From an uncultured Chitinophaga sp. (GTDB taxonomy: Bacteria > Bacteroidota > Bacteroidia > UKL13-3): DNA of 64,000 bases. The stretch covers positions 1,159 through 65,158 of the forward strand of contig CAZRVA010000002.1 in assembly GCA_964603255.1 (NCBI GenBank), in the 5' to 3' direction. A program made the position numbers and the translations under genes. Below the pieces are notes generated by a model, which had not been told where the DNA came from, searched no databases, and was given only the letters and a program-made list of their open reading frames with translations. Each line of letters starts with the position of its first letter. The first letter of the stretch is position 1. Of the stretch, positions 1-64,000 are shown one piece after another.

Positions 1-89
1 ACAAAACAATTTACCTGACTATTGAGGTTAATTTTTGCCGAGGAGTAGTTTTTAAACTGCTGTAATTGGAGTGATTTGATAGCAAGCAT
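1..89 (-). CDS. recF: DNA replication/repair protein RecF, N-terminal fragment (gene runs off the window start)
   Basis: Manual reverse translation from the ATG (complement of 87-89) gives MLAIKSLQLQQFKNYSSAKINLNSQVNCFV. This matches the conserved RecF N-terminus (L.L.nFKNy ... INCFvG) just before the Walker A. It is absent from the ORF track because the window edge truncates it. Confidence 0.7.
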   Translation of the reverse strand, partial: MLAIKSLQLQQFKNYSSAKINLNSQVNCF

Positions 90-169
90 GCCGTGCGAAT
101 ATACTTTTGAAGGTTGGTTTTTGTCAAATTTTAAAATAATCCACTCATTATCAGTGCTTATATAAAGGC

Positions 170-199
170 TTTGCACAATGCCGAAATTTATTAGTTTTG
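170..199 (+). promoter_or_regulatory. Candidate Bacteroidota sigma-A promoter for pdhA (-33 TTTG, -7 TAGTTTTG)
   Basis: TTTG at 170-173 and TAGTTTTG at 192-199 (fits TAnnTTTG) with an 18-nt spacer, 18 nt upstream of the ATG at 217. This argues against the upstream ATG at 178 as the start. Confidence 0.4.
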
Positions 200-216
200 C
201 AGTTCTTCGAAACATT

Positions 217-1212
217 ATGGCAAAGACAAAATTTACGAAAGAAACTTACGAGAACTGGTACGAGCAAATGTTGCTTATGCGCAGGTTTGAGGAGAAATCA
301 GCTCAACTATACGGACAACAAAAAATAAAAGGCTTTTGCCATTTATATATCGGTCAGGAAGCTGTTGTTGCGGGTACTGTTAGTGCAACACGCAAAGACG
401 ACAGACACATTACTGCCTACCGCGATCATGCCCATCCACTAGCATTGGGTGTATCGGCACGTGAGGTAATGGCAGAATTATACGGAAAAGTAACTGGCTG
501 CAGCAAAGGAAAAGGCGGAAGTATGCACATTTTTAGCAAAGAGCACAATTTTTTTGGCGGGCATGGTATTGTGGGCGGACAAATTCCTTTAGGTGCAGGT
601 ATAGCTTTAGCTGATCAATACAGGGGTGGCGACCAAGTTACTGTTTGTAGTTTTGGTGATGGTGCCGCTCGTCAGGGTGCATTACACGAAACATTTAATA
701 TGGCAATGTTGTGGAAACTGCCAGTAATTTTTATTGTAGAAAATAATGGTTACGCCATGGGTACTTCGGTTGAACGTACTACCAACGTAACAGATATGAG
801 TATTATTGGTGCCGGATATGCCATGCCAAGTTTTGTAGTTGATGGAATGAAACCTGAAACTGTACACGAGGCTATTGCAGAAGCCGCAGACAGAGCGCGT
901 AAAGGCGAAGGACCAACTTACCTTGAAATTCGTACTTACCGTTATCGTGGCCACAGTATGAGCGACCCTGCAAAATACCGTACCAAAGAAGAGGTAGAAG
1001 AATACAAAAAGAAAGATCCGATTGAGGTGGTTAAAACAACCATGCTTAAAAACAAATTTGCAGACGAAAAATGGTTTGATGAAGTAGAAGCCAAAATTGA
1101 AGCCATTGTAGCTGATGCAGTAGAGTTTGCCGAAAACTCACCATGGCCTGAAGCAGAGGCTTTATGGGAAGATGTATACGTTCAATCAGATTATCCTTTT
1201 ATTAGAGAATAA
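217..1212 (+). CDS. pdhA: Pyruvate dehydrogenase (acetyl-transferring) E1 component, alpha subunit
   Basis: ORF 178-1212 translates to a TPP-dependent E1 alpha protein (YRDHAHPLA, GDGAARQGALHETFNMA, YRYRGHSMSDP). I prefer the start at M14 (ATG 217) because the promoter-like boxes lie between 178 and 217. Confidence 0.85.
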   Translation: MAKTKFTKETYENWYEQMLLMRRFEEKSAQLYGQQKIKGFCHLYIGQEAVVAGTVSATRKDDRHITAYRDHAHPLALGVSAREVMAELYGKVTGCSKGKGGSMHIFSKEHNFFGGHGIVGGQIPLGAGIALADQYRGGDQVTVCSFGDGAARQGALHETFNMAMLWKLPVIFIVENNGYAMGTSVERTTNVTDMSIIGAGYAMPSFVVDGMKPETVHEAIAEAADRARKGEGPTYLEIRTYRYRGHSMSDPAKYRTKEEVEEYKKKDPIEVVKTTMLKNKFADEKWFDEVEAKIEAIVADAVEFAENSPWPEAEALWEDVYVQSDYPFIRE

Positions 1213-1262
1213 TTTTTGTATACTTGAAACCTGAGTAATTTATTTACCCGATTAATTTTAAT

Positions 1263-1955
1263 ATGACAGACAAGAAGAACGATAATCTAGATTTAGATGC
1301 AGCCTTAGCAAACACTACGCACAAGGTTGAGGACTTTTACACTAAAAACAAAAAGAACATCAACACCGGTATTTTGGTGTTGGTAGTTGCAGTAGCCGGA
1401 TATTTTGGCTTAAAACAATTCTACTTCGAACCACGCGAACAAGAAGCACAAGTAGAAATTTTTAAAGCACAACAAATGTTTGATGTTGACTCGTTTAACA
1501 TGGCATTAAAAGGCAACGGTACGTTTAAAGGTTTTGCTGATATAGCAAGCGAATACAGCGGTACAAAAGCAGGTAATTTAGCACATTATTATGCTGGTAT
1601 TTGTATGTTACGTACAGGCGATTACGCTGGTGCTGTGGATATGTTAGAAGGCTTTAGCTCAGATAACGCATTGATTGGTCCATTAGCAGCAGGTTTATTA
1701 GGTGATGCTTATGTAGAGAGTGGTGATATTGAAAAAGGTGCAAAACAGTACTTAAAAGCTGCCCGCATGAGCAAGAACAAGTTAACCTCACCGGTATTCT
1801 TCAAAAAAGCAGGTATTGCATTTGAAGAGTTAAAAAACTACAGCGATGCAGTTGAAGCATACAATAGCATTAAAAACGATTACCCTGATGCACAGGAAGC
1901 AACTGATATTGATAAATACATTGCCAGAGCATCATCGTTAAAAGCAGAAAACTAA
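1263..1955 (+). CDS. Membrane-anchored tetratricopeptide-repeat protein (YfgM-like)
   Basis: 230 aa with an N-terminal TM helix (GILVLVVAVAGYFGL) followed by TPR-like helical repeats (AHYYAGICMLRTGDYAGAVDML, AVEAYNSIKNDYPD). Confidence 0.55.
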   Translation: MTDKKNDNLDLDAALANTTHKVEDFYTKNKKNINTGILVLVVAVAGYFGLKQFYFEPREQEAQVEIFKAQQMFDVDSFNMALKGNGTFKGFADIASEYSGTKAGNLAHYYAGICMLRTGDYAGAVDMLEGFSSDNALIGPLAAGLLGDAYVESGDIEKGAKQYLKAARMSKNKLTSPVFFKKAGIAFEELKNYSDAVEAYNSIKNDYPDAQEATDIDKYIARASSLKAEN

Positions 1956-1974
1956 TTGCTTAACATATTGAGAA

Positions 1975-2006
1975 GGCCGAATCACTGCGTGATTCGGCCT
2001 TTTTTT
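1975..2006 (+). terminator. Rho-independent terminator
   Basis: Perfect 11-bp stem GGCCGAATCAC (1975-1985) / GTGATTCGGCC (1989-1999) with a 3-nt loop, followed by a T7 run (2000-2006). Confidence 0.8.
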
Positions 2007-2061
2007 ATGCTCCATACGCTCACCCTTTGAGGTATGTTTTCAAAACCTTACCTTCGCGCAC

Positions 2062-2556
2062 ATGTCAACGCAACTAAAAAATTTATCGGTTACCAGCTTA
2101 GAGCCTAACAAACTTTTTAAAAAACTTACCATTGGTATTGTGGTGGCCGAATGGAATCCTGAAATAACCAACGCATTGTTAGCCGGAGCATACTCGCACC
2201 TAACGGCAATGGGTGTAAAAGAAAAACACATTCTTATTCATCATGTACCCGGTAGTTTTGAGTTGCCATTGGGCGCACAATTTTTAGCTGCTCAAAAACA
2301 CGTTGATGCAGTAATTACCCTTGGTTGTGTAATACAAGGCGAAACCCGCCATTTCGATTTTATTTGTGATGCTTGCGCAAACGGAGTAACCAATGTCGGA
2401 TTAAAATACAATAAACCAATTGTATTTGGTGTGCTTACCCCAAACAACCAACAGCAAGCCATTGACAGGGCCGGAGGGAAACACGGCAATAAAGGAATTG
2501 AAGCTGCCGATACGGCATTAAAAATGTTGCTATTAAAATACAACACCAACTCCTAA
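2062..2556 (+). CDS. ribH: 6,7-dimethyl-8-ribityllumazine synthase
   Basis: 164 aa with typical lumazine synthase blocks (IGIVVAEWNPEIT, VPGSFELPL, TLGCVIQGETRHFDF, PIVFGVLT). Confidence 0.9.
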   Translation: MSTQLKNLSVTSLEPNKLFKKLTIGIVVAEWNPEITNALLAGAYSHLTAMGVKEKHILIHHVPGSFELPLGAQFLAAQKHVDAVITLGCVIQGETRHFDFICDACANGVTNVGLKYNKPIVFGVLTPNNQQQAIDRAGGKHGNKGIEAADTALKMLLLKYNTNS

Positions 2557-2625
2557 ATCAAACAAAAACTTAACTTTACATCACCGGTTTAAGTACTACT
2601 TTTGTTGAATTGATAACAAGATAAC

Positions 2626-4092
2626 ATGCAATTGCTAAAACATATAACACTGTATTTATTGCTTGCCGTTTCGGTAATATCGTGTAAAAAAGATTTTGAA
2701 GGCGATAGACTGGACAAAGGCACTCCCGAAACTTTTATGGTTGTAGACAGTATTTATCGCAGTGGCGACAGTCGCTACACAACTACTGTTGAAGCACATT
2801 GGTGGGGAAGTGTAAAAACCGGATTCATTAAGGGTTTTGAGGTGAGTACAGACAACATGCAAACCTGGAAATTTACAGATAAGCAAAGTGGTACATTTTT
2901 GTTAAGCCTTCCTGCTGGTAGTGATACTGCCGATATAAGAATATTTGTAAGAGCGGTTGATAACAATGGTGTGGTTGATCCCACTCCGGCAGGTACAACT
3001 TACCCGGTTAGAAACACTACACCAAACGTAAGTTTTGATTTTAGTACAGGCCAAAAAACAGTTGCTTTTCCTGCATTTCGTTACAGCTGGATATTAACCG
3101 ATGTAGATGGTTTAGCGGATATTGCAGTTGTTGAAGTTGGATTAAATGATACTGTTAACAACACCTTACAACTACCACCAAGTGTTAGTGCAGCTACTTT
3201 TGTTGGCGAGCGTGTAAACGGTAGTTTTAACGGAAACTTTATATTGTACAATAACAACCAAACCAATCCGTTTAGCCAAAAACTTACCGGTGGTTTGCTA
3301 AACGATACCAACACCATTTACATACGCTGCAAAGACCGCACCGGTGCTCAATCTGCGTGGGTTAATGCAAAAGTATTTGTTCGTGAACCTAAAAATGGTT
3401 TGTTATTTATAAACGATTACATCAGCAACAAAAACAACATTACCAATTTTTACGGTGCGCGTATTAATAATTTAGGTAGCAACTACAGCAACTACGATGT
3501 AGTAAATTCTTTATTGGATGAGTTTCCGGCTGATGAATTTACAACCTCTAAAACATTCGACTTTTTTAACCGTATTGTATGGGTAACCGAAGACCCAACG
3601 CGCAGTTTAGGAACTGCACAAAATGCAACCTTGCCATTTTTTAATAACGGTGGTAAAATATTTATGGTATTAGAAATACCAAATGATGTGGCTTTAAATG
3701 CACCATTCTTTAGCTTTACACCCATAGAAAGATTAGTTGATAATCCGGGTCGTTCGTTCCGCATGGCATCAGGCGATTTGGTAACTGGGTATAGCAACTG
3801 GCCTACATTAAAAGCAACGGGTATTGTTACTTATCCGCGTCCGTTTTATACCTACACTTCATCATCTGGTTTATATACTTATGATAGTTTGGCAAGTGCG
3901 CAATTACGTTCATTTGGGCCAGGCGGTGCGCCTGCATGGACAGGGCCAAACAATGTAATGGCAAAGCGTATCAATACACAACGTAACAAAACCGATTTTG
4001 TAACTTTAACTGTTCCGCTGCATCTGCTAAATGGTAACAATAATGTAGATTCATTCTTCCAAAAAGTAGTGATTTCTGAACTGGAGTTTTAA
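2626..4092 (+). CDS. Hypothetical lipoprotein
   Basis: 488 aa with a lipoprotein signal peptide and lipobox (LLLAVSVISC|KKD). A TACTTTTG -7-like box lies at 2597-2604. I recognise no family. Confidence 0.5.
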   Translation: MQLLKHITLYLLLAVSVISCKKDFEGDRLDKGTPETFMVVDSIYRSGDSRYTTTVEAHWWGSVKTGFIKGFEVSTDNMQTWKFTDKQSGTFLLSLPAGSDTADIRIFVRAVDNNGVVDPTPAGTTYPVRNTTPNVSFDFSTGQKTVAFPAFRYSWILTDVDGLADIAVVEVGLNDTVNNTLQLPPSVSAATFVGERVNGSFNGNFILYNNNQTNPFSQKLTGGLLNDTNTIYIRCKDRTGAQSAWVNAKVFVREPKNGLLFINDYISNKNNITNFYGARINNLGSNYSNYDVVNSLLDEFPADEFTTSKTFDFFNRIVWVTEDPTRSLGTAQNATLPFFNNGGKIFMVLEIPNDVALNAPFFSFTPIERLVDNPGRSFRMASGDLVTGYSNWPTLKATGIVTYPRPFYTYTSSSGLYTYDSLASAQLRSFGPGGAPAWTGPNNVMAKRINTQRNKTDFVTLTVPLHLLNGNNNVDSFFQKVVISELEF

Positions 4093-4104
4093 TTATTTAT
4101 AGGT

Positions 4105-4674
4105 TTGAAAAACATAGTAATTTTTGCTTCAGGTAGTGGCACAAACGCACAAAATATTTGTGAGCAATTTGCCAATCATCCCAACATAAAAGTAGCTGCA
4201 TTATTTTGCAACAACCCCGATGCGAAAGTGATAGAGCGTATGAAACCGTTTAATGTTCCGGTACATGTTTTTAACCGTGCTACTTTTAAAAACGAAGCAG
4301 AATTTAACGCATTGCTCAACCCATATAACCCAAGTTTAATTGTATTGGCCGGTTTTTTATGGTTGATACCTGAGTATTTGGTTAAACAATACCCGAATAA
4401 AATCATCAATATTCATCCTGCATTGCTGCCTAAATACGGAGGAAAAGGCATGTACGGACATCATGTACATGAAGCAGTATTGGCCGCAAAAGAAACTGAA
4501 CATGGCATTACCATTCATTTTGTAAACGAAAAATATGATGATGGTGCCATTATTTTTCAGGCCAAGTTTGATGTTAAACCAACCTTTACGTTAAACGATA
4601 TTCAAGCCTACATTTCTGCATTGGAAATGCGCCATTTTCCTGAAGCCATTAGGCGCGTTTTGGGCGAATACTAA
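4105..4674 (+). CDS. purN: Phosphoribosylglycinamide formyltransferase
   Basis: 189 aa with a TTG start. Motifs: IVIFASGSGTNAQ, LAGFLWLIP and NIHPALLPKYGG (formyl transferase motif). Confidence 0.85.
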   Translation: MKNIVIFASGSGTNAQNICEQFANHPNIKVAALFCNNPDAKVIERMKPFNVPVHVFNRATFKNEAEFNALLNPYNPSLIVLAGFLWLIPEYLVKQYPNKIINIHPALLPKYGGKGMYGHHVHEAVLAAKETEHGITIHFVNEKYDDGAIIFQAKFDVKPTFTLNDIQAYISALEMRHFPEAIRRVLGEY

Positions 4675-4736
4675 ACTTTAAATCGTATTTTTTTATTGAG
4701 GCGATACTTGCTTCAATTAGCTATATTCGCACCTTT

Positions 4737-6149
4737 ATGCGAAAAAGAAAATTTATACCTTACAACATCGAGCAATTAGAAATAACCAATGCCGGTAGCG
4801 AAGGAAAAAGTATTGCACGCCACAACGATAAAGTAATTATGGTTGATTATGCCGTGCCCGGTGATGTGGTTGATGTTAGGGTAAACAGCAATAAAAAAAC
4901 ATTTAGCTTTGCCACCATACAAAATATTGTAAAACCAAGTGCAGATAGAATTGATACCTTTTGCCAGCATTTTGGTTTATGCGGTGGTTGCAAATGGCAA
5001 CAAATGAGTTACCCGGCACAGTTGCGTTTTAAAAAGCAACAAGTACTTGATGCTTTTGAACGAATTGGTAAGTTTCCTTTCCCTGAATTAAAACCCGTAA
5101 TAGGTAGTGAAAACACTACTTATTACCGAAACAAATGTGAGTTTAGTTTTATTGATAGAAAGTGGGTTACCAGTATGGATGAGTTGGAAGCCATGAGTGA
5201 AGATGAACGCAAAGGACTTGGCTACCACATACCCGGAAGGTTTGATAAAATTTTTGACGTAGAACATTGTTACTTGCAACATCCGTTGGCTAATGAAATT
5301 AGAAATGCCGTTCGCGATTTTGGTAAACAAAATAGCTACGAATTTTTTAATCCGTATAATCAAGAAGGTTTTTTACGCAACATTATTTTGCGTAATACTA
5401 TTGCAGGTGAGTGGATGGTGATTCTTTGCTTTAAAAAAGAGGACCAAGAAAAACGTGAAGCGATACTGAATCACATTAAAGAAAAGTTTCCGCAAATTGC
5501 TTCGTTGTTATACATCATCAACCCAAAAATGAATGATACCATTTATGATTTGGAAGTAAATGTGTTTAGTGGCGAAGATCATTTGATTGAAATGTTGGAA
5601 GACCTTAAATTTAAAATTGGTCCTAAATCATTTTTTCAAACCAATACCTTGCAAACACAAGCTTTGTATGGCAAAACACGTGAATTAGCAGGATTAACCG
5701 GAAACGAAAATGTGTATGATTTGTACACCGGTGTAGGTTCTATTGCATTATTTGTTTCTAAACTGGCCAAACAAGTTGTAGGTATTGAAAACGTAGAAGC
5801 GGCTATTGAAGATGCTAAAATAAACGCAGCTTTGAATAACATTACCAATACACACTTTTATGCAGGTGATATGAAAGATGTGTTGAATGATGAGTTGATT
5901 GCAAAACATGGTAAACCAGATGTTATTATTACCGATCCGCCACGTGCGGGTATGCACCCGGATGTAATAGCTAAAATATTGGAAGTTGCTGCACCAAAAA
6001 TTGTATACGTAAGCTGTAACCCTGCAACACAAGCACGCGATATTGCCATGATGCAGGATAAATACGAAGTAACCTACGTGCAACCGGTTGATATGTTTCC
6101 ACACACACACCACGTAGAAAATATTGCATTGTTAGCACTTAAAAATTAA
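4737..6149 (+). CDS. rlmD: 23S rRNA (uracil-C5)-methyltransferase, RlmD/RumA family
   Basis: 470 aa with an N-terminal TRAM-like region, Fe-S cysteine cluster CQHFGLCGGCKWQ, SAM fold DLYTGVGSIAL and catalytic region YVSCNPATQARD. Confidence 0.8.
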   Translation: MRKRKFIPYNIEQLEITNAGSEGKSIARHNDKVIMVDYAVPGDVVDVRVNSNKKTFSFATIQNIVKPSADRIDTFCQHFGLCGGCKWQQMSYPAQLRFKKQQVLDAFERIGKFPFPELKPVIGSENTTYYRNKCEFSFIDRKWVTSMDELEAMSEDERKGLGYHIPGRFDKIFDVEHCYLQHPLANEIRNAVRDFGKQNSYEFFNPYNQEGFLRNIILRNTIAGEWMVILCFKKEDQEKREAILNHIKEKFPQIASLLYIINPKMNDTIYDLEVNVFSGEDHLIEMLEDLKFKIGPKSFFQTNTLQTQALYGKTRELAGLTGNENVYDLYTGVGSIALFVSKLAKQVVGIENVEAAIEDAKINAALNNITNTHFYAGDMKDVLNDELIAKHGKPDVIITDPPRAGMHPDVIAKILEVAAPKIVYVSCNPATQARDIAMMQDKYEVTYVQPVDMFPHTHHVENIALLALKN

Positions 6150-6155
6150 GGCAGA

Positions 6156-6515
6156 ATGGATAACGAAATGACAGTAAACTTAGAGTTGTTAAAGGATGAT
6201 TTGGCTTTTTACAACGATATGCTGAAAGAAGTTTCGGCTGATATTTTACGCGAAGGATTTAGCAAGTATCCTATTTTTATTGCGCACCAAGAGCCCGTTA
6301 AAATTGGCGATATGATTATTGATGCTACCGAGTTTACACGCTCGTTTAACATCAGTGCTACCGTGCTTGAAGATTTATTAGAGAAAAACATTGTTACCAA
6401 AGATCGTGAAGAAAGTTTTAAAGCCGCTTTTAAAGATGCCGCTAAATTTATGTGCGTATTATTGGTAACCGATAAAGGTGCAAGTTTTGTATTTGTACCT
6501 TTTAAAAATAAATAG
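6156..6515 (+). CDS. Hypothetical protein
   Basis: 119-aa ORF tightly packed between rlmD and the GT2 gene. No recognisable motif. Confidence 0.4.
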   Translation: MDNEMTVNLELLKDDLAFYNDMLKEVSADILREGFSKYPIFIAHQEPVKIGDMIIDATEFTRSFNISATVLEDLLEKNIVTKDREESFKAAFKDAAKFMCVLLVTDKGASFVFVPFKNK

Positions 6516-6520
6516 TTGAT

Positions 6521-7561
6521 ATGCAACAACCCAAAGTAGCCGTAGTTATCATACACTGGAATCGCAGAAATTTGCTGGAACAGTTTTTACCTTTTTTGGT
6601 AAAGTCTACATACAGCAATCTGGAAATTGTTGTTGCAGATAACAACTCAGATGATGATTCTATTGCGTTTGTAAAAGCAAATTACCCGAACATCACCATT
6701 GTAAAAAATGACGACAACTACGGTTACGCAGGTGGCTACAACCATGCATTAAAACATATTACTGCCGATTATTTTGTGTTGTTGAATAATGACATTGAAG
6801 TTACCCCAAATTGGATTGAACCGGTAATTGAAGCCATGGAAAATGATAAAACCATTGCTGCTGCTCAACCCAAAATGTTGGATTATAACAACCGCCAAAA
6901 ATTTGAATATGCCGGTGCAGGTGGTGGTTACATAGATGTATTTGGTTATGCATTTTGCAGGGGCCGAATATTTGAAGTGTTAGAGGAAGATAAAGGACAA
7001 TATAATGATATCCACTCAGCTTTTTGGGCAACGGGCGCATGTATGTTTGTGCGTGCAGAGGTGTTTAAAAAACTGCATGGTTTTGACGAACACTTTTTTG
7101 CCCACATGGAAGAAATTGATTTGTGTTGGCGCATGCAACTTGCAGGGCATACTTTAGTTACCGTTCCTCAATCGGCTGTTTACCACGTTGGTGGTGGAAC
7201 ATTGAATAAACAAAGTCCGCAAAAAACATACTTAAACTTTAGAAACAACTTAATTATGCTTACCAAAAATTTACCGGTAAGCACCTTGCTGTGGTTAATC
7301 CCGGTGCGTTCTTTCTTAGATTTATTAAGTTCTATATTTTTTATGATGAATGGTTTACCAAAGTATAGTTTGGCCATTCATAAAGCGCACTCCGATTACT
7401 TTTTTAAGTTTAGTAAATGGTGGAAACTGCGTAAAATCAACCAAAATTTCAAACCATTTAGTCAGTTACATGGCATTTACAGGGGCAGTATAGTTGCTGA
7501 TCATTTTATTAAAAAGGTGAAGTACTTTACAGAGTTAAATCCCAACAAGTTTAATGCTTAA
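6521..7561 (+). CDS. Glycosyltransferase family 2
   Basis: 346 aa with a GT-A fold N-terminus (VAVVIIHWNRRNLL, VVADNNSDDDS, LLNNDIEV) and a DxD-like EEIDLCWR. Confidence 0.75.
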   Translation: MQQPKVAVVIIHWNRRNLLEQFLPFLVKSTYSNLEIVVADNNSDDDSIAFVKANYPNITIVKNDDNYGYAGGYNHALKHITADYFVLLNNDIEVTPNWIEPVIEAMENDKTIAAAQPKMLDYNNRQKFEYAGAGGGYIDVFGYAFCRGRIFEVLEEDKGQYNDIHSAFWATGACMFVRAEVFKKLHGFDEHFFAHMEEIDLCWRMQLAGHTLVTVPQSAVYHVGGGTLNKQSPQKTYLNFRNNLIMLTKNLPVSTLLWLIPVRSFLDLLSSIFFMMNGLPKYSLAIHKAHSDYFFKFSKWWKLRKINQNFKPFSQLHGIYRGSIVADHFIKKVKYFTELNPNKFNA

Positions 7562-7771
7562 CCTAGGTTTTATTGACGACTTGAAGTTGCCACAGCAGCC
7601 TAAAAATCAGCAAACAATAAAATTATTTTGCTTATTCAATTTTATTTTTACCTTGCAGTCGGAAATTCTTCCATTGCTCTAACACATTCCATAAAAAGCT
7701 TTTAGGTGTATTAACGGAAACAGTGCAAGGCAAAGCAATCAAACAAGATCTTATTAATTTAATTTTTTTTG

Positions 7772-9436
7772 ATGTACAGTAAAGCTACGTTATCCGATAT
7801 GTTAATTTCGGAATTACGCGAGGTGGCTCATTCGTTAAACATTCCGGATGTTAACGATTTGGGCAAACAAGAATTAATTAACGCTGTTATTCAGCAAGAG
7901 CAATTGCTTGAACAAATAAAGATGAACGAAAATACAAATACCCCCGGTGCTGATGATGCACCAAAAAAACGCAGAGGTCGCCCTAAAAAAGGAGAAGACA
8001 AAGTAGTAAGTGAAGAGCGCATGATGGATACCTCATCAGAAAGCTTATTAGATGATATTGATTTTACACCTGCTCCGGTAGCTGAAACAAAACAAGAAGA
8101 GGAACAACAACAACCTCAACCTGTTTTAGAAACACAACAAGCACCGCAAAATAGTGTTGAAGAAACACCGGTAACAACCGAGGTTGAAAACAATACCAAC
8201 AGTAATAACAATCAGCAAAACAACCCAAACAACGGTAATAATAACTGGAAAGAAAAACGCAACAACGAGCGTAACGAACGCAACGAGCGCATACAACAAC
8301 AACAAGCTTTATTGCAAGAGCTTGAAGGCATAGTAAGCAGCGAAGGTGTTTTAGAAACCATGCTTGATGGTTACGGTTTTTTACGTTCGAGTGATTACAA
8401 CTATCAACCATCTCCGGATGATATTTATGTATCTCCATCGCAAATAAAATTATTGGGCTTAAAAACAGGTGATACCGTAAGAGGTACCATACGCCCGCCA
8501 AAAGAAGGCGAAAAATATTTTGCTTTAATTAAAGTAGAATCGGTGAACGGACGCAGCGCTGCTGAAATTAGAGACCGTGTTGCGTTTGAACATTTAACGC
8601 CACTTTTCCCTGACGAGAAATTAAATTTATCAAAAAACGCATCGTCATACTCAACCCGTATTATAGATTTAATAGCACCTATTGGTAAAGGTCAACGTGG
8701 TTTAATTGTGGCTCAACCTAAAACAGGTAAAACCATTTTATTAAAAGACATTGCCAATGCCATTGCTAAAAATCACCCTGAGGTTTATTTAATTATTTTA
8801 TTGATTGATGAACGTCCGGAAGAGGTTACTGATATGCAACGTAGCGTGCGTGCAGAGGTAGTTGCAAGTACATTTGATGAACCTGCAGAGAAACACGTTA
8901 AGCTTGCAAACATTGTTTTAGAAAAAGCGAAACGCATGACCGAGTGCGGACATGATGTAGTAATTTTATTAGACTCGATTACACGTATGGCACGTGCGTT
9001 TAATACGGTTCAACCTGCATCGGGTAAAATATTATCAGGTGGTGTTGATGCCAATGCTTTACACAAACCAAAACGCTTTTTTGGTGCGGCACGTAAAATT
9101 GAAAATGGCGGTTCGTTAACCATTATTGCTACTGCTTTAACAGAAACAGGAAGTAAAATGGATGAGGTAATTTTTGAAGAGTTTAAAGGTACCGGTAACA
9201 TGGAACTTCAACTGGATAGAAGATTGGCCAACAAACGTATTTATCCTGCAATTGATATTGTGGCAAGTAGTACCAGACGCGAGGACTTATTGATGGATAA
9301 AGCAACCTTACAACGCGTATGGGTATTGCGTAACCACATTGCCGACATGAACGCAGAAGAGGCTATGGATGTATTGTTGAAGAACATGAAAAATACCAAT
9401 AGCAACGAAGAATTCCTGGCATCAATGAATGGATAA
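7772..9436 (+). CDS. rho: Transcription termination factor Rho with a large N-terminal insertion domain
   Basis: Rho_N helix bundle ([18 protein letters not shown]), then about 130 aa of low-complexity insertion, then the CSD-like RNA-binding domain (GYGFLRS) and ATPase core ([21 protein letters not shown]). ATG at 7772; the ORF track starts at TTG 7769. Confidence 0.9.
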
Positions 9437-9476
9437 CTTTTAATTATTGATTATTAAACAAAAAATGAGTTTTTGA

Positions 9477-9507
9477 TAATGGTGCAAGGGTTAACTTTGC
9501 ACCATTA
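9477..9507. promoter_or_regulatory. 11-bp perfect inverted repeat overlapping the putative peroxiredoxin promoter
   Basis: TAATGGTGCAA (9477-9487) - N9 - TTGCACCATTA (9497-9507). A perfect TAnnTTTG box (TAACTTTG, 9492-9499) sits inside it and a TTTG lies at 9472-9475. No T-run follows, so it is not a canonical terminator. Confidence 0.4.
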
Positions 9508-9531
9508 CATTAAAATAACAACTTAAATAAT

Positions 9532-10176
9532 ATGACAATGTTAGTAGGAAAAAAAGCACCTTCGTTTAAAGCTTCTGCCGTAGTAAACGGTGGTGAGTTT
9601 GTTGAAGATTTTTCATTAGAGCAATTCATCGGTAAAAAACATGTGGTATTTTTCTTTTACCCATTAGATTTCACTTTTGTTTGCCCTACAGAAATTATCG
9701 CTTTCCAACGCAGAATGGAAGAATTTGAAGCACGCAATGTAGCAGTTGTAGGTTGCTCTATCGATTCTAAATTTAGCCACTGGGCTTGGTTAAATACCCC
9801 ACAAAACGATGGTGGTATTCAAGGTGTAAAATACCCATTGGTTGCAGATGTTAACAAAACCATCGCATTAAACTATGGTGTATTGGCTGGTCATTACAAC
9901 TACGATGACAACGGTGAAATGATTTGGATTGGTAACCAAGGCGAAGACAGCGTAGCTTACCGTGGTTTGTTTTTAATTGATAAAAACGGTATTGTTCGCC
10001 ACCAAGTGGTTAACGATTTACCATTAGGCCGTAGCGTTGACGAAACTTTACGTATGGTTGATGCATTACAATACTTTGAAGAAAACGGTGAGGTTTGTCC
10101 TGCTGATTGGAACAAAGGAAAAGATGGCTTAAAAGATACTGCTGAAGGTATTGCCAGCTACTTAGCTACTCACTAA
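9532..10176 (+). CDS. Peroxiredoxin, typical 2-Cys (AhpC/Tsa family)
   Basis: 214 aa with peroxidatic Cys motif FFFYPLDFTFVCPTE and resolving Cys GEVCPADW. Confidence 0.85.
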   Translation: MTMLVGKKAPSFKASAVVNGGEFVEDFSLEQFIGKKHVVFFFYPLDFTFVCPTEIIAFQRRMEEFEARNVAVVGCSIDSKFSHWAWLNTPQNDGGIQGVKYPLVADVNKTIALNYGVLAGHYNYDDNGEMIWIGNQGEDSVAYRGLFLIDKNGIVRHQVVNDLPLGRSVDETLRMVDALQYFEENGEVCPADWNKGKDGLKDTAEGIASYLATH

Positions 10177-10197
10177 TTTTATTAGTACTATAATTTC

Positions 10198-10228
10198 AAA
10201 AGCCTCCAATAACTTTGGGGGCTTTTTT
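10198..10228 (+). terminator. Rho-independent terminator
   Basis: Stem AGCCTCCAA (10201-10209) / TTGGGGGCT (10215-10223) with one G-U pair and a 5-nt loop, followed by a T6 run. Confidence 0.75.
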
Positions 10229-10287
10229 GTGGGGTGATGTTTTAATATGAGTTAATAAAGTTGTATCTTTTGTTTGGATATTTACTG

Positions 10288-10587
10288 TTATTCATTTAAC
10301 CTGCTTTCAATATCCATTTGTTGATGCAATATCCTGATGATTTCAATTTCGTTTTTTTTAGCGTTGAACTTATAAAAAATAAGATGAGATTTAACCTTCG
10401 ACTTGTAATAACCTTTTCTAATATGGTTGCAGTTTGTTCCTGATTCAGGGTGATTCGCCAAGTATTCAAATTCGTCAATAATTAACTTAAAATACCTATC
10501 AGCTTGCTCTATAGACCATGTTTCAAAAGTGTAAAGCCATATGTTTTCAATATCATTTTGGGCCTCTTTACTAATTTGATAAGCCAT
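10288..10587 (-). CDS. parE: Type II toxin, ParE/RelE family
   Basis: 99 aa with ParE-like pattern (AQNDIENIW.Y, ADRYFKLI, HPESG, HLIFYKF...IEIIRILHQQMD). Its start overlaps the parD stop (TAATG). Confidence 0.85.
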   Translation of the reverse strand: MAYQISKEAQNDIENIWLYTFETWSIEQADRYFKLIIDEFEYLANHPESGTNCNHIRKGYYKSKVKSHLIFYKFNAKKNEIEIIRILHQQMDIESRLNE

Positions 10588-10835
10588 TATTTTGAAACAT
10601 ATTTTTGATGGATAGTTTTTAAAAAATTATCTCTATCAAAGTTTTTAACGAAACCAGATTTTTCTCCCTTCTTAAGTTCGCTAATAAGTTCCGCCTTTTT
10701 GGCCTCTTCTTCTTCAAATAACCTTAATGCCGCTCTTACCACCTCACTCGCTGATGAGAACTTTCCTGAATTAACTTGTTGACTGATGAAATTATCAAAA
10801 TAATCACCTAACAGTATTGAAGTATTTTTAGCCAT
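10587..10835 (-). CDS. parD: Type II antitoxin, ParD (ribbon-helix-helix, ParD1/3/4 type)
   Basis: 82 aa: MAKNTSILLGDYFDNFISQQVNSGKFSSASEVVRAALRLFEEEE matches the conserved ParD antitoxin N-terminus. Translationally coupled to parE. Confidence 0.85.
   Translation of the reverse strand: MAKNTSILLGDYFDNFISQQVNSGKFSSASEVVRAALRLFEEEEAKKAELISELKKGEKSGFVKNFDRDNFLKTIHQKYVSK
10588..10835. repeat. Direct repeat copy 1 (parD coding sequence)
   Basis: Hand alignment with 11670-11917 at a constant offset of 1082 bp: 248 bp, 5 mismatches, all transitions. Identity stops at the ATG on one side and about 2 nt before the stop codon on the other. Confidence 0.9.
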
Positions 10836-10856
10836 AACTTTAAATTTGAATCAAAG

Positions 10857-10873
10857 ATACCAATTATTGGTAT
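10857..10873. promoter_or_regulatory. Candidate parDE operator palindrome
   Basis: ATACCAAT-T-ATTGGTAT, perfect 8-bp arms, 22 bp upstream of the parD start codon. RHH antitoxins typically autoregulate through such palindromes. Confidence 0.4.
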
Positions 10874-10938
10874 AAAGAACAAGGGTAAAAAAATCTTGTA
10901 CAAGACTCATCAATTACTGCTGATTTTCATCTTGGTTA

Positions 10939-11130
10939 TTACCATTCCAACAATTCGTTCAACGCATCTTTGTGGGAAACAAAATCACCTTGCTCTATGC
11001 TTGCAACAGCCTCATTTATCTCTTTATTGTATTGTTTTAACGATGATCTTTTAGCCTCATCATCAACATGTAAAAAGCTTTTAATCATCTCCAATACCAA
11101 TACCTGCTGTTTGGCACTTAAAAGAGGCAA
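10939..11130 (-). CDS. Small hypothetical protein (antitoxin-like helical protein; start uncertain)
   Basis: 63-aa ORF starting at TTG. The in-frame upstream extension to the stop at 11182-11184 contains no ATG. Sequence (LVLEMIKSFLH..., EINEAVASIEQGDFVSHKDALNELLEW) resembles small addiction-module or antitoxin-type components, but I cannot name a family. Confidence 0.3.
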   Translation of the reverse strand: MPLLSAKQQVLVLEMIKSFLHVDDEAKRSSLKQYNKEINEAVASIEQGDFVSHKDALNELLEW

Positions 11131-11303
11131 ATAGGTATCTATTTGTTTTTTATAGCTGATAATGTCATGACTTTCGATTATTTATTTAAATATTAGCCAA
11201 TATTACAAAACCGCAAAAGCCTTTGTATGCTTAAAACTGTTTCAAAAGTGTTCAACTCGTTTGGACTGATTTTGATGTGAGCATCAACAATTGCTATATA
11301 TTA

Positions 11304-11633
11304 TCAATTAGACGAGTTAACAAAATTATCTTCCAGCTTCACGTTAAAATGAATCTCGGCTTTTAATGCTTTAAATACTTTCAAAATAGTGGCAACAGTA
11401 GCGCTATTTGCACTAGATTCTAACTTAGATATTTGAGCCTTTTGCACGCCTACTAACTTACCCAATTCTTCCTGAGTTAAATTTCGTTCTTGCCTTGCTG
11501 CTTTTATCATTTTACTTAGTACATCCATGCTGAGTTCATACTCATAACTATCGCGTTCCTTCGAACCTACCTTACCGATGTACTTATCCTTCATTTCGGC
11601 AAGTGTTTGTATTTTTACTTTTTGGGTGGCCAT
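11304..11633 (-). CDS. XRE-family helix-turn-helix protein, HigA-like antitoxin architecture (no cognate toxin adjacent)
   Basis: 109 aa with a C-terminal HTH (LTQEELGKLVGVQKAQISKLES) after a roughly 45-aa N-terminal segment, as in HigA2-type antitoxins. It lies 35 bp downstream of parD copy 2. Confidence 0.6.
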   Translation of the reverse strand: MATQKVKIQTLAEMKDKYIGKVGSKERDSYEYELSMDVLSKMIKAARQERNLTQEELGKLVGVQKAQISKLESSANSATVATILKVFKALKAEIHFNVKLEDNFVNSSN

Positions 11634-11668
11634 AAGTTATGCTACTATTCTGAAGTGTCACTAACTTG

Positions 11669-11917
11669 CTATTTTGAAACATATTTTTGATGGATAGTTT
11701 TTAAAAAATTATCTCTATCAAAGTTTTTAACGAAACCAGATTTTTCTCCCTTCTTAAGTTCGCTAATAAGTTCCGCCTTTTTGGCCTCTTCTTCTTCAAA
11801 TAACCTTAATGCCGCTCTTACCACCTCACCCGCTGATGAGAACTTTCCTGAATTAACTTGTTGACTGATGAAATTATCAAAACAATCACCTAACAGTATT
11901 GAAGTGTTTTTGGTCAT
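11669..11917 (-). CDS. parD: Orphan ParD antitoxin, second copy
   Basis: 82 aa, differing from the 10587-10835 product at 3 residues (A2T, Y12C, S29G). No parE follows it. Confidence 0.8.
   Translation of the reverse strand: MTKNTSILLGDCFDNFISQQVNSGKFSSAGEVVRAALRLFEEEEAKKAELISELKKGEKSGFVKNFDRDNFLKTIHQKYVSK
11670..11917. repeat. Direct repeat copy 2 (parD coding sequence)
   Basis: See copy 1: 248 bp, 5 transition mismatches, offset 1082 bp. Confidence 0.9.
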
Positions 11918-12098
11918 AGGTTGAATTTAAAAGTAGTGTACTTGTTTCAGCAAAGTGTGTTTTTAGAACTAATCATCAATTCAAAGCAAATTCGCCATAA
12001 CATTATACCTTATAAAATATGATTATCATAAAACAAACACCAAATTCAATATCACTATATACATAATTTATGTTTCTCTTATTAGAATGTATAAAGTG

Positions 12099-12902
12099 TT
12101 ATTTACACCTTCTGTATTCGCTGGCATCTTCTGGAAATTTGCTGATGTATAGATCTATATAAGTACAGTACTTTTGTTTTGCCTCTGATGCACTAACAAA
12201 ATCATAAATCTGACGTCTCTCTATTTCTCCATATATCCAAATCAAGAACTTTAGACAGTTTTTTTGGCTGTACGAATCATCTGCGTAATCCAAGGCGATT
12301 GTACCAAAATGTATAGCTTTTTTATAGCTCATATCTTTATAATTAGGAGTTGCATATATCGATGCTATAGCTCCAAAAGCTTTGCATTTAATTGCGGACT
12401 CTTCGGATGAATCTATTATCAATTGATATATCTGAATTGCCTTATCATCTTGACCCAACAATTCATAATTTAGGGCTTTCCAGTCATAAATGTATATTAT
12501 TTCATGTATTGATTTACCGCACTGAGCATTAACTCTAATAGCGAGATCAAAATCCGTGTTCGATTTTTCATAAAACCCTAATAGATGATTACATATCGCC
12601 CTTAATCGGAATATATTGTGACATTGGTTTTCTGAATTATCGATTACAAAATTTACATCTCGATTTTCATCTTCATGAAAGCCAAGATAATGTCTTGCAT
12701 AGGCCCTTATTTCATATGCTTCAAGACATTTTGGATTGAGACTTATGGCTTTGGTCGCATCTTTTATGGCTTCTTCATATCTTAAATTTTCTAGATGAAT
12801 GTCTGCGGATGTAAGACACTTTTTCCAATCAGACTGGCCGAGCAAAACAAATGATGAAAACATCAATAACGTAAATAGCTGGAAGTGTTTGGTTAATGGC
12901 AT
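12099..12902 (-). CDS. Secreted TPR/Sel1-like repeat protein
   Basis: ORF 12099-13004. I prefer the internal ATG at 12902 (MPLTKHFQLFTLLMFSSFVLLGQ is a signal peptide). Repeated helical A-x-x-Y/A motifs follow (YEEAIKDATKAISLNPK, LEAYEIRAYARHYLG, KAIQIYQLII). Confidence 0.55.
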   Translation of the reverse strand: MPLTKHFQLFTLLMFSSFVLLGQSDWKKCLTSADIHLENLRYEEAIKDATKAISLNPKCLEAYEIRAYARHYLGFHEDENRDVNFVIDNSENQCHNIFRLRAICNHLLGFYEKSNTDFDLAIRVNAQCGKSIHEIIYIYDWKALNYELLGQDDKAIQIYQLIIDSSEESAIKCKAFGAIASIYATPNYKDMSYKKAIHFGTIALDYADDSYSQKNCLKFLIWIYGEIERRQIYDFVSASEAKQKYCTYIDLYISKFPEDASEYRRCK

Positions 12903-12938
12903 ATCATTATATATTTTTGAGCAAATATAAAAGAAAAC

Positions 12939-13217
12939 ATGAACTTGGTTGGCAAATGGAAATCTTCTAACTCTGATGATATTATAACATTGGAGGAACA
13001 TCAATTTAGTGATGATACATATTACTTCAAAAAAAACAACTTAGAATCTGAGGTGGTAAAAGTTTTATTCGGAGTCCCAAACAATGTTGGAGTAATCAGG
13101 TTTACAGAAAGGTCTAATTATCCTATTGCTCAAATAATAATTCATGACCATAACTTCATTGAAATAACTGAAAATGGTTTTACTACGCGTTTGATTAAAT
13201 CTACAATAACAGTATAG
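12939..13217 (+). CDS. Hypothetical small protein
   Basis: 92-aa ORF divergent from the TPR gene, compatible only with the shortened TPR start. It begins MNLVGKW, as many lipocalin-like small beta-barrel proteins do. Weak call. Confidence 0.3.
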   Translation: MNLVGKWKSSNSDDIITLEEHQFSDDTYYFKKNNLESEVVKVLFGVPNNVGVIRFTERSNYPIAQIIIHDHNFIEITENGFTTRLIKSTITV

Positions 13218-13342
13218 GTTTATTTAATACTTACTTTAGAAATTAAATACATAGTGTAACATACTTGATTAATTATTTCAACCACATTGAATCGGCTTTC
13301 ACAGTTATTTTAAATCTATATTTCTAGGTTCAAACAAATAAT

Positions 13343-14362
13343 TCAATGTCGAATTTCTTTTATTTTATATGTAGTGCCTCCAAGATGGCATATTTCCAGC
13401 GGAATTGAAGAAAGGTTTAAATTGTAACTATCCATTACACAAAGTTCAATACTAAAATTTTCTTGAATAACCTTATTGAAAAGGGCAGTTTTAATTAAAG
13501 CATCTTTTGATCTAAACCTCAATTTATATTCAAACTGTCCAACCGTCTCAGTCTCTTCACCAAAATAAAAGTTAAAGCCTAGGATTATTTTTATCACGGA
13601 TGCGCTGGAATAGGAAATTAAACGCTCTTGTGAATTGAAGTTAAACTCTGCATTAGAAAAGCGACCTGATACTTTAAAACATTTTTTCATATCTGGTAGG
13701 CAAAAAAAGCGAAATTCATCTTCATATTTCCACGGTTCTTTTTTTATTAATGACGTAACAAAAAAACCAAGACTCTTGTCAATTTTACTGAAATCTATTG
13801 GCTTTACCTCAGATAAGTAATTAATTGGATAAGGACCAAGAAAATTATCTCCAAAGTTTTCGAAATCGAATTCAACTAAGAAACCTCTATTATTAGTGTA
13901 ATGTGCCCATAGGAGGTCGTTATATTTGTCTTTCGTCATACATAGTATTCCGAAATTAGAAATCCAAGAAGCGTATAGACTATTCCTAATTTCCTCCAAA
14001 AAATTGATTTTATCATCTCTAAACTTCCTGTAGAATTCTAATCTCTCTCTTTCATTACTAGCAAGCACATTTATTTCAGAGAAGCTGAGCCCAGAAAAAT
14101 CAATTAAGTTCAAATTAAAATCAAACAAATCATTAAAATCATCGGGTTGTGAAACGTAGAATTTATTATTAATAAATGCCATTGCACTATTAAAATTTAA
14201 AACATAATACTTTGAAAGTGATTTGGGTACAACATAATCTTTGTCTGGTATTACACTTAACAATGGAAGTTTATTCTCATTATTGTTATAATCACTAATA
14301 CAATAATCCCAGCCGTTCAATTTTAAGTTCATGTTTACAGATTTATTTTTTTTCATTAACAA
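13343..14362 (-). CDS. DUF2971 family protein
   Basis: 339 aa with the blocks I associate with DUF2971: FYVSQPDDFNDLFDF, GILCMTKDKYNDLLWAHYTNNRGFLVEFD and KKEPWKYEDEFRFF. Confidence 0.65.
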   Translation of the reverse strand: MLMKKNKSVNMNLKLNGWDYCISDYNNNENKLPLLSVIPDKDYVVPKSLSKYYVLNFNSAMAFINNKFYVSQPDDFNDLFDFNLNLIDFSGLSFSEINVLASNERERLEFYRKFRDDKINFLEEIRNSLYASWISNFGILCMTKDKYNDLLWAHYTNNRGFLVEFDFENFGDNFLGPYPINYLSEVKPIDFSKIDKSLGFFVTSLIKKEPWKYEDEFRFFCLPDMKKCFKVSGRFSNAEFNFNSQERLISYSSASVIKIILGFNFYFGEETETVGQFEYKLRFRSKDALIKTALFNKVIQENFSIELCVMDSYNLNLSSIPLEICHLGGTTYKIKEIRH

Positions 14363-14498
14363 ATCAACTGTTTCAATTTATACAAGTCAATTAACTCCTA
14401 CTAGCTTTCTAAGTATCAAATCACAATTTTGAGAGTTCATTCGCCAAATTAGTATCGTCTTTTCCTAATTCCGTAAATTAAATACTAGATTTTATTTT

Positions 14499-14584
14499 CC
14501 CGCGCGAGGGATAGTAGCTAGCTACCTTGTAGCGCGAATAACCCGACCCCGAGTGAAGCCCAGCGAAACCTCGGGGGCACGCCC
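14499..14584. other. GC-rich dyad-symmetric element in an AT-rich intergenic region
   Basis: CGCGC(14501-05)...GCGCG(14532-36) enclose the palindrome GTAGCTAGCTAC (14514-25). A second hairpin follows, CCCCGAG (14547-53) - 16 nt - CTCGGGG (14570-76). It lies 24 nt downstream of the ftsK stop on the minus strand, with no U-tract. Confidence 0.5.
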
Positions 14585-14607
14585 AAATTAAATTATATCA
14601 AATGGAA

Positions 14608-17262
14608 TTATCCCCTTTCGCGTAACTCGGCCAACCTGTCTTCCAATTGCATAATATCGCTTACCAATACTTCGCGGGCTTTGCTGCCTTTAAACGGACC
14701 AACAATGCCTGCACGTTCTAACTGATCAATTAATCGGCCTGCGCGGTTGTAACCTAAATTTAATTTACGTTGCAACAATGAGGTTGATCCTTGCTGATGT
14801 TGAACAATGATTTGTGCAGCTTCTTCAAACAAACTATCACGTTCACGTGGGTCAAATTCTGCAGGACCGTTTTCGCCATCTTCATCGCTCTTTACTTCAG
14901 GTAAAATATAAGGCTCTTTACCTTGTTGGTCGCCAATAAAGTTGGCTATTCTATCCACCTCAGGAGTATCAACAAAAGCACATTGCAAACGTACCAAATC
15001 GTTGCCCACGGTGTAAAGCATATCTCCTTTACCAATTAATTGGTCGGCACCATTTGCATCTAAAATGGTACGCGAATCTGTTTTTTGTGATACGCGGAAA
15101 GCCACACGTGCCGGGAAGTTTGCTTTAATCATACCCGTAATTACATTTACCGATGGACGTTGTGTAGCCAATATTAAATGTATACCAATAGCACGTGCCA
15201 ACTGTGCCAAACGTGCAATAGGCATTTCAACTTCCTTGCCGGCTGTCATCATTAAATCGGCCACCTCATCAATAACCACTACAATGTATGGCAAGAAACG
15301 ATGTGGCATTTTATCGGTTGGTACCAACCTGCGGCTTATAAATTTAGCGTTGTATTCTTTAAGGTTACGTACTTGTGCATCTTTTAACAAATCATAACGC
15401 GTATCCATCTCTACACAAAGCGAGTTAAGCGTATTTACCACCAACTTGGTGTCGGTAATAATGGCATCGGCATCGCCCGGAATTTTAGCCAAAAAATGGC
15501 GCTCGATGGTTTTATAAATACTTAACTCTACCTTTTTAGGATCTACCAACACAAACTTAATTTGCGATGGATGTTTTTTGTACAACAACGAAACCAAAAT
15601 AGCATTTAACCCAACCGATTTACCTTGTCCGGTTGCACCGGCCATAAGCAAATGTGGCATTTTAGCTAAGTCGGCCACAAAAACTTCGTTCTGAATATTT
15701 TTACCAAACGCAATAGGCAAATCCATGTCGGCATTTTGGAAACGTGCGCTGCTTAATGCACTGCGCATGCTTACCATAGCCGGTTTTTCGTTGGGCACTT
15801 CAATACCAATGGTACCACGACCGGGAATTGGTGCAATGATGCGTATACCCAATGCGGCTAAACTTAATGCAATGTCATCTTCCAAGTTTTTAATTTTGGC
15901 AATACGTACACCATCTTGTGGTACTATTTCGTATAACGTAACGGTGGGACCAATAGTAGCCGATATTTTTTTGATACCTATGTTGTAGTTTTTCAAGGTA
16001 TCCTCAATCATTTTGGTTTTTATCTGCAACTCGGCTGCCTCCACTGTTGATTTACTCTCACCTCCGTAGTCGTTTAATAAATCTAACGTTGGAAACTGAT
16101 AGTTGCTAAAATCTAATGTTGGGTCGTATTCTGAATCGATGCTGCCGTATTCGGGTTTTTCTACTACTTCTTCATCTTCTTCCGGAGTTTCTTGCACTTC
16201 CAACACCAAACCACTATCGGTAGTTAACACACCTGTTGTTTCAGTTGGTTCTGGAGTAATGGCATTGGCCAAAGTTGATGCTATTGCACCTGCAGCAACC
16301 AATGGCACAATGGGAACTGTATTTTCTTCCTCTTCGGTTTTTGGTTCTTCAATAACTTCGGGCTCAATTACAGGAGGAATTTCTTCTACCGGTTCTTCAA
16401 CAATTTCAGGTTCGTTTTCGGGTTGAGGCTCTTCAATTGGTTCAACAACGTTTTCTTTAACCGTTAACACAAAATCATCCGGGTTTAATGGCTGTGCTTC
16501 GGCCTCTTGCGCTGCCAATGCAGCGGTACTTAAAGTAATGTTTCCTAAATTTTCTGGCTCGTTTGTTTCTTCAGGTAAAACGGGTTCGGGTTTTGGTTTG
16601 GGTTGATAAAATTTAATATTAAAAACCACCACCAAAAACACCAAAAGATAAAATACCAAACCTAAAGCGGCACCTGCAGTTCCAATTAATCCTTTAATGT
16701 ATAAGTATCCAAAATGACCAAAAGCTCCACCTAAAATTTGCCAAACATCAGTAAAAATTAAACCTAATGTTACCGATAACCACAATACCCCAAAAAAACT
16801 GTAACGAATGGTTTTTAAAATTGGTAAAGGAGTGGTGTCTGTTAAGAGTTTGATGCCAATCAACCCAAAAATAAGTACAAAGGCAAAAGATGAAATGCCA
16901 AAACCTTTATACATGAATACATAAGCCACCCATGCACCAAGTTTACCCAAGATATTTTCAGCAGCATCAGGGTCGTTTTGTAAAAACACATCCCAACCCA
17001 AACCTTTTGCTATGTTTTGATCGTATTGCCAGCTAAACAAAAACGAACCAAAGGCAAAGGCCATAAAAACGGACGTAAGTAAAAATACAAGCCCGGTAAT
17101 TTTTAAAAAACGCTCGTCCTTTAAAAAAGCTAATTTTCCTTGGGTGGACTCGCTATTTTTTTTAGCACCTTTGGATTTGGGCTTTTCTACGGGCTCTTCA
17201 CGTTCAAAATCTTTGGGCTCGCTACCTACTGTACTGATTATGTTTTGTTTGGCTTTTTTCAT
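14608..17262 (-). CDS. ftsK: DNA translocase FtsK/SpoIIIE
   Basis: N-terminal TM segments, a Pro/Glu-rich linker, the motor domain (Walker A GATGQGKSV, Walker B VVVIDEVADLMM) and a C-terminal gamma winged helix (STSLLQRKLNLGYNRAGRLIDQLE). Start set at MKKAKQN (ATG 17262) rather than ORF start 17304. Confidence 0.9.
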   Translation of the reverse strand: MKKAKQNIISTVGSEPKDFEREEPVEKPKSKGAKKNSESTQGKLAFLKDERFLKITGLVFLLTSVFMAFAFGSFLFSWQYDQNIAKGLGWDVFLQNDPDAAENILGKLGAWVAYVFMYKGFGISSFAFVLIFGLIGIKLLTDTTPLPILKTIRYSFFGVLWLSVTLGLIFTDVWQILGGAFGHFGYLYIKGLIGTAGAALGLVFYLLVFLVVVFNIKFYQPKPKPEPVLPEETNEPENLGNITLSTAALAAQEAEAQPLNPDDFVLTVKENVVEPIEEPQPENEPEIVEEPVEEIPPVIEPEVIEEPKTEEEENTVPIVPLVAAGAIASTLANAITPEPTETTGVLTTDSGLVLEVQETPEEDEEVVEKPEYGSIDSEYDPTLDFSNYQFPTLDLLNDYGGESKSTVEAAELQIKTKMIEDTLKNYNIGIKKISATIGPTVTLYEIVPQDGVRIAKIKNLEDDIALSLAALGIRIIAPIPGRGTIGIEVPNEKPAMVSMRSALSSARFQNADMDLPIAFGKNIQNEVFVADLAKMPHLLMAGATGQGKSVGLNAILVSLLYKKHPSQIKFVLVDPKKVELSIYKTIERHFLAKIPGDADAIITDTKLVVNTLNSLCVEMDTRYDLLKDAQVRNLKEYNAKFISRRLVPTDKMPHRFLPYIVVVIDEVADLMMTAGKEVEMPIARLAQLARAIGIHLILATQRPSVNVITGMIKANFPARVAFRVSQKTDSRTILDANGADQLIGKGDMLYTVGNDLVRLQCAFVDTPEVDRIANFIGDQQGKEPYILPEVKSDEDGENGPAEFDPRERDSLFEEAAQIIVQHQQGSTSLLQRKLNLGYNRAGRLIDQLERAGIVGPFKGSKAREVLVSDIMQLEDRLAELRERG

Positions 17263-17429
17263 CTTAACTAAACAAAAATACTCTACAACAACATTTAATG
17301 CCATTTAGTTACCCACCTTTACACATGGTTTGGGTTTTATTGCCATATTTTAGAAACACCTGCTTTGCAGAAGTGCTTATTGTGATTAAATTCGCCCATG
17401 CTTGGCAAGTTGCCAATAAAATAGACATT

Positions 17430-17975
17430 ATGGAAAAATCAACAGATTATATTTTATCGTTACTAGAAGTTTTAAAGTACATTATTCCGGCCGTTGTAGT
17501 TTTTGGTATTGTACAGTATATGCTTAAAAACTTTTTCGACAATGAGTATCAACGCAGACAAACTGAGCTAAAATTAGAAACCAACAAACTAATTACTCCG
17601 CTAAAATTACAAGCATACGAACGCGTGGTTATTTTGATGGAACGTATGAGTCCGAATAATTTAATTTTCAGGGTTAGCCAACCGGGCATTAGTGCTACCC
17701 AGTTAAAAATTGCATTGATTCAAGATATTAATAACGAGTTTAACCACAATGTTTCTCAGCAAGTATACGTATCGCCACAAGCTTGGCAAATGGTTCGTAT
17801 TGCTAAAGAGGAAATGATTAATATTATTAACACAGCATACAGTAGCCTTGGCCCTAATGCAGTTGGTCTTGATTTAAGCAAAGCTATTTTTGAGAACATG
17901 ATGGAGAAAGAAAGTATTCCTACCCACATGGCATTGGAGTTTTTACGCAAAGAGTTTCATTTATTGTTTGATTAA
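17430..17975 (+). CDS. Hypothetical membrane-anchored protein
   Basis: ORF 17298-17975. The 5' part overlaps ftsK and looks non-coding, so I prefer ATG 17430 ([32 protein letters not shown], one TM helix). Confidence 0.45.
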
Positions 17976-18010
17976 TCAATTGTAGGTTCTTACACCTTTA
18001 TACGTTTTTT

Positions 18011-19561
18011 ATGAGCGACAAAAGAATTACCGATTCAGGAATCGAAATCCAATCGTTATACACCACTCCAATTAAAATGGAGGATTTATCAGGACAGTTT
18101 CCATACACCCGCGGAATACAGCCCGACATGTATCGTGGTCGTCATTGGACCATGCGTCAGTACGCAGGTTTTAGTACTGCAGAAGAAAGCAACAAACGAT
18201 ACAAGTACTTGCTAGCTAACGGCACCATGGGTTTGAGTGTGGCGTTTGATTTACCAACACAAATTGGTTACGATAGCACACACATGATGAGTGAAGGTGA
18301 AGTTGGAAAAGTTGGTGTAGCTATTGATACTTTACGCGATATAGAAATTTTATTTGATGGTATTGAGTTGGAAAAAATCACCACATCAATGACTATCAAT
18401 GCTACTGCCTCTACCCTATTGGCTATGTACATTGCCTTGGCAAAAAAACAAGGTGCAGATATTCAAAAAATTTCTGGAACTATTCAAAACGATATCTTGA
18501 AAGAATACGCTGCACGCGGTACTTACATTTATCCGCCTAAGCCAAGCATGCGCATTATTACTGATATTTTTGAGTATTGCAGTAAAGAGGTTCCTAAATG
18601 GAATACCATATCTATTAGTGGTTACCACATACGCGAAGCCGGAAGTACCGCAGTTCAAGAAATTGCATTTACTTTAAGCAACGCCAAAGCATATGCGCAA
18701 GCTGCAATTGAAAAAGGATTAGACATTAATGTTTTCGGACAACGTTTATCGTTTTTCTTTAACGCTCATAACAACTTTTTTGAAGAGATTGCTAAGTTCC
18801 GCGCAGCACGTAGGATGTGGGCTAAAATGGCCAAAGAACTTGGAGCTACAAATCCTAAAGCACAAATGTTACGTTTCCACACACAAACCGGAGGAAGTAC
18901 TTTACAAGCGCAACAAGCTGATACCAATATTGTACGTGTTACCCTACAAGCTTTAGCTGCTGTAATGGGCGGTACACAAAGTTTGCATACCAATGGATTT
19001 GATGAAGCATTAAGTTTACCTACCGAAAATGCTGCTCGTATTGCTTTACGTACACAACAAATAATTGCGTATGAAAGTGGCGTAGTAGATACTGTTGACC
19101 CAATGGGCGGAAGTTATTTTGTAGAAGAACTAACCAACCAAATTGAAGCCGAAGCATGGAAATACATCGAAAAAATTGATGCCATGGGTGGTGCAGTAAG
19201 TGCCATTGAGGAAGGTTACATGCAAAAAGAAATTGCAGATGCGAGCTACCGCTATCAAACAGCAATTGAAAATAATGAGAAAGTAATTGTAGGCGTTAAT
19301 AAATTCACAGTTCAAGAAGAAGTTGCTCCTCCGCTATTTAAAGTGGATGATAGCATCCGAAAAATTCAAACCAAAAAAATTGCTAAGGTTAAAGCCGACC
19401 GCGATGAAAATAATGTTCAGCAGCTTTTGGCCAAATTAGAACAAAACGCAAAAGATGGCAGCAACGTAATGCCAACTATCATTGAGTCGGTTGAAGCTTA
19501 TGCAACTTTGGGTGAAGTAGCAGATGTGTTCCGCAAAACATTTGGTGAATACAGGGCATAA
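18011..19561 (+). CDS. Methylmalonyl-CoA mutase family, large (substrate-binding TIM-barrel) subunit without a B12-binding domain
   Basis: 516 aa: [38 protein letters not shown]...[16 protein letters not shown]. No C-terminal DxHxxG cobalamin-binding module. Confidence 0.85.
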
Positions 19562-19572
19562 TTAATACAACT

Positions 19573-20658
19573 ATGAATAAGAATCCAAACCATATCAGTT
19601 CACTTTTAATCGAGAACTTTAAGTCTGTTAAACACCTCGAAATTAGCCCAAGGCGAATTAACATTTTTGTTGGAAAACCTAATGTGGGTAAAAGCAATAT
19701 ACTTGAGGCCATATCGATGTTATCGAACACATCTACCATCAATGATGTGGTTAGATTCTCTCATACTTACCAATTGTTTTATGATAATGATGTCACTCAG
19801 CCGGTTAAGATATTTACGAATTTGATTTCTGCTATATTATCTTCTGAAAATCAATCAACAGGATTTAGGTATTTAATCGGAAATGTTGGGAAAATTATCG
19901 AAGCAACACTCAAACTAATTGAAGATGGAAATTTTTTTTCGTTAAATGATTCTATTTCACCACAAGTAAAAATTAATAATCAGAATCTAAGTATTAATCG
20001 AAAAATTATTGATGAATTGGGTAAAATATATCATCACGAAAGTTATGGAATAAACCTTGAAAGCAACATAAAGCGCTATTCTTTTTCATCAAGGAGCAGT
20101 GCATTGTCAAATTCATTTAATTCAGGTTTTTTAAACCCGCCACATGGCGATAACTTATTCACCATCTTGTCTACTAATAAATCATTAAGACAAGATGTGG
20201 TTTCCTTTTTTGAAGAGTATGGTTTGGAGTTTTTGATTGACCAAGCCAACAAAACATTTGAAATTCAAAAAAGAATTGACGGATTGTCTTACAAATATTC
20301 TTACGATTTAATTGCAGATACTTTAAAAAGAATAATTTTCTATTTAGCTGCAATAAAATCAAACAAAAATGCTGTAATTTTATTGGAAGAACCCGAGGCT
20401 CACTGCTTTCCTCCCTATATTGCAAGGATTGCCAAGGAAGTTATTGAAGCAGAAACCAACCAATTTTTCATTGCAACGCACAGTCCTTATTTATTAAACA
20501 CAATAATAGAAAATTCAAAATTTGAGGATATAGCTGTATACGTGAGTTCGTTTAGTGATTATCAAACCAAGGTTAGAAAACTAACTGATGAAGAGTTGAC
20601 AGAAATGCTTGATTTTGGCACGGATGTTTTCTTTAATTATGATGCCTTTGTAGAATAA
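19573..20658 (+). CDS. ABC/SMC-like (OLD-family type, AAA_15/AAA_21-like) ATPase
   Basis: 361 aa with Walker A GKPNVGKS (19672-19695), signature-like IADTLKRII, Walker B VILLEEPE (20374-20397) and H-loop ATHSPYLL. Confidence 0.7.
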   Translation: MNKNPNHISSLLIENFKSVKHLEISPRRINIFVGKPNVGKSNILEAISMLSNTSTINDVVRFSHTYQLFYDNDVTQPVKIFTNLISAILSSENQSTGFRYLIGNVGKIIEATLKLIEDGNFFSLNDSISPQVKINNQNLSINRKIIDELGKIYHHESYGINLESNIKRYSFSSRSSALSNSFNSGFLNPPHGDNLFTILSTNKSLRQDVVSFFEEYGLEFLIDQANKTFEIQKRIDGLSYKYSYDLIADTLKRIIFYLAAIKSNKNAVILLEEPEAHCFPPYIARIAKEVIEAETNQFFIATHSPYLLNTIIENSKFEDIAVYVSSFSDYQTKVRKLTDEELTEMLDFGTDVFFNYDAFVE

Positions 20659-20667
20659 CCCTTGCCT

Positions 20668-21162
20668 ATGGACACGAGAATCATACCCGAATGTTACATA
20701 GATACAACACTTATTGAAGTGCTTGGATTTGGAAAAACTAATCATAAACTCAACAATAGCGAGGTAATTAAAACACTAGAACAAAACGGCTACAACAATA
20801 CAATTGGCATTGGGCTTATCGACAGAGATAAAAATCAACCACGAAGTTTAAAAGAAAAGTACCAAGTTATTAGGAGACTAGATGATTTAGAACTTTACCA
20901 AAAACGTGATAACTCAAAACGCTTTATAATCGTCCATCCAGTTATCGAAAAATGGATAGATGATGAAGCTGAAAAATATCAAATAAGTAGAGTTAAATAC
21001 GGCTTACCACAAGACTTCAAAGCTTTTAAAAATATCACCAAAGACATCAACATCGGTAAGAAGCCCGGTATTAAAAATTATTTGAGTGCTATTCAAAATC
21101 AACAAAACTCAGGCTTTAAAAAACTTAAAGACCTTATCACAGACTTACTAAACAATGCGTAG
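20668..21162 (+). CDS. Small Toprim-like protein (DUF4435/RloB/DUF4276-like candidate), partner of the upstream ATPase
   Basis: 164 aa from ATG 20668 (ORF track TTG 20662). N-terminal IIPECYIDT (Glu codon 20689-20691), GLIDRDKN (DxD, 20821-20829) and FIIVHPVIEKW. The E...DxD spacing fits a Toprim fold. Confidence 0.5.
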   Translation: MDTRIIPECYIDTTLIEVLGFGKTNHKLNNSEVIKTLEQNGYNNTIGIGLIDRDKNQPRSLKEKYQVIRRLDDLELYQKRDNSKRFIIVHPVIEKWIDDEAEKYQISRVKYGLPQDFKAFKNITKDINIGKKPGIKNYLSAIQNQQNSGFKKLKDLITDLLNNA

Positions 21163-21892
21163 CTCTCATCTAAAATACGTCTTATGGTTGATGCTGGCTG
21201 TTGTATCTTGCAGCGGACCTTATCAACTGGCCAAACACAACGACAACAATATTAAAGTAATTGCCGATAGCCTGCAATTGTATGATACTGCCATTGCCAA
21301 CTTAATTGCACCATACAAGTTAAAACTTGATGCGCAAATGAATGAGGTAATTGGCGAAGCAGAAAACACCTTAACCAAAGAATTGCCCGATGGTACATTA
21401 GGTAACTTTGTTGCAGACGCCTGTTTGTGGTACGCACAAAATAACATTACTGCTCAAGCAGATTTTTGTGTGTTAAACTCAGGAGGGGTGCGCATACCCA
21501 ACATACAAAAAGGCAATATAACAGTTGGTAAAATATACGAGTTAATGCCCTTTGATAATTTAATTGAGGTGGTTGAATTAGACGGTAAATCTTGTAAAGA
21601 GCTTTTTACTTGGATAGCAAAATGGAAGGGCGCACCTGTTAGCGGAATTGAACTTACCTTAGATAAAGGCGAAGCAACAAACATCAAAATTAACGGGCAA
21701 AACTTTAACGAATCAAAAACTTACTTAGTAGCAACTACAGATTATGTAGCAAATGGAGGCGATAATGCTACCATGTTTGCCAGAGGAAAACGCAGCAATA
21801 ATAACTACAAGTTGCGCGATGCCTTGATTGATTACGTAAAGAATAAACAAACCATTAAAGCCAATAACAATGGACGCATCAAACAAAATTAA
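21155..21892 (+). CDS. 5'-nucleotidase C-terminal (substrate-binding) domain lipoprotein
   Basis: 245 aa with lipobox LMLAVVSC|SGP. GNFVADACLWY...VLNSGGVRIPN..GNITVGKIYELMPFDN matches the UshA-type 5'-nucleotidase_C domain. Confidence 0.75.
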   Translation: MRSSHLKYVLWLMLAVVSCSGPYQLAKHNDNNIKVIADSLQLYDTAIANLIAPYKLKLDAQMNEVIGEAENTLTKELPDGTLGNFVADACLWYAQNNITAQADFCVLNSGGVRIPNIQKGNITVGKIYELMPFDNLIEVVELDGKSCKELFTWIAKWKGAPVSGIELTLDKGEATNIKINGQNFNESKTYLVATTDYVANGGDNATMFARGKRSNNNYKLRDALIDYVKNKQTIKANNNGRIKQN

Positions 21893-22817
21893 CAGAAGGG
21901 GCTTTATTAAAACCGGAGCCAAACTTGGTGCATTGGCTTTGTTAAATGAGTTTCCGTTAAGTGCATTAGCCAAACCAGATTTGGTTAAAATAAGTATACT
22001 GCACACCAACGATTGGCACAGCCGCATCGAGGCTTTTCCTAAAGACGGTGGGAGATTTGCCGGCATGGGTGGTGCTGCAACACGTGCAGCCTTAATCAAA
22101 AAGATACGCAGTGAAGAAGAACATGTGTTGTTGTTAGATGCAGGAGATATATTTCAAGGTACACCCTACTTTAATTTTTTTGAAGGTGAACTTGAATACA
22201 AATTAATGAGCGAAATGGGTTATGATGCCGTAACCCTTGGTAATCATGACTTCGATAATGGCATTGAAGGTATCATCAATCAATTACAACACGCCAAATT
22301 CGATATTATAAACTGTAACTACGATTTTAGTAAAACCCTTTTGGCCGATAAGGTTAAGCCTTACCGCATATTTAAAAAAGGTGGTGTTAAAATTGGTTTA
22401 ATTGGAGTAGGTATTGAGTTAGAAGGATTGGTACCTAAAGATTTATATGGGGATATTATTTACCGTAACCCGGTTGATCTTGCCAGTAAACTAGCCAAAG
22501 AGCTAAAAACAGAAAAAAAATGTGACGCAGTTATTTGTTTATCGCACCTTGGTTTTGAATACCAAAACGATAAACTAAGCGATAAAAAACTGGCCGAAAA
22601 ATCATCATATATTGATTTGATAATTGGTGGCCATACCCACACATTTTTACCTAAACCTATTACCATAAGAAACCAACAGAATAAAGACGTAATTATCAAC
22701 CAAGTAGGTTGGGCAGGTTTACAACTTGGCAAGATAGATTTATTTTTTGATAGTGCTAAAAGCCTAGTAAACACTGGTATAGGCGCTAATCTATACATAA
22801 ACCCAAAACAGTGTTGA
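21870..22817 (+). CDS. Metallophosphoesterase (UshA-type N-terminal catalytic domain) with a twin-arginine signal
   Basis: 315 aa with Tat motif NRRGFIKTGAKLGALALL and metallophosphatase motifs ILHTNDWHS, DAGDIFQGT, GNHDFDNG, GGHTHT. Confidence 0.75.
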   Translation: MDASNKINRRGFIKTGAKLGALALLNEFPLSALAKPDLVKISILHTNDWHSRIEAFPKDGGRFAGMGGAATRAALIKKIRSEEEHVLLLDAGDIFQGTPYFNFFEGELEYKLMSEMGYDAVTLGNHDFDNGIEGIINQLQHAKFDIINCNYDFSKTLLADKVKPYRIFKKGGVKIGLIGVGIELEGLVPKDLYGDIIYRNPVDLASKLAKELKTEKKCDAVICLSHLGFEYQNDKLSDKKLAEKSSYIDLIIGGHTHTFLPKPITIRNQQNKDVIINQVGWAGLQLGKIDLFFDSAKSLVNTGIGANLYINPKQC

Positions 22818-23046
22818 AACACGTTGATAATTGTACCTACAAGTGTAAGTTTTAAACACAAAATGATGGGTTATAAACAAAATTTTTAGTTTAAAATGTC
22901 GCATTTTTAGGCAGGTCTATTTTTAAAAAAACAACAAATACAATCACTTACACGGTTATTCAATTTTCCAAACAAAATATCAGTCAAAAAAAATTTTTTT
23001 ATTAACAATAAATACTCCATTTTCACAAACGAAAAGAGTATTAATT

Positions 23047-24483
23047 ATGACTGATAAAACTGCCGAAAGTGTTTGGAATAACTGTTTGAAACTGATTCAA
23101 GACAACGTATCACCACAAAGTTTCAAAACATGGTTTGAGCCAATCAAACCCGTAAAACTCGACAATAAGATATTGACTATACAAGTTCCAAGTCAGTTTT
23201 TTTATGAGTGGTTAGAAGAACACTATGTTACCTTATTAAAAAAGACCTTAAAACAAGAATTAGGTCCAGGCTCTAGATTAGAGTACAATATTATAGTGGA
23301 GAACAGCAGCAACAATGCTAACCCATACGTTGTTAATTTACCCGGCAGTAACAACCATAAATCAGATACTCAAAATGTAGGTATGCCGCTTAACTTAAGC
23401 AGCAATATCAAAAATCCTTTTATTATACCGGGTTTAAAAAAGGTTAATATAGATAGTAACTTAAATCCATCTTTAAACTTCGATACTTTTATTGAAGGTG
23501 ATTGTAACCGTTTAGCCCGTTCGGCAGGTTTTGCGGTTGCTAACAAACCTGGTGGTACTTCGTTTAACCCTTTAATGATTTTTAGCGAAACCGGATTGGG
23601 TAAAACCCACTTGGTACAAGCTATAGGTAACATGATTAAGCAAAACAGCAAAAACAAAGTTGTATTGTATGTGCCTGTAGAGAAATTTACTAACCAATAC
23701 GTGGAGTCGGTTCGCAACAACAGCAGTCAAGACTTTTTAAACTTTTACCAAAACGTTGATGTATTAATAGTTGATGATGTTCAGTTTTTGGAGAACAAAC
23801 AAAAAACGCAAGAAATCTTCTTCACCATTTTCAATCACTTACACCAACAAGGTAAACAAATAATATTAACCAGCGACCGTGCGCCTAAAGATCTAAAGGG
23901 TATGGACGAGCGTTTGTTATCGCGTTTTAAATGGGGTTTATCATGCGATTTACAACAACCAGATTTTGAAACACGCCTAAGTATATTAGAAACCATGATG
24001 TACAATGATGGTATTACTTTAAGCAGAGATGTGGTTGAGTACGTTGCACACAACATTAATAACAACATACGTGAGTTACGTGGAGCATTGGTTTCGTTAT
24101 TGGCACAAGCATCATTAAACCGCAAAGAAGTTACGCTTGAATTGGCTAAACAGATCTTGAAAAACTTCGTTAAAAATTCTTCACGCGAAATTTCAATTGA
24201 GTTTATTCAAAAATTAGTTTGCGATTACTTCACCATTCCGGTTGATTTGGTAAAATCAAAAACACGTAAACGCGAAATTGTACAAGCCCGTCAAATCTCA
24301 ATGTATTACGCAAAAGATTTAACAAAGGCATCGTTAAAAACCATTGGTATGCACTTTGGTGGCAGAGATCACTCTACAGTTATACATGCTTGCCAAACTG
24401 TTAACGATTTAATTGAAACAGACAAAAAGTTTAAATCAGATATTGAAGAAATAGGAAAGCGTATTAAAATCAACTTGGTTTAA
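23047..24483 (+). CDS. dnaA: Chromosomal replication initiator protein DnaA
   Basis: 478 aa with Walker A SETGLGKTHL, Walker B LIVDDVQFL, sensor/box VII region and C-terminal DNA-binding HTH (IGMHFGGRDHSTVIHA). Confidence 0.95.
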   Translation: MTDKTAESVWNNCLKLIQDNVSPQSFKTWFEPIKPVKLDNKILTIQVPSQFFYEWLEEHYVTLLKKTLKQELGPGSRLEYNIIVENSSNNANPYVVNLPGSNNHKSDTQNVGMPLNLSSNIKNPFIIPGLKKVNIDSNLNPSLNFDTFIEGDCNRLARSAGFAVANKPGGTSFNPLMIFSETGLGKTHLVQAIGNMIKQNSKNKVVLYVPVEKFTNQYVESVRNNSSQDFLNFYQNVDVLIVDDVQFLENKQKTQEIFFTIFNHLHQQGKQIILTSDRAPKDLKGMDERLLSRFKWGLSCDLQQPDFETRLSILETMMYNDGITLSRDVVEYVAHNINNNIRELRGALVSLLAQASLNRKEVTLELAKQILKNFVKNSSREISIEFIQKLVCDYFTIPVDLVKSKTRKREIVQARQISMYYAKDLTKASLKTIGMHFGGRDHSTVIHACQTVNDLIETDKKFKSDIEEIGKRIKINLV

Positions 24484-24507
24484 TATTACTTCTTTAAAAT
24501 ATACATG

Positions 24508-24538
24508 AGAGCTGCAATTATTTTGCGGCTCTTTTTTT
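24508..24538 (+). terminator. Rho-independent terminator after dnaA
   Basis: 10-bp stem AGAGCTGCAA (24508-24517) / TTGCGGCTCT (24523-24532) with one G-U pair and a 5-nt loop, followed by a T7 run. Confidence 0.7.
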
Positions 24539-24662
24539 AGTGTTGATAATGTATATTAAGTGTTTCTAATTCAATAAATACATGAACAATCAATTTTTAA
24601 AAGTATATTACTTCGCCAATCAACTGGTAAAACAAGAAACTTAAAGATATTGGAGCTACTGC

Positions 24663-25436
24663 ATGAAATTATCTATCATTCATAACGAACTATTGTTGGA
24701 TTACCTGCAAGTAATTCCAGATGATATACAACAGTGCTTTGATGCATTGAAAGATGCAGAAATTTCTACACCTAACTTCAGCTTTTATACCTCGGTTGCT
24801 TCGGTTTTTAGTAGTAAGATTGAAGGTGAAAATATTGAATTAGATTCATACATCAAACACAAACGAGACGCGATTCCTTTTCAACCCAATTACACAAAAA
24901 AAATTGATGACTTATACGATGCTTACGTTTTTGCCCAGCACAACACACTAAACGAAAGCAACATTAAAGAAGTACATAAACTTTTAAGTAAGCATCTTGT
25001 AGAACAAACATGGCTAGGTAAATACCGTACTCAAAAAATGTACGTGGCCACTGATGATGGTAGGATTGAATACGTGGCAGCTTTACCACAAATAGTTCCA
25101 ACAGAAATGGAATTATTTTACAACGACATAAAAACACTTCTATTTGCTGAGTTAAACATTAACGAAGTGCTCTTTTATGCCGCTATGATACACCTGGTAT
25201 TTGTAAAAATACACCCTTGGAATGATGGAAACGGCAGAAACGCCCGTTTATTAGAAAAGTGGTTTTTAGCAGAAAAACTAGGCCCAAAAGCATGGTTTAT
25301 TCAAAGCGAAAAAATGTATTACAACCAACACAAAACCTACTACAAAAACTTAAGAAGATTGGGATTGGAATACGAGCACTTAAACTATTTAGAAGCATTA
25401 CCCTTTTTGTTGATGTTACCTAATAGTTTAAAATAA
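24663..25436 (+). CDS. Fic/DOC family protein, class II (intramolecular inhibitory helix)
   Basis: 257 aa with Fic active-site motif HPWNDGNGRNAR (25212-25247) and an N-terminal inhibitory motif S-x-x-x-E-G (SSKIEG, 24810-24827). Confidence 0.8.
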   Translation: MKLSIIHNELLLDYLQVIPDDIQQCFDALKDAEISTPNFSFYTSVASVFSSKIEGENIELDSYIKHKRDAIPFQPNYTKKIDDLYDAYVFAQHNTLNESNIKEVHKLLSKHLVEQTWLGKYRTQKMYVATDDGRIEYVAALPQIVPTEMELFYNDIKTLLFAELNINEVLFYAAMIHLVFVKIHPWNDGNGRNARLLEKWFLAEKLGPKAWFIQSEKMYYNQHKTYYKNLRRLGLEYEHLNYLEALPFLLMLPNSLK

Positions 25437-25476
25437 ACACTAAAACACCATTGATAACTAAGTAACACTTACTCAT

Positions 25477-25509
25477 AAAAAAAGCCTCTTTAGAGGCTTT
25501 TATATTTTT
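25477..25509. terminator. Bidirectional Rho-independent terminator
   Basis: An A-run, then stem AAGCCTC (25482-88) / GAGGCTT (25493-99) with loop TTTA, then a T-rich run. It sits between convergent genes. Confidence 0.65.
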
Positions 25510-26518
25510 ACTTCACCGCTTTAAAATCACTCAACTTTTTAATTACACGGCCAAAGTTGTAGTTCTGCACGTACACCATGTTTTTGTCGTTATTAATAAA
25601 GCCGAAATACTTATCGGTGTCGAAAGTTAATTCGTTGCCTTGGTCATCATAACGGCTTTTGGTTTTGGCATCCACACCTTTAATGTGTAGTTTTAATTCC
25701 TGTGTTTTGCCTTTCTTATCCTCCACTTTTATCACACAATACGCATCGCCTTTTGAAATGGAATCGTGCTGTGCTGAGGTAAAATTATCATCATAAGCCT
25801 CGGCAAATAATTGCGTAAAACTACCTGCATAATATTTTAAGAAGTTCACATCAGCTTGCACCACATTGCCTTGAGCATCCTTTAATACAGGCGTTGCTCC
25901 GGTATTGTCTATGTTAAATGACTCATTTGGTGTGATTGGATAATTAACAGTTACTTTAGCAACATCTTCAAACTTGGTATCAAAAATCAACTTGCTTTTC
26001 CATTTAACCGGATTAGTTGGAAAGCGAGGTGTTAAATAACCAACAAACCCAGGTATATGAGTAACAAAAGGTGTTTCGGCACCTTCAATCATCATAAATG
26101 TACCCGATTGGTCCAAGGTCATTTGCCCAACATAAATCGTTTTTAACAAATCATCACCCGTATAAAACTCAACCTTAATACCGGCTGCAGTTAATTCTTT
26201 AATTACTGTATTAAACTCGTTTTCACCAAGCGGGTTACGCATCTTAATATCGTGCATGGTTTCTAATATCAAGTTAACCTTGGTCATATCGGCAGCAACA
26301 GTATTATCGGCCATCCACGAGCCATCAGCTTGTTTAGTTAACAATACTTTTCCTCCACGTGGGTCTGCTAAAAACATTTTTGTAATAGCACCCGTATCTG
26401 CAATGGCAAAATCAGTTCCATCTCCGTTGTATGATTTCCATGGTTTACGAACTACCAAAAAATATAAGGCTGCAGCAGCCACCATCAATACCAATAATAT
26501 TTTAATTTGTTTACTCAT
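25508..26518 (-). CDS. GldG-associated protein (DUF4340-like)
   Basis: 336 aa with an N-terminal TM anchor (ILLVLMVAAAALYFLVV). It is the last gene of the gldA-gldF-gldG operon, the position usually occupied by DUF4340 proteins. Confidence 0.5.
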   Translation of the reverse strand: MSKQIKILLVLMVAAAALYFLVVRKPWKSYNGDGTDFAIADTGAITKMFLADPRGGKVLLTKQADGSWMADNTVAADMTKVNLILETMHDIKMRNPLGENEFNTVIKELTAAGIKVEFYTGDDLLKTIYVGQMTLDQSGTFMMIEGAETPFVTHIPGFVGYLTPRFPTNPVKWKSKLIFDTKFEDVAKVTVNYPITPNESFNIDNTGATPVLKDAQGNVVQADVNFLKYYAGSFTQLFAEAYDDNFTSAQHDSISKGDAYCVIKVEDKKGKTQELKLHIKGVDAKTKSRYDDQGNELTFDTDKYFGFINNDKNMVYVQNYNFGRVIKKLSDFKAVK

Positions 26519-26536
26519 ACCTGTTACCTAAAAATG

Positions 26537-28228
26537 TTATGCTGTGTATTTGCGTTTACGAATAATTTTATTGGTTAAACCGAAAATCAAAATCAAAACA
26601 ATCGGCACAACCATGTTAACGATTTGCCACTTTAAACGCTCTGATTTTAGCTTACCTTTATCCAACAAACGAAGTTTAATTTCCTTTGCACGCACTTCAA
26701 TTATACCACTATCATCACACAAATAATCCATACAGTTTAATAAAAAACGCTTATTACCAAACTGTTGGTTGGTGTACCTATCATAACCTAATGGAAAAAT
26801 CTCTCCTGTGCTTTGTTTGCGTTGATTGCGTATTACGTCACCATCAGCAACTACAATCATCTTACCATTATCAATAGAAGATTTGTATGGCAATGCATCA
26901 GTTTTAGCACCTTCTCTGTACTGAAATAACGAATTAAATTTACCTTCAAGTAAAACAGCCAATGGTACATTACCTGATGTAAACATGGATGGATCGGGCT
27001 GTGTGCGAGCCATATTTAAATCAACCTTTACCGGAGCACCAACCGTACGTGAATATGGTGATGAAGTTAACAAAATAGTTTTCTTAACTTCTTTGTTTGA
27101 TGTGGTATCTATGCTACTTGCAAACTGAAAAAATACAGGATCAATTCCTTTTACAATAATATGTGCGTTTTGTTGAGGTGGCGCTGCTACCGGGAAAAAC
27201 ATCCAAGGTAATAATTTTTGTTGTGGTGTTCCGTTGCGTAATGTGCTTAATATGGGAATGGCATTGCATTGTAAATCTTGTACCATGTTTGGATTAATAC
27301 GTACGCCCCATTTAAATAACATGTCATCTAAATTTAAGTCATAGCTGCCTGTCATAAACATAGCACCTTTACCAAGGCTGTCCATATCGGCAATTTGCGA
27401 TTCTAGTAACCACAAAATTTTGCCGCCATGCATCACAAATTGATCCAATAAAAATTTTTCGTATTCGTTAAATGGCATTGATGGTTTGGCAATTATCAAT
27501 GCATCATTTTTCATTAAACTTTGTGGTGTTTGAATGGCTAACGGAATACGCGTTACCGCATAAAACTCTTTCAACTCGTTTGATGCATCAGCCACATCCC
27601 AACGCGCTAACTCGCCATGATCATCAATAAAAGCAACTTGTTTAGCTTTGGTTTTTACGCATTTTCTTAGCACGTTGGCAATTTCATACTCCATCAATTC
27701 TATCGATTCGTTAATTACCTCTTCCGGACCTTGACCAAACTGTGCCTTTAATAAATTAACAGGAACCTCTTTGCCTTTATAGTAAAACATGGCTCCGGGC
27801 ACAATTAACTTTTGCGTTGATTCATCATCTTTTTTGATTTGTACATTGGTAGGCTGTAATCCTTTTTCGCCTAACTCTTGCAAAATATCATTGGCTTTTT
27901 TTGCATCGGCATTTTCAAACGGATCAACAAATTCGTATTGTAATTTGCCGTTAGTGTAAGCTGCAAACTCATCCAACATTTCTTTGGCTGATTGACGCAA
28001 ACGTTTAAAACCAGCAGGAAAATCGCCCTCAAGGTATACTTTAACAAACATTACATCATCAACCTTAGCGGCTAAGTTTTTACTGCTTTCCGATAACGAA
28101 TAACGTTTCTCGGATGTTAAATCAATCCTAAAAAAATAGTTGGTTAATATTAGGTTCAACAAAATAAGTAAGCCCAATACTAAACCTAACTCCGTTAACG
28201 ATTGTAGTTTAAAATTTCTTTTTTTCAT
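26537..28228 (-). CDS. gldG: Gliding motility-associated ABC transporter accessory/substrate-binding component GldG
   Basis: 563 aa with N- and C-terminal TM anchors and a large periplasmic domain (ABC_transp_aux-like). It lies immediately downstream of the GldF-like permease. Confidence 0.7.
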   Translation of the reverse strand: MKKRNFKLQSLTELGLVLGLLILLNLILTNYFFRIDLTSEKRYSLSESSKNLAAKVDDVMFVKVYLEGDFPAGFKRLRQSAKEMLDEFAAYTNGKLQYEFVDPFENADAKKANDILQELGEKGLQPTNVQIKKDDESTQKLIVPGAMFYYKGKEVPVNLLKAQFGQGPEEVINESIELMEYEIANVLRKCVKTKAKQVAFIDDHGELARWDVADASNELKEFYAVTRIPLAIQTPQSLMKNDALIIAKPSMPFNEYEKFLLDQFVMHGGKILWLLESQIADMDSLGKGAMFMTGSYDLNLDDMLFKWGVRINPNMVQDLQCNAIPILSTLRNGTPQQKLLPWMFFPVAAPPQQNAHIIVKGIDPVFFQFASSIDTTSNKEVKKTILLTSSPYSRTVGAPVKVDLNMARTQPDPSMFTSGNVPLAVLLEGKFNSLFQYREGAKTDALPYKSSIDNGKMIVVADGDVIRNQRKQSTGEIFPLGYDRYTNQQFGNKRFLLNCMDYLCDDSGIIEVRAKEIKLRLLDKGKLKSERLKWQIVNMVVPIVLILIFGLTNKIIRKRKYTA

Positions 28229-28271
28229 GTGTAACGCTCAGCGTTTATATCAAAAAATTACAATACTTAAA

Positions 28272-29000
28272 TTACCACTTGCGTGAACCAAATATGGTTT
28301 TGGTTGACCATAAAAATGCAGTAATGATACTTAAAAAATAAAGTACATCACGACTATCTAATACACCTCTACTCATAGAATCGTAATGCGCTTTTATACC
28401 TAACGATGCTACAATACTATCGTAAGTTCCTAGCAAGTTAAAGTTGGCCAACATATCAAACAACGCATAAAAACTGTAGCATAAAAACATGCTTACTATA
28501 AACGATACAATTTGATTATCGGTAATAGCAGATGCAAAAATACCAATGGCCACAAAGCTGCTTGCTAAAAAAAACAACCCAATGTATGAGCCCCATGTTG
28601 CACCAATATCTATATTACCTTTTGGTGCTCCCAATTGATAAACCGTATAAAAATAAAGTAGTGTTGGTATTAATGAAAACAATACCAATACCACACCGGC
28701 AAAATATTTACCTAAAATAATTTGGGTATCGGTTAATGGTTTTGTGGTGATGATTTCTATGGTACCACTCTTTTTTTCTTCGCTAAAACTACGCATGGTA
28801 ATAGCCGAAATTAAAAAAATAAACACCCACGGAGCCATACCAAATAAAGTATCCATATTGGCATAACCCATATCAAAAATATTATACTCAGGTAACACCC
28901 ACATAAATAATCCAATCGCTATTAAAAATACAGTAATTACTACGTATGCAATTAATGAGCTTAGGAACGATCTGATTTCTTTTTTAAGTATTGTATACAT
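28272..29000 (-). CDS. gldF: Gliding motility-associated ABC transporter permease GldF
   Basis: 242-aa, six-TM ABC-2 type permease positioned between the gldA-like and gldG-like genes. Confidence 0.7.
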   Translation of the reverse strand: MYTILKKEIRSFLSSLIAYVVITVFLIAIGLFMWVLPEYNIFDMGYANMDTLFGMAPWVFIFLISAITMRSFSEEKKSGTIEIITTKPLTDTQIILGKYFAGVVLVLFSLIPTLLYFYTVYQLGAPKGNIDIGATWGSYIGLFFLASSFVAIGIFASAITDNQIVSFIVSMFLCYSFYALFDMLANFNLLGTYDSIVASLGIKAHYDSMSRGVLDSRDVLYFLSIITAFLWSTKTIFGSRKW

Positions 29001-29008
29001 GTAAACAA

Positions 29009-29911
29009 TTATTTAGTAGTCAACTTTTGGAAAACAGATTCTAGTGAGTCTTCTTCCAAACTCATTGATAACAACACCCAACCTTGTTGTGATGATAAAG
29101 TAGAAACTTGCTCACGCACATCATCCGAACATTTTAAAAAGTACCTTTTACCTTTTTGCTTTACCGCTTTTACTCCGGCAATATTCTTTAGCATGGCCTC
29201 TTTTACTTCATTTTTAAATTCAACCACAATGGTTAATTCGTGTTTACTTTGTTGTTGCAGGGCAGAGATGTTATCATCGGCAACTATTTTACCACGATTA
29301 ATAATAATAACGCGGTTACACATGCTCTCTACTTCTTGCATAATGTGGGTTGATAACAACACCGTTTTATCTTTCCCAATTTCTTTAATCAACTCCCGTA
29401 TTTCTACAACTTGGTTTGGATCTAAACCCGAAGTTGGTTCATCTAATATCAACACTTTTGGGTTATGCAACATTGCTTGTGCAAGTCCAACACGTTGTTT
29501 GTAACCTTTACTTAACTGACCAATTTTCTTTTTACGCTCAAGGCTCAAACCAACACGTTCAATCATTTCATCAACCCTACTTTTTGCTTCTTTACCTAAT
29601 CCCTGAACCTCGGCACTAAACAGCAAGTATTCCTTTACAAACATATCGGTGTATAGTGGGTTTAACTCCGGTAAATAGCCAATGTGTTTCTTCACTTCCA
29701 TGGTTTGGGTTGATACATCAAAACCACATACCTTGGCAATACCACTAGTTTGAGGAATATATCCTGTTAAGATTTTCATGGTGGTTGATTTACCGGCTCC
29801 GTTTGGACCTAAAAAACCCAATATTTCACCCTGCTTGGCCTCAAACGAAATTTCGTCAAGCGCACGTTGCGTTCCGTAAATTTTGGTAAGCTTCTCTACT
29901 TGTATACTCAT
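29009..29911 (-). CDS. gldA: Gliding motility-associated ABC transporter ATP-binding subunit GldA
   Basis: 300 aa with Walker A GPNGAGKST, signature LSKGYKQRV and Walker B LILDEPTSGLD. Confidence 0.75.
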   Translation of the reverse strand: MSIQVEKLTKIYGTQRALDEISFEAKQGEILGFLGPNGAGKSTTMKILTGYIPQTSGIAKVCGFDVSTQTMEVKKHIGYLPELNPLYTDMFVKEYLLFSAEVQGLGKEAKSRVDEMIERVGLSLERKKKIGQLSKGYKQRVGLAQAMLHNPKVLILDEPTSGLDPNQVVEIRELIKEIGKDKTVLLSTHIMQEVESMCNRVIIINRGKIVADDNISALQQQSKHELTIVVEFKNEVKEAMLKNIAGVKAVKQKGKRYFLKCSDDVREQVSTLSSQQGWVLLSMSLEEDSLESVFQKLTTK

Positions 29912-29961
29912 CGAATAAAATGAAAGTCAGCGAAAATAGGCAAAAGGTTGTTAAGCTGCAC

Positions 29962-29991
29962 AAATAAAAAAGGCTTGCATGTGCAAGCCTT
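29962..29991 (-). terminator. Rho-independent terminator
   Basis: Perfect stem AGGCTTGCA (29971-79) / TGCAAGCCT (29982-90), followed on the minus strand by TTTTTATTT. Confidence 0.65.
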
Positions 29992-29995
29992 AGTA

Positions 29996-31228
29996 TTAGT
30001 TAATCAGTATTTTATGATAGGTATAACCTTCAATTGTTTGTATTCTAATAAAATAAAACCCTGGTGGCAAACCGTATTTTAGGGTTGATATTCGATAACC
30101 GTTCGGTTGTTCTTCCAAATCCTCAGGTTTTACAACAACAAGCTGTCCTGTAGTGTTCATTAAACCAAAGGATAAAATTTTATGCTCAGTATCAATAAAT
30201 AACTCATCTTTGGTTGGGTTTGGATAAATATTAGAAGTTGGCTTAAATGCTTCTTTTATTGATGTAGTCATAGGTCCGATGTACAATGCATTATCGAAAA
30301 CTATGGTATGGTCGGCTGGAGTCTCACGTAACACAAGGTTGTAATATCCAGTAAACTCCCAATTTATAGGTATTGATAATGTTGTTTTTATTTGGTTGGC
30401 CGAAATAACCGATGTATTTAAACAAGAAAGCTGAGTAGCTCCCTTGAAGAAGTAGGCATTGTAGGTTCCGCTAGCTTGTGTAAAATCAATATTTACGCCA
30501 GTTATGGTTAAATCCAAAGTTTGTCCAACAGTTGTTAAATGAGGTGAAACACTAACAATTTGAGGAGCACCACCAGGTTGATAAACAAGTAATCCTCTGC
30601 CAGGATTATACAATCTACCCTCTTGAGCCACATCTACATAAAACGCATAATAGCCATTACTTACAGTTGGACCAATGGTAACATTGGTAACCACAGTAGT
30701 ATCATTAATGGCATTAACACTGTTAACTGTTATGCTTGATGCCTGTGCAAAAAAACCAGCTTGTATTTGTGTTGCCTGCATAAACGTAGTGCCTTCGCCT
30801 GTTATGGTTAGGTCTAGAGTTTGTCCATTGGTAGCCGACTCTGGTGTGTATGACTTAATCTTAGGTATTACACCTTGGCTATTCACAACAGTAAAAGCTT
30901 CTGCCTTGCTCATGAATGGAATACCCGATCCACCCACACTTACCTGACACTTCTGATAATTGGCATTTTGTGGTATGGTGATGTTGGCTATCAAATTTGT
31001 ACCACTTAATACTGCAACCGAATTAGCCCTTATGGCAGTAGCTGCATTAAAAACTGTAACAGCAATGTTTGATCCTTGGGCAAAATTTGTTTGCGAGCCG
31101 GTAATCTGAAGGTTCAAAGTTTGACCTCGCTGGCCTTGGTTTGGTGTGATGTTTACAATGCTGGGAGTTTGCGCAAAAGCAAATCCTGTCATCACCAAAA
31201 AAGAGAACATGGTTAAAATGGTTTTCAT
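29996..31228 (-). CDS. T9SS-sorted surface protein with three IPT/TIG-like repeats
   Basis: Signal peptide from ATG 31228 (MKTILTMFSFLVMTGFAFAQ). Three roughly 95-aa repeats each start P.I..(I/Y/V).P..G..GQTL(N/D)L.ITG. C-terminal type-A sorting domain (IYPNPTKDELFI ... FYFIRIQT). Confidence 0.7.
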   Translation of the reverse strand: MKTILTMFSFLVMTGFAFAQTPSIVNITPNQGQRGQTLNLQITGSQTNFAQGSNIAVTVFNAATAIRANSVAVLSGTNLIANITIPQNANYQKCQVSVGGSGIPFMSKAEAFTVVNSQGVIPKIKSYTPESATNGQTLDLTITGEGTTFMQATQIQAGFFAQASSITVNSVNAINDTTVVTNVTIGPTVSNGYYAFYVDVAQEGRLYNPGRGLLVYQPGGAPQIVSVSPHLTTVGQTLDLTITGVNIDFTQASGTYNAYFFKGATQLSCLNTSVISANQIKTTLSIPINWEFTGYYNLVLRETPADHTIVFDNALYIGPMTTSIKEAFKPTSNIYPNPTKDELFIDTEHKILSFGLMNTTGQLVVVKPEDLEEQPNGYRISTLKYGLPPGFYFIRIQTIEGYTYHKILIN

Positions 31229-31275
31229 AAGTATTGGTTTGGTTAACACGAATTTAGCTGAATTCCTGAAAATTC

Positions 31276-33213
31276 CTATTCGTAAAAATAACTAATGGGT
31301 TTTTCATAAGCATCTTTCAACTTCTCCTTAATCAACGTATCGTTGGTTAACAGTTCACCTACGCGCTGCTGTTCCTCAGCATTAAGTTTACTTTTTTCTT
31401 CGTTTAAATAGGCCTTTGCAATTGCAATTGCAAAAGTGATGTACTGCAAATTTTGCTCATCATATTTAAAAGTTGCTATCATGCGCCATGCATCTTTATA
31501 ACGACCAACATTGTAATATGCACCGGCAAGCGTACTTATTCCATCCGAAAATGTAGGAGATATTACATTGGCCTGTTCAAGTAATGGAATGCCCAATTGG
31601 TAATTTTGTTCTTTGGTATAACAAACACCCAAATTATTTAATACATGTATTTGATGAGGATTGGCTTGATATGCCTCCTCAAAATACTTTTTTGCCATTG
31701 GTAAATCACCCGAAGTAAAATACGCAACACCTGTATACCAACTTACCGGAATTGAAAAATAATCCATGTTAAACATGCTAGTGTTGGCTTTAACTGAAGT
31801 ATTTATTAATACATTCCAGTTTTGGTTTTGATGAGCCTTGTACATTTTATTCAACTGCAATTCGCTGTTCCATCTTAATTTGGCTGTATACAAACCAAAG
31901 CATGCCATAAAAAGTAATCCAAGTAAAACTGTCTTAAAAGGCAATACAACTAACTTACCCCATTTTACCGAAGCCAACGCAAAAGCAGCTACAAGCAAAA
32001 ATACAAAACTGTGTTCTACACGCTCAAGTGGAAAATCAACCAGTGCAACCACCATGTAACTGACTATAAAAGCAGCAAGTATATTGGTATCTAAAAAGGT
32101 ATTGTTTGGTTTGATTTTTAACAATGCAATCAACACCAAACTAAAAATTAACAAATAAGTTATGCCTCCCAAAAAACCAGTTTCACAGAGTACCCATAAA
32201 AAATCGTTGTGAGGACGTTGGAATGTGGTTAAGCCCTCTGTTACACGGTAATTAAATTCGTAAAACTTTTGTACACCATATTTAGGCAACATAATTTGCC
32301 AGTTTCCCGCTCCTACACCCATTGGATATTCTTTAAACATTTGCCAACTATTTTGCCAAAGAGCAGCACGTTCCTTAAAACTTTCGGTGCGTGTAATAAC
32401 AGAAAATTTATCCCTAAAAATGTAAGTAGCACCACTAAAAAATAAAATCCCTAATACCAATAAAATAGGCAGAAATAATTTGTTGGTTTGATTTTGTTTG
32501 GTGTAGTTTTTAAACAATAAAAAAGCATAAAATAATACACCAATAATAAGTGCTAATAATGCTGCTCGAGTTTGCAAAAACAACAGTAATACAAGTACCA
32601 AAAAGCATAACAACATCAACAAAATTTTATACCTTATTTTGGTTTGATTTTTAATTCCAATAACTACAAAAGGAAACGTGAACAACAAGTAAGACGAAAG
32701 CAAATTTTTATGTCCAAACGTGGCATTTATCTTATAAACGTTATCGCTTTCCAATAAATTGATGTGTAGTTTATTTAGCAGAAAAACATCTTTTAAAACT
32801 AAGGCAACCGTAATAAAACAAGACGCAATTAAACCATACACCACATATTTAAATTGTATGATTTGATTGGCATACAGGAAATAACTCACCAAACTAACTG
32901 CAACAAACAACGATATTTTTGTAGCCACAAAAACAGCTTCAATTTGGTTGGTGGCATTTAAAACAGAATACCAATAAAATATGGCCAATAAGCCAAACGG
33001 TAACAACGCCCATGCATGATAATCTTGAACAAGGCTTTTTCCATTGGCAAGCAAATAAATCACACCAACCAAAACATATACACCCAATACAGCAAAACGC
33101 GGAATTAAATTAGGATCAACCCCTGATTCATTATAAACCAATGGCATCATGGCCAATAACACCATTAAAAAGTAATTCATCCACTGCTGCGATTTAATAG
33201 TTTTTGTTTTCAT
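31276..33213 (-). CDS. O-antigen ligase/polymerase (Wzy_C)-like polytopic membrane protein with C-terminal TPR repeats
   Basis: About 645 aa from ATG 33213, with more than 10 TM helices, the Wzy_C-like stretch LQTRAALLALIIGVLFY, and C-terminal TPR motifs (AKKYFEEAYQANPHQ, GAYYNVGRYKDAW). Confidence 0.6.
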   Translation of the reverse strand: MKTKTIKSQQWMNYFLMVLLAMMPLVYNESGVDPNLIPRFAVLGVYVLVGVIYLLANGKSLVQDYHAWALLPFGLLAIFYWYSVLNATNQIEAVFVATKISLFVAVSLVSYFLYANQIIQFKYVVYGLIASCFITVALVLKDVFLLNKLHINLLESDNVYKINATFGHKNLLSSYLLFTFPFVVIGIKNQTKIRYKILLMLLCFLVLVLLLFLQTRAALLALIIGVLFYAFLLFKNYTKQNQTNKLFLPILLVLGILFFSGATYIFRDKFSVITRTESFKERAALWQNSWQMFKEYPMGVGAGNWQIMLPKYGVQKFYEFNYRVTEGLTTFQRPHNDFLWVLCETGFLGGITYLLIFSLVLIALLKIKPNNTFLDTNILAAFIVSYMVVALVDFPLERVEHSFVFLLVAAFALASVKWGKLVVLPFKTVLLGLLFMACFGLYTAKLRWNSELQLNKMYKAHQNQNWNVLINTSVKANTSMFNMDYFSIPVSWYTGVAYFTSGDLPMAKKYFEEAYQANPHQIHVLNNLGVCYTKEQNYQLGIPLLEQANVISPTFSDGISTLAGAYYNVGRYKDAWRMIATFKYDEQNLQYITFAIAIAKAYLNEEKSKLNAEEQQRVGELLTNDTLIKEKLKDAYEKPISYFYE

Positions 33214-33434
33214 GTTTGAGTAATAACCAAAGCTAAAAATAATATTCAGCATTCAACCCAAAAACCAAATGTCGCAATTTTAAAAAATGCGGTTTAGGTT
33301 GATTTAGGATTTTAACCCTCGTTTTTTCAAAAAATCACCCCACTTCGCACCACAATTTATAATTATTTGATTTTCTGTTTTTTGTTTCGTTTTTCACACC
33401 TTATCAACCCTAAATTTTGCATTACTTTTCCACA

Positions 33435-33461
33435 AAAGTGGGGGAAAGTGGAGAAAAGTGG
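33435..33461 (+). promoter_or_regulatory. MraZ operator: three direct AAAGTGG repeats with exact 10-bp phasing
   Basis: aAAAGTGGgg / gAAAGTGGag / aAAAGTGGat, with GTGG at 33438-41, 33448-51 and 33458-61, 43 bp upstream of the mraZ start. This matches the GTGG(G)/TGGGN direct-repeat operator described for MraZ. Confidence 0.7.
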
Positions 33462-33503
33462 ATTTTTTGATTTAGTTTAGCGCTGTCTTAAAAAAGTAAA
33501 ATT

Positions 33504-33971
33504 TTGTCGCAGCTACACGGAGAATATGAATGTAAACTGGATGCCAAGGGAAGGTTAATCATACCTGCTGCCCTTAAAAAACAGTTGCCTGAAGCTGCCA
33601 AAGACACTTTCTTTATTAACCGTGGTTTCGAAAAATGCTGTGTTTTGTACCCAAGCAACGAGTGGGAAACCATTGCAGCAGAAATCAATAAACTAAGCGA
33701 TTACATTAAAAAAGAGCGTGAGTTTAAACGCTACTTTTTACGTGGTGCAAGCCAATTAGAAATGGATAGCGCAAGCCGCGTTTTGGTTCCTAAAAACATG
33801 TTAGAGTATGCAGGTATAACTTCAAACGAAGTGGTGCTATTGGCATACGGAAACAAAATAGAACTGTGGGGTAAAGCTGCTTACCAACAAATGTTGGATA
33901 ACGAGCCTGAAGACTTTAGCGCATTAGCCGAAGAGGTAATGAGTAAACGCGAAAGGAGGAACGATGAGTAA
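33504..33971 (+). CDS. mraZ: Division/cell wall cluster transcriptional regulator MraZ
   Basis: 155 aa with a TTG start: GEYECKLDAKGRLIIPAALKKQL plus a second SpoVT/AbrB-like half (DSASRVLVPKNML). Confidence 0.9.
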   Translation: MSQLHGEYECKLDAKGRLIIPAALKKQLPEAAKDTFFINRGFEKCCVLYPSNEWETIAAEINKLSDYIKKEREFKRYFLRGASQLEMDSASRVLVPKNMLEYAGITSNEVVLLAYGNKIELWGKAAYQQMLDNEPEDFSALAEEVMSKRERRNDE

Positions 33972-34884
33972 CACAGGTTATCATGTTCCGGTAATGTTAC
34001 AAGAATGCTTAGATGGATTAAATATTAAACCGGATGGCGTTTATGTAGATGTAACTTTTGGTGGTGGCGGGCACAGCAGAGCAATACTTGAGCGCCTTGG
34101 ACCAAAAGGAAAGTTAATTGCTTTTGATCAGGATGAAGATGCCAAACGTAATTTACCTGATGATGAGAGACTGGTATTTATAGATCAGAACTTTGAGTTT
34201 ATTAAAAATCATATTCAATACCAAGGCCTATTACCTGTAGATGGTTTATTGGCTGATTTAGGCGTTTCATCTCACCAATTTGATGTAGACGAGCGTGGTT
34301 TTAGTTACCGCTTTGATGATGCCATGTTAGATATGCGTATGGACAGAACCGCAGGTAAAAGTGCTGCTGATTTTTTAAATACCGCAACTGAAACTGAATT
34401 AGCAGATGCATTTTATTTCTATGGTGAGTTGAACCAGGCTCGCAGTATGGCCAAACAAATTGTGGTTGGTAGACAAGGCAGAAACATAAGCACCGTTGCC
34501 GATTTAAAAAACATATTAAGTCAGTTTGCACCTAAATTTAAAGACTACAAATTTTGGAGCCAAGTTTTTCAAGCACTTCGCATTGAGGTAAACAGAGAAT
34601 TAGAAGTATTAAAGAGTTTACTAAACCAATGTGCTGATGTAATAAAACCGGGAGGCAGATTGGTAATAATGAGTTACCACAGTCTTGAAGATAGATTGGT
34701 GAAAAACTACATCAACAGCGGAAATTTTAAAGGCGAATTAGAAAAAGATTTTTTCGGGAATGCTATTAAACCTTTCAGTGCATTGAGTAAAAAAGCCATT
34801 ACAGCATCAACGAAAGAATTGGAAGAAAACACCAGATCAAGGAGTGCTAAACTGAGAATAGCAGAAAGAAATACAATTAAATAA
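33964..34884 (+). CDS. rsmH: 16S rRNA (cytosine1402-N4)-methyltransferase
   Basis: 306 aa: HVPVMLQECLDGL, DVTFGGGGHS, SYHSLEDRLVK. Overlaps mraZ by 8 nt. Confidence 0.9.
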   Translation: MSNTGYHVPVMLQECLDGLNIKPDGVYVDVTFGGGGHSRAILERLGPKGKLIAFDQDEDAKRNLPDDERLVFIDQNFEFIKNHIQYQGLLPVDGLLADLGVSSHQFDVDERGFSYRFDDAMLDMRMDRTAGKSAADFLNTATETELADAFYFYGELNQARSMAKQIVVGRQGRNISTVADLKNILSQFAPKFKDYKFWSQVFQALRIEVNRELEVLKSLLNQCADVIKPGGRLVIMSYHSLEDRLVKNYINSGNFKGELEKDFFGNAIKPFSALSKKAITASTKELEENTRSRSAKLRIAERNTIK

Positions 34885-34906
34885 TAACTGAATCCATAAA
34901 TAATAA

Positions 34907-35296
34907 ATGGCAAACAGAATAATAACAGAAACCGAGGAAGAACAAGAAGAGTTAGCTCAAGAAGAAAGACCAAAAGAAACTTCGAAGCTAACAAGTGCCA
35001 TGAAAAAAATGGCCGACTTCGACTTCAATATCTCCAAAGAATGGATGATGAAACAAATTCCATTCGGACTTTTTGTTATGGTGCTATTGCTGATACACAT
35101 TTATAATGTTCACACAACAGAACGAATTATAAGAAATACAGATAAACTAAACAAAGAAATAAAAGAACTGCGATCAGAGTATATCACCATTTTAAGTCAG
35201 TTGATGAGCGAAAGTAAACAATCAACCGTAGCACAAAAATTAGATACACTTGGCATAAAAGAACTTACATCACCACCAATAAAAATAACATACTAA
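34907..35296 (+). CDS. ftsL: Cell division protein FtsL-like
   Basis: 129 aa with a single TM helix (IPFGLFVMVLLLIHIY) followed by a coiled-coil, in the position between rsmH and ftsI. Confidence 0.6.
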   Translation: MANRIITETEEEQEELAQEERPKETSKLTSAMKKMADFDFNISKEWMMKQIPFGLFVMVLLLIHIYNVHTTERIIRNTDKLNKEIKELRSEYITILSQLMSESKQSTVAQKLDTLGIKELTSPPIKITY

Positions 35297-35366
35297 TAAC
35301 GAATCAACCAAAAACAAATAACCAATCAACTAATAACAAGTCAACCAATCAACCAATAACTAAACC

Positions 35367-37493
35367 GTGGCAACCAACAACAGAAAAGTTATATTAATAC
35401 GTACCTACACCGCATTTGCATTTATGTGTGTGTTTGCTGCTGCTATTATAGCTTACCTGTTTAAAATACAATTTAAAGAGCGCGAACATTGGATTGAATT
35501 AAGCGAAAACCTTAGCACAACCATTCAAACCGTTGAGCCTTCACGCGGAAGTATTTTTGCTATTGATGGTAGTTTATTGGCAACATCATTACCTATTTAT
35601 GATTTGCGATTGGATGGTAAAGCTCCAGGTTTTACCAAAGGTGATATTTTCGAGAATAATGTTGATTCTTTGGCCTTAATGCTCTCTCAATTATTTGAAG
35701 ATAGAAGCAAGGCAGAGTATAAAAGAATTTTAACCAGTGTAAAGAAACGCAAAGACAGGTACTATTTACTTAAACGTAAAGTAAGTTATCCTGAAATGAA
35801 AGCCGTTAAGGAATTTCCAATTTTTAGGCTAGGTAAATATAAAGGCGGATTAACCATTGAAGAGAAAAATAAACGCGAAAAACCTTTTGAATATTTAGCC
35901 GAAAGAACAATTGGTTATAATGTTAGTGGCGTTCAACCTGTGGGTTTGGAAGGTGCATTTAACAAAGACCTAAGCGGTAAAGAGGGTAAACGTGTAATGC
36001 AACGTATTGCAGGTGGTACATGGATTCCGGTAAATGATGAAGAACAAATTGAGGCACGTAACGGTAACGATATTCATACCACAATTGATGTGAATTTACA
36101 AGATGTAGCGACACATGCTTTAATGCGCACATTAGTGAATAATGATGCCGAATGGGGAACTGCAGTTTTGATGGAAGTAAGCACCGGAGAGATTAGAGCA
36201 ATTGCTAACTTAACAAGAGTATCTGAAGGTAAATATACTGAAAAGTATAATTACGCTGTTGGTGAAAGTTTAGAGCCTGGTTCAACATTTAAGTTGGCTA
36301 GTTCTTTGGCTTTGTTAGAAGATAAAAAAGTAAAAATGACCGACATGTTTGACACCGAAAATGGTGAAAAACGCTACTTCGCAAATGCTGTAATGTATGA
36401 TAGTGAAAAGGGTGGTCATGGTGTGGTTACTTTCCAACATGCATTCGAAATTTCATCAAACGTTGCCATATCAAAGGCAGTATATCAAAACTACAAAAAC
36501 AATCCTGTTCAGTATTACAATCATTTAGATAGACTTCATTTTACTAATCCTTTAGGCCTACAAATTATGGGCGAAGGAAAACCAAGAATTAAACATCCTA
36601 AAGATAAAGATTGGTACGGTACAACTTTACCATGGAGCAGCATTGGTTATGAAGTGAAGGTAACACCATTACAAGTATTAACCTTATACAATGCTGTTGC
36701 AAATAATGGCAAAATGGTTAAGCCACTTTTTGTAAAACGTATTACAAACACAGGTAAAGTAATTAAAGAGTTTAAACCAGAAGTAATAGAAGAAAGTATT
36801 GCATCACCAGAAACCATTAAAAACTTACGCATTATGATGGAAGGTGTGGTTGAACGCGGAACAGGAAGTAAACTTAAAAATCCAAACTATAGTGTAGGCG
36901 GAAAAACAGGAACAGCCCTTGTTGCTGATGGAAGAAGAGGTTACGCACAAACTATTTATCGTTCTTCATTCTGCGGATATTTTCCGGCTAATAACCCTCA
37001 ATATACTTGTATTGTAATGGTAAATGCTCCAAGCAAAGGTGTTTATTATGGCGGTGCTGTTGCAGGACCGGTATTTAAAGAAATTGCAGATAAAGTATAT
37101 GCCAATAGCCACAATTTACATGGCGATATCAAATTGGTTTTAAATCAAACCAACCCTGCCCCTACTGTAATAAAAAACGCGCATAAACAACATTTACAAA
37201 CTGCGTTAACTGTATTAGGTAAGGAAACAAAACAAGCTGATTCTGTTGAGGAAAATGGTAGTGAGTGGGCACAAGCTGTGATGTCTGATAAAGATGCAAA
37301 ACTGTTGCCTAAAACCATTAATAAAAACTACATGCCGGATGTAACAGGCATGGGTTTAAAAGATGCTGTTTACCTACTTGAGAATAATGGATTAAAGGTT
37401 GAAGTGATTGGTTTTGGTAAAGTAAAAGAACAATCGATACCGGTAGGAAGCACATTGGTAAAAGGAAGTAAAGTAACCATAAAATTAGGCTAA
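35367..37493 (+). CDS. ftsI: Penicillin-binding protein 3 (FtsI) with C-terminal PASTA domain
   Basis: 708 aa with a GTG start. Transpeptidase motifs STFK, SSN and KTGT; C-terminal PDVTGMGLKDAVYLLENNGLKVEVIG...GSKVTIKL is PASTA-like. Confidence 0.9.
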   Translation: MATNNRKVILIRTYTAFAFMCVFAAAIIAYLFKIQFKEREHWIELSENLSTTIQTVEPSRGSIFAIDGSLLATSLPIYDLRLDGKAPGFTKGDIFENNVDSLALMLSQLFEDRSKAEYKRILTSVKKRKDRYYLLKRKVSYPEMKAVKEFPIFRLGKYKGGLTIEEKNKREKPFEYLAERTIGYNVSGVQPVGLEGAFNKDLSGKEGKRVMQRIAGGTWIPVNDEEQIEARNGNDIHTTIDVNLQDVATHALMRTLVNNDAEWGTAVLMEVSTGEIRAIANLTRVSEGKYTEKYNYAVGESLEPGSTFKLASSLALLEDKKVKMTDMFDTENGEKRYFANAVMYDSEKGGHGVVTFQHAFEISSNVAISKAVYQNYKNNPVQYYNHLDRLHFTNPLGLQIMGEGKPRIKHPKDKDWYGTTLPWSSIGYEVKVTPLQVLTLYNAVANNGKMVKPLFVKRITNTGKVIKEFKPEVIEESIASPETIKNLRIMMEGVVERGTGSKLKNPNYSVGGKTGTALVADGRRGYAQTIYRSSFCGYFPANNPQYTCIVMVNAPSKGVYYGGAVAGPVFKEIADKVYANSHNLHGDIKLVLNQTNPAPTVIKNAHKQHLQTALTVLGKETKQADSVEENGSEWAQAVMSDKDAKLLPKTINKNYMPDVTGMGLKDAVYLLENNGLKVEVIGFGKVKEQSIPVGSTLVKGSKVTIKLG

Positions 37494-37500
37494 AAATTTA

Positions 37501-38961
37501 ATGAAAACGATACAACAACTAACACAAGCTATTCCTGATGCACAAGTAATTGGCAATGCAAATACTACTGTGCTTCATCTAACCTACGATTCTCGTATGG
37601 TTGGTGAAGGCTCGTTGTTTTTTGCTGTTAAAGGAACACAAGTTGATGGTCATAAATACATAGCTGATGTTATAGAAAAAGGCGCTGCCGCCATTGTATG
37701 CGAAGTATTGCCTGATACATTAGACGAAACAGTTACTTATATTAAAGTAAGCAACACAAGCGAAGCCATGGGTTTAATGGCTGCTGAGTTTTATGATCAT
37801 CCTTCAAAAAAATTAAAACTTACTGCCATAACCGGAACCAATGGAAAAACAACTGTAGCAACTTTGTTATTCCGTTTATTCCGTTCATTTGGTCACAACG
37901 TAGGTTTACTCTCTACCGTTCAAAATCAGATTAACGAAACCGTAATTCCTTCAACACATACCACACCTGATAGTATCAGAATAAATGAACTTTTAGAGCA
38001 CATGGTTGATGAAGGTTGCGAGTATGCTTTTATGGAAGCAAGTTCTCACGCCATACATCAAAACCGCATTAAAGGTTTACATTTTGCCGGAACAGTTTTC
38101 TCAAACATCACCCATGATCATTTAGATTATCATGGCACATTTAGCAACTACATCAATGCTAAAAAGAAGTTGTTTGATGATGTGAATGAGGATGCTTTTG
38201 CATTAACCAATAAAGACGATAAAAACGGTCTAGTGATGTTGCAAAACACTAAAGCAACTCGCTACACCTACAGCCTAAAAGCCATGGCCGATTTTAAAGC
38301 CAAGATTTTAGAAAGTGATTTTTCGGGCATGTTGTTAAACATTGACGAACAAGAAGCTTGGTTTAGGTTAGTGGGCAACTTTAATGCATACAACATTTTA
38401 GCTGTTTATGGCACTGCGTTTTTGTTAGGAAAGGAAAAAACAGAAATCATTAAACACCTCAGCAATATTGAGGCTGTTAAAGGAAGATTTGAATACGTAA
38501 GAAGTAAAGATGGTGTTATTGCCATTGTTGATTATGCACACACACCTGATGCGTTAAAAAATATTTTAGATACCATTAACGAAATCCGTACACAAAACGA
38601 ACAACTAATAACTGTTATTGGTTGTGGCGGAAACAGAGATGCAGCAAAACGTCCGGTTATGGCTGATATAGCCACGGAATACAGCAACAAAGTAATCTTT
38701 ACAAGTGATAATCCGAGAGACGAAAACCCGGAAACCATTTTAGATGAAATGCAAAAAGGAGTTAAACCATTGCACTTCAAAAAAACACTTCGCATTACCG
38801 ATAGAAAGGAAGCAATTAAAGCTGCGATTTCAAATGCAAACAAAGGCGACATCATTCTGGTAGCTGGTAAAGGGCACGAAAACTACCAGGAAATTAAAGG
38901 AGTTAAACACCACTTTGATGATAAAGAAACAGTACTTGAATTATTTGAATTAATGAGATAA
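37501..38961 (+). CDS. murE: UDP-N-acetylmuramoyl-L-alanyl-D-glutamate--2,6-diaminopimelate ligase
   Basis: 486 aa with the Mur ligase P-loop ITGTNGKTT and [10 protein letters not shown] (DNPR motif). Confidence 0.9.
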
Positions 38962-38971
38962 AAACCAACTT

Positions 38972-40240
38972 ATGTTATACTACTTATTCGACTATTTAGA
39001 CAAACAATTTGATTTTCCGGGAGCAGGAATGTTTCAATACATTTCATTCCGTGCTGCGTTGGCAATCATTTTGTCGTTAATCATTACCACAGTTTTTGGT
39101 AAACGATTAATAAATATGTTACGTAATTTACAAGTTGCAGAAACAGTACGTAACCTTGGCTTAGCAGGTGAAAGTCAAAAACAAGGCACACCAACAATGG
39201 GCGGTTTAATTATACTTGGTGCTATTGTTTTACCAACTTTACTGTTTGCGCGTTTATCTAATGTTTATATCATACTTATTCTTATCTCTACTGTTTGGTT
39301 AGGTTTAGTTGGTTTTTTAGATGATTACATCAAAGTATTCAAGAAAAACAAAGAAGGACTTGCAGGAAGATTTAAAGTATTAGGTCAGGTTGGTTTAGGT
39401 GTAATTGTAGCAACTACTTTATATTACAACCAACACGTTAAAACCAGAAATTTCTATCATCCAAAAGAAGTAACTGCACAGTTTATTCAAGAGCATAACT
39501 TACAACCAACTATAGTTGATAATCAAATGATGTTGGCAGAAGATGTAAGGTCAACAATCACTACAATTCCTTTCTTTAAATCAGCTTATTTTGATTATGC
39601 AGACTTACTAAAGTTTGTTGGTGAAAGCTATAAAGACTACAACTTTTTGATTTATTTAATTGTGGTAATTTTCATTATTACTGCTGTTTCAAATGGTGCA
39701 AACATTACAGATGGTATTGATGGTTTAGCAGCTGGTACATCAGCCATTATTGGTGTAACCTTAGGCATTTTAGCTTACCTATCGGGCAATATGGTATTTA
39801 GTAAATACCTAAACATTATGTACATACCACACCTTGGCGAGATGGTAATTTTTGCAGGTGCATTTGTTGGTGCTTGCGTTGGCTTTTTATGGTACAACAG
39901 CTACCCTGCACAAGTATTTATGGGCGATACCGGAAGTTTAGCTTTGGGTGGAATTATAGCTTCGTTCAGTTTAATGATTCGCAAAGAATTATTGATTCCT
40001 ATTTTATGCGGCATCTTTTTAATTGAAAACCTATCGGTAATTCTTCAGGTGTATTATTTCAAATACCAAAAAAGAAAACATGGTATTGAGTACGCAAGAG
40101 AGCATCGTTTATTCAAGATGTCTCCACTACATCATCACTACCAAAAAAGCGGATACCACGAAGCAAAAATTGTAACACGCTTTTGGATTATAGGAATTTT
40201 ATTGGCCATTGTAACAGTAATAACTTTAAAAGTTAGATAA
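38972..40240 (+). CDS. mraY: Phospho-N-acetylmuramoyl-pentapeptide transferase
   Basis: 422 aa, polytopic: [28 protein letters not shown]. Confidence 0.9.
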
Positions 40241-40247
40241 GATAAAA

Positions 40248-41594
40248 ATGAGCAAACGAATAGTAATATTAGGCAGTGGCGAAAGCGGAACAGGCGCAGC
40301 AATGCTTGCTAAAAAGCAAGGGTTTGATGTGTTTGTATCTGACAAAGGCCTTATACCTGACAACTTTAAAAAAGAGTTGAATGCTATTGGTGTGCCATTT
40401 GAAGAAGGCAACCATACCAATGAGTTGGTTTTAAATGCCGATGAAATTATTAAAAGCCCTGGCATACCGGATGAAAACCCGCTGGTAACTGCTGCAAGGC
40501 AAAAAGGAATTAATGTTATAAACGAATTAGAATTTGCTGCACGTTATACCAAGGCTAAAATTATAGGTATTACAGGAACTAACGGCAAAACCACAACAAC
40601 TAGTTTAGTTTATCACTTATTACAAACCGCAGGATTAGATGTGGCTTGCGGTGGTAATATTGGAACAAGCCTTGCAAGATTATTAACCGAACGTGATTAC
40701 GAATATTTAGTTTTAGAAATCAGCAGTTTTCAGTTGGATAACATGTACAATTTTAAAGCTGACATAGCTGTGTTGTGCAACATTACACCCGATCACTTAG
40801 ACCGTTACCAATATAACCTACAAAATTATGTAGATGCGAAATTCCGCATCACACAAAATCAAACCGAAAACGATGTATTTATTTATTGTGCCGAAGATGA
40901 GATCACAGTGAATAACATCAATAAATATACTATTCATGCCAAACATATTCCATTTGCATATGATAAAAACTTAGCAATTGGCGCACATGTTAGCAACGGT
41001 CAAATTATATCAAATATTTCTTCAGAAAATCTAAATCCATTTACTATGTATATTAACGAACTAGCACTTAAAGGTCGCCACAATGCCTACAATTCAATGG
41101 CGGCTGCCATCATTGGCCAAGTACTAAACATTCGCAAAGAATCAATCCGCGAAAGTTTAATCAGCTTCCAAAATGTAGAACATCGCTTAGAAAGCGTAAT
41201 TACCAGCGGAGGTGTTGAGTACATCAACGATTCTAAAGCAACCAACGTAAACTCAACATGGTATGCGCTAGAAAGTATGGAAAAACCAACAGTTTGGATT
41301 GCCGGTGGTGTTGACAAAGGCAACGACTACTCTTTATTAAAAGAGATGGTAAAAGAAAAAGTACGCATTATTGTTTGCTTAGGTTTAGATAACAGAAAAT
41401 TACATGAGGCATTTGGTGCCGATGTAGACATGATTATCAACACCACAAGCATGGCAGAAGCTGTGCATGTAGCAAAACAAATGGCTAAAAAAGGAGAAGC
41501 AGTTTTACTTTCTCCGGCTTGTGCATCTTTTGATTTATTTAAAAACTACGAAGACAGAGGTCGTCAGTTTAAAAAAGCTGTTCGCGATTTGTAA
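40248..41594 (+). CDS. murD: UDP-N-acetylmuramoylalanine--D-glutamate ligase
   Basis: 448 aa: [28 protein letters not shown]. Confidence 0.9.
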   Translation: MSKRIVILGSGESGTGAAMLAKKQGFDVFVSDKGLIPDNFKKELNAIGVPFEEGNHTNELVLNADEIIKSPGIPDENPLVTAARQKGINVINELEFAARYTKAKIIGITGTNGKTTTTSLVYHLLQTAGLDVACGGNIGTSLARLLTERDYEYLVLEISSFQLDNMYNFKADIAVLCNITPDHLDRYQYNLQNYVDAKFRITQNQTENDVFIYCAEDEITVNNINKYTIHAKHIPFAYDKNLAIGAHVSNGQIISNISSENLNPFTMYINELALKGRHNAYNSMAAAIIGQVLNIRKESIRESLISFQNVEHRLESVITSGGVEYINDSKATNVNSTWYALESMEKPTVWIAGGVDKGNDYSLLKEMVKEKVRIIVCLGLDNRKLHEAFGADVDMIINTTSMAEAVHVAKQMAKKGEAVLLSPACASFDLFKNYEDRGRQFKKAVRDL

Positions 41595-41616
41595 TAATTA
41601 AGTTGATTAGTGTAGC

Positions 41617-42813
41617 ATGACAACTTGGGAAAAAATTCGTCCGCGCGGTGACATGTTCATGTGGATGGTCATCTTTATACTCTCTATTTGGGGACTGTTG
41701 GCTATTTACAGTAGTACAGGTGCGCTTGCGTATAAAAAGAATGGCGGTGCAGTGGAACTTTATCTATTGCAACAAGCCGGACTTTTAACTGCCGGATTTT
41801 TTATCATGTTTATTGTGCATTCTATTCACTATAAATACTTCATCAGTTTATCAAAATTAGCTATTTGGATTACTTACCCCTTATTAATATACACCTTAAT
41901 TTTTGGCATTGAAATTAACGGTGCACGTAGATGGATTAATTTATTTGGGGTAACTTTTCAAGCGTCTGATTTTGCCAAACTGGCCATTGTAATGTTTGTT
42001 ACACGAGAGCTTGCACGCAAACAAGATACAATTGATGATTTTAAAAAAACCTTTTTACCCATACTTGGCCACATTACAGCCATTTGTATTTTAATTGCTC
42101 CCGAAAACTTAAGTACAGCAATGGTGCTATTTGCCACTTGCTTCTTAATTCTGTTTATCGGTAGGGTTAAAATTAAACACCTTGCATTAATAACAGGGGT
42201 GGTGATGGTGGCCGGAATTCTATTTTTCACCTTATTATTTGTTGCTCCCGAAAGTGCTTTAAAAGGCAGGATGCTTACTTGGAAAAACCGTGTTGAATCA
42301 TTCGGAAAACAAGAAACTGATGCTGATAAAACCTACCAAAACGACCACGCAAAAATTGCAATAGCAACAGGTGGCATTTTTGGAAAATTTCCTGGCAATA
42401 GTGTAGAACGTAACTTTTTACCCGAAGCCTATTCGGATTTTATTTACGCCATTATTGCTGAAGAATATGGTTTGATTGGAGCTTTGGTTATGTTGATGTT
42501 GTACATGTTTTTCTTGTACCGAGCCATACGAATTGTGTTGCGCAGCCCTAAAGCATTTGGAGCACTAATAGCCGTTGGTTTAAGTTTCTCGTTGGTGCTT
42601 CAAGCCCTAATAAATATGGCGGTAGCAGTAAACTTATTTCCAGTTACAGGTTTAACCTTACCATTGGTAAGTAAAGGTGGTACATCCATATTATTAACTT
42701 CTGTAGCCTTTGGTGTAATTATGAGTGTAAGCAGATATGTAGAAGAAGACGAACCAGAAGGAAAAGAAGATTTAAATGTAGAATCAACCCAAAACACCAT
42801 ACAAAGTACATAG
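41617..42813 (+). CDS. ftsW: Peptidoglycan glycosyltransferase FtsW (SEDS family)
   Basis: 398 aa, about 10 TM helices, FtsW/RodA/SpoVE signature (SDFIYAIIAEEYGLIG, LPLVSKGGTS). Confidence 0.85.
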   Translation: MTTWEKIRPRGDMFMWMVIFILSIWGLLAIYSSTGALAYKKNGGAVELYLLQQAGLLTAGFFIMFIVHSIHYKYFISLSKLAIWITYPLLIYTLIFGIEINGARRWINLFGVTFQASDFAKLAIVMFVTRELARKQDTIDDFKKTFLPILGHITAICILIAPENLSTAMVLFATCFLILFIGRVKIKHLALITGVVMVAGILFFTLLFVAPESALKGRMLTWKNRVESFGKQETDADKTYQNDHAKIAIATGGIFGKFPGNSVERNFLPEAYSDFIYAIIAEEYGLIGALVMLMLYMFFLYRAIRIVLRSPKAFGALIAVGLSFSLVLQALINMAVAVNLFPVTGLTLPLVSKGGTSILLTSVAFGVIMSVSRYVEEDEPEGKEDLNVESTQNTIQST

Positions 42814-42815
42814 TT

Positions 42816-43919
42816 ATGATTGATGTAAACAAAAAATACAAAGTGGTAATAAGCGGTGGCGGAACAGGTGGACACATCTATCCGGCTGTTGCTGTTGCGC
42901 AAGGTTTACAGCGTAAACTTCCTAACGTAGAAATTTTATTTGTTGGTGCCGAGGACCGCATGGAAATGGAAAAAGTTCCGAAGGCGGGATACAAAATAAT
43001 TGGTTTGTGGATTAGCGGATTTCAACGCAGCTTAAGTCCTAAAAATTTACTATTCCCATTTAAAGTTTTAAGCAGTGTGATAAAAAGTTTAAACATTATT
43101 AAAGAGTTTAAACCCGATGTGGCGATAGGTTTTGGAGGTTATGCAAGTGGTGCTATGTTGTATGCGGCTACCTTAAAAAAACTACCAACAGTTATTCACG
43201 AGCAAAACTCTTACGCAGGTATTACCAATAAAGTATTAAAAAACAGGGTTGATACCATTTGTGTTGCATACGATAACATGAGTAAGTTTTTCCCTGAAAG
43301 AAAATTAATCAAAACAGGCAATCCTATTCGTCAGGATTTAATGCAAGTAGAAGGTTTAAGAGAACAAGCCTACAAGCACTTTAGCCTATCACCCAATAAA
43401 AAAACGGTATTGGTCATTGGTGGTAGTTTAGGTGCAAGAACCATTAACGAAAGCATACTTTTGGGATTAAATAAATTTAGCGAAAACGGTGTGCAACTGT
43501 TGTGGCAAACAGGTAAAAACTTTGCTGCCGCAAAAGAAGTAAACCAACCAGGGGTTAACGTGCAGCAATTTATTTACGAAATGAATTTAGCCTACGCAGT
43601 TGCTGATGTCGTAATTTCAAGAGCAGGAGCTTTAAGTATTGCAGAACTTGCCCAAGTTAAAAAGCCTGTAATATTGGTTCCATCTCCAAACGTTGCAGAA
43701 GATCATCAAACAAAAAATGCAATGGCATTGGTAGAGCGAGAAGCTGCTATATTAGTTAAAGATAATGACGCCAAACAAATACTTGTTGATGAGTGCATGT
43801 TGTTAGTTAAAAACGAAGCCAAACAAGTTCAACTTAAAAACAACATTACTTCTTTTTCTATGCCTGATGCAGCGGATAGAATTGTGACAGAAGTTTTGCG
43901 TGTAATTGAAGAACGTTAA
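42816..43919 (+). CDS. murG: UDP-N-acetylglucosamine--N-acetylmuramyl-(pentapeptide) pyrophosphoryl-undecaprenol GlcNAc transferase
   Basis: 367 aa: ISGGGTGGHIYPA, GGSLGAR, AEDHQTKNA. Confidence 0.9.
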   Translation: MIDVNKKYKVVISGGGTGGHIYPAVAVAQGLQRKLPNVEILFVGAEDRMEMEKVPKAGYKIIGLWISGFQRSLSPKNLLFPFKVLSSVIKSLNIIKEFKPDVAIGFGGYASGAMLYAATLKKLPTVIHEQNSYAGITNKVLKNRVDTICVAYDNMSKFFPERKLIKTGNPIRQDLMQVEGLREQAYKHFSLSPNKKTVLVIGGSLGARTINESILLGLNKFSENGVQLLWQTGKNFAAAKEVNQPGVNVQQFIYEMNLAYAVADVVISRAGALSIAELAQVKKPVILVPSPNVAEDHQTKNAMALVEREAAILVKDNDAKQILVDECMLLVKNEAKQVQLKNNITSFSMPDAADRIVTEVLRVIEER

Positions 43920-43929
43920 AAATTTAAAG

Positions 43930-45336
43930 ATGAATTTTAAAGACATAAAACAGGTTTATTTTTTAGGCATTGGCGGCATTGGCATGAGTGCTATTGCAAG
44001 GTATTTTAATACCCTAAATATTCCTGTTATGGGCTATGATAAAACAGAAACCGAGTTAACAAAAGCATTGGTTAACGAAGGCATTAAAGTTCATTATAAC
44101 GATTTAGGAAGTGAACTTGCCAACTATGGTTTTAATAAAAATAACTTGTTGGTGGTACTTACTCCTGCCATCCCAAAAAATCATGAAGAGTTCAATTGGT
44201 TCCTACAAAATGAGTTTACCATATTAAAACGCTCGCAGGTTTTGGGTGTAATTACTGATGCTTACAAAACAGCCGGGATTGCCGGAACTCATGGAAAAAC
44301 CACCACTTCTACCCTACTCGCTCATGTTTTAAAACAAAGTAAAGTTGATTGTGCAGCATTTTTAGGTGGCATATCTACCAACTACAACAGCAATTTATTA
44401 TTACATCACCCAACAGAAAATGTTACATCAACCCAAAACCAATTAATGGTGGTTGAGGCTGATGAATTTGACCGTTCGTTTTTAACCTTACATCCTAGTA
44501 TTGGAGTAATTACTTCAACAGATGCCGATCATTTGGATATTTATGGTGAACACGATGCACTAAAAAAATCGTTTGCTGATTATGCCTCACAAGTGCGTGA
44601 TGTTTTATTTATAAAAAAAGAACTTGATTTATACAACGATTTAGTAGCCAAAGATCAATCGGGTAGGGTAAAATCATACAGCATAAAACAACAAGCCGAT
44701 GTGTATGCAAACAACATTAACATAGTTGGCGATACGTATTATTTTGATTTACATGCTGGTGATGTAAAACTTGAAAAATTACATTTAGGGATACCAGGAT
44801 TACATAATGTAGAAAATACAGTTGCAGCCTCAGCAGCAGCTTTACATGCAGGTGTAAGTGCAGAAGAATTGAAACTTGCTTTAGCATCATTTAAAGGTGT
44901 AAAACGCAGGTTTGAATACATCATCAAACAACCTAATTTAGTTTATATTGATGACTATGCACATCACCCAACAGAGTTAGAAGCCATTATTGGATCGGTA
45001 AAAAAAATGTATGCAGGTAAAAATGTATTGGCTATTTTTCAACCACATTTATACAGCCGCACACGCGATTTTGTAGATGGATTTGCAGAAAGTCTTTCTT
45101 TAGCTGATGAAGTAATTTTATTGGATATCTACCCGGCAAGAGAATTGCCAATTGAAGGAGTTACATCAAAAATAATTTTTGATAAAATTACGGTGAACAA
45201 TAAAATACTTTGTAAAAAAGAGGAGTTATTATCTATAATCAAAACCAAAAACATTGAAGTGATTTTAACACTTGGTGCAGGTGATATTGATACGTTGATA
45301 GAACCAATAAAAAACTATTTAAAAACAATTAACTAA
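43930..45336 (+). CDS. murC: UDP-N-acetylmuramate--L-alanine ligase
   Basis: FLGIGGIGMSAIA and GIAGTHGKTTT. ATG 43930, 10 nt after the murG stop, is preferred over the TTG 43906 ORF start that overlaps murG. Confidence 0.9.
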   Translation: MNFKDIKQVYFLGIGGIGMSAIARYFNTLNIPVMGYDKTETELTKALVNEGIKVHYNDLGSELANYGFNKNNLLVVLTPAIPKNHEEFNWFLQNEFTILKRSQVLGVITDAYKTAGIAGTHGKTTTSTLLAHVLKQSKVDCAAFLGGISTNYNSNLLLHHPTENVTSTQNQLMVVEADEFDRSFLTLHPSIGVITSTDADHLDIYGEHDALKKSFADYASQVRDVLFIKKELDLYNDLVAKDQSGRVKSYSIKQQADVYANNINIVGDTYYFDLHAGDVKLEKLHLGIPGLHNVENTVAASAAALHAGVSAEELKLALASFKGVKRRFEYIIKQPNLVYIDDYAHHPTELEAIIGSVKKMYAGKNVLAIFQPHLYSRTRDFVDGFAESLSLADEVILLDIYPARELPIEGVTSKIIFDKITVNNKILCKKEELLSIIKTKNIEVILTLGAGDIDTLIEPIKNYLKTIN

Positions 45337-45344
45337 GTACGTTA

Positions 45345-46151
45345 ATGGCATTTGATAAACATAAATTTTTAAACAAGGCTAAGAAGATTGGCTATGTAAC
45401 ACTTTGGTTGGTGTTAGTGGCCGGACTTTTTGTGAGTCTTGCGTTTATCAACAAACAAGAAAAAGCAACAACTTGTACAGAAATAAATGTACATATCGAA
45501 CCAACCGAAGCAGCCTATTTTGTTGATCGGGAAATGGTGCTAAAAACCATACGAAAAGATGGTAATGAAAATAAGATAATAGGTATACCTATTAACAGCA
45601 TTGGAATACCTTGGTTAGAAAATAAACTTCGCAACAATCCGATGGTAAAAACTGCACAAGTGTATACAGATATGAACGGTAGGTTAAATATCCACATACA
45701 ACAACGCAGACCCATTTTACGTGTATTGAATGCTTTTGGTGAAGGTTTTTACCTTGATGAAGATGGTTTAAAAATGCCCTTATCGCCTGATTACACAGCA
45801 CATGTACCCGTGGCCAATGGGTTTATATTTGAACATGGTGAAGGCAGAGACACAGCAAAAACTGAGACTTTACGCCAATTGCATAAGATAGCCACATATG
45901 TTGATAAAGATACTTTTTGGAACGCGCAGATAGAACAGATATTTGTTACAGCCGAAAGTGAGTTTACGCTTATTCCGAATATAGGCAATCAAACAATACA
46001 TTTTGGCGATGCTACAGATACTGAAGATAAGTTTAACCGATTGATGCTCTTTTACAAAGAAGCCATGAATCGAGTAGGCTGGGAAACGTACAGTAGCATT
46101 ACGGTAAAGTATAAGAATCAAATTGTTTGTAAAAAGAAAAATAACCCATAG
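45345..46151 (+). CDS. ftsQ: Cell division protein FtsQ
   Basis: 268 aa with an N-terminal TM anchor (VTLWLVLVAGLFVSLAFI), POTRA-like domain, and position between murC and ftsA. Confidence 0.75.
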   Translation: MAFDKHKFLNKAKKIGYVTLWLVLVAGLFVSLAFINKQEKATTCTEINVHIEPTEAAYFVDREMVLKTIRKDGNENKIIGIPINSIGIPWLENKLRNNPMVKTAQVYTDMNGRLNIHIQQRRPILRVLNAFGEGFYLDEDGLKMPLSPDYTAHVPVANGFIFEHGEGRDTAKTETLRQLHKIATYVDKDTFWNAQIEQIFVTAESEFTLIPNIGNQTIHFGDATDTEDKFNRLMLFYKEAMNRVGWETYSSITVKYKNQIVCKKKNNP

Positions 46152-46156
46152 CTGCC

Positions 46157-47470
46157 ATGGCGCAAATAAGTAAAGTAATAGTAGGATTAGACATTGGAAC
46201 CACAAAAGTGTGTGCCATTATTGGAGCCAAAAACGAGTTTGGTAAGGTAGAAGTATTGGGCATGGGAAAAGCTGATTCACTTGGTGTAATCAGAGGTGAA
46301 GTGCGCAATATCGACAAAACAGTTAAAGCCATTCGTGAAGCAATTGACAAAGCAAAAGCGAGTATGGCCGATAGTAACGTGCGTATTGAAATTAACTCAG
46401 TACACGTTGGTATTGCTGGTCAACATATAAAAAGTAAACAACACCGCAATAGCATAAGCCGTAATAACCCCGAGGATGAAATTTCGTTAGAAGAGGTAGT
46501 TAATTTTATTAAGGAAACAGAAAAGTTAGCTTTACCTCCGGGCGATAAAATTATTCATGTATTACCACAAGAATACCAAGTTGATGATTTTACCGATGTG
46601 TTTGATCCGGTTGGTATGGCAGGTGTGCGTTTATCAGCAAACTTCCACATCATTACAGGCCATGTTGAAGCAATTAAAAACATTAACAAAAGCGTGCATC
46701 GTGCAGGCTTAGATGTAGCTGATTTAATACTTGAACCACTATCATCGGCAGAAGCGGTACTTACTCCGGAGGAAATGGAAGCAGGTGTTTGTCTGGTTGA
46801 TATTGGTGGCGGAACAACAGATGTAGCTATTTTCAAAAAAGGTATCATCAGACATACCGCAGTTATTCCTTTTGGTGGCAACATTATTACCGAAGATGTA
46901 GTAGAAGGCTGCCAAGTATTGCGCAATCAGGCCGAGTTATTAAAAGTTAAATTTGGTTCGGCTGTTGCTGAAGAAAATAAAGAGAACGAAATTGTTTGTA
47001 TACCAGGTTTCCATGGCCGCCCTCCAAAAGAAGTTTCTATTAAAAACTTGGCAATGGTTATCCAAGCTCGTGTTGAAGAAATATTTGAATCTGTTTTATA
47101 CCAGATTAAAAGCTCAGGTTACGAGCGTAAACTTAATGCGGGTATTGTAATTACAGGTGGTGGCTCACAACTAAAAGACATCAGTAAATTAGTTGAATAC
47201 GTTACAGGACTTGACACTCGCGTTGGTTATCCAAACGAGCACATTGCAAAATCAATTGTAGATGAAATTAAAAGCCCGATGTACGCAACTGCTGTTGGTT
47301 TAGTGCTTAAAGGCTTAAACGAAGGATACGAGGTAGAAATAGAATCGTTAACAGAAGAAACACAAAATACCAACAATGCCAAACCACAAAAAACAGGAGG
47401 TTTTTTAAGCAAGTGGCTTGATAAAGGTAAGCAGTGGTTGAACGATGAAGACGATATGAAAGATTTTTAA
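46157..47470 (+). CDS. ftsA: Cell division protein FtsA
   Basis: 437 aa, actin-like ATPase: VGLDIGTTKVCAI, VDIGGGTTDVAIF, ITGGGSQL. Confidence 0.9.
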   Translation: MAQISKVIVGLDIGTTKVCAIIGAKNEFGKVEVLGMGKADSLGVIRGEVRNIDKTVKAIREAIDKAKASMADSNVRIEINSVHVGIAGQHIKSKQHRNSISRNNPEDEISLEEVVNFIKETEKLALPPGDKIIHVLPQEYQVDDFTDVFDPVGMAGVRLSANFHIITGHVEAIKNINKSVHRAGLDVADLILEPLSSAEAVLTPEEMEAGVCLVDIGGGTTDVAIFKKGIIRHTAVIPFGGNIITEDVVEGCQVLRNQAELLKVKFGSAVAEENKENEIVCIPGFHGRPPKEVSIKNLAMVIQARVEEIFESVLYQIKSSGYERKLNAGIVITGGGSQLKDISKLVEYVTGLDTRVGYPNEHIAKSIVDEIKSPMYATAVGLVLKGLNEGYEVEIESLTEETQNTNNAKPQKTGGFLSKWLDKGKQWLNDEDDMKDF

Positions 47471-47498
47471 ATTTAAAACCCAGTAAAAATAAACCGAT

Positions 47499-49259
47499 AT
47501 GAACGCTTTAAAATTTGATCTTCCAAAAGATAAATCGAGCATTATAAAAGTGCTTGGTGTAGGCGGAGGAGGCGGAAATGCCGTTAACCACATGTTTAAC
47601 CAAGGCATTAAAGGGGTTGATTTTGTTATTTGTAATACCGATTTACAAGCGCTTGAAGCTAGCCCGATTCCAAATAAAATTCAACTTGGCGCAAGCTTAA
47701 CAGCAGGTCTTGGTGCTGGTGCTGATCCTGAGAAAGGACATAACAGTGCCATGGAAGCCATTGAAGATATTATTGAAGTATTAGGTGTGAATACCAAAAT
47801 GCTTTTTGTTACTGCGGGTATGGGCGGTGGTACTGGTACTGGTGCCGCTCCGGTAATTGCAAAAGCTGCACGCGAACTTGATATTTTAACGGTAGGTATA
47901 GTAACCACACCATTTAACTTTGAAGGTAAAAAGCGTAAAAGTCATGCCGAAGAAGGCATTGAGCAATTAAAACGTAGTGTTGACTGTTTGCTTATTATTA
48001 ACAACGATAAGATAAAAGACATGTACGGCAATTTGCCAATTCGTACAGCTTTTAGTCATGCCAACGATATTTTAACCATTGCAGCAAAAGGTATTGCCGA
48101 AATTATTACTTACCCTGGTTACATTAACGTGGATTTTGAAGACGTTAAAACAGTAATGCGCAACAGTGGTGTAGCATTAATGGGTAGTGCAAGTGCTGAG
48201 GGTGAAAACAGGGCTATGGATGCTGTTAAAGGAGCATTGGCTTCACCATTGTTAAACGATAATCAAATTCATGGAGCTAAAAATATTTTGCTAAATATAT
48301 CATTTGGTTCAAACGAAGTATTGATGGATGAAATTGATATGATATCAAATTTTGTTCAAGATCAAGCAGGGCAAAACGCAGATGTTATTTTTGGTACTTC
48401 AATTGATGAAACCTTAGGTGATAAATTAGCTGTAACCATTATTTGTACCGGATTTGAAAGTAGGGAAAATAAAATTACATATGCTGCCAACAATGTAATT
48501 AAAGAGCCAACCAAACATGTGTTGTACGAAGCGCCAGCTAAGCCACAAATGATTGTTGCAAACCCTTTAGCCGATATAGTTAAACCTATTGAACCTAAAG
48601 CTGAGATTACTCCGGAGCCAATTGTTGAGGTTACTCCAGAACCAGTTGCAGTTGTTAATCCTGTTAACGAAGTTCCGGTTATTGAAGAAGAAATTGTTCG
48701 ATTTGAATTGAAGCTCGAGGAGGATATTGAAGCTCCGGTAATTGAAAATAAAGTTGAAGAAGTTCAAACCCCAATTGCTGAGATGGAAGTTGAAGCACCA
48801 AAAGCAGAAATCATTCAAGAACCATTCATCAAAACCATTGAACCGGTTTTAAATGAAATTGAATTACCTGAGTTAAACGATGAGTTGATTGAAACACCTC
48901 CGGCAAACTACAACAACACTTTTGTAAATGAGGTTGAAGAAAATGTTACTAATGATTTTGAAGAAGAATTTGACTTCGAAATGAAAGAAGAAACTTCATC
49001 AACCAACACAGAACAAGAAGAACGTATTAAACAAAGCATTGCTCGTTTAAAGAAAATAAAAGAATTAAACTTACAAATTAACACACCTGTAGGTTTAAGG
49101 GATTTAGAAAAAGAGCCTGCCTACGTGCGCAGACAAAAGAAACTAAATGAAGTACCACATTCGTCAGAAAACGCAGTATCTCGTTTAAGTTTATTTGATG
49201 ATGGTACCAACAATGGAATCAGAACCAACAACAGTTTTTTGCATGATAATGTAGATTAA
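47499..49259 (+). CDS. ftsZ: Cell division protein FtsZ with an extended acidic C-terminal linker
   Basis: 586 aa with tubulin signature GGGTGTGAAPV and GVGGGGGNAVN. A Pro/Glu/Val/Ile-rich linker of roughly 200 aa precedes the conserved C-terminal peptide (LEKEPAYVRRQKKL) and tail. Confidence 0.95.
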   Translation: MNALKFDLPKDKSSIIKVLGVGGGGGNAVNHMFNQGIKGVDFVICNTDLQALEASPIPNKIQLGASLTAGLGAGADPEKGHNSAMEAIEDIIEVLGVNTKMLFVTAGMGGGTGTGAAPVIAKAARELDILTVGIVTTPFNFEGKKRKSHAEEGIEQLKRSVDCLLIINNDKIKDMYGNLPIRTAFSHANDILTIAAKGIAEIITYPGYINVDFEDVKTVMRNSGVALMGSASAEGENRAMDAVKGALASPLLNDNQIHGAKNILLNISFGSNEVLMDEIDMISNFVQDQAGQNADVIFGTSIDETLGDKLAVTIICTGFESRENKITYAANNVIKEPTKHVLYEAPAKPQMIVANPLADIVKPIEPKAEITPEPIVEVTPEPVAVVNPVNEVPVIEEEIVRFELKLEEDIEAPVIENKVEEVQTPIAEMEVEAPKAEIIQEPFIKTIEPVLNEIELPELNDELIETPPANYNNTFVNEVEENVTNDFEEEFDFEMKEETSSTNTEQEERIKQSIARLKKIKELNLQINTPVGLRDLEKEPAYVRRQKKLNEVPHSSENAVSRLSLFDDGTNNGIRTNNSFLHDNVD

Positions 49260-49282
49260 TGTAAAACATAACTACCTATAAA

Positions 49283-49318
49283 AATCCCCAAATTGAAGTT
49301 TCAGTTTGGGGATTTTTT
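49283..49318 (+). terminator. Rho-independent terminator after ftsZ
   Basis: Stem AATCCCCAAA (49283-92) / TTTGGGGATT (49305-14), followed by a T-run to 49318. Confidence 0.75.
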
Positions 49319-49689
49319 ATGCCCAAAATTTCGTAATTCAGTTACAAACGGATTTTGTTAGAGTATAACAAGAACCTAAACTCCTGTCAAACACAAACAT
49401 CAAAACATTTTACAAGTATTATAGGTTAAACAGCAAAACAAATTAGCTAACCGAAACTTAACCGTTTAGTAACGACTATTAGTATCATTAGCCAATACAT
49501 TTGTGAGTTGAGAGCTAAATGTAATTTACCAAAATAGTTTAAAACAAGATTAAAAGGCCAACGTGTTTATACAGTTAAATATGCTTTATAAATAAATACA
49601 TAGCAACTTAAACTTAAAAAAAGTAAATTGCTATTTACATCAACCCTACAAATAAAATAATTGATTTCAAGCATATTAACAGTTTAAAC

Positions 49690-52600
49690 ATGTATAACCA
49701 AATGCTAAGAAAAATAAACCACGATATGAGAAGGATGTACATTATGTCTAGAGCACTTTCATGGATTTTTTTGATAGTGGCAACTTTTGCAGGACCGAAA
49801 AGTTGGGGGCAGACATATTACAATATGTCTTCAGGTAATTATTCTCAAAACTTTGCTGACATCGCAAACTGGACAAATAACTACGCATCGGGAATTGGAG
49901 CAAACAACTGGAAAGTAGCTTCTTCAGCAACTGGTTCTACAATTAACAATACAACAGTCTTTAGCACGGGTACTGCAGGCGGTGTACAAAAAGGCACACA
50001 ATCTTTAATCATACTAGCAACAGGAACCAACTCGGCAGCTACTGATTTGCTATTGAACTTTTCTAATAGAATAGTTGGTGATTTAAGCTTAAATTGGTCA
50101 AAAGTAGCTAACACTGCTGATGCAAACCCTAGAAGTTCAGACCTGAAAATTCAATACAGCACCGATGGAGGAAATAGTTTTGTTGACATGACTGGATACA
50201 CTATTCCAAGAATACTTAATAATTCTAACACCGAATCAGGAATTCTGAACATTCCATTACCATCTGCTTTAAACAATCAAAATCAAGTTATAATTAGATT
50301 CTTTGTTTGGAATAACAGCCAAGCAGGAGGTTCTGGCAACAGGCCTAAATGGCAATTAGATGATATATCAATTTCTTCAACAGGAAACACTTGCACAACT
50401 CCTTCAACACAACCAACAACATTCACCTCAAATAACATCACAACAAATACAGCCAACATTAACTTTACAAGAGGAAATGGCACAGGTGGTGTATTGGTAA
50501 TTGGTCGTGCAGGAAGTGCTGTTGTTACTGCACCAACCAATGGCACAACATACAATGCAAATACTTCTTTTGGTAATGGTGATGCCATTGGCAGTGGATT
50601 TGTAGTGTATAACGGAACAGCAGCAGGAGCATCTAACCCAACCGGAAACATTAGCTTAACCAATTTAACAGCAAACACAACTTATCATTTTGCAGCATAC
50701 GAATACAACAGCATTGATAATTGTTATAACTTAAGCAATGCGCTAACGGGTTCGTTAACCACACTTGCATCAGAACCAACAACTCAACCCAACTCACTTG
50801 CGTTTACAAATGTTACGGCAAGCGGGTTTACACTTGGTTGGACAAACGGAAATGGATCGAACAGAATAGTGCTAATTAAAGCAAATGGCGCTGTTGATGC
50901 TACTCCAACAGACGCAACTGCATACACAGCAAATACAACATTTGCATCGGGTACGCAAATTGGTACCGGAAATTATGTGGTATTTAACGGTACGGCAAAC
51001 TCCGTAAATGTAACTGGTTTATCGGCCAACACAACTTACCATGTAGCTGTTTACGAATTTAACGGAAGTTCATCATCAATAAATTATTTAACTACTTCGC
51101 CTCTTACAGGTAGTAGAAGTTCATTGGTAACAGCGCCTTCAACGGCAGCATCGGCAGTATCTGTTGGTGCCAAAACATCAAACTCCATAACACTTAATTG
51201 GACAAATGGTAATGGTTCGAACAGAATAGTTGTAGCCAGAACCTCGGGCACATCGGCAACTACTCCAACCAATGGAACAAACTATACAGTAAACAGCAAC
51301 AGTTTTGCAGATGCAACAAACCCAACCACCGCAACCGGAAGAGTTGTGGTGTATAATGGTAATACAAATACCACAACCATAACCGGATTAAATGCAGCAA
51401 CATCATACAGTTTTGATGTTTATGAGTATAATGGAAACGGATTAACATCAAACTACAGCGCAGCATCAAGCATTACTTCACAATATACTTTATCAACCGA
51501 GCCTACACAACATGCAGCAAGTTTTACCGCACAAGCAACAACGGCCACAAACATTAATTTAAGCTTTTCTGCGGCAAACACTTTACCTGCATCAGGTTAT
51601 TTATTGTTAAAAAAGGCATCGGCTTTTGTTATCGGTGATTATCCTGTAGATGGAAATGCATACAATGTTGGTAGTACAATTGGCGAAAACGGTGCAACGG
51701 TAAATACCATTGTTACAAACAACACAATAACCACATCAACCGGAACAAATGTTAGTGCTGATTTAACTGTGCATTATCTGCTTGTTCCATTTAATTGGGA
51801 TGGAACAAACACATCAACCAGAAATTATTTTACAAGCGGCAGCATACCAACGGTAAACGTTACCACACCATCAGGAAGTAGTGATGCGGTTGCGGTGGTT
51901 GGTTCTGAACCTGCTACCATTTCTTCTTTAATAAATGATGAAGCACCTTTAACATCAACAACCGGAGCACAGGTTTGGCAATTTACCATACGCGATGGAG
52001 GAAGCAGTTTAAATGATGCAGACAATTTACCAACTAAAATTTCATCAATAACACTTACACAAAATGCAGGTAACTCGGTATCTACATGGAATACATCAAT
52101 AAAAACCGTTGCGCTTTTTGATGGCAATACTTTATTGGCAACAGGCACCGTGGGCAACCCAACAAACAACATTACTTTTTCGGGTTTATCTTTAATAATT
52201 CCCGATGGGCAAAGCAAAACATTAACAGTACGATTATCATTAAAAAACACATTAGGAACAACCGATGATGGTAAAGATTTTGTATTTAATTTAACCAATG
52301 CAAACATCGCTACATCCACTGATGGAACCAGTTCGGGTGTGGCTTCTTTTGCTGCAATAAACTCGAGTACCGCTGATAACATTATTGCAGTTGTAGCTAC
52401 CAAACTTGATTTTGTGCAGCAACCAACAAATGTAAATATTTGGTCGGCTATAAATCCGGCTGTTACTTTAGAAGCAGTGGATGCAAATGGCAACAGGGAT
52501 ATAGATTACAACACAACCATTTCTTTAACATCAACCGGCATACTAAACACATCACCCCAAACCGCAACACCAACAAGCGGACTTGCTACATTTAATAACA

Positions 52601-55407
52601 TTGTACATACTAAAGTTGGCAGTGCCATACAACTAACAGCCGCGTCTGGCACGCTTACATCAGCTGTCTCGAACACTATTGATGTACTGCTGGCACCATT
52701 ACAATTTGCCGAATGGAAGTTTACAACAGTTAATACAGATACTAACAATCCCAAAATAAGTGTTTCAGCAATAAGTAGAGGAAATAACAACGGAACAACA
52801 AACCCAAATATCGATAGTACATCTGCATCGTCAGGCTATGCAGGTGCAAGTGGCTTTGGCAATGCAGGTGCAGCTGCCAGAGCAGGTAGTTTAGACACCC
52901 ATGCAAATGGCAGTGCCTATTTTGAATTTACCATAACACCTAACCAAGGCTATAAGGTTGAATTAACCAATATTTCTTTTGGAAATAGAAGCACCGGAAC
53001 CGGCCCACTAGCTTACACTTTAAGAAGTTCTATTGATAATTACACAACAGATATTTTTACAGGAACATTATTAAATAATGGCAATTGGGCTTTAACATCA
53101 AACAGCACTGCTATTAATGTTTTGGTTGATTTAGGCCAAAGCGTAACCTTTAGAATTTATGGTTACAACGGAACAGGCTCACCAGGAACTAATACAACCA
53201 ACTGGAGAATTGATGATTTAAAATTAAGTGGTTATATTACTGACCCTGTTTTTTATTCGAAAACTGTTGGTAATATAAATGATTTAAGTACTTGGGGAAT
53301 GAATACCGATGGAACCGGAACAGCACCAACAAGTTTTAGCATGGATGGCGCAGCTTATATTCTTGCAAATAGAACCAACCCCGAAATACCCTCAAACTGG
53401 GCCGTTACCGGAACATTAGATTTAAAAGACAACATATTAAATATTGGATCGAATACACTTACTGTGAATGGTAATATTACCAGAACAACCGGAACAATAA
53501 AAACCAATGAAGGAACAATTATATTAGGTGGTTCGGTGTCTTCAACCTTATATTTCGATCAAACCACTGATGGTACAACCAACAAACTAAAAGATTTAAC
53601 AATTAATAGAAGTGGTGCAACTGTTGCATTGGGTAACAAACTACAATTAGCACAAAACGGCACCATAACAGTTACCGCAGGTACACTAAATACAAATGGT
53701 TATTTGGTATTAACATCAACAGCAGCAGATACCACAGCACGTATTGCAACATTGCCTCCGGGTGCCACCGTTAGCGGAAATGTGGAAATACAACGGTATA
53801 TAAATGGTGGCGTTGGTTATAGAGGTTGGCGCTACATGAGTTCGCCCGTTGCCAACGCAACATACGCACAGTTAATTGATGATATTTTTATAACCGGCCC
53901 GGGTGGGGCAACAAATGGTTTTGATGTAGCGGGTAATACTTCTTCTGTTATGACTTATGAAGAAGGTGCAAACAGAGGTTGGAAAAACATCAGCTCTCCC
54001 AACAACACTTGGGCCACAGGTAAAGGTGCAATTGTGTTTTTTAGAGGTGATAGAACACAAACATCATCTATAACCAATACCAATGTTGCACCTAATAGCT
54101 TTGCATTAGACTTCAATGGCACTATTAATTCAGGGAGTTATAATGTTAACTTAGATTATGACAACACAGTAGGTGTGTCAACAAATCAAGGTTGGAATTT
54201 AATTGGTAATCCATACCCAAGTCAAATAGATTGGGATTTAGTAACAAAAACAAGTGGAGTAAACAGCCACTATTACTTAATCAATCCAAACTCAAAAAAT
54301 TACATGAGTGCCAATACCGGTATTATTGCCATTGGACAAGGTTTTTTTGTTCAGGTAAATGCGAGTGGCCAATCAGTTACTTTTAATGAAACAAACAAAA
54401 CTGGAGTAAATGGCACCGCGTATTTTAAAACAGCAACCAACCCATTAACCATTAAAATGAACTTGGATAGTGTGCAAAATGATATAGCTAAAATCTTCTT
54501 TTTGAACGGTGCCAATAAAAACTATTTATTTACGGAAGATGCAGTTAAGCTATCAAACACAGTATATAATTTAAGTTTAGTTACACCAAATAGTGTTGAT
54601 GTGCAAAATAGTTATGTGCCACCTTTGGGCGTTACAGGAACAGATACATTTGAGCTTAAAGTAACCTCAACAACCAACACAACATACAGTTTAAGTTTCG
54701 AGAATCTTCAGAGTCTACCAATAAACCGAGCCGTATTATTAATCGATAAAATGAACAATAGTATAACCAATATGAGAGTAACACCTAACTATACCTTTGC
54801 CATTAATAACACCCAAAGCAGTAGTTTTGGCAAACGCTTTTTATTGATTATTACCGACCAACAAAACCCATTGCCTATTAAATTAACCCACTTTAGTGGT
54901 GTAAACCAAGGTGAGTATAATAGGCTAAGTTGGACCACTGCATCAGAGAAAAATCTGATAGCGTTTGAATTACAAAAAGCTACGGATGACTTGAATTTTG
55001 AGTCCATTGGACTTATAAAAGCAAATAACCGAAATACAACAACACATTACAACTTCTCTGATAATCAAGCATACTGTAATAAAAACTTTTACCGACTAAA
55101 ATTAATTTACAGCAACTACAACGAATACTCAAACACAATTGTGTTGAGCAAAAACGAAATTAACAATCAGAAGCAAGTAATTGAGGTTTATCCGAATCCT
55201 GCAAATAATATACTGAACATAAAATCGGCTGATGGAGAAACAATCGATGATTTTAGCATCTTTGACTTTTATGGCAAATTAGTTTTAAATGCTGCAAAAA
55301 CAGATGTGATTGATATAAGCGGGTTAGAGGATGGAAATTATATTTTGCAGGTAGAAATGAATGGTCGGTATTTAAAAACTAAATTCAGCAAAATGTCTAA
55401 TCGATAA
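49690..55407 (+). CDS. Giant modular T9SS-sorted surface protein (adhesin-like)
   Basis: 1905-aa ORF. The true start is probably one of the ATGs at 49726/49735/49744, just before the signal peptide (SRALSWIFLIVATFAGPKSWGQ). It has two beta-sandwich-like domains ending W(Q/R).DD(I/L), four FN3-like repeats, Ig-like middle repeats, a roughly 660-aa module shared with the next gene, and a type-A T9SS CTD (VYPNPANNILNIKS ... GNYILQVEM). Confidence 0.8.
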   Translation: MYNQMLRKINHDMRRMYIMSRALSWIFLIVATFAGPKSWGQTYYNMSSGNYSQNFADIANWTNNYASGIGANNWKVASSATGSTINNTTVFSTGTAGGVQKGTQSLIILATGTNSAATDLLLNFSNRIVGDLSLNWSKVANTADANPRSSDLKIQYSTDGGNSFVDMTGYTIPRILNNSNTESGILNIPLPSALNNQNQVIIRFFVWNNSQAGGSGNRPKWQLDDISISSTGNTCTTPSTQPTTFTSNNITTNTANINFTRGNGTGGVLVIGRAGSAVVTAPTNGTTYNANTSFGNGDAIGSGFVVYNGTAAGASNPTGNISLTNLTANTTYHFAAYEYNSIDNCYNLSNALTGSLTTLASEPTTQPNSLAFTNVTASGFTLGWTNGNGSNRIVLIKANGAVDATPTDATAYTANTTFASGTQIGTGNYVVFNGTANSVNVTGLSANTTYHVAVYEFNGSSSSINYLTTSPLTGSRSSLVTAPSTAASAVSVGAKTSNSITLNWTNGNGSNRIVVARTSGTSATTPTNGTNYTVNSNSFADATNPTTATGRVVVYNGNTNTTTITGLNAATSYSFDVYEYNGNGLTSNYSAASSITSQYTLSTEPTQHAASFTAQATTATNINLSFSAANTLPASGYLLLKKASAFVIGDYPVDGNAYNVGSTIGENGATVNTIVTNNTITTSTGTNVSADLTVHYLLVPFNWDGTNTSTRNYFTSGSIPTVNVTTPSGSSDAVAVVGSEPATISSLINDEAPLTSTTGAQVWQFTIRDGGSSLNDADNLPTKISSITLTQNAGNSVSTWNTSIKTVALFDGNTLLATGTVGNPTNNITFSGLSLIIPDGQSKTLTVRLSLKNTLGTTDDGKDFVFNLTNANIATSTDGTSSGVASFAAINSSTADNIIAVVATKLDFVQQPTNVNIWSAINPAVTLEAVDANGNRDIDYNTTISLTSTGILNTSPQTATPTSGLATFNNIVHTKVGSAIQLTAASGTLTSAVSNTIDVLLAPLQFAEWKFTTVNTDTNNPKISVSAISRGNNNGTTNPNIDSTSASSGYAGASGFGNAGAAARAGSLDTHANGSAYFEFTITPNQGYKVELTNISFGNRSTGTGPLAYTLRSSIDNYTTDIFTGTLLNNGNWALTSNSTAINVLVDLGQSVTFRIYGYNGTGSPGTNTTNWRIDDLKLSGYITDPVFYSKTVGNINDLSTWGMNTDGTGTAPTSFSMDGAAYILANRTNPEIPSNWAVTGTLDLKDNILNIGSNTLTVNGNITRTTGTIKTNEGTIILGGSVSSTLYFDQTTDGTTNKLKDLTINRSGATVALGNKLQLAQNGTITVTAGTLNTNGYLVLTSTAADTTARIATLPPGATVSGNVEIQRYINGGVGYRGWRYMSSPVANATYAQLIDDIFITGPGGATNGFDVAGNTSSVMTYEEGANRGWKNISSPNNTWATGKGAIVFFRGDRTQTSSITNTNVAPNSFALDFNGTINSGSYNVNLDYDNTVGVSTNQGWNLIGNPYPSQIDWDLVTKTSGVNSHYYLINPNSKNYMSANTGIIAIGQGFFVQVNASGQSVTFNETNKTGVNGTAYFKTATNPLTIKMNLDSVQNDIAKIFFLNGANKNYLFTEDAVKLSNTVYNLSLVTPNSVDVQNSYVPPLGVTGTDTFELKVTSTTNTTYSLSFENLQSLPINRAVLLIDKMNNSITNMRVTPNYTFAINNTQSSSFGKRFLLIITDQQNPLPIKLTHFSGVNQGEYNRLSWTTASEKNLIAFELQKATDDLNFESIGLIKANNRNTTTHYNFSDNQAYCNKNFYRLKLIYSNYNEYSNTIVLSKNEINNQKQVIEVYPNPANNILNIKSADGETIDDFSIFDFYGKLVLNAAKTDVIDISGLEDGNYILQVEMNGRYLKTKFSKMSNR
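50392..51840 (+). repeat. Four tandem, roughly 120-aa FN3-like coding repeats
   Basis: Repeats share the pattern PT.QP..(L/F).F(T).....(I/F)T(L).WTNGNGSNRIV(L/V)......(A/T)TPT(D/N)(A/G)T.YT(A/V)N..F......VV(Y/F)NG...(S/T)..(V/I)TGL.A.T.Y...VYE(Y/F)NG. The fourth copy is degenerate. Confidence 0.7.
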
Positions 55408-55691
55408 AGCGTTTATTTAATGTTTAACTTTTGCTATAAGGCTTAATTTGAGATTAAAAAAGTACTATGCTTAGCATTTAAAGTATCATTTTTTCTGCAA
55501 AAAATGTAGTTTGAACGACAGTTTATAGCATTTAATCTGCAATTGCATATAGTGATATCAAGAAATCAACATCTATTCGTTTTTATATTTGGTACTTTGT
55601 TTTACAAAAATAGCCTTAGGTATTATTGTGGCAAAATCATTATACACAGATTAACTATTTTAATACATTTGCTTTAACTAATCGCTAAGCT

Positions 55692-58466
55692 ATGTTAAAA
55701 CTATTTACTACCACGAAAACGCTCCTAATTCTATCCTTTGCTTTATTCAGTTCGGGAAAATCTTTCGCCCAGATTAGTATTACAGCCTTGAACTCTGCTG
55801 TAACTGAAAACTTTACAGGTTATTTAAATTCCTCAAGCGGTAGTATTCTGACGAATTGGGAAATGATTGAAGCTAATTTAATAGACAACACTGTTGACCC
55901 ATCAGATGGCAGCTCGTCAACAAGCGGCATATACAGTTTCGGCACAGGTACGAACACAGATAGGGCGATTGGCTCTATAACAGGTAGTTCATTACAGCCT
56001 ATGATTTTTGGAGCAAAATTCCAAAATAATACAGGTCAAGCAATTTCAAGTATAACAGTTCAATATACGGGTGAACAATGGAGGTTAGGTCAGAGTGGAT
56101 TAACAACAGACAAGTTAATTTTTGAATATAGCACTGATGCAACAAGTCTTGGTACTGGTAATTGGGTAGAAGTTTCATCATTAAACTTTGCTGCTCCGAT
56201 AACAACGGGAACAGTTGGTGCATTAGATGGTAATTTAACTGGTAATAAAACTACACTTTCGGCAAATATTGCGGTAAATATAGCAACATCGGGTACAGTA
56301 TTCATTAGGTGGAGAGATCAACAAGCTGGAACAGATGATCATGGCTTAGCGGTTGATGATTTTAGCGTAACGGCTTATGGAAATTTAACGCCAGGTACCT
56401 ATACAGATGCAAATATTCTCGGAACGTTTGTTCTTGGTGGAAATGTTTCTTTAACAGGTACAACTGTTTTTGTGAATAGTTCCTCAAAACTTGATATTGG
56501 TTCTAATACACTTACTATTTCAGGTCCAATTTCAGGAACTCCAATTATAAAAGGCGGTCATTCATCCAATTTAACCATCGATGGCACAGGTACAATTGGT
56601 ACAATTGAATTTGATCAAACCACACCCGGTACTACTAACGTTTTAAATAACCTCACAATTAATCGCTCTGGTGCAACAGTAACATTAGGAAACGCGCTTA
56701 ATATATCAGATAATAACGGAAGCGTGAATTTAACTGCAGGTAATTTAGCAACAGGAGGTAATCTTACGCTTTTGTCAACTTTTACCGGAACAGCTAGAAT
56801 TGGTTCAATAACCAGTAGTGTTTCTGATTTAACAGGTAATGTGACAGCACAACGTTATATGCAAGGAACTGATATTGTTTGGAGAAACTGGAGAACAATG
56901 GGTCCTCCAACCAATAATTTTACGGTATCACAACTTGTAGATGACATTTATGTAACAGGTCCGGGCGGCACATCTAATGGTTTTGATGCAAATGGTACAA
57001 ACTCTTCTGTTATGTATTACCAAGAAAATACAACTGGAGGCAGGGGTTGGAAATCAATAACAAGCACTTCACACAGTTTTGTTCCCGGTGAGGGCATGTT
57101 AGTATTCTACAGAGGCGATAGAACGCAAGTCGCATCAATTACAAATCCTTCAACCATTCCCAATGCCACAACAATAGATGTTACAGGGCCTATTAATAAA
57201 GGTGATGTTTCTGTAAATTTGAGCTACACGAACACTGCATCCCCTACAAACGATGGGTGGAATTTCTTATCAAATCCTTATCCGAGCCAAATGTTATGGG
57301 ATAACACAATTACAAAAGGGGCATTCGTAGATAATTTTATTTCAGTTTGGGTACCTAACACCGATTCTTATTTGGCAACGCAAAATCAAGTTATTGGGGC
57401 ACATCAAGGGTTTTTTGTTCAAACAACAGCGGCTTCACAATCAGTTACCTTCGAAGAAAATGATAAAGTGGCAAGCTTATTTACCCCATACTTTAAAACA
57501 TCACTCAATCCATTTGCAATTAAAATGTTTTCGGATAGTGTTAGACATGATGTTATAAAATTAGACTTTTCAACTGGTGCAAGTAAGAACTATGTTTTTA
57601 AGGAAGATGGTTTAAAAATGTTAAATCCTAAAATCAACATTGGTTACAAAACCCCTAATGACAGAACAGTTCAAATTAATACCGTACCCACGCCAACTAC
57701 AAACAGTACAGATACTTTTGTGGTTTCCACAACTTCAACCAGTAGCGGAAATTTTTGGTTAACCTTTGAAGACAAAGCCATTTTACCTGCAAACAAAAAC
57801 GTATTTTTAGTAGATGGTTTTAACAACAACATCATAGATGTTAAAACAACCAATAGCTACACATTTACCATCAATAATGCTAACAGCGCAACTTACGGTA
57901 ACCGTTTTAAATTAATAATAACCGATCAGTTTAACCCGCTTCCGGTAAAATTAGCAACGTTTACCGGTAATAAATTAGGTAAATCAAACTTATTAAAGTG
58001 GACTTCGGTTGGAGAGAAAAACCTGATTAATTACGAAGTTGAAAGAAGCAGTGATGGTAAAAACTTTGAATCTATTGGCTTGGTAAAAGCTACTAACTCC
58101 TCAGCTAACACCAATTATAGTTTTGTTGATGAAAACCTAGGATCAAGTAGTGTAAACTACTACCGATTAAAAATTAACGAAAATAAAGGTGTTAACAGTT
58201 ACTCTAACATCATTAGCATATCAAACGATGCGTTACAAAATGTGATGGTTGAAGTTTATCCTAATCCGGCACAAAATAATATCAGTATAAAACTTGAAGA
58301 AAATAACACCTTTGAATCGGCAGTTATTTTTGATATTAACGGAAAAGCTGTTTTAAACACCAAAACAGCCGAAGTAATTGATATATCAGCACTATTACCC
58401 GGTGTTTACACCATTCAAGTGAATACAGGTTTAAGTGAGCAAAAAGTTAAATTTATTAAACACTAA
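55692..58466 (+). CDS. T9SS-sorted surface protein, paralog of the C-terminal half of the preceding giant protein
   Basis: 924 aa with a signal peptide (LLILSFALFSSGKSFAQ), an N-terminal beta-sandwich-like domain ending LAVDDFSVTA, then about 660 aa collinear with residues ~1240-1905 of the 49690 ORF (FDQTT.GTTN.L..LTINRSGATV.LGN; GPGG..NGFD; GWN...NPYPSQ; NPLP.KL..F.G). T9SS CTD (VYPNPAQNNISIKL ... GVYTIQVNT). A TACATTTG -7-like box lies at 55664-55671. Confidence 0.8.
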   Translation: MLKLFTTTKTLLILSFALFSSGKSFAQISITALNSAVTENFTGYLNSSSGSILTNWEMIEANLIDNTVDPSDGSSSTSGIYSFGTGTNTDRAIGSITGSSLQPMIFGAKFQNNTGQAISSITVQYTGEQWRLGQSGLTTDKLIFEYSTDATSLGTGNWVEVSSLNFAAPITTGTVGALDGNLTGNKTTLSANIAVNIATSGTVFIRWRDQQAGTDDHGLAVDDFSVTAYGNLTPGTYTDANILGTFVLGGNVSLTGTTVFVNSSSKLDIGSNTLTISGPISGTPIIKGGHSSNLTIDGTGTIGTIEFDQTTPGTTNVLNNLTINRSGATVTLGNALNISDNNGSVNLTAGNLATGGNLTLLSTFTGTARIGSITSSVSDLTGNVTAQRYMQGTDIVWRNWRTMGPPTNNFTVSQLVDDIYVTGPGGTSNGFDANGTNSSVMYYQENTTGGRGWKSITSTSHSFVPGEGMLVFYRGDRTQVASITNPSTIPNATTIDVTGPINKGDVSVNLSYTNTASPTNDGWNFLSNPYPSQMLWDNTITKGAFVDNFISVWVPNTDSYLATQNQVIGAHQGFFVQTTAASQSVTFEENDKVASLFTPYFKTSLNPFAIKMFSDSVRHDVIKLDFSTGASKNYVFKEDGLKMLNPKINIGYKTPNDRTVQINTVPTPTTNSTDTFVVSTTSTSSGNFWLTFEDKAILPANKNVFLVDGFNNNIIDVKTTNSYTFTINNANSATYGNRFKLIITDQFNPLPVKLATFTGNKLGKSNLLKWTSVGEKNLINYEVERSSDGKNFESIGLVKATNSSANTNYSFVDENLGSSSVNYYRLKINENKGVNSYSNIISISNDALQNVMVEVYPNPAQNNISIKLEENNTFESAVIFDINGKAVLNTKTAEVIDISALLPGVYTIQVNTGLSEQKVKFIKH

Positions 58467-58574
58467 GTAAAATCATAACAATCAGTTTACATGCAAATTT
58501 CAAGATAATTGTTAATTGCCCACTTAAACTAAAATAGGAATAACCATTAAACGGAATATACCAGTATAATAAAG

Positions 58575-59213
58575 ATGAAACGAACAATTAAACTTTTAAT
58601 ATTTATCATCCTGTCCATATTTAGTAACGTATCCATCGCTCAATACGCTGATGATTACGGATACAACGAAGACGACTATGATGGTGAGTATGAATACAAC
58701 AGTTATAATAACAACTACTACCAAAGATACTCAGAAGACGAATATCGCAAGCGCCAAGAGCGCTTTTATAAAAAAAGTTACGAGGAAGAAGATTTGTACA
58801 ATGGTGGCTATCGCAGAAAGAACTATTCTTCGTCTGAAAGTTACTACGGTGTTGGTGGCTTAAACATGGGTGGAATTGGCTCAAAAGGAAACTCGTGGTT
58901 TGGAGGTAACAACAATGATGTTCCAACACCTGTAAAACCAAGAAACTTTGACCCATTTGACACCAAAGAAGTCGGTATAGTTGATGGTGTAGATCGCCTA
59001 GCTGATGATGCTAAAGGTGCAACTACCACAAACGATCCAAGCAAAGGCGTTGGTGAGATTAACCCAGGTGACGATAAGAAAACAGAAACTGCACCACCAC
59101 CACCAGATGAGCCGGATATTCCGGTAGACACTGCAATTCCTTTTTTAATTGCGGCTGGATTAATGATTGCAGGATTAAAACTTAATAAATTTAAAAACGC
59201 GTTAGTTAACTAA
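58575..59213 (+). CDS. Secreted low-complexity (Tyr/Asn/Asp/Glu-rich) protein with a C-terminal Pro-rich motif, TM helix and basic tail
   Basis: 212 aa with a signal peptide (LLIFIILSIFSNVSIAQ) and a Tyr-rich acidic region (YADDYGYNEDDYDGEYEYNSYNNNYY). C-terminus is APPPPDEPDIPVDTAIPFLIAAGLMIAGLKLNKFKN. Confidence 0.55.
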   Translation: MKRTIKLLIFIILSIFSNVSIAQYADDYGYNEDDYDGEYEYNSYNNNYYQRYSEDEYRKRQERFYKKSYEEEDLYNGGYRRKNYSSSESYYGVGGLNMGGIGSKGNSWFGGNNNDVPTPVKPRNFDPFDTKEVGIVDGVDRLADDAKGATTTNDPSKGVGEINPGDDKKTETAPPPPDEPDIPVDTAIPFLIAAGLMIAGLKLNKFKNALVN

Positions 59214-59226
59214 CGCGTTTTTTTTA
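59193..59226. terminator. Bidirectional Rho-independent terminator
   Basis: A5 run, perfect stem AACGCGTTAG (59196-205) / CTAACGCGTT (59210-219) with loop TTAA, then a T-run. It sits between convergent genes. Confidence 0.8.
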
Positions 59227-59229
59227 TGA

Positions 59230-61251
59230 TTACTGACTAATCTGTTGCCAAAATACTGGAATGCTCTCGGCTGGTAACCCGCAAGATTTATCAATACAAC
59301 GGTAAAACTTGATGGTATCTGTTACTTGTTTATCTGCCAATAGAGGAATAGCAGATTGCTGGCTGACCACTAATGCAAGCTTATTAGGTAGATATTGTTT
59401 GTGTAAATCAAACCTGAAATAATTAGCGTTTTTACCGGCACAAACCAATTGATTAAAACCATACCATTTAAACAATATTACTTGAAACCAATTGCTATAA
59501 CCCATTGGGTGTTTCTTTAATTTAGGTTGAATTTGAAGCAACATTCTATCGCAAATTTGATGGTACTTGTCTTCATCAAACAGATATCCCAATTGCACTA
59601 AACACTTTGCCAAAATAGAATTTGATGAAGAAATCACATCATCATTGGTATCAATTTTTCGTGCAACAAGCTGCTTATCATCATGCGATTTAAAATAAAA
59701 CATACCTGACTCCTGATTGTAAAACTTGGCAATAGCTGAATCCAAAATTTTCTTGGCAAAGTGCAAATAAGTATCATCACTACAAGCCTCATATAACCTT
59801 ATAAAACCTTCACAAGTAGTTGCATAATCTTCTGCAAATCCTGAAATAGATGTTACTCCGTTTTTATGAATCCTTAATAGCTTATCATCTTGCCACATTG
59901 TATTCATTATAAAATTGGCCGCGGTTTTAGCAACGGCTAAATAACTTTCATTGCCTAAAACCAAGTAAGCATCTGCAAATGCCTTTATGGTTAATGCATT
60001 CCAGGAAGTAATCATTTTATCATCCAATCCCGGCCTAATACGATTTGCTCTAACAGCTAATAACTTATCGTTACAACGATTTACAACCAGCTCAATTTCT
60101 ACTATTGATTTACCGGTTAACTTTTCTAACTCTTCATCACTACGGGTTTTGTATAAAATATTTACACCATCTTCCCAATTTCCGTAAGCATCAACACTAA
60201 AATATAAGCTGTACAATGGTGCATCATCACCCAATACATCTACTATTTCTTTATATGTCCAAGTATAAAATTTGCCTTCTACGCCTTCGCTGTCGGCATC
60301 TAAGGCACTATAAAAATATCCTCGTTCATGCATCAACTCCCTTGTAATAAAACCAAGTGTATTGTTGATGGTATTTGCATACAGTTGTTTTCCCGTTACT
60401 TGATAAGCTTGCGCATACAAACTAACCAACTGTGCATTATCATACAGCATTTTTTCAAAATGAGGAACTTTCCAATAACTATCGGTGCTGTATCTGGCAA
60501 AGCCACCACCAACTTGGTCGTAAATTCCACCTTCAGCCATTTTGTTTAATGTAGTAACAACAGCCTCCATTAAAGTTACATCTTTGGTATAATGGTATTG
60601 ATGTAAAAACAATTCCCAGTTATTGGGCATAGGAAATTTAGGAGCCCAAGAATAACCACCATAATGTAAATCAAAATTTTGTTTCCAATCATTGATGATT
60701 TGATTCATCTCTTGTTTAGAAATCAAAGCAGAATCCGACTCACCCGCCAACACATTTAACTTACGAATGCCGTTAGTTAGCTCGGTTGCATATTGCATGG
60801 CTTCTTCGGTTTTGTTTTCGTAAAAATCGGCCAAGGATTTTAATACACGTTCCCACTCTTGTTTTGGGAAATAGGTACCACCGTGTATTGGTCTGCCATC
60901 GGGTAAAGTAAAACAATTTAGAGGCCATCCTCCCCTACCTGTAAGCAATTGCACAGCATCCATATATATTTGATCAACATCAGGGCGCTCTTCCCTATCT
61001 ACCTTAATGCATACAAAATATTTGTTCATGATTTCTGCTGTATCTTCTTGTTCAAAACATTCACGTTCCATAACATGGCACCAATGGCAAGCCGAATAAC
61101 CAATGCTTACCAATATGAGTTTATTTTCTCTTCTTGCAATTTCAAAAGCCTCCTCGCCCCACTCATACCAGTTAACCGGATTGTGTGCGTGTTGAAGCAA
61201 ATATGGACTTGAAGCATGTATAAGTTTGTTGGTGTGTTTTTTATTTTCCAT
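59230..61251 (-). CDS. Thioredoxin-domain protein (DUF255 / YyaL-type, N-acylglucosamine epimerase-like C-terminal barrel)
   Basis: About 673 aa from ATG 61251: [22 protein letters not shown] ... [16 protein letters not shown]. Confidence 0.8.
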
Positions 61252-61322
61252 GAACAACAAAGCTAACTATTGAAATTTTATTATTTATATTTGATTTGTA
61301 TATAAAATATAACCTAAGCCCC

Positions 61323-62867
61323 ATGCTCATTAAAACATACGGAAGCGCTGTACATGGCGTAAATGCTGTAACCATTACTATTGAAGTGAATGTATCAAAC
61401 CAAGGTGTTGGTTACAGTTTGGTAGGATTACCCGATAATGCCGTAAAGGAAGGTCACCACAGAATAGAAACTGCCGTTAAAAACATGGGCCTTAAAATGC
61501 CACGTTTACGTGTGGTTATTAATATGGCTCCTGCCGATATTAGAAAAGAAGGTTCATCGTACGATTTGCCCATTGCACTTGGTTATTTAGCTGGATCAGA
61601 ACAAATGCTTGGCGAAAATTTAAACAAGTACATCATTATGGGTGAGTTGGCATTAGATGGTTCTTTAAAACCCATTAAAGGTGCTTTACCTATTGCCATA
61701 CAAGCACGAAAAGAAGGTTTTGATGGATTTATTTTACCCAAAGAAAACGCTAGAGAAGCTGCCATTGTAAATAACTTAAAAGTATACGGTGCCGAAAACA
61801 TAAAAGAGGTAATAGATTTTTTTAACAACGAAGGCACACTTGAACAATTTGAAATTGATACACGTGCCGAGTTTGAAAACAACCTCCATAAAAACGAAAA
61901 CGATTTTTCGGATGTTCGCGGACAAGAAAATATTAAACGTGCATTAGAGATTGCAGCAGCAGGCGGACACAACGTTATTTTAATTGGTCCTCCGGGTGCA
62001 GGAAAAACAATGCTGGCTAAACGTTTGCCAAGTATTTTACCACCGCTTACTTTACACGAAGCATTAGAAACAACTAAAATACATTCTGTTGCCGGAAGAT
62101 TAAATAAAGAAACATCATTATTGTATCAGCGTCCGTTTAGAAGTCCACACCATACGATTTCTGACATTGCTTTAGTTGGTGGAGGTAACAATCCGCAACC
62201 GGGCGAAATAAGCTTGGCGCACAATGGGGTATTATTTTTGGATGAGTTACCCGAGTTTAAACGCACGGTGCTAGAAGTGATGCGTCAACCATTAGAGGAA
62301 AGAAGAATTACCATTTCTCGTGCTAAATTTTCTATTGAGTATCCATCAAGTTTTATGTTGATTGCATCGATGAATCCTTGTCCTTGTGGATACTTTAATC
62401 ACCCGGAAAAAGAATGTGTTTGCGGACCGGGAATGGTTCAAAAATATTTAAGTAAGGTATCGGGACCATTGTTGGATAGAATTGACATACATATTGAAGT
62501 TACTCCGGTAGATTTCGAACAATTAACAGATACACGCAAAGCAGAAAAAAGCGAAAGTATAAGAGAGCGTGTCATGAAAGCCCGTGAAATCCAAACCCAG
62601 CGATTTACCGAAAATGAAGGCATACATAGTAATGCCATGATGAGCAGTACCAAAGTTAGAGAGGTATGTCAGATTAATGCTGCAGGTCAAACTCTATTAA
62701 AAACAGCTATGACCCGATTACAGTTATCAGCACGCGCTTATGATAGAATTTTAAAAGTAGCACGTACCATTGCAGATTTGGATGGCAGTGAAGACATACA
62801 AATTGAACACTTGGCAGAAGCCATACAATACCGTAGTTTAGATAGAGAAAGCTGGGGGGCGAGTTAG
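61323..62867 (+). CDS. comM: YifB/ComM family Mg-chelatase-like ATPase
   Basis: ATG 61323 ([12 protein letters not shown]...). Lon-protease-like N-domain, AAA+ core ([21 protein letters not shown]) and Zn-ribbon-like CPCGY...CVC. Confidence 0.85.
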
Positions 62868-63217
62868 TCTAAATCCAATTCAACAGACGGGTCCCAGAAT
62901 AATTCCTCAAAATTTATTACCTCATCATTAACCACTCTTACGCCATCTTGCAACAACAACTCTTGCATCCGTGTTGGTGTAGCAAAATGAAATTTCCCGG
63001 TTAACAACCCATTACGGTTAACAACCCGTTGTGCCGGAACATCGGGCAAAGCATGAGCTGCATTCATGGCATAACCCACCATTCTGCTACTTTTAGCTGC
63101 TCCCAAATACTTTGCAATCGCACCATAGGTTGTCACTCTTCCTTTAGGAACTAAACGCACAACATCATACACATCATTAAAAAAAGTAGTTTGTTTACTC
63201 AATGGTGATTTTTGCAT
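62864..63217 (-). CDS. MGMT-family DNA-binding protein lacking the acceptor cysteine (alkyltransferase-like, ATL)
   Basis: About 117 aa from ATG 63217: [14 protein letters not shown] (HTH) and [11 protein letters not shown], where true O6-alkylguanine transferases have PCHRV. It overlaps the comM stop by 4 nt, convergent. Confidence 0.65.
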
Positions 63218-63289
63218 AAGCAATTATAATTAATGTCAGTTACGCAATCAACACTAAAGGATTTAAAGTAAACCCTTAAATTCGCAACC

Positions 63290-63907
63290 ATGAGTTTTTT
63301 AACTAAAGTAAAATTTAGCAATGTAACCAACTTAAGCGATGCACGTTATGCGGCAGCTGTTGGTATTGAATACATAGGTTTTTGTTTTGACACAGCAAGT
63401 ACCGATTACATCGCGCCAATTAAAGCAAAAGAAATGATTGATTGGATAACAGGAAGTAACATTGTTGCCGAGTTTGGTCATCAATCATTAGAAGAAATTA
63501 AAGACATTAGCGAGTTACTAAACGTTGATGCTGTTGAACTAAACAACAATATTTTGCCCGATGAATTACCGGAAATTGGCAAAGCAATTATTAAAAAAAT
63601 TGATGTAAATAAGTACACCAAAGAGCAGTTAGAAAAAGAGATTACTGCTTACGCAAAATATTGTGATGCATTTCATTTATATGCATCAGGCAAACCCGAA
63701 AATTATGATTGCGAACAACTGGTTGAGTTATGTAAAAAACATCAAATTATTTGGGGACTTGATGTTTCTAAGCAAACAATAATCAACACCATTAACTCAT
63801 TTAAACCCTTTGCAATTAATGTGTCGGGTGGTACAGAAGAGCAAGTAGGAATCAAAGATTTTGATGAGTTGAATGAATTACTTGAAATGATTACATTAGA
63901 GGATTAA
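63290..63907 (+). CDS. Phosphoribosylanthranilate isomerase (TrpF)-like TIM-barrel protein
   Basis: 205 aa: KVKFSNVTNLSDARYAAAVGIEYIGFCF and C-terminal NVSGGTEEQVGIKDFDEL resemble TrpF blocks (K.CG.T...D, D.sGGtG..fDW), but with substitutions. No other trp genes are nearby. Confidence 0.45.
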   Translation: MSFLTKVKFSNVTNLSDARYAAAVGIEYIGFCFDTASTDYIAPIKAKEMIDWITGSNIVAEFGHQSLEEIKDISELLNVDAVELNNNILPDELPEIGKAIIKKIDVNKYTKEQLEKEITAYAKYCDAFHLYASGKPENYDCEQLVELCKKHQIIWGLDVSKQTIINTINSFKPFAINVSGGTEEQVGIKDFDELNELLEMITLED

Positions 63908-63916
63908 TAATTTATT

Positions 63917-64000
63917 ATGCAATTACCCAATATAAGCATTGGCATGTTTGAGCACCGTTTATTGATTGCGTTTGTTTTAGGAACTGTTATTGGTCTTGAA
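63917..64000 (+). CDS. MgtC/SapB family membrane protein, N-terminal fragment (runs off the window end)
   Basis: Manual translation gives MQLPNISIGMFEHRLLIAFVLGTVIGLE, resembling the conserved MgtC N-terminus (..rl.lA..lG..IGlER). Confidence 0.45.
   Translation, partial: MQLPNISIGMFEHRLLIAFVLGTVIGLE

Follow-up and report, generated by a model that had tools for sequence, protein, structure and literature searches.

Loss of a toxin gene followed by decay of its antitoxin is a well-known fate of toxin–antitoxin (TA) modules. To our knowledge, TA dynamics have been little studied in Bacteroidota. Elsewhere, pseudogenization of toxins and an abundance of orphan antitoxins have been documented (PMC13617665, PMC7192599), and chromosomal homologues that neutralize plasmid toxins are discussed as anti-addiction antitoxins (PMC7192599). 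Two described systems are close to the locus considered here, which lies in a 64,000-nucleotide stretch of DNA (the window) from an uncultured Chitinophaga sp. The first is ParD–ParE, a type II TA system exemplified by Caulobacter crescentus ParD1–ParE1 (PDB 3KXE; 8C24, 7R5A), with which one gene pair of the window, parD1–parE, shares the antitoxin-first order, the stop/start overlap, the PF03693 and PF05016 domains and a palindrome overlapping the predicted promoter. The second is the Gp49 (PF05973)/HTH_3 HigB–HigA system, in which the toxin gene comes first, and to whose toxin-linked antitoxins the HigA protein of the window is 74–96% identical.

Layout of the array

The array is found in a variable spot bounded by ftsK on one side and ahpC on the other, in a metagenome-assembled genome (MAG) of 230 contigs that is 92% complete. 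Profile searches of the array proteins were made with Pfam and NCBIfam, and the features are listed here in the order in which they are read.

11669–11917, minus strand: parD2, orphan copy of an RHH antitoxin gene
11634–11668, minus strand: deletion scar between parD2 and higA, from alignments to G010, G005, G015 and L097
11304–11633, minus strand: higA, orphaned antitoxin gene (XRE/HTH_3; HTH_3, 5.3e-12)
10939–11130, minus strand: 63-aa ORF, tail of a frameshifted 76-aa-family gene (orf76) spanning 10939–11168
10934–10945, minus strand: 5' remnant ATGGTAATAACC of a lost ParE-superfamily toxin gene, from the homology break against G028 and L097
10852–10873, minus strand: candidate parDE promoter and operator (palindrome and −7 box)
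10587–10835, minus strand: parD1, resident copy of the RHH antitoxin gene (PF03693, TIGR02606)
10288–10587, minus strand: parE, intact toxin gene, 99 aa (PF05016, 3.3e-19)

The five minus-strand ORFs have the coordinates, order and identities given to them in the original prediction, with support from Pfam and NCBIfam (for the two parD copies, Pfam ParD_antitoxin E-values of 2.3e-27 and 1e-25). The gap of 35 bp between parD2 and the XRE gene was confirmed by measuring the spacer (11634–11668), and parE is indeed the single toxin gene of the array for up to four antitoxin-like genes. The predicted 63-aa ORF is present but is not a complete gene: a 76-aa gene with its ATG at 11168 has undergone a frameshift, and the ORF is its in-frame tail. 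A tblastn search over the whole 3.0-Mb assembly found parE only once and gave no match for higB or for a toxin partnering the 63-aa ORF; a cognate toxin could sit in the unassembled 8% of the MAG. The spacers of 173 nt (11131–11303) and 103 nt (10836–10938) are unannotated, with short antisense ORFs; on the coding strand, they hold no ORF of at least 30 aa beyond those listed. The Rfam search returned no RNA family within the array and two weak sub-threshold matches at the ahpC terminator.

The parD1–parE operon

By gene content, parD1–parE is an intact ParDE type II TA operon. The parE product covers positions 1–88 of the 89 of the PF05016 model, matches ParE1 among PDB sequences (8c24, 7e-18; 3kxe, 2e-16) and is 98% identical to ParE of the metagenome contig L098, the parD of which has a coding sequence identical to that of parD1. 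ParD1 matches PF03693 (2.3e-27), TIGR02606 (5e-23, above the cut-off) and the PDB ParD1 chain 3kxe_C (9e-21). The parD1 stop overlaps the parE start (TAATG, at 10587), and parE follows directly downstream in 28 of the 29 class-level parD homologue loci.

Upstream of parD1, the perfect palindrome ATACCAATAATTGGTAT (10873–10857) overlaps a Bacteroidota-type −7 box, TATCTTTG (10859–10852), which stands 17 nt before the ATG and is one of only two matches to TAnnTTTG on this strand between 10200 and 12150. A sigma-70 promoter scan, with a model that is uninformative for Bacteroidota, gave values at the level of shuffled sequence. The palindrome is kept upstream of parD in L098, L097, G011 and G002 and is a putative parDE operator. 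The two genes presumably encode a normal ParDE pair, with the C-terminal part of ParD binding ParE and its RHH domain expected to repress the operon at the palindrome.

The second parD copy

A direct repeat of 259 nt (97% identity) spans the coding sequences of the two parD copies, of which parD2 is 1.08 kb upstream of parD1. The five nucleotide differences are all found within the first 88 nt of the coding sequence, the last 161 nt being identical, and they lead to three residue changes in ParD2 (A2T, Y12C and S30G); T2, C12 and G30 are seen in none of the 29 homologues. Residues 31–82, the counterpart of the toxin-binding part in solved ParD–ParE complexes, are identical to those of ParD1, synonymous sites included. 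Neither the palindrome nor a TAnnTTTG box is present within the 180 nt before parD2, and no cognate parE lies next to the gene, which is followed by the 35-nt scar and higA.

The 3' two-thirds of parD2 were probably homogenized with parD1, most likely by gene conversion, although the C-terminal identity is also expected from selection for ParE neutralization together with conversion. Local tandem duplication was set aside as the origin of parD2, since L097, another metagenome contig, already carries an orphan parD at the corresponding position, upstream of orf175–higB–higA, which suggests that two parD genes, placed separately, became homogenized later. An exact-protein look-up found no other contig carrying ParD2, the TPR–parD2 and parD2–higA junctions were found in no independent assembly among those searched, and an exact 24-nt search of metagenome contigs for the parD2/higA junction gave no match.

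higA and the lost higB

The XRE gene is, to judge from its relatives, higA, a solo antitoxin gene from a higB–higA module of its own. Its product is 96% identical in amino-acid sequence to HigA of G010, encoded after higB at the same locus, and 74–87% identical to HigA of at least 160 further loci in many Bacteroidota lineages. Three congeners (G010, G005 and G015) carry higB–higA at this very locus, next to ahpC, and in 121 of 152 related loci (63/76 from genomes, 58/76 from metagenomes) higA is immediately preceded by a full-length higB; parD takes that position in none of the 152. In the window, all that is left of the Gp49/HigB toxin gene is approximately 18 nt of its 3' end, which the scar joins to approximately 17 nt of the parD2 3' flank (...ACTTCAGAATAG); when aligned with G010, G005 and G015, the higB stop region is visible within the scar. 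The same two segments stand approximately 1 kb apart in L097, with orf175 and higB in between. By tblastn, no higB was detected either in the region of the window or in the rest of the genome.

In comparison with L097, higA has itself lost one nucleotide between 11319 and 11318, so that the C-terminus reads ...NFVNSSN instead of ...NFVELV before the stop, with the last three residues rewritten. The remaining 105 of the 108 residues are in the original frame, four of them substituted with respect to G010 HigA, and HigA may still be able to bind DNA or an incoming HigB. The exact-protein look-up found no other contig with this HigA; among the matches listed, its relatives on metagenome contigs are all at most 86% identical, with no sister strain carrying the parD2–higA junction.

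A frameshifted antitoxin of the 76-aa family

The 63-aa ORF has no Pfam assignment, and its sole match, to RelB/ParD, is weak (E 0.013). By tblastn, two frames were recovered, one with residues 4–76 of the family and one with MTLSAIKNK; DNA alignments place the frameshift at 11146–11151, a run of six A's here and in L098 and of seven in the intact relatives G028 and L097. This −1 shift splits residues 1–7 from the remainder of the antitoxin; the 0-frame meets a stop at 11139–11141, and the longest ORF restarts at a TTG (11130) and lacks T2 and I6, two of the invariant N-terminal residues of the family (T2, I6, K8, Q9 and Y13).

The family has 234 homologues, nearly all 76 aa long among the 120 matches listed, and in 18 of 27 loci the gene is followed, usually with a 7-nt overlap, by that of a 101–104-aa PF05016 toxin (9e-13) ending in RHTSREPLGY. 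It is predicted to be a widespread, unannotated antitoxin family with a ParE-superfamily toxin as partner. Against Pfam and NCBIfam, the family yields a sub-threshold RelB/ParD match and has no model of its own, and its profile found nothing significant among PDB sequences (best E 0.66). In some sources, members carry the mistaken name 'V-ATPase subunit D'.

The partner toxin gene of the window is reduced to ATGGTAA and a few more bases (about 10 nt). Homology to G028 and L097 ends a few bases past this ATGGTAA overlap, at the point where toxin genes start in both relatives, and L098 carries the same deletion. In 10847–10933, a tblastn search found nothing left of the 3' end of the deleted ParE-like toxin gene.

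Probable toxin-first erosion of stacked modules

By taking into account these observations and the content of related loci, the array is likely to consist of four independently acquired type II TA modules, stacked in the hypervariable ftsK–ahpC spot and now in a late phase of toxin-first erosion. The spacer is empty at this locus in G012, and G011 has parD and a parE that lacks codons 1–71. In L097, which is 94% identical over higA–orf76, the orphan parD is followed by orf175, higB with a frameshift, higA, orf76 in intact form and the toxin gene of the latter with two in-frame stops; this would be the preceding stage, in which both toxins are still there, one of them frameshifted and the other interrupted by stops. 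L098, 96.5% identical over 2.07 kb, has the same toxin deletion as the window, the same A6 frameshift and parD–parE–ahpC, and it has a single parD and no higA. Every orphan of the window bears a lesion, namely the C-terminal frameshift of higA, the frameshift of orf76 and the ParD2 residues foreign to the 29 homologues.

With this reading, parD1–parE would be the only complete operon left, with its own promoter and operator. The toxin gene of the higA module would have been lost with the adjacent 175-aa gene in a deletion of approximately 1 kb; at orf76, the ParE-like toxin gene would have been deleted first and the −1 frameshift acquired after; parD2, its parE already gone, would have had its 3' two-thirds converted to parD1 while unusual substitutions gathered in the DNA-binding N-terminus. 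The orphans would have little or no present function.

Several claims of the original prediction can now be judged. Of the four antitoxin-type genes, three are true orphans, as it had proposed, their toxin genes having been lost, as seen from the scars and from the lack of cognate toxins in the assembly. The scenario it had set against itself, that of decaying remnants, is the one that fits best, because every orphan bears a lesion. Its suggestion that the XRE gene took the place of a parE is contradicted by the evidence for HigA of a separate module, the higB of which was deleted along with the 175-aa gene. Two further proposals, a working RHH–XRE pair and an unrecognized toxin among the small products, are not supported, the former because none of the 152 higA loci has parD immediately upstream, the latter, for the 63-aa ORF, because in 18 of 27 loci its family occupies the antitoxin position, before a ParE-like toxin.

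Alternative readings

The orphans could be transcribed and useful. It is nevertheless rather unlikely that they are kept for this reason, with ParD2 as a constitutive extra antitoxin disarming ParE, and HigA as immunity against incoming higBA or as a stand-alone repressor. This reading draws on the confinement of the parD2 differences to the first 88 nt, which has a probability of approximately 0.5% if they were uniformly spread, on the absence of the parD1 operator, so that ParD2 would escape autoregulation, on the high mobility of higBA (74–87% amino-acid identity across many Bacteroidota lineages), which makes exposure to incoming copies plausible, and on the anti-addiction roles discussed for orphan antitoxins (PMC7192599). 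However, the lesions of the orphans fall at conserved positions, parD2 and higA have no consensus −7 box upstream, the frameshifted 76-aa gene is left unexplained, and the arrangement was seen in no other assembly among those searched. Furthermore, identity at synonymous sites is better accounted for by conversion or a recent copying event than by purifying selection.

It also appears unlikely that ParD2 is kept as an operator-independent decoy, its C-terminal two-thirds held by conversion and its N-terminus freed, which would uncouple ParE neutralization from autoregulation, with −1 slippage at A_AAA_AAC restoring a low level of a near-native 76-aa product. If true, the decoy would neutralize the one toxin still live in the spot.

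That the doubled parD and the junctions are an assembly artefact, a strain chimera formed through the parD repeat, is very unlikely. The 230-contig MAG, the 259-nt repeat of 97% identity and the end of the L097 contig soon after orf76, as though broken near the repeat, would be in keeping with it; against it, the two copies differ at five positions of the coding sequence and were not collapsed, and the parD2/higB-remnant junction has no long shared k-mer able to cause a false join. Among the walks considered, TPR–parD–higA–orf76–parD–parE is the only linear one, the alternative requiring a 1.08-kb circle. The linkage of higA to orf76 is confirmed by L097, and that of orf76 to parD1–parE–ahpC by L098.

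Hardly any weight can be given to parD2 and the XRE gene as a new RHH–HTH unit, or as members of a multi-antitoxin system through which the one ParE is controlled jointly. The two genes are on the same strand, 35 nt apart, with no terminator-like site between them, but this spacer is a deletion scar containing the higB stop region, orf175 and higB separate the genes in L097, and the usual neighbours are others, since parD is upstream of higA in 0/152 loci and parE follows parD in 28/29. A small product or spacer ORF acting as an unrecognized toxin, which would turn one orphan into a genuine pair and for which the unannotated spacers with their short antisense ORFs speak, is highly improbable, since the XRE and 76-aa families sit in antitoxin positions beside recognizable toxins in most relatives, the spacers have no coding-strand ORF of 30 aa or more, Rfam is empty in the array and L098 shares the deletion scar that makes up the spacer after orf76.

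Comparison with known systems

The locus, best explained by erosion in which toxins go first, reveals no new mechanism and is of modest importance, as a clear, sequence-resolved case of such erosion of chromosomal TA modules in Bacteroidota. For annotation, the 63-aa ORF should be entered as the pseudogene of an antitoxin with a frameshift; 'solo antitoxin' is the proper label for the XRE gene and for parD2.

Unlike C. crescentus ParD–ParE, the window adds an orphan parD, 1.08 kb upstream and operator-free, with atypical RHH residues. Unlike HigB–HigA, it has no toxin gene save the approximately 18 nt, and a solo antitoxin with its last three residues rewritten. As with anti-addiction antitoxins, the solo antitoxins have no cognate toxin in cis, and the toxin-binding half of ParD2 is that of ParD1; unlike them, the window genes have lesions that suggest relaxed constraint. 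There is a likeness, too, to the erosion of chromosomal TA modules in Photorhabdus (PMC13617665) and Klebsiella (PMC7192599), where TA clusters also lie in a spot of high turnover that has no mobility genes, antitoxins outlast toxins lost by deletion or pseudogenization, and the content varies among close relatives. The window differs from these cases in belonging to a Bacteroidota (Chitinophagales-like) MAG, in including one family (76 aa) without a Pfam or NCBIfam model, and in that three successive stages can be read from the window, L097 and L098, with toxins pseudogenized (L097), then deleted (L098 and the window), and the antitoxins decaying thereafter.

The ftsK-ahpC interval

The array belongs to contig C2 of a 92%-complete MAG of 230 contigs, and is most likely an eroding stack of toxin-antitoxin (TA) modules in a variable spot, its biology being ordinary. 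It lies in the 4.4 kb that separate ahpC (9532-10176, plus strand) from ftsK (14608-17304, minus strand), at the end nearer ahpC. This stretch also encodes a TPR protein, a 92-aa ORF and a weak DUF2971 protein, and has a GC content of 27-34% versus 35-42% in the flanks. In transcription order the genes are:

11669-11917, minus strand: parD2 (first)
11304-11633, minus strand: XRE/HTH_3 gene, higA (second)
10939-11130, minus strand: 63-aa ORF (third)
10587-10835, minus strand: parD1 (fourth)
10288-10587, minus strand: parE (last)

The order, strand and names originally assigned are correct by ORF positions and Pfam/NCBIfam searches, which gave ParD_antitoxin for the two parD products (2.3e-27 and 1e-25), ParE_toxin for parE (3.3e-19), HTH_3 for the XRE gene (5.3e-12) and, for the 63-aa ORF, no Pfam match and only a sub-threshold RelB/ParD one. 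ParD1 and ParE resemble the solved Caulobacter ParD1-ParE1 (3KXE; 9e-21 and 2e-16, respectively).

The content of the interval varies from genome to genome among congeners:

G012: empty spacer of 252 nt
G015: higB-higA alone
G010, G005: higB-higA and other genes
G011: parD, then parE without codons 1-71
G003, G007, G014: unrelated genes

At least eight distinct gene contents were seen (window 10177-14607 versus related loci L004-L012 and L098-L101), including empty, higBA, parD with truncated parE, orf175 with higBA, and orf387 with parDE. No integrase or transposase was seen in the interval in the window or the congeners. The interval is a high-turnover spot where TA modules have arrived repeatedly. 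Directly downstream of ftsK, a GC-rich hairpin region (14534-14572) is 95% identical over 39 nt in the metagenome contig L098 despite different genes beyond, and thus marks a stable edge of the variable spot. In G007 (L007, G007:C7, approx. 1439-1548) no TA genes adjoin ahpC, and approximately 50 nt homologous to window 10242-10291, just downstream of the parE stop, are retained, which may be the scar of a lost parDE.

The two parD copies

parD1 and parD2 are a direct repeat of 259 nt (97% identity), essentially coextensive with the CDS. The resident copy is parD1: the 27-40 nt upstream of it are conserved in L098, in the metagenome contig L097 and in the related genomes G011 and G002, and contain a perfect palindrome, ATACCAATAATTGGTAT (10873-10857), a putative operator overlapping the Bacteroidota -7 box TATCTTTG; besides this box, the minus strand of 10200-12150 has only one further TAnnTTTG match. 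Upstream of parD2 there is neither palindrome nor -7 box. From family membership and this operator/promoter arrangement, parD1-parE would probably be a normal autoregulated ParDE pair.

parD2 differs from parD1 at five positions, each within the first 88 nt of the CDS, the other 161 nt being identical; under a uniform distribution such clustering has a probability of (88/249)^5, approximately 0.005. Four of the changes are non-synonymous, giving T2, C12 and G30. None of 29 homologues has these residues there: they carry Y or H at position 12 and, in 28 of 29, S at position 30. Solo parD genes are unusual, since in 28 of the 29 parE follows directly. One stands in the matching relative position in L097, from which we infer that parD2 stems from an older module already without parE and that gene conversion with parD1 has partly homogenised it. 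The alternative is that parD2 is a recent copy. The order of events is likewise a reconstruction.

Together with higA and orf76 (the 76-aa antitoxin gene to which the 63-aa ORF belongs), parD2 would be a relic of toxin-first erosion. That these relics retain an anti-addiction or buffering role is improbable. HigA is nearly intact, and ParD2 residues 31-82 are identical to ParD1. In 3KXE-type complexes ParE is held by the C-terminal part of ParD, and ParD2, if made, would be expected to bind ParE.

Loss of higB

On sequence grounds, the XRE gene encodes a HigA that has lost its toxin partner. Its orthologues in G010, G005 and G015 (86-96% protein identity) adjoin ahpC and follow, after 4-7 nt, a 110-aa Gp49-family toxin (PF05973, 7.9e-15). 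Genomes and metagenomes together gave 152 related loci that could be evaluated: full-length higB lies directly upstream of higA in 121, a partial higB (mostly a C-terminal remnant adjoining higA) in 21, no gene in 10, and parD in none. Homology of the window DNA to higBA relatives spans 11644-11659 down to 11319, their higB stop region aligning with the bases just ahead of the higA ATG. Compared with L097, the 35-nt parD2-higA spacer consists of approximately 17 nt of the flank that follows the orphan parD of L097, and approximately 18 nt of higB 3' end; as these pieces lie approximately 1 kb apart in L097, with the 175-aa gene and higB between them, one deletion of approximately 1 kb took out orf175 and higB. 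The loss of one nucleotide between 11319 and 11318 changes the conserved C-terminal ELV/ELA of HigA to NSSN.

The original prediction, that a toxin had been replaced, the XRE gene standing where a parE would be expected, holds in so far as a toxin gene has been lost, approximately 18 nt of higB being left, and fails for the replacement, the gene being the HigA of a higB-higA pair. Its other proposal, an RHH and XRE pair working together, is unlikely, the junction being a deletion scar and the adjacency occurring in 0/152 loci.

The higBA module is widespread and highly conserved: HigA identity is 74-87% across many Bacteroidota orders, and the module also occurs in MAGs that carry the labels Ignavibacteria, Balneolales and even Limnohabitans (L017-L096, L160-L239), a distribution suggestive of intense horizontal transfer. 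In those loci with an eroded higB, the piece left is usually the 3' end adjoining higA.

The 76-aa antitoxin family

Its homologues show the 63-aa ORF to be a FRAMESHIFTED antitoxin. Among 5.8 billion proteins searched, 234 homologues were retrieved, of which 120 were listed; almost all of these have a length of exactly 76 aa. They have no Pfam domain, are mostly unnamed and share invariant N-terminal T2, I6, K8, Q9 and Y13. In 18 of 27 class-level loci a 101-104-aa toxin ending in RHTSREPLGY follows, usually with a 7-nt overlap (ATGGTAA), the G028 example matching PF05016 (9.4e-13); the family is therefore read as an antitoxin partnering a ParE-superfamily toxin. It is widespread in Bacteroidota and has no Pfam or NCBIfam model (window 10939-11168, P0001-P0120); several JGI records carry the seemingly spurious label 'vacuolar-type H+-ATPase subunit D/Vma8'.

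In the window orf76 starts at the ATG at 11168, and the A-run at 11146-11151 has six A versus seven in L097 and G028, so that the 0-frame runs into a stop at 11139-11141 and the -1 frame encodes the conserved body. The 63-aa ORF corresponds to the end of this body and begins at an internal TTG. A deletion has removed the partner toxin, homology ending a few bases past ATGGTAA. In the 0-frame the frameshift site (11145-11151, minus strand A_AAA_AAC) forms a classical slippery heptamer (X_XXY_YYZ) two codons ahead of the stop, and a predicted -1 slip would yield MTLSAIKNQIDTYLPLL..., an almost native orf76 protein.

That one of the small products is an unrecognised toxin, as also proposed, can be set aside: the XRE and 76-aa genes belong to antitoxin-position families, the spacers contain no further ORF and Rfam gives no matches in the array. 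The whole 92%-complete assembly was searched by tblastn with HigB, HigA, ParE, ParD, the 76-aa antitoxin and the ParE-like partner toxin in two versions; only the array genes were matched and no cognate toxins were found elsewhere, in line with the original view of the extra antitoxins as orphans.

Stages of erosion in relatives

L097 (JGI 3300048578, 1-2740, 2.7 kb; 94% identity over higA-orf76) carries a membrane ORF, parD, orf175, higB, higA, orf76 and the partner toxin. Its parD has the operator and lacks parE, the N-terminus of higB is out of frame with the remainder, and the ParE-like partner toxin has two in-frame stop codons, while higA and orf76 (A7) are intact: all toxins are dead or absent and all antitoxins intact. 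L097 is the stage preceding the window and L098, which are the next step, with toxins deleted and antitoxins starting to decay. L098, which comes from an independent public run, matches the window at 96.5% identity over 2.07 kb and shares the partner-toxin deletion and the A6 frameshift, which are thus inherited rather than errors of the window assembly; an upstream TTG opens an 83-aa ORF in its shifted frame, where the window has a stop codon. In G011 (L009, G011:C10, 2260-2346) the truncated parE beside an intact parD is further toxin-first erosion at the same spot. An assembly chimera is unlikely, the two parD copies being uncollapsed and two of four internal linkages confirmed by L097 and L098; for the TPR-parD2 and parD2-higA junctions no sister contig is among the matches listed.

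Comparison with known systems

What is new is confined to a clear example of staged erosion in Bacteroidota and a 76-aa antitoxin family that lacks annotation. The toxin-first erosion resembles the documented chromosomal TA loss in Photorhabdus, where toxin pseudogenisation and deletion are frequent in high-turnover spots (PMC13617665), and the abundant orphan antitoxins of Klebsiella, whose median number per strain is nine (PMC7192599).

Follow-up and report, generated by a model that had tools for sequence, protein, structure and literature searches.

A probable two-gene defence module, pairing an OLD-type ABC ATPase with a predicted miniature Toprim nuclease, in a core-gene operon of an uncultured Chitinophagales bacterium

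A 1.6-kb pair formed by an ATPase gene and a very small gene lies inside a housekeeping operon near dnaA in a 64,000-nt stretch of DNA (hereafter the window) from an uncultured Chitinophaga sp., and the question is what such a pair does among core genes. A sequence-only reading had proposed that the two genes are an OLD-type ATPase-nuclease split in two, and a candidate anti-phage module. The ORFs, all the motifs that it quoted, the gaps of 11 nt and 9 nt and the 8-nt overlap were recovered exactly as given there (Table 1), and its statement that the pair has no flanking repeats also held, none that is meaningful being found around it. A scan of the + strand from 19561 to 21162 detected no terminator-like site, and today the pair probably shares a transcript with the mutase and nucleotidase genes. 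The idea that it is also linked in function to the adjoining nucleotidase was rejected, since the nucleotidase has a lipoprotein-type signal sequence and the pair has none.

Table 1. Features of the locus (positions within the window)
Feature	Position	Strand	Remarks
Methylmalonyl-CoA mutase large subunit gene	18011-19561	+	Pfam MM_CoA_mutase on the identical gene in locus L001; upstream insertion boundary; stop at 19561
ABC-type ATPase gene (gene 1)	19573-20658	+	361 aa; ATG at 19573, 11-nt gap from the mutase stop; stop at 20658
Hypervariable ATPase insert	19819-20127	+	residues ~83-185; separates the Walker A lobe from the signature/Walker B lobe
Small partner gene (gene 2)	20668-21162	+	164 aa from ATG at 20668 (9-nt gap from the ATPase stop); 166 aa from TTG at 20662; stop at 21162
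Split 5'-nucleotidase pair	21155-22817	+	5_nucleotid_C 21155-21892, Metallophos 21870-22817 (Pfam on the identical L001 genes); downstream boundary; ATG at 21155, 8-nt overlap with the small gene
dnaA	23047-24483		3' of the nucleotidase pair

Judged by its sequence, gene 1 encodes a true ABC ATPase (AAA_15/AAA_21) of the OLD/AriA/GajA/AbiLi type. It contains, in this order, Walker A (GKPNVGKS, residues 34-41, positions 19672-19695), a signature-like region (IADTLKR, residues 247-253, within LIADTLKRIIF about 20 residues before VILLEEPE), Walker B (VILLEEPE, residues 268-275) and an H-loop (ATHSP, with THSP at residues 302-305), and these columns are invariant across nine homologues, including those of distant Bacteroidota. 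Family membership was defined as a match above the gathering score to Pfam AAA_15 (PF13175) or AAA_21 (PF13304); the ATPase matches both, the former at 1.7e-16 (61.3 bits, cut-off 32.1) and the latter at 9e-14 (52.7 bits, cut-off 27), with residues 29-309 covering positions 1-304 of the 304-position profile. Its best PADLOC match is AriA (1.9e-19), followed by ATPase-Toprim_I-B (7e-18), PDC-M38A (1.6e-17, full length) and HEC-01A (2.5e-17); AbiLi is matched over nearly the full length (8.5e-15), and Old, GajA and NsnB are matched as well. With these Pfam and PADLOC results the OLD-type assignment made from the sequence alone is upheld. The NCBIfam matches to the retron Eco8 effector, PtuA and MAD3 (1e-9) all fall below their own cut-offs, and the nearest PDB chains by sequence profile are an AAA family ATPase (9n69), RecF and the retron Ec83 ATPase, with PtuA weaker.

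The small protein has no match in direct HMM scans of Pfam, PADLOC, NCBIfam and PHROGs, and the majority consensus of 275 family members found nothing relevant in Pfam, NCBIfam or PADLOC. The HMM searches suggested at the outset succeeded for the ATPase (AAA_15/AAA_21), whereas the DUF4435, RloB and DUF4276 models are not significant for the small protein of the window. An exhaustive profile search at E<1e-3 nevertheless delineates a family of 802 clusters (50% identity), patchily distributed and mostly in Bacteroidota, with one archaeal provirus copy; among the matches listed, members are about 100-190 aa long, most of them 150-190 aa. Conserved residues are E8 (within IIPECYIDT, positions 20689-20691), C9, D12, H26, D52 and D54 (within IDRD, positions 20821-20829), K55, P91 and E94 (the latter two within HPVIEKW, residues 90-96), and K125. 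The acidic cluster E8/D52/D54 that had been picked out by eye is invariant in a 69-sequence alignment, and conservation over the 275 members is 99% for E8, 93% for D12, 100% for D52, 100% for D54, 88% for E94 and 96% for K125.

Individual members of the family show weak matches to the Toprim-like partners of known systems. MAD4 (NF047734) is matched weakly by 9 of 69 members (best E 1e-3), RloB (PF13707) by two of the 69 (best E 0.034) and AbiLii by one (E 0.009); other weak matches are to four HEC-01B models, PDC-M03B (4.5e-5) and DUF4276. None of ten random members in which the MAD4-aligning region was sought matched MAD4. DUF4435 (PF14491) has no match in the window protein and is absent from the 25 Pfam families matched most often by the 69 members.

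The AF2 model of the small protein (pLDDT 95.2, pTM 0.89) comprises an N-terminal alpha/beta domain (residues ~1-91) and a C-terminal helical domain (~93-164). Its elements follow the order beta-alpha-(loop)-alpha-beta(DxD)-alpha-hairpin-beta, then four helices, and the beta2 strand is not clearly called in this high-confidence model. E8 comes after strand 5-7, D52 and D54 end strand 47-52, and E94 starts helix 93-103. The protein has a conserved Glu after beta1 and a DxD after beta3, the pattern taken here as the Toprim motif, as well as the three features taken to mark an OLD-type site, namely an acid four residues after the Glu, a Glu in the first post-sheet helix and a Lys in the helical domain. 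The active-site residues of BpOLD are E400, E404, D455, D457, E508 and K562, with E508 in the first helix of its helical domain (PMC6755086). In the small protein E8, D12, D52, D54, E94 and K125 occur in the same order and structural elements, a correspondence drawn from order and element and not from superposition. TsOLD and GajA carry the same E-x3-[DE] motif.

Foldseek searches of PDB or BFVD with a shallow (pLDDT 81) and a deep (pLDDT 95) model returned nothing below E 0.1 (E at least 0.17), and among the matches listed the highest TM-score against PDB belongs to the C-terminal region of BpOLD (6nk8_A; TMq 0.40, E 0.36, non-significant). Among the weak local matches is CheY, whose fold is a different one but likewise has an acidic cluster that binds metal. 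A sequence-profile search of PDB with the family alignment gave noise only. In hhalign, the family scored P = 0.24 (non-significant) against a six-sequence profile of the OLD C-terminal region, and the same non-significant alignment places E8, D12, the post-beta2 glycine and the DxD in register with P2 Old E398, E402 and D453/D455; the comparison with the single P2 Old sequence was also non-significant. A homologue search with the P2 Old C-terminal region had yielded five fragments only, and two viral-contig scans run to diversify the profile added only two distant sequences. A PIN-like fold was rejected: PIN domains have no DxD, and no VapC-type structural matches were obtained.

The Toprim call is nonetheless motif-supported, because the residue order and the secondary-structure order are those of OLD, the top TM-score is to BpOLD and weak matches to Mad4, HEC-01B, AbiLii and RloB recur. 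The small protein is therefore predicted to be a miniature OLD-type Toprim nuclease, its fold supported by motifs and statistically unproven. Of the minimal Toprim fold proposed by the sequence-only reading, the OLD-like order of catalytic residues and elements is borne out; significance by Foldseek, hhalign or Pfam is not. The protein could instead be a non-catalytic adaptor or another enzyme (a phosphatase, for instance, or a receiver-like domain), with an acidic cluster that binds metal for another purpose and a convergent resemblance to OLD. This would agree with the lack of a significant Toprim match by sequence or fold and with the CheY match, but it is improbable, given that six conserved residues, including the Glu and Lys of the helical domain, fit the OLD two-metal site by order and element, that the protein occurs only together with an OLD-type ATPase, and that the recurrent weak matches of family members are to Mad4, HEC-01B, AbiLii and RloB and not to other folds.

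In every context examined, the small gene lies 0-10 nt 3' of the ATPase gene or overlaps it. These contexts are all eight lineages of the window's clade, Bacteroides, Pedobacter, Lacibacter and Sphingobacterium, and an archaeal pleolipovirus provirus whose ATPase is 36% identical to that of the window over its full length (E 5e-74). The two genes are an obligate conserved pair in the contexts examined, and the idea of a two-gene module stands across the clade, distant Bacteroidota and the archaeal provirus. The Lacibacter copy is flanked by Drt8 (1e-156) and PDC-S02, the Pedobacter copy is near an ISL3 transposase and an integrase, and the archaeal provirus copy is 2.5 kb from a RelE/ParE toxin gene; known defence neighbours occur in only one of four unrelated contexts. 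A tblastn search of PLSDB with both proteins found no plasmid-borne copies, only a truncated ATPase remnant in Parabacteroides.

In at least 10 sister lineages the mutase gene directly abuts the nucleotidase gene, leaving an empty site. Because of these empty junctions the pair is seen as a lineage-specific insertion, and the ancestor of one narrow Chitinophagales clade acquired it at the mutase-nucleotidase junction. No member of the small-protein family was found in 160 neighbour-seeded loci, and a metagenome scan seeded with the Metallophos neighbour reached relatives at most 61% identical and supplied more empty sites. All observed members of the window's clade carry the pair at the same site, these loci having been found through the gene itself. 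The pair is accordingly an accessory embedded in a core-gene string, as had been supposed, rather than a universally conserved part of it. With the same site throughout the observed clade and a native-like GC3, it is less patchy than typical defence genes.

The pair had also been described as AT-rich. Total GC is 0.314 in the ATPase gene and 0.329 in the small gene against 0.398 in the mutase gene and a window mean of 0.365 (over the 44 ORFs of 120 aa or more that were counted as genes), with z = -2.0 and -1.4, respectively. GC3, however, is ordinary (0.279 and 0.309 against a window mean of 0.306), so that the lower GC of the pair reflects amino-acid composition and not foreign codon usage. 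The AT-richness is thus confirmed only in part, as a hint of foreign origin it is weak, and recent horizontal transfer argued from GC was rejected. Both genes are under purifying selection: dN/dS is 0.036 for the ATPase gene and 0.054 for the small gene against the locus L007, where dS is saturated, the overall range being 0.04-0.08. The low ratios against L007 and the many homologues of both genes indicate that the pair is more than chance ORFs.

Two loci, L003 and L004, are from the same species as the window, with flanking DNA 98-100% identical. Against them, ATPase residues 1-82 are 95% and residues 196-361 100% identical, whereas residues 83-195 are 64% identical with a dS of 1.18, and residues 83-185 are 60% identical. 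The insert is 42% identical to that of L007 and 39% to that of L009, the C-terminal lobes being 94% and 90% identical. The insert is a hypervariable cassette that differs within and between species, and is proposed to be a sensor or partner-binding region.

The pair is a probable defence or abortive-infection module and looks like an uncatalogued relative of PARIS/AbiL-type systems. The case is circumstantial and is built on the homology of the ATPase, the variable contexts, Drt8 beside one homologue, the virus-borne copy and the hypervariable, sensor-like insert. An addiction or selfish maintenance module of the toxin-antitoxin kind, in which the ATPase restrains a toxin nuclease, loss is lethal and persistence does not stem from phage protection, would account for the tight operon with overlapping or nearly overlapping genes, for the presence of the pair at one site in all observed clade members and for the RelE/ParE toxin gene 2.5 kb from the archaeal copy; Pfam, moreover, describes AAA_21 as 'putative AbiEii toxin, Type IV TA system'. 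We regard it as unlikely, since recognition of an external target that keeps changing accounts more easily for the hypervariable insert and plasmid-borne copies were not found in PLSDB; it also overlaps mechanistically with abortive-infection defence and is therefore not truly exclusive. Least probable is a role in housekeeping or, after co-option, in DNA metabolism (such as that of a RecF/SbcC-like ATPase whose nuclease partner serves repair or replication near oriC), with the pair fixed in the mutase-nucleotidase-dnaA string: matches of the ATPase N-terminus to RecF and SMC heads, a position 1.9 kb upstream of dnaA with probable co-transcription with core genes, ordinary GC3 and strong purifying selection would suit it, but at least 10 sister lineages whose synteny is otherwise identical lack the pair. 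Its homologues, moreover, occur in a virus and in unrelated contexts rich in MGEs, its partner family is patchy and mostly confined to Bacteroidota, and its ATPase insert is hypervariable within a species, which is atypical of a housekeeping enzyme.

Among known systems, PARIS likewise consists of two genes, an AAA_15/21 ABC ATPase (AriA) followed by a separate Toprim-type effector (AriB). Mobile elements or viruses are frequent carriers of PARIS (PMC11464382), and a virus-borne copy likewise occurs among the homologues of the window module. AriA has helical coiled-coil insertions (PMC11464382), which match in position the short, ~100-aa hypervariable insert of the window ATPase. However, AriA is 464 aa in solved chains against 361 aa here, and AriB is a DUF4435 protein of ~35 kDa, whereas the window partner is 19 kDa and has no DUF4435 match, so that the module lacks the partner by which PARIS is recognised. 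AbiL (AbiLi/AbiLii-RloB), MADS Mad3-Mad4 (DUF4276-like) and the candidate HEC-01 also combine a split ATPase with a small Toprim-like partner (PMC11464382, PMC12065111, bioRxiv 10.1101/2024.01.29.577857) and so share the architecture of the window pair, but no partner model is significant for the window small protein or the family consensus. The AbiLii/RloB (PF13707) partner of AbiL is not matched by the window protein, nor do the protein or the consensus match NF047734 or PF14103 above cut-off, as MADS/DUF4276 partners would; MADS is, in addition, a multi-gene methylation-linked system, whereas no methyltransferase adjoins the window pair. HEC-01, the most similar candidate architecture to have been tested, did not protect E. 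coli in the one test reported (bioRxiv 10.1101/2024.01.29.577857).

The OLD nucleases (P2 Old, TsOLD, BpOLD and GajA) have ATPases of the same clade as gene 1. The predicted effector resembles theirs in combining a Toprim with a helical domain and in its series of a Glu, an E/D four residues later, a DxD, a first-helix Glu and a later-helix Lys, a similarity of the small protein that goes no further than motifs (hhalign P 0.24, Foldseek E 0.36). In OLD nucleases both parts are fused in one polypeptide of 520-600 aa, whereas the window module has separate genes, and its effector, at 164 aa, is ~40 residues shorter than the ~205-aa C-terminal region of BpOLD.

We favour, with moderate confidence, a self-contained OLD-like module in which an ABC ATPase would act as sensor and regulator and a separate mini Toprim-plus-helical nuclease as effector. 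The mechanism that we infer is modelled on PARIS (AriA/AriB), AbiL, MADS3-4 and P2 Old, and it supposes a Toprim fold, nuclease activity, complex formation, a trigger and a defence phenotype. An ATPase oligomer would keep the nuclease inactive until a phage- or MGE-derived cue is recognised via the hypervariable insert; ATP binding or hydrolysis would then release or activate the nuclease. The latter might cut DNA or tRNA by two-metal catalysis, with E8, D52 and D54 binding metal A, D12 and E94 binding metal B and K125 stabilising the transition state, and cleavage would abort the infection. A broader proposition is more tentative: the pair may represent an uncatalogued, widespread, minimal split-OLD immune family (~800 clusters at 50% identity) of Bacteroidota and archaeal viruses, whose 19-kDa effector would be the smallest known Toprim-plus-helical nuclease, and which here would be fixed in a core operon beside dnaA/oriC, its insert cassette exchanged between strains, as a domesticated, constitutively co-expressed immunity pair with swappable specificity.

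Immunity by an ATPase plus a Toprim protein is not a new principle, being already established for Old, Gabija, PARIS and AbiL. The small-protein family has abundant members in Bacteroidota, gut Bacteroides among them, and is unrecognised by the models of PADLOC-DB v2, Pfam, NCBIfam and PHROGs; because these libraries do not recognise the partner, model-based defence inventories of these phyla would miss the module. If active, it would add a compact and easily cloned ABC-ATPase/Toprim system to those known, and its 164-aa effector would mark out how small the catalytic core of an OLD-type nuclease can be. The swap of the insert cassette within a species would then be a natural experiment for mapping how such sensors recognise their triggers.

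Both ORFs and every motif named in the sequence-only reading lie where it had placed them (table below). The ATPase ORF begins 11 nt after the stop codon of a methylmalonyl-CoA mutase large subunit gene, the small ORF begins 9 nt after the ATPase stop, and its own stop overlaps the ATG of the nucleotidase gene by 8 nt, all as that reading had it; likewise in line with it, no meaningful repeats flank the pair. A scan of the + strand found no terminator-like site within the pair or at its two ends. The pair had also been described as AT-rich. Total GC is indeed low (ATPase gene 0.314, z = -2.0; small gene 0.329, z = -1.4; window mean 0.365, the reference being the 44 window ORFs of at least 120 aa, taken as genes), but GC3 is ordinary (0.279 and 0.309; mean 0.306). 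Thus, the AT-richness reflects amino-acid content and is no sign of recent foreign origin.

The site of the module, embedded in an operon and adjoining dnaA, is unusual. The split 5'-nucleotidase (a 5_nucleotid_C lipoprotein gene, then a Metallophos gene in slight overlap) immediately precedes dnaA in many retrieved Bacteroidota loci (L102-L181). In both the window and L001, a carrier of the pair, a Fic-domain gene directly follows dnaA; it is probably another accessory insertion, since GldD, CNNM and SSB genes occupy that position in carrier L007. The region of low GC beyond ftsK may represent a second accessory islet.

Features of the window and of the comparison loci (window coordinates unless a locus is named)
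Feature	Location	Strand	Remarks
ATPase ORF	19573-20658	+	361 aa; co-directional with small gene
ATPase motifs			Walker A GKPNVGKS (residues 34-41); IADTLKRII; VILLEEPE; ATHSP
Allelic cassette	19819-20127; L003 4407-4715		ATPase residues 83-185
Small-protein ORF	20668-21162	+	164 aa; in-frame TTG at 20662 would give 166 aa
Small-protein motifs			IIPECYIDT (E8); IDRD (D52, D54); HPVIEKW
Split 5'-nucleotidase	21155-22817		
Fic-domain gene	24663-25436		257 aa; GC 0.34
Low-GC stretch beyond ftsK	about 10200-14400	-	
XRE-type HTH protein	11304-11633	-	109 aa; in low-GC stretch
TPR-like protein			301 aa; GC 0.33; in low-GC stretch
339-aa protein			GC 0.30, window minimum; in low-GC stretch
MeaB-like GTPase gene	L008 1758-2756		
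Broken ATPase	L010 1303-2384		two short ORFs
Lacibacter locus	L096 3383-13446		Lacibacter cauensis VLLE01000008.1; module in apparent defence island
Archaeal virus module	L198 5364-6805		BK065157.1
Empty-site loci	L012, L014, L015, L016, L058, L079, L106, L107, L135, L143		

The first gene had been read as an OLD-type ABC ATPase, and its matches bear this out. The protein scores above the Pfam gathering thresholds of both AAA_15 and AAA_21 and matches the PADLOC models AriA (1.9e-19), ATPase-Toprim_I-B, PDC-M38A (full length), HEC-01A, Old, GajA, AbiLi, NsnB and PtuA; the NCBIfam models for the retron Eco8 effector, PtuA and MAD3 also match, each under the equivalog cut-off. Its nearest solved relatives by sequence profile are an AAA family ATPase (9n69), RecF and the retron Ec83 ATPase, with weaker scores for PtuA and SMC heads. 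By sequence, it belongs to the OLD-like clade of ABC ATPases and to no single named system.

The ATPase diverges almost only within residues 83-185, the segment that separates the Walker A lobe from the signature/Walker B lobe. In the carriers L007 and L009 this segment is 42% and 39% identical to that of the window, against 94% and 90% for the C-terminal lobe. L003 and L004 come from the window's own species (flanking DNA 98-100% identical, small gene identical) and carry another insert allele: amino-acid identity is 60% over residues 83-185 and 64% over residues 83-195 (dS 1.18), while the rest of the gene is 95-100% identical. This suggests an old, divergent allele swapped as a cassette by recombination, and the variability looks like that expected for a recognition domain. 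In PARIS, helical insertions and a trigger-binding domain are distinct structural features of the AriA ATPase (PMC11464382).

Pfam, PADLOC, NCBIfam and PHROGs gave no match to the small protein. Among 5.8 billion proteins, a word-indexed search returned only nine close relatives; when 1.84 billion cluster representatives were searched exhaustively with an HMMER profile, 802 clusters matched at E<1e-3, of which 282 reached E<1e-10, nearly all matches listed being 150-190 aa long. A second profile search listed 658 proteins, and among the matches listed none has a Pfam domain, all those with a source name are called 'hypothetical', and all organisms named are Bacteroidota (Bacteroides, Pedobacter, Lacibacter, Sphingobacterium, Ginsengibacter). 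Conservation among 275 members peaks at D52 and D54 (100% each), followed by E8 (99%), H26 and K125 (96% each), C9 (95%), D12 and K55 (93% each), P91 (92%) and E94 (88%).

An AlphaFold2 model from a 69-sequence alignment (pLDDT 95.2, pTM 0.89) comprises strand 5-7, helix 10-18, a loop, helix 30-38, strand 47-52, helix 59-64, hairpin 65-79, strand 85-90 and four helices, with E94 at the start of the first helix past the sheet. Foldseek found no match to it below E 0.1 in PDB and BFVD; the highest TM-score among the PDB matches listed belongs to 6nk8_A, which covers the C-terminal Toprim and helical domains of Burkholderia pseudomallei OLD (TMq 0.40, E 0.36). In the active site of that protein, E400 and D455/D457 belong to metal A and E404 and E508 to metal B; the helical domain supplies E508 from its first helix, and a helix further on adds K562 (PMC6755086). 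E8, D12, D52/D54, E94 and K125 of the family match this set in order and in kind of structural element. Comparison of the family with a small profile of OLD C-terminal regions by hhalign was non-significant (P 0.24), its alignment placing E8, D12 and the DxD in register with E398, E402 and D453/D455 of P2 Old, together with the glycine after beta2. TsOLD (LLVEGYGD) and GajA (LIEGPSE) share the family's E-x3-[DE] motif. Scans of individual members gave weak, though recurring, matches to Toprim-type partner models, namely MAD4 (9 of 69), four HEC-01B models, PDC-M03B, AbiLii, RloB and DUF4276; DUF4276/Mad4 and RloB are placed in the Toprim superfamily (PMC12065111). The proposal of a minimal Toprim fold is thus favoured by the conserved E8/D52/D54 and the OLD-like order, but Pfam, Foldseek and hhalign gave it no significant match. 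A non-nuclease partner would fit those searches but not the OLD-like order of the conserved residues, and we think it unlikely; the best reading is a predicted miniature OLD-type Toprim nuclease, supported by motifs and topology, not by statistics.

In every context examined (the window's clade, L001-L011; four unrelated Bacteroidota; one archaeal pleolipovirus), an ATPase gene of the same type (293-361 aa) is followed by the small gene at a distance of 0-10 nt or overlaps it. The two genes therefore form a module, and its neighbourhoods outside the window's clade are mutually unrelated. The Pedobacter copy adjoins an ISL3 transposase and an integrase; the Lacibacter copy has a PDC-S02/YhcG-type nuclease (4e-139) upstream and a Drt8 defence reverse transcriptase (1e-156) downstream. 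In Geoglobus ahangari pleomorphic virus 1, an integrated archaeal pleolipovirus, gp15 and the window ATPase share 36% identity along the full length (E 5e-74), and the 149-aa partner gp16 keeps the conserved residues. Such a tight two-gene pair might also be a toxin-antitoxin-like addiction module; we give this little credence. At the Lacibacter locus, the YhcG-type nuclease is a PD-DExK protein accompanied by two HTH_3 genes, also upstream of the module, and four unknown genes separate the module from Drt8. The viral module is flanked by wHTH regulators, with a RelE/ParE toxin gene 2.5 kb away.

No family member occurs in the 80 mutase-seeded loci (species representatives) or the 80 Metallophos-seeded loci (metagenome contigs). 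Ten of these keep the order mutase, nucleotidase-C, Metallophos, dnaA with the junction empty (mutase-nucleotidase spacing -1 to 165 nt), the closest having a DnaA 84-86% identical to the window's. The pair, whose universal conservation at this locus would have counted against the sequence-only reading, is a lineage-specific insertion. Observed carriers have a DnaA 95-99% identical to the window's and a pair only 50-81% identical; they were retrieved through the pair's own gene and so do not speak for its fixation within the clade. Both genes are kept by selection (dN/dS 0.04-0.08), as a co-opted housekeeping DNA-metabolism factor would be, a role that we consider very improbable given their absence from these sister loci. 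In L008, the most divergent carrier (pair about 50%, DnaA 95%), a MeaB-like GTPase gene separates a mutase-like gene from the ATPase, and about 95 nt, with no overlap, separate the small gene from the nucleotidase. In L010 the ATPase is broken beside an intact small gene, which could be a sequencing error rather than a pseudogene because contig coverage is only 2.2x; in L011, whose small protein is the same, the ATPase runs unbroken to the contig end.

Systems that pair an ABC ATPase with a Toprim nuclease from a separate gene are already established (PARIS, AbiL, MADS3-4 and the candidate HEC-01); in Old and Gabija the two parts are fused (PMC11464382, PMC10568477, bioRxiv 10.1101/2024.01.29.577857). 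The window module lacks the DUF4435 partner of PARIS, the RloB/AbiLii partner of AbiL and the MAD4/DUF4276 partner of MADS, and is smaller than any named split system. Thus, it is a variant apart from PARIS, AbiL and MADS within a kind already known. By analogy, and with moderate confidence, we propose that an ATPase oligomer would sequester or regulate the mini-Toprim nuclease, and that the variable insert would sense an invader-derived cue, licensing two-metal cleavage of DNA or tRNA and leading to abortive infection. The original interpretation as a defence module is largely reasonable, although we infer both fold and function. The principle itself is already familiar; of interest here are a sizeable family without existing models, a very small putative effector, an apparently swappable sensor cassette and an operon site next to dnaA.
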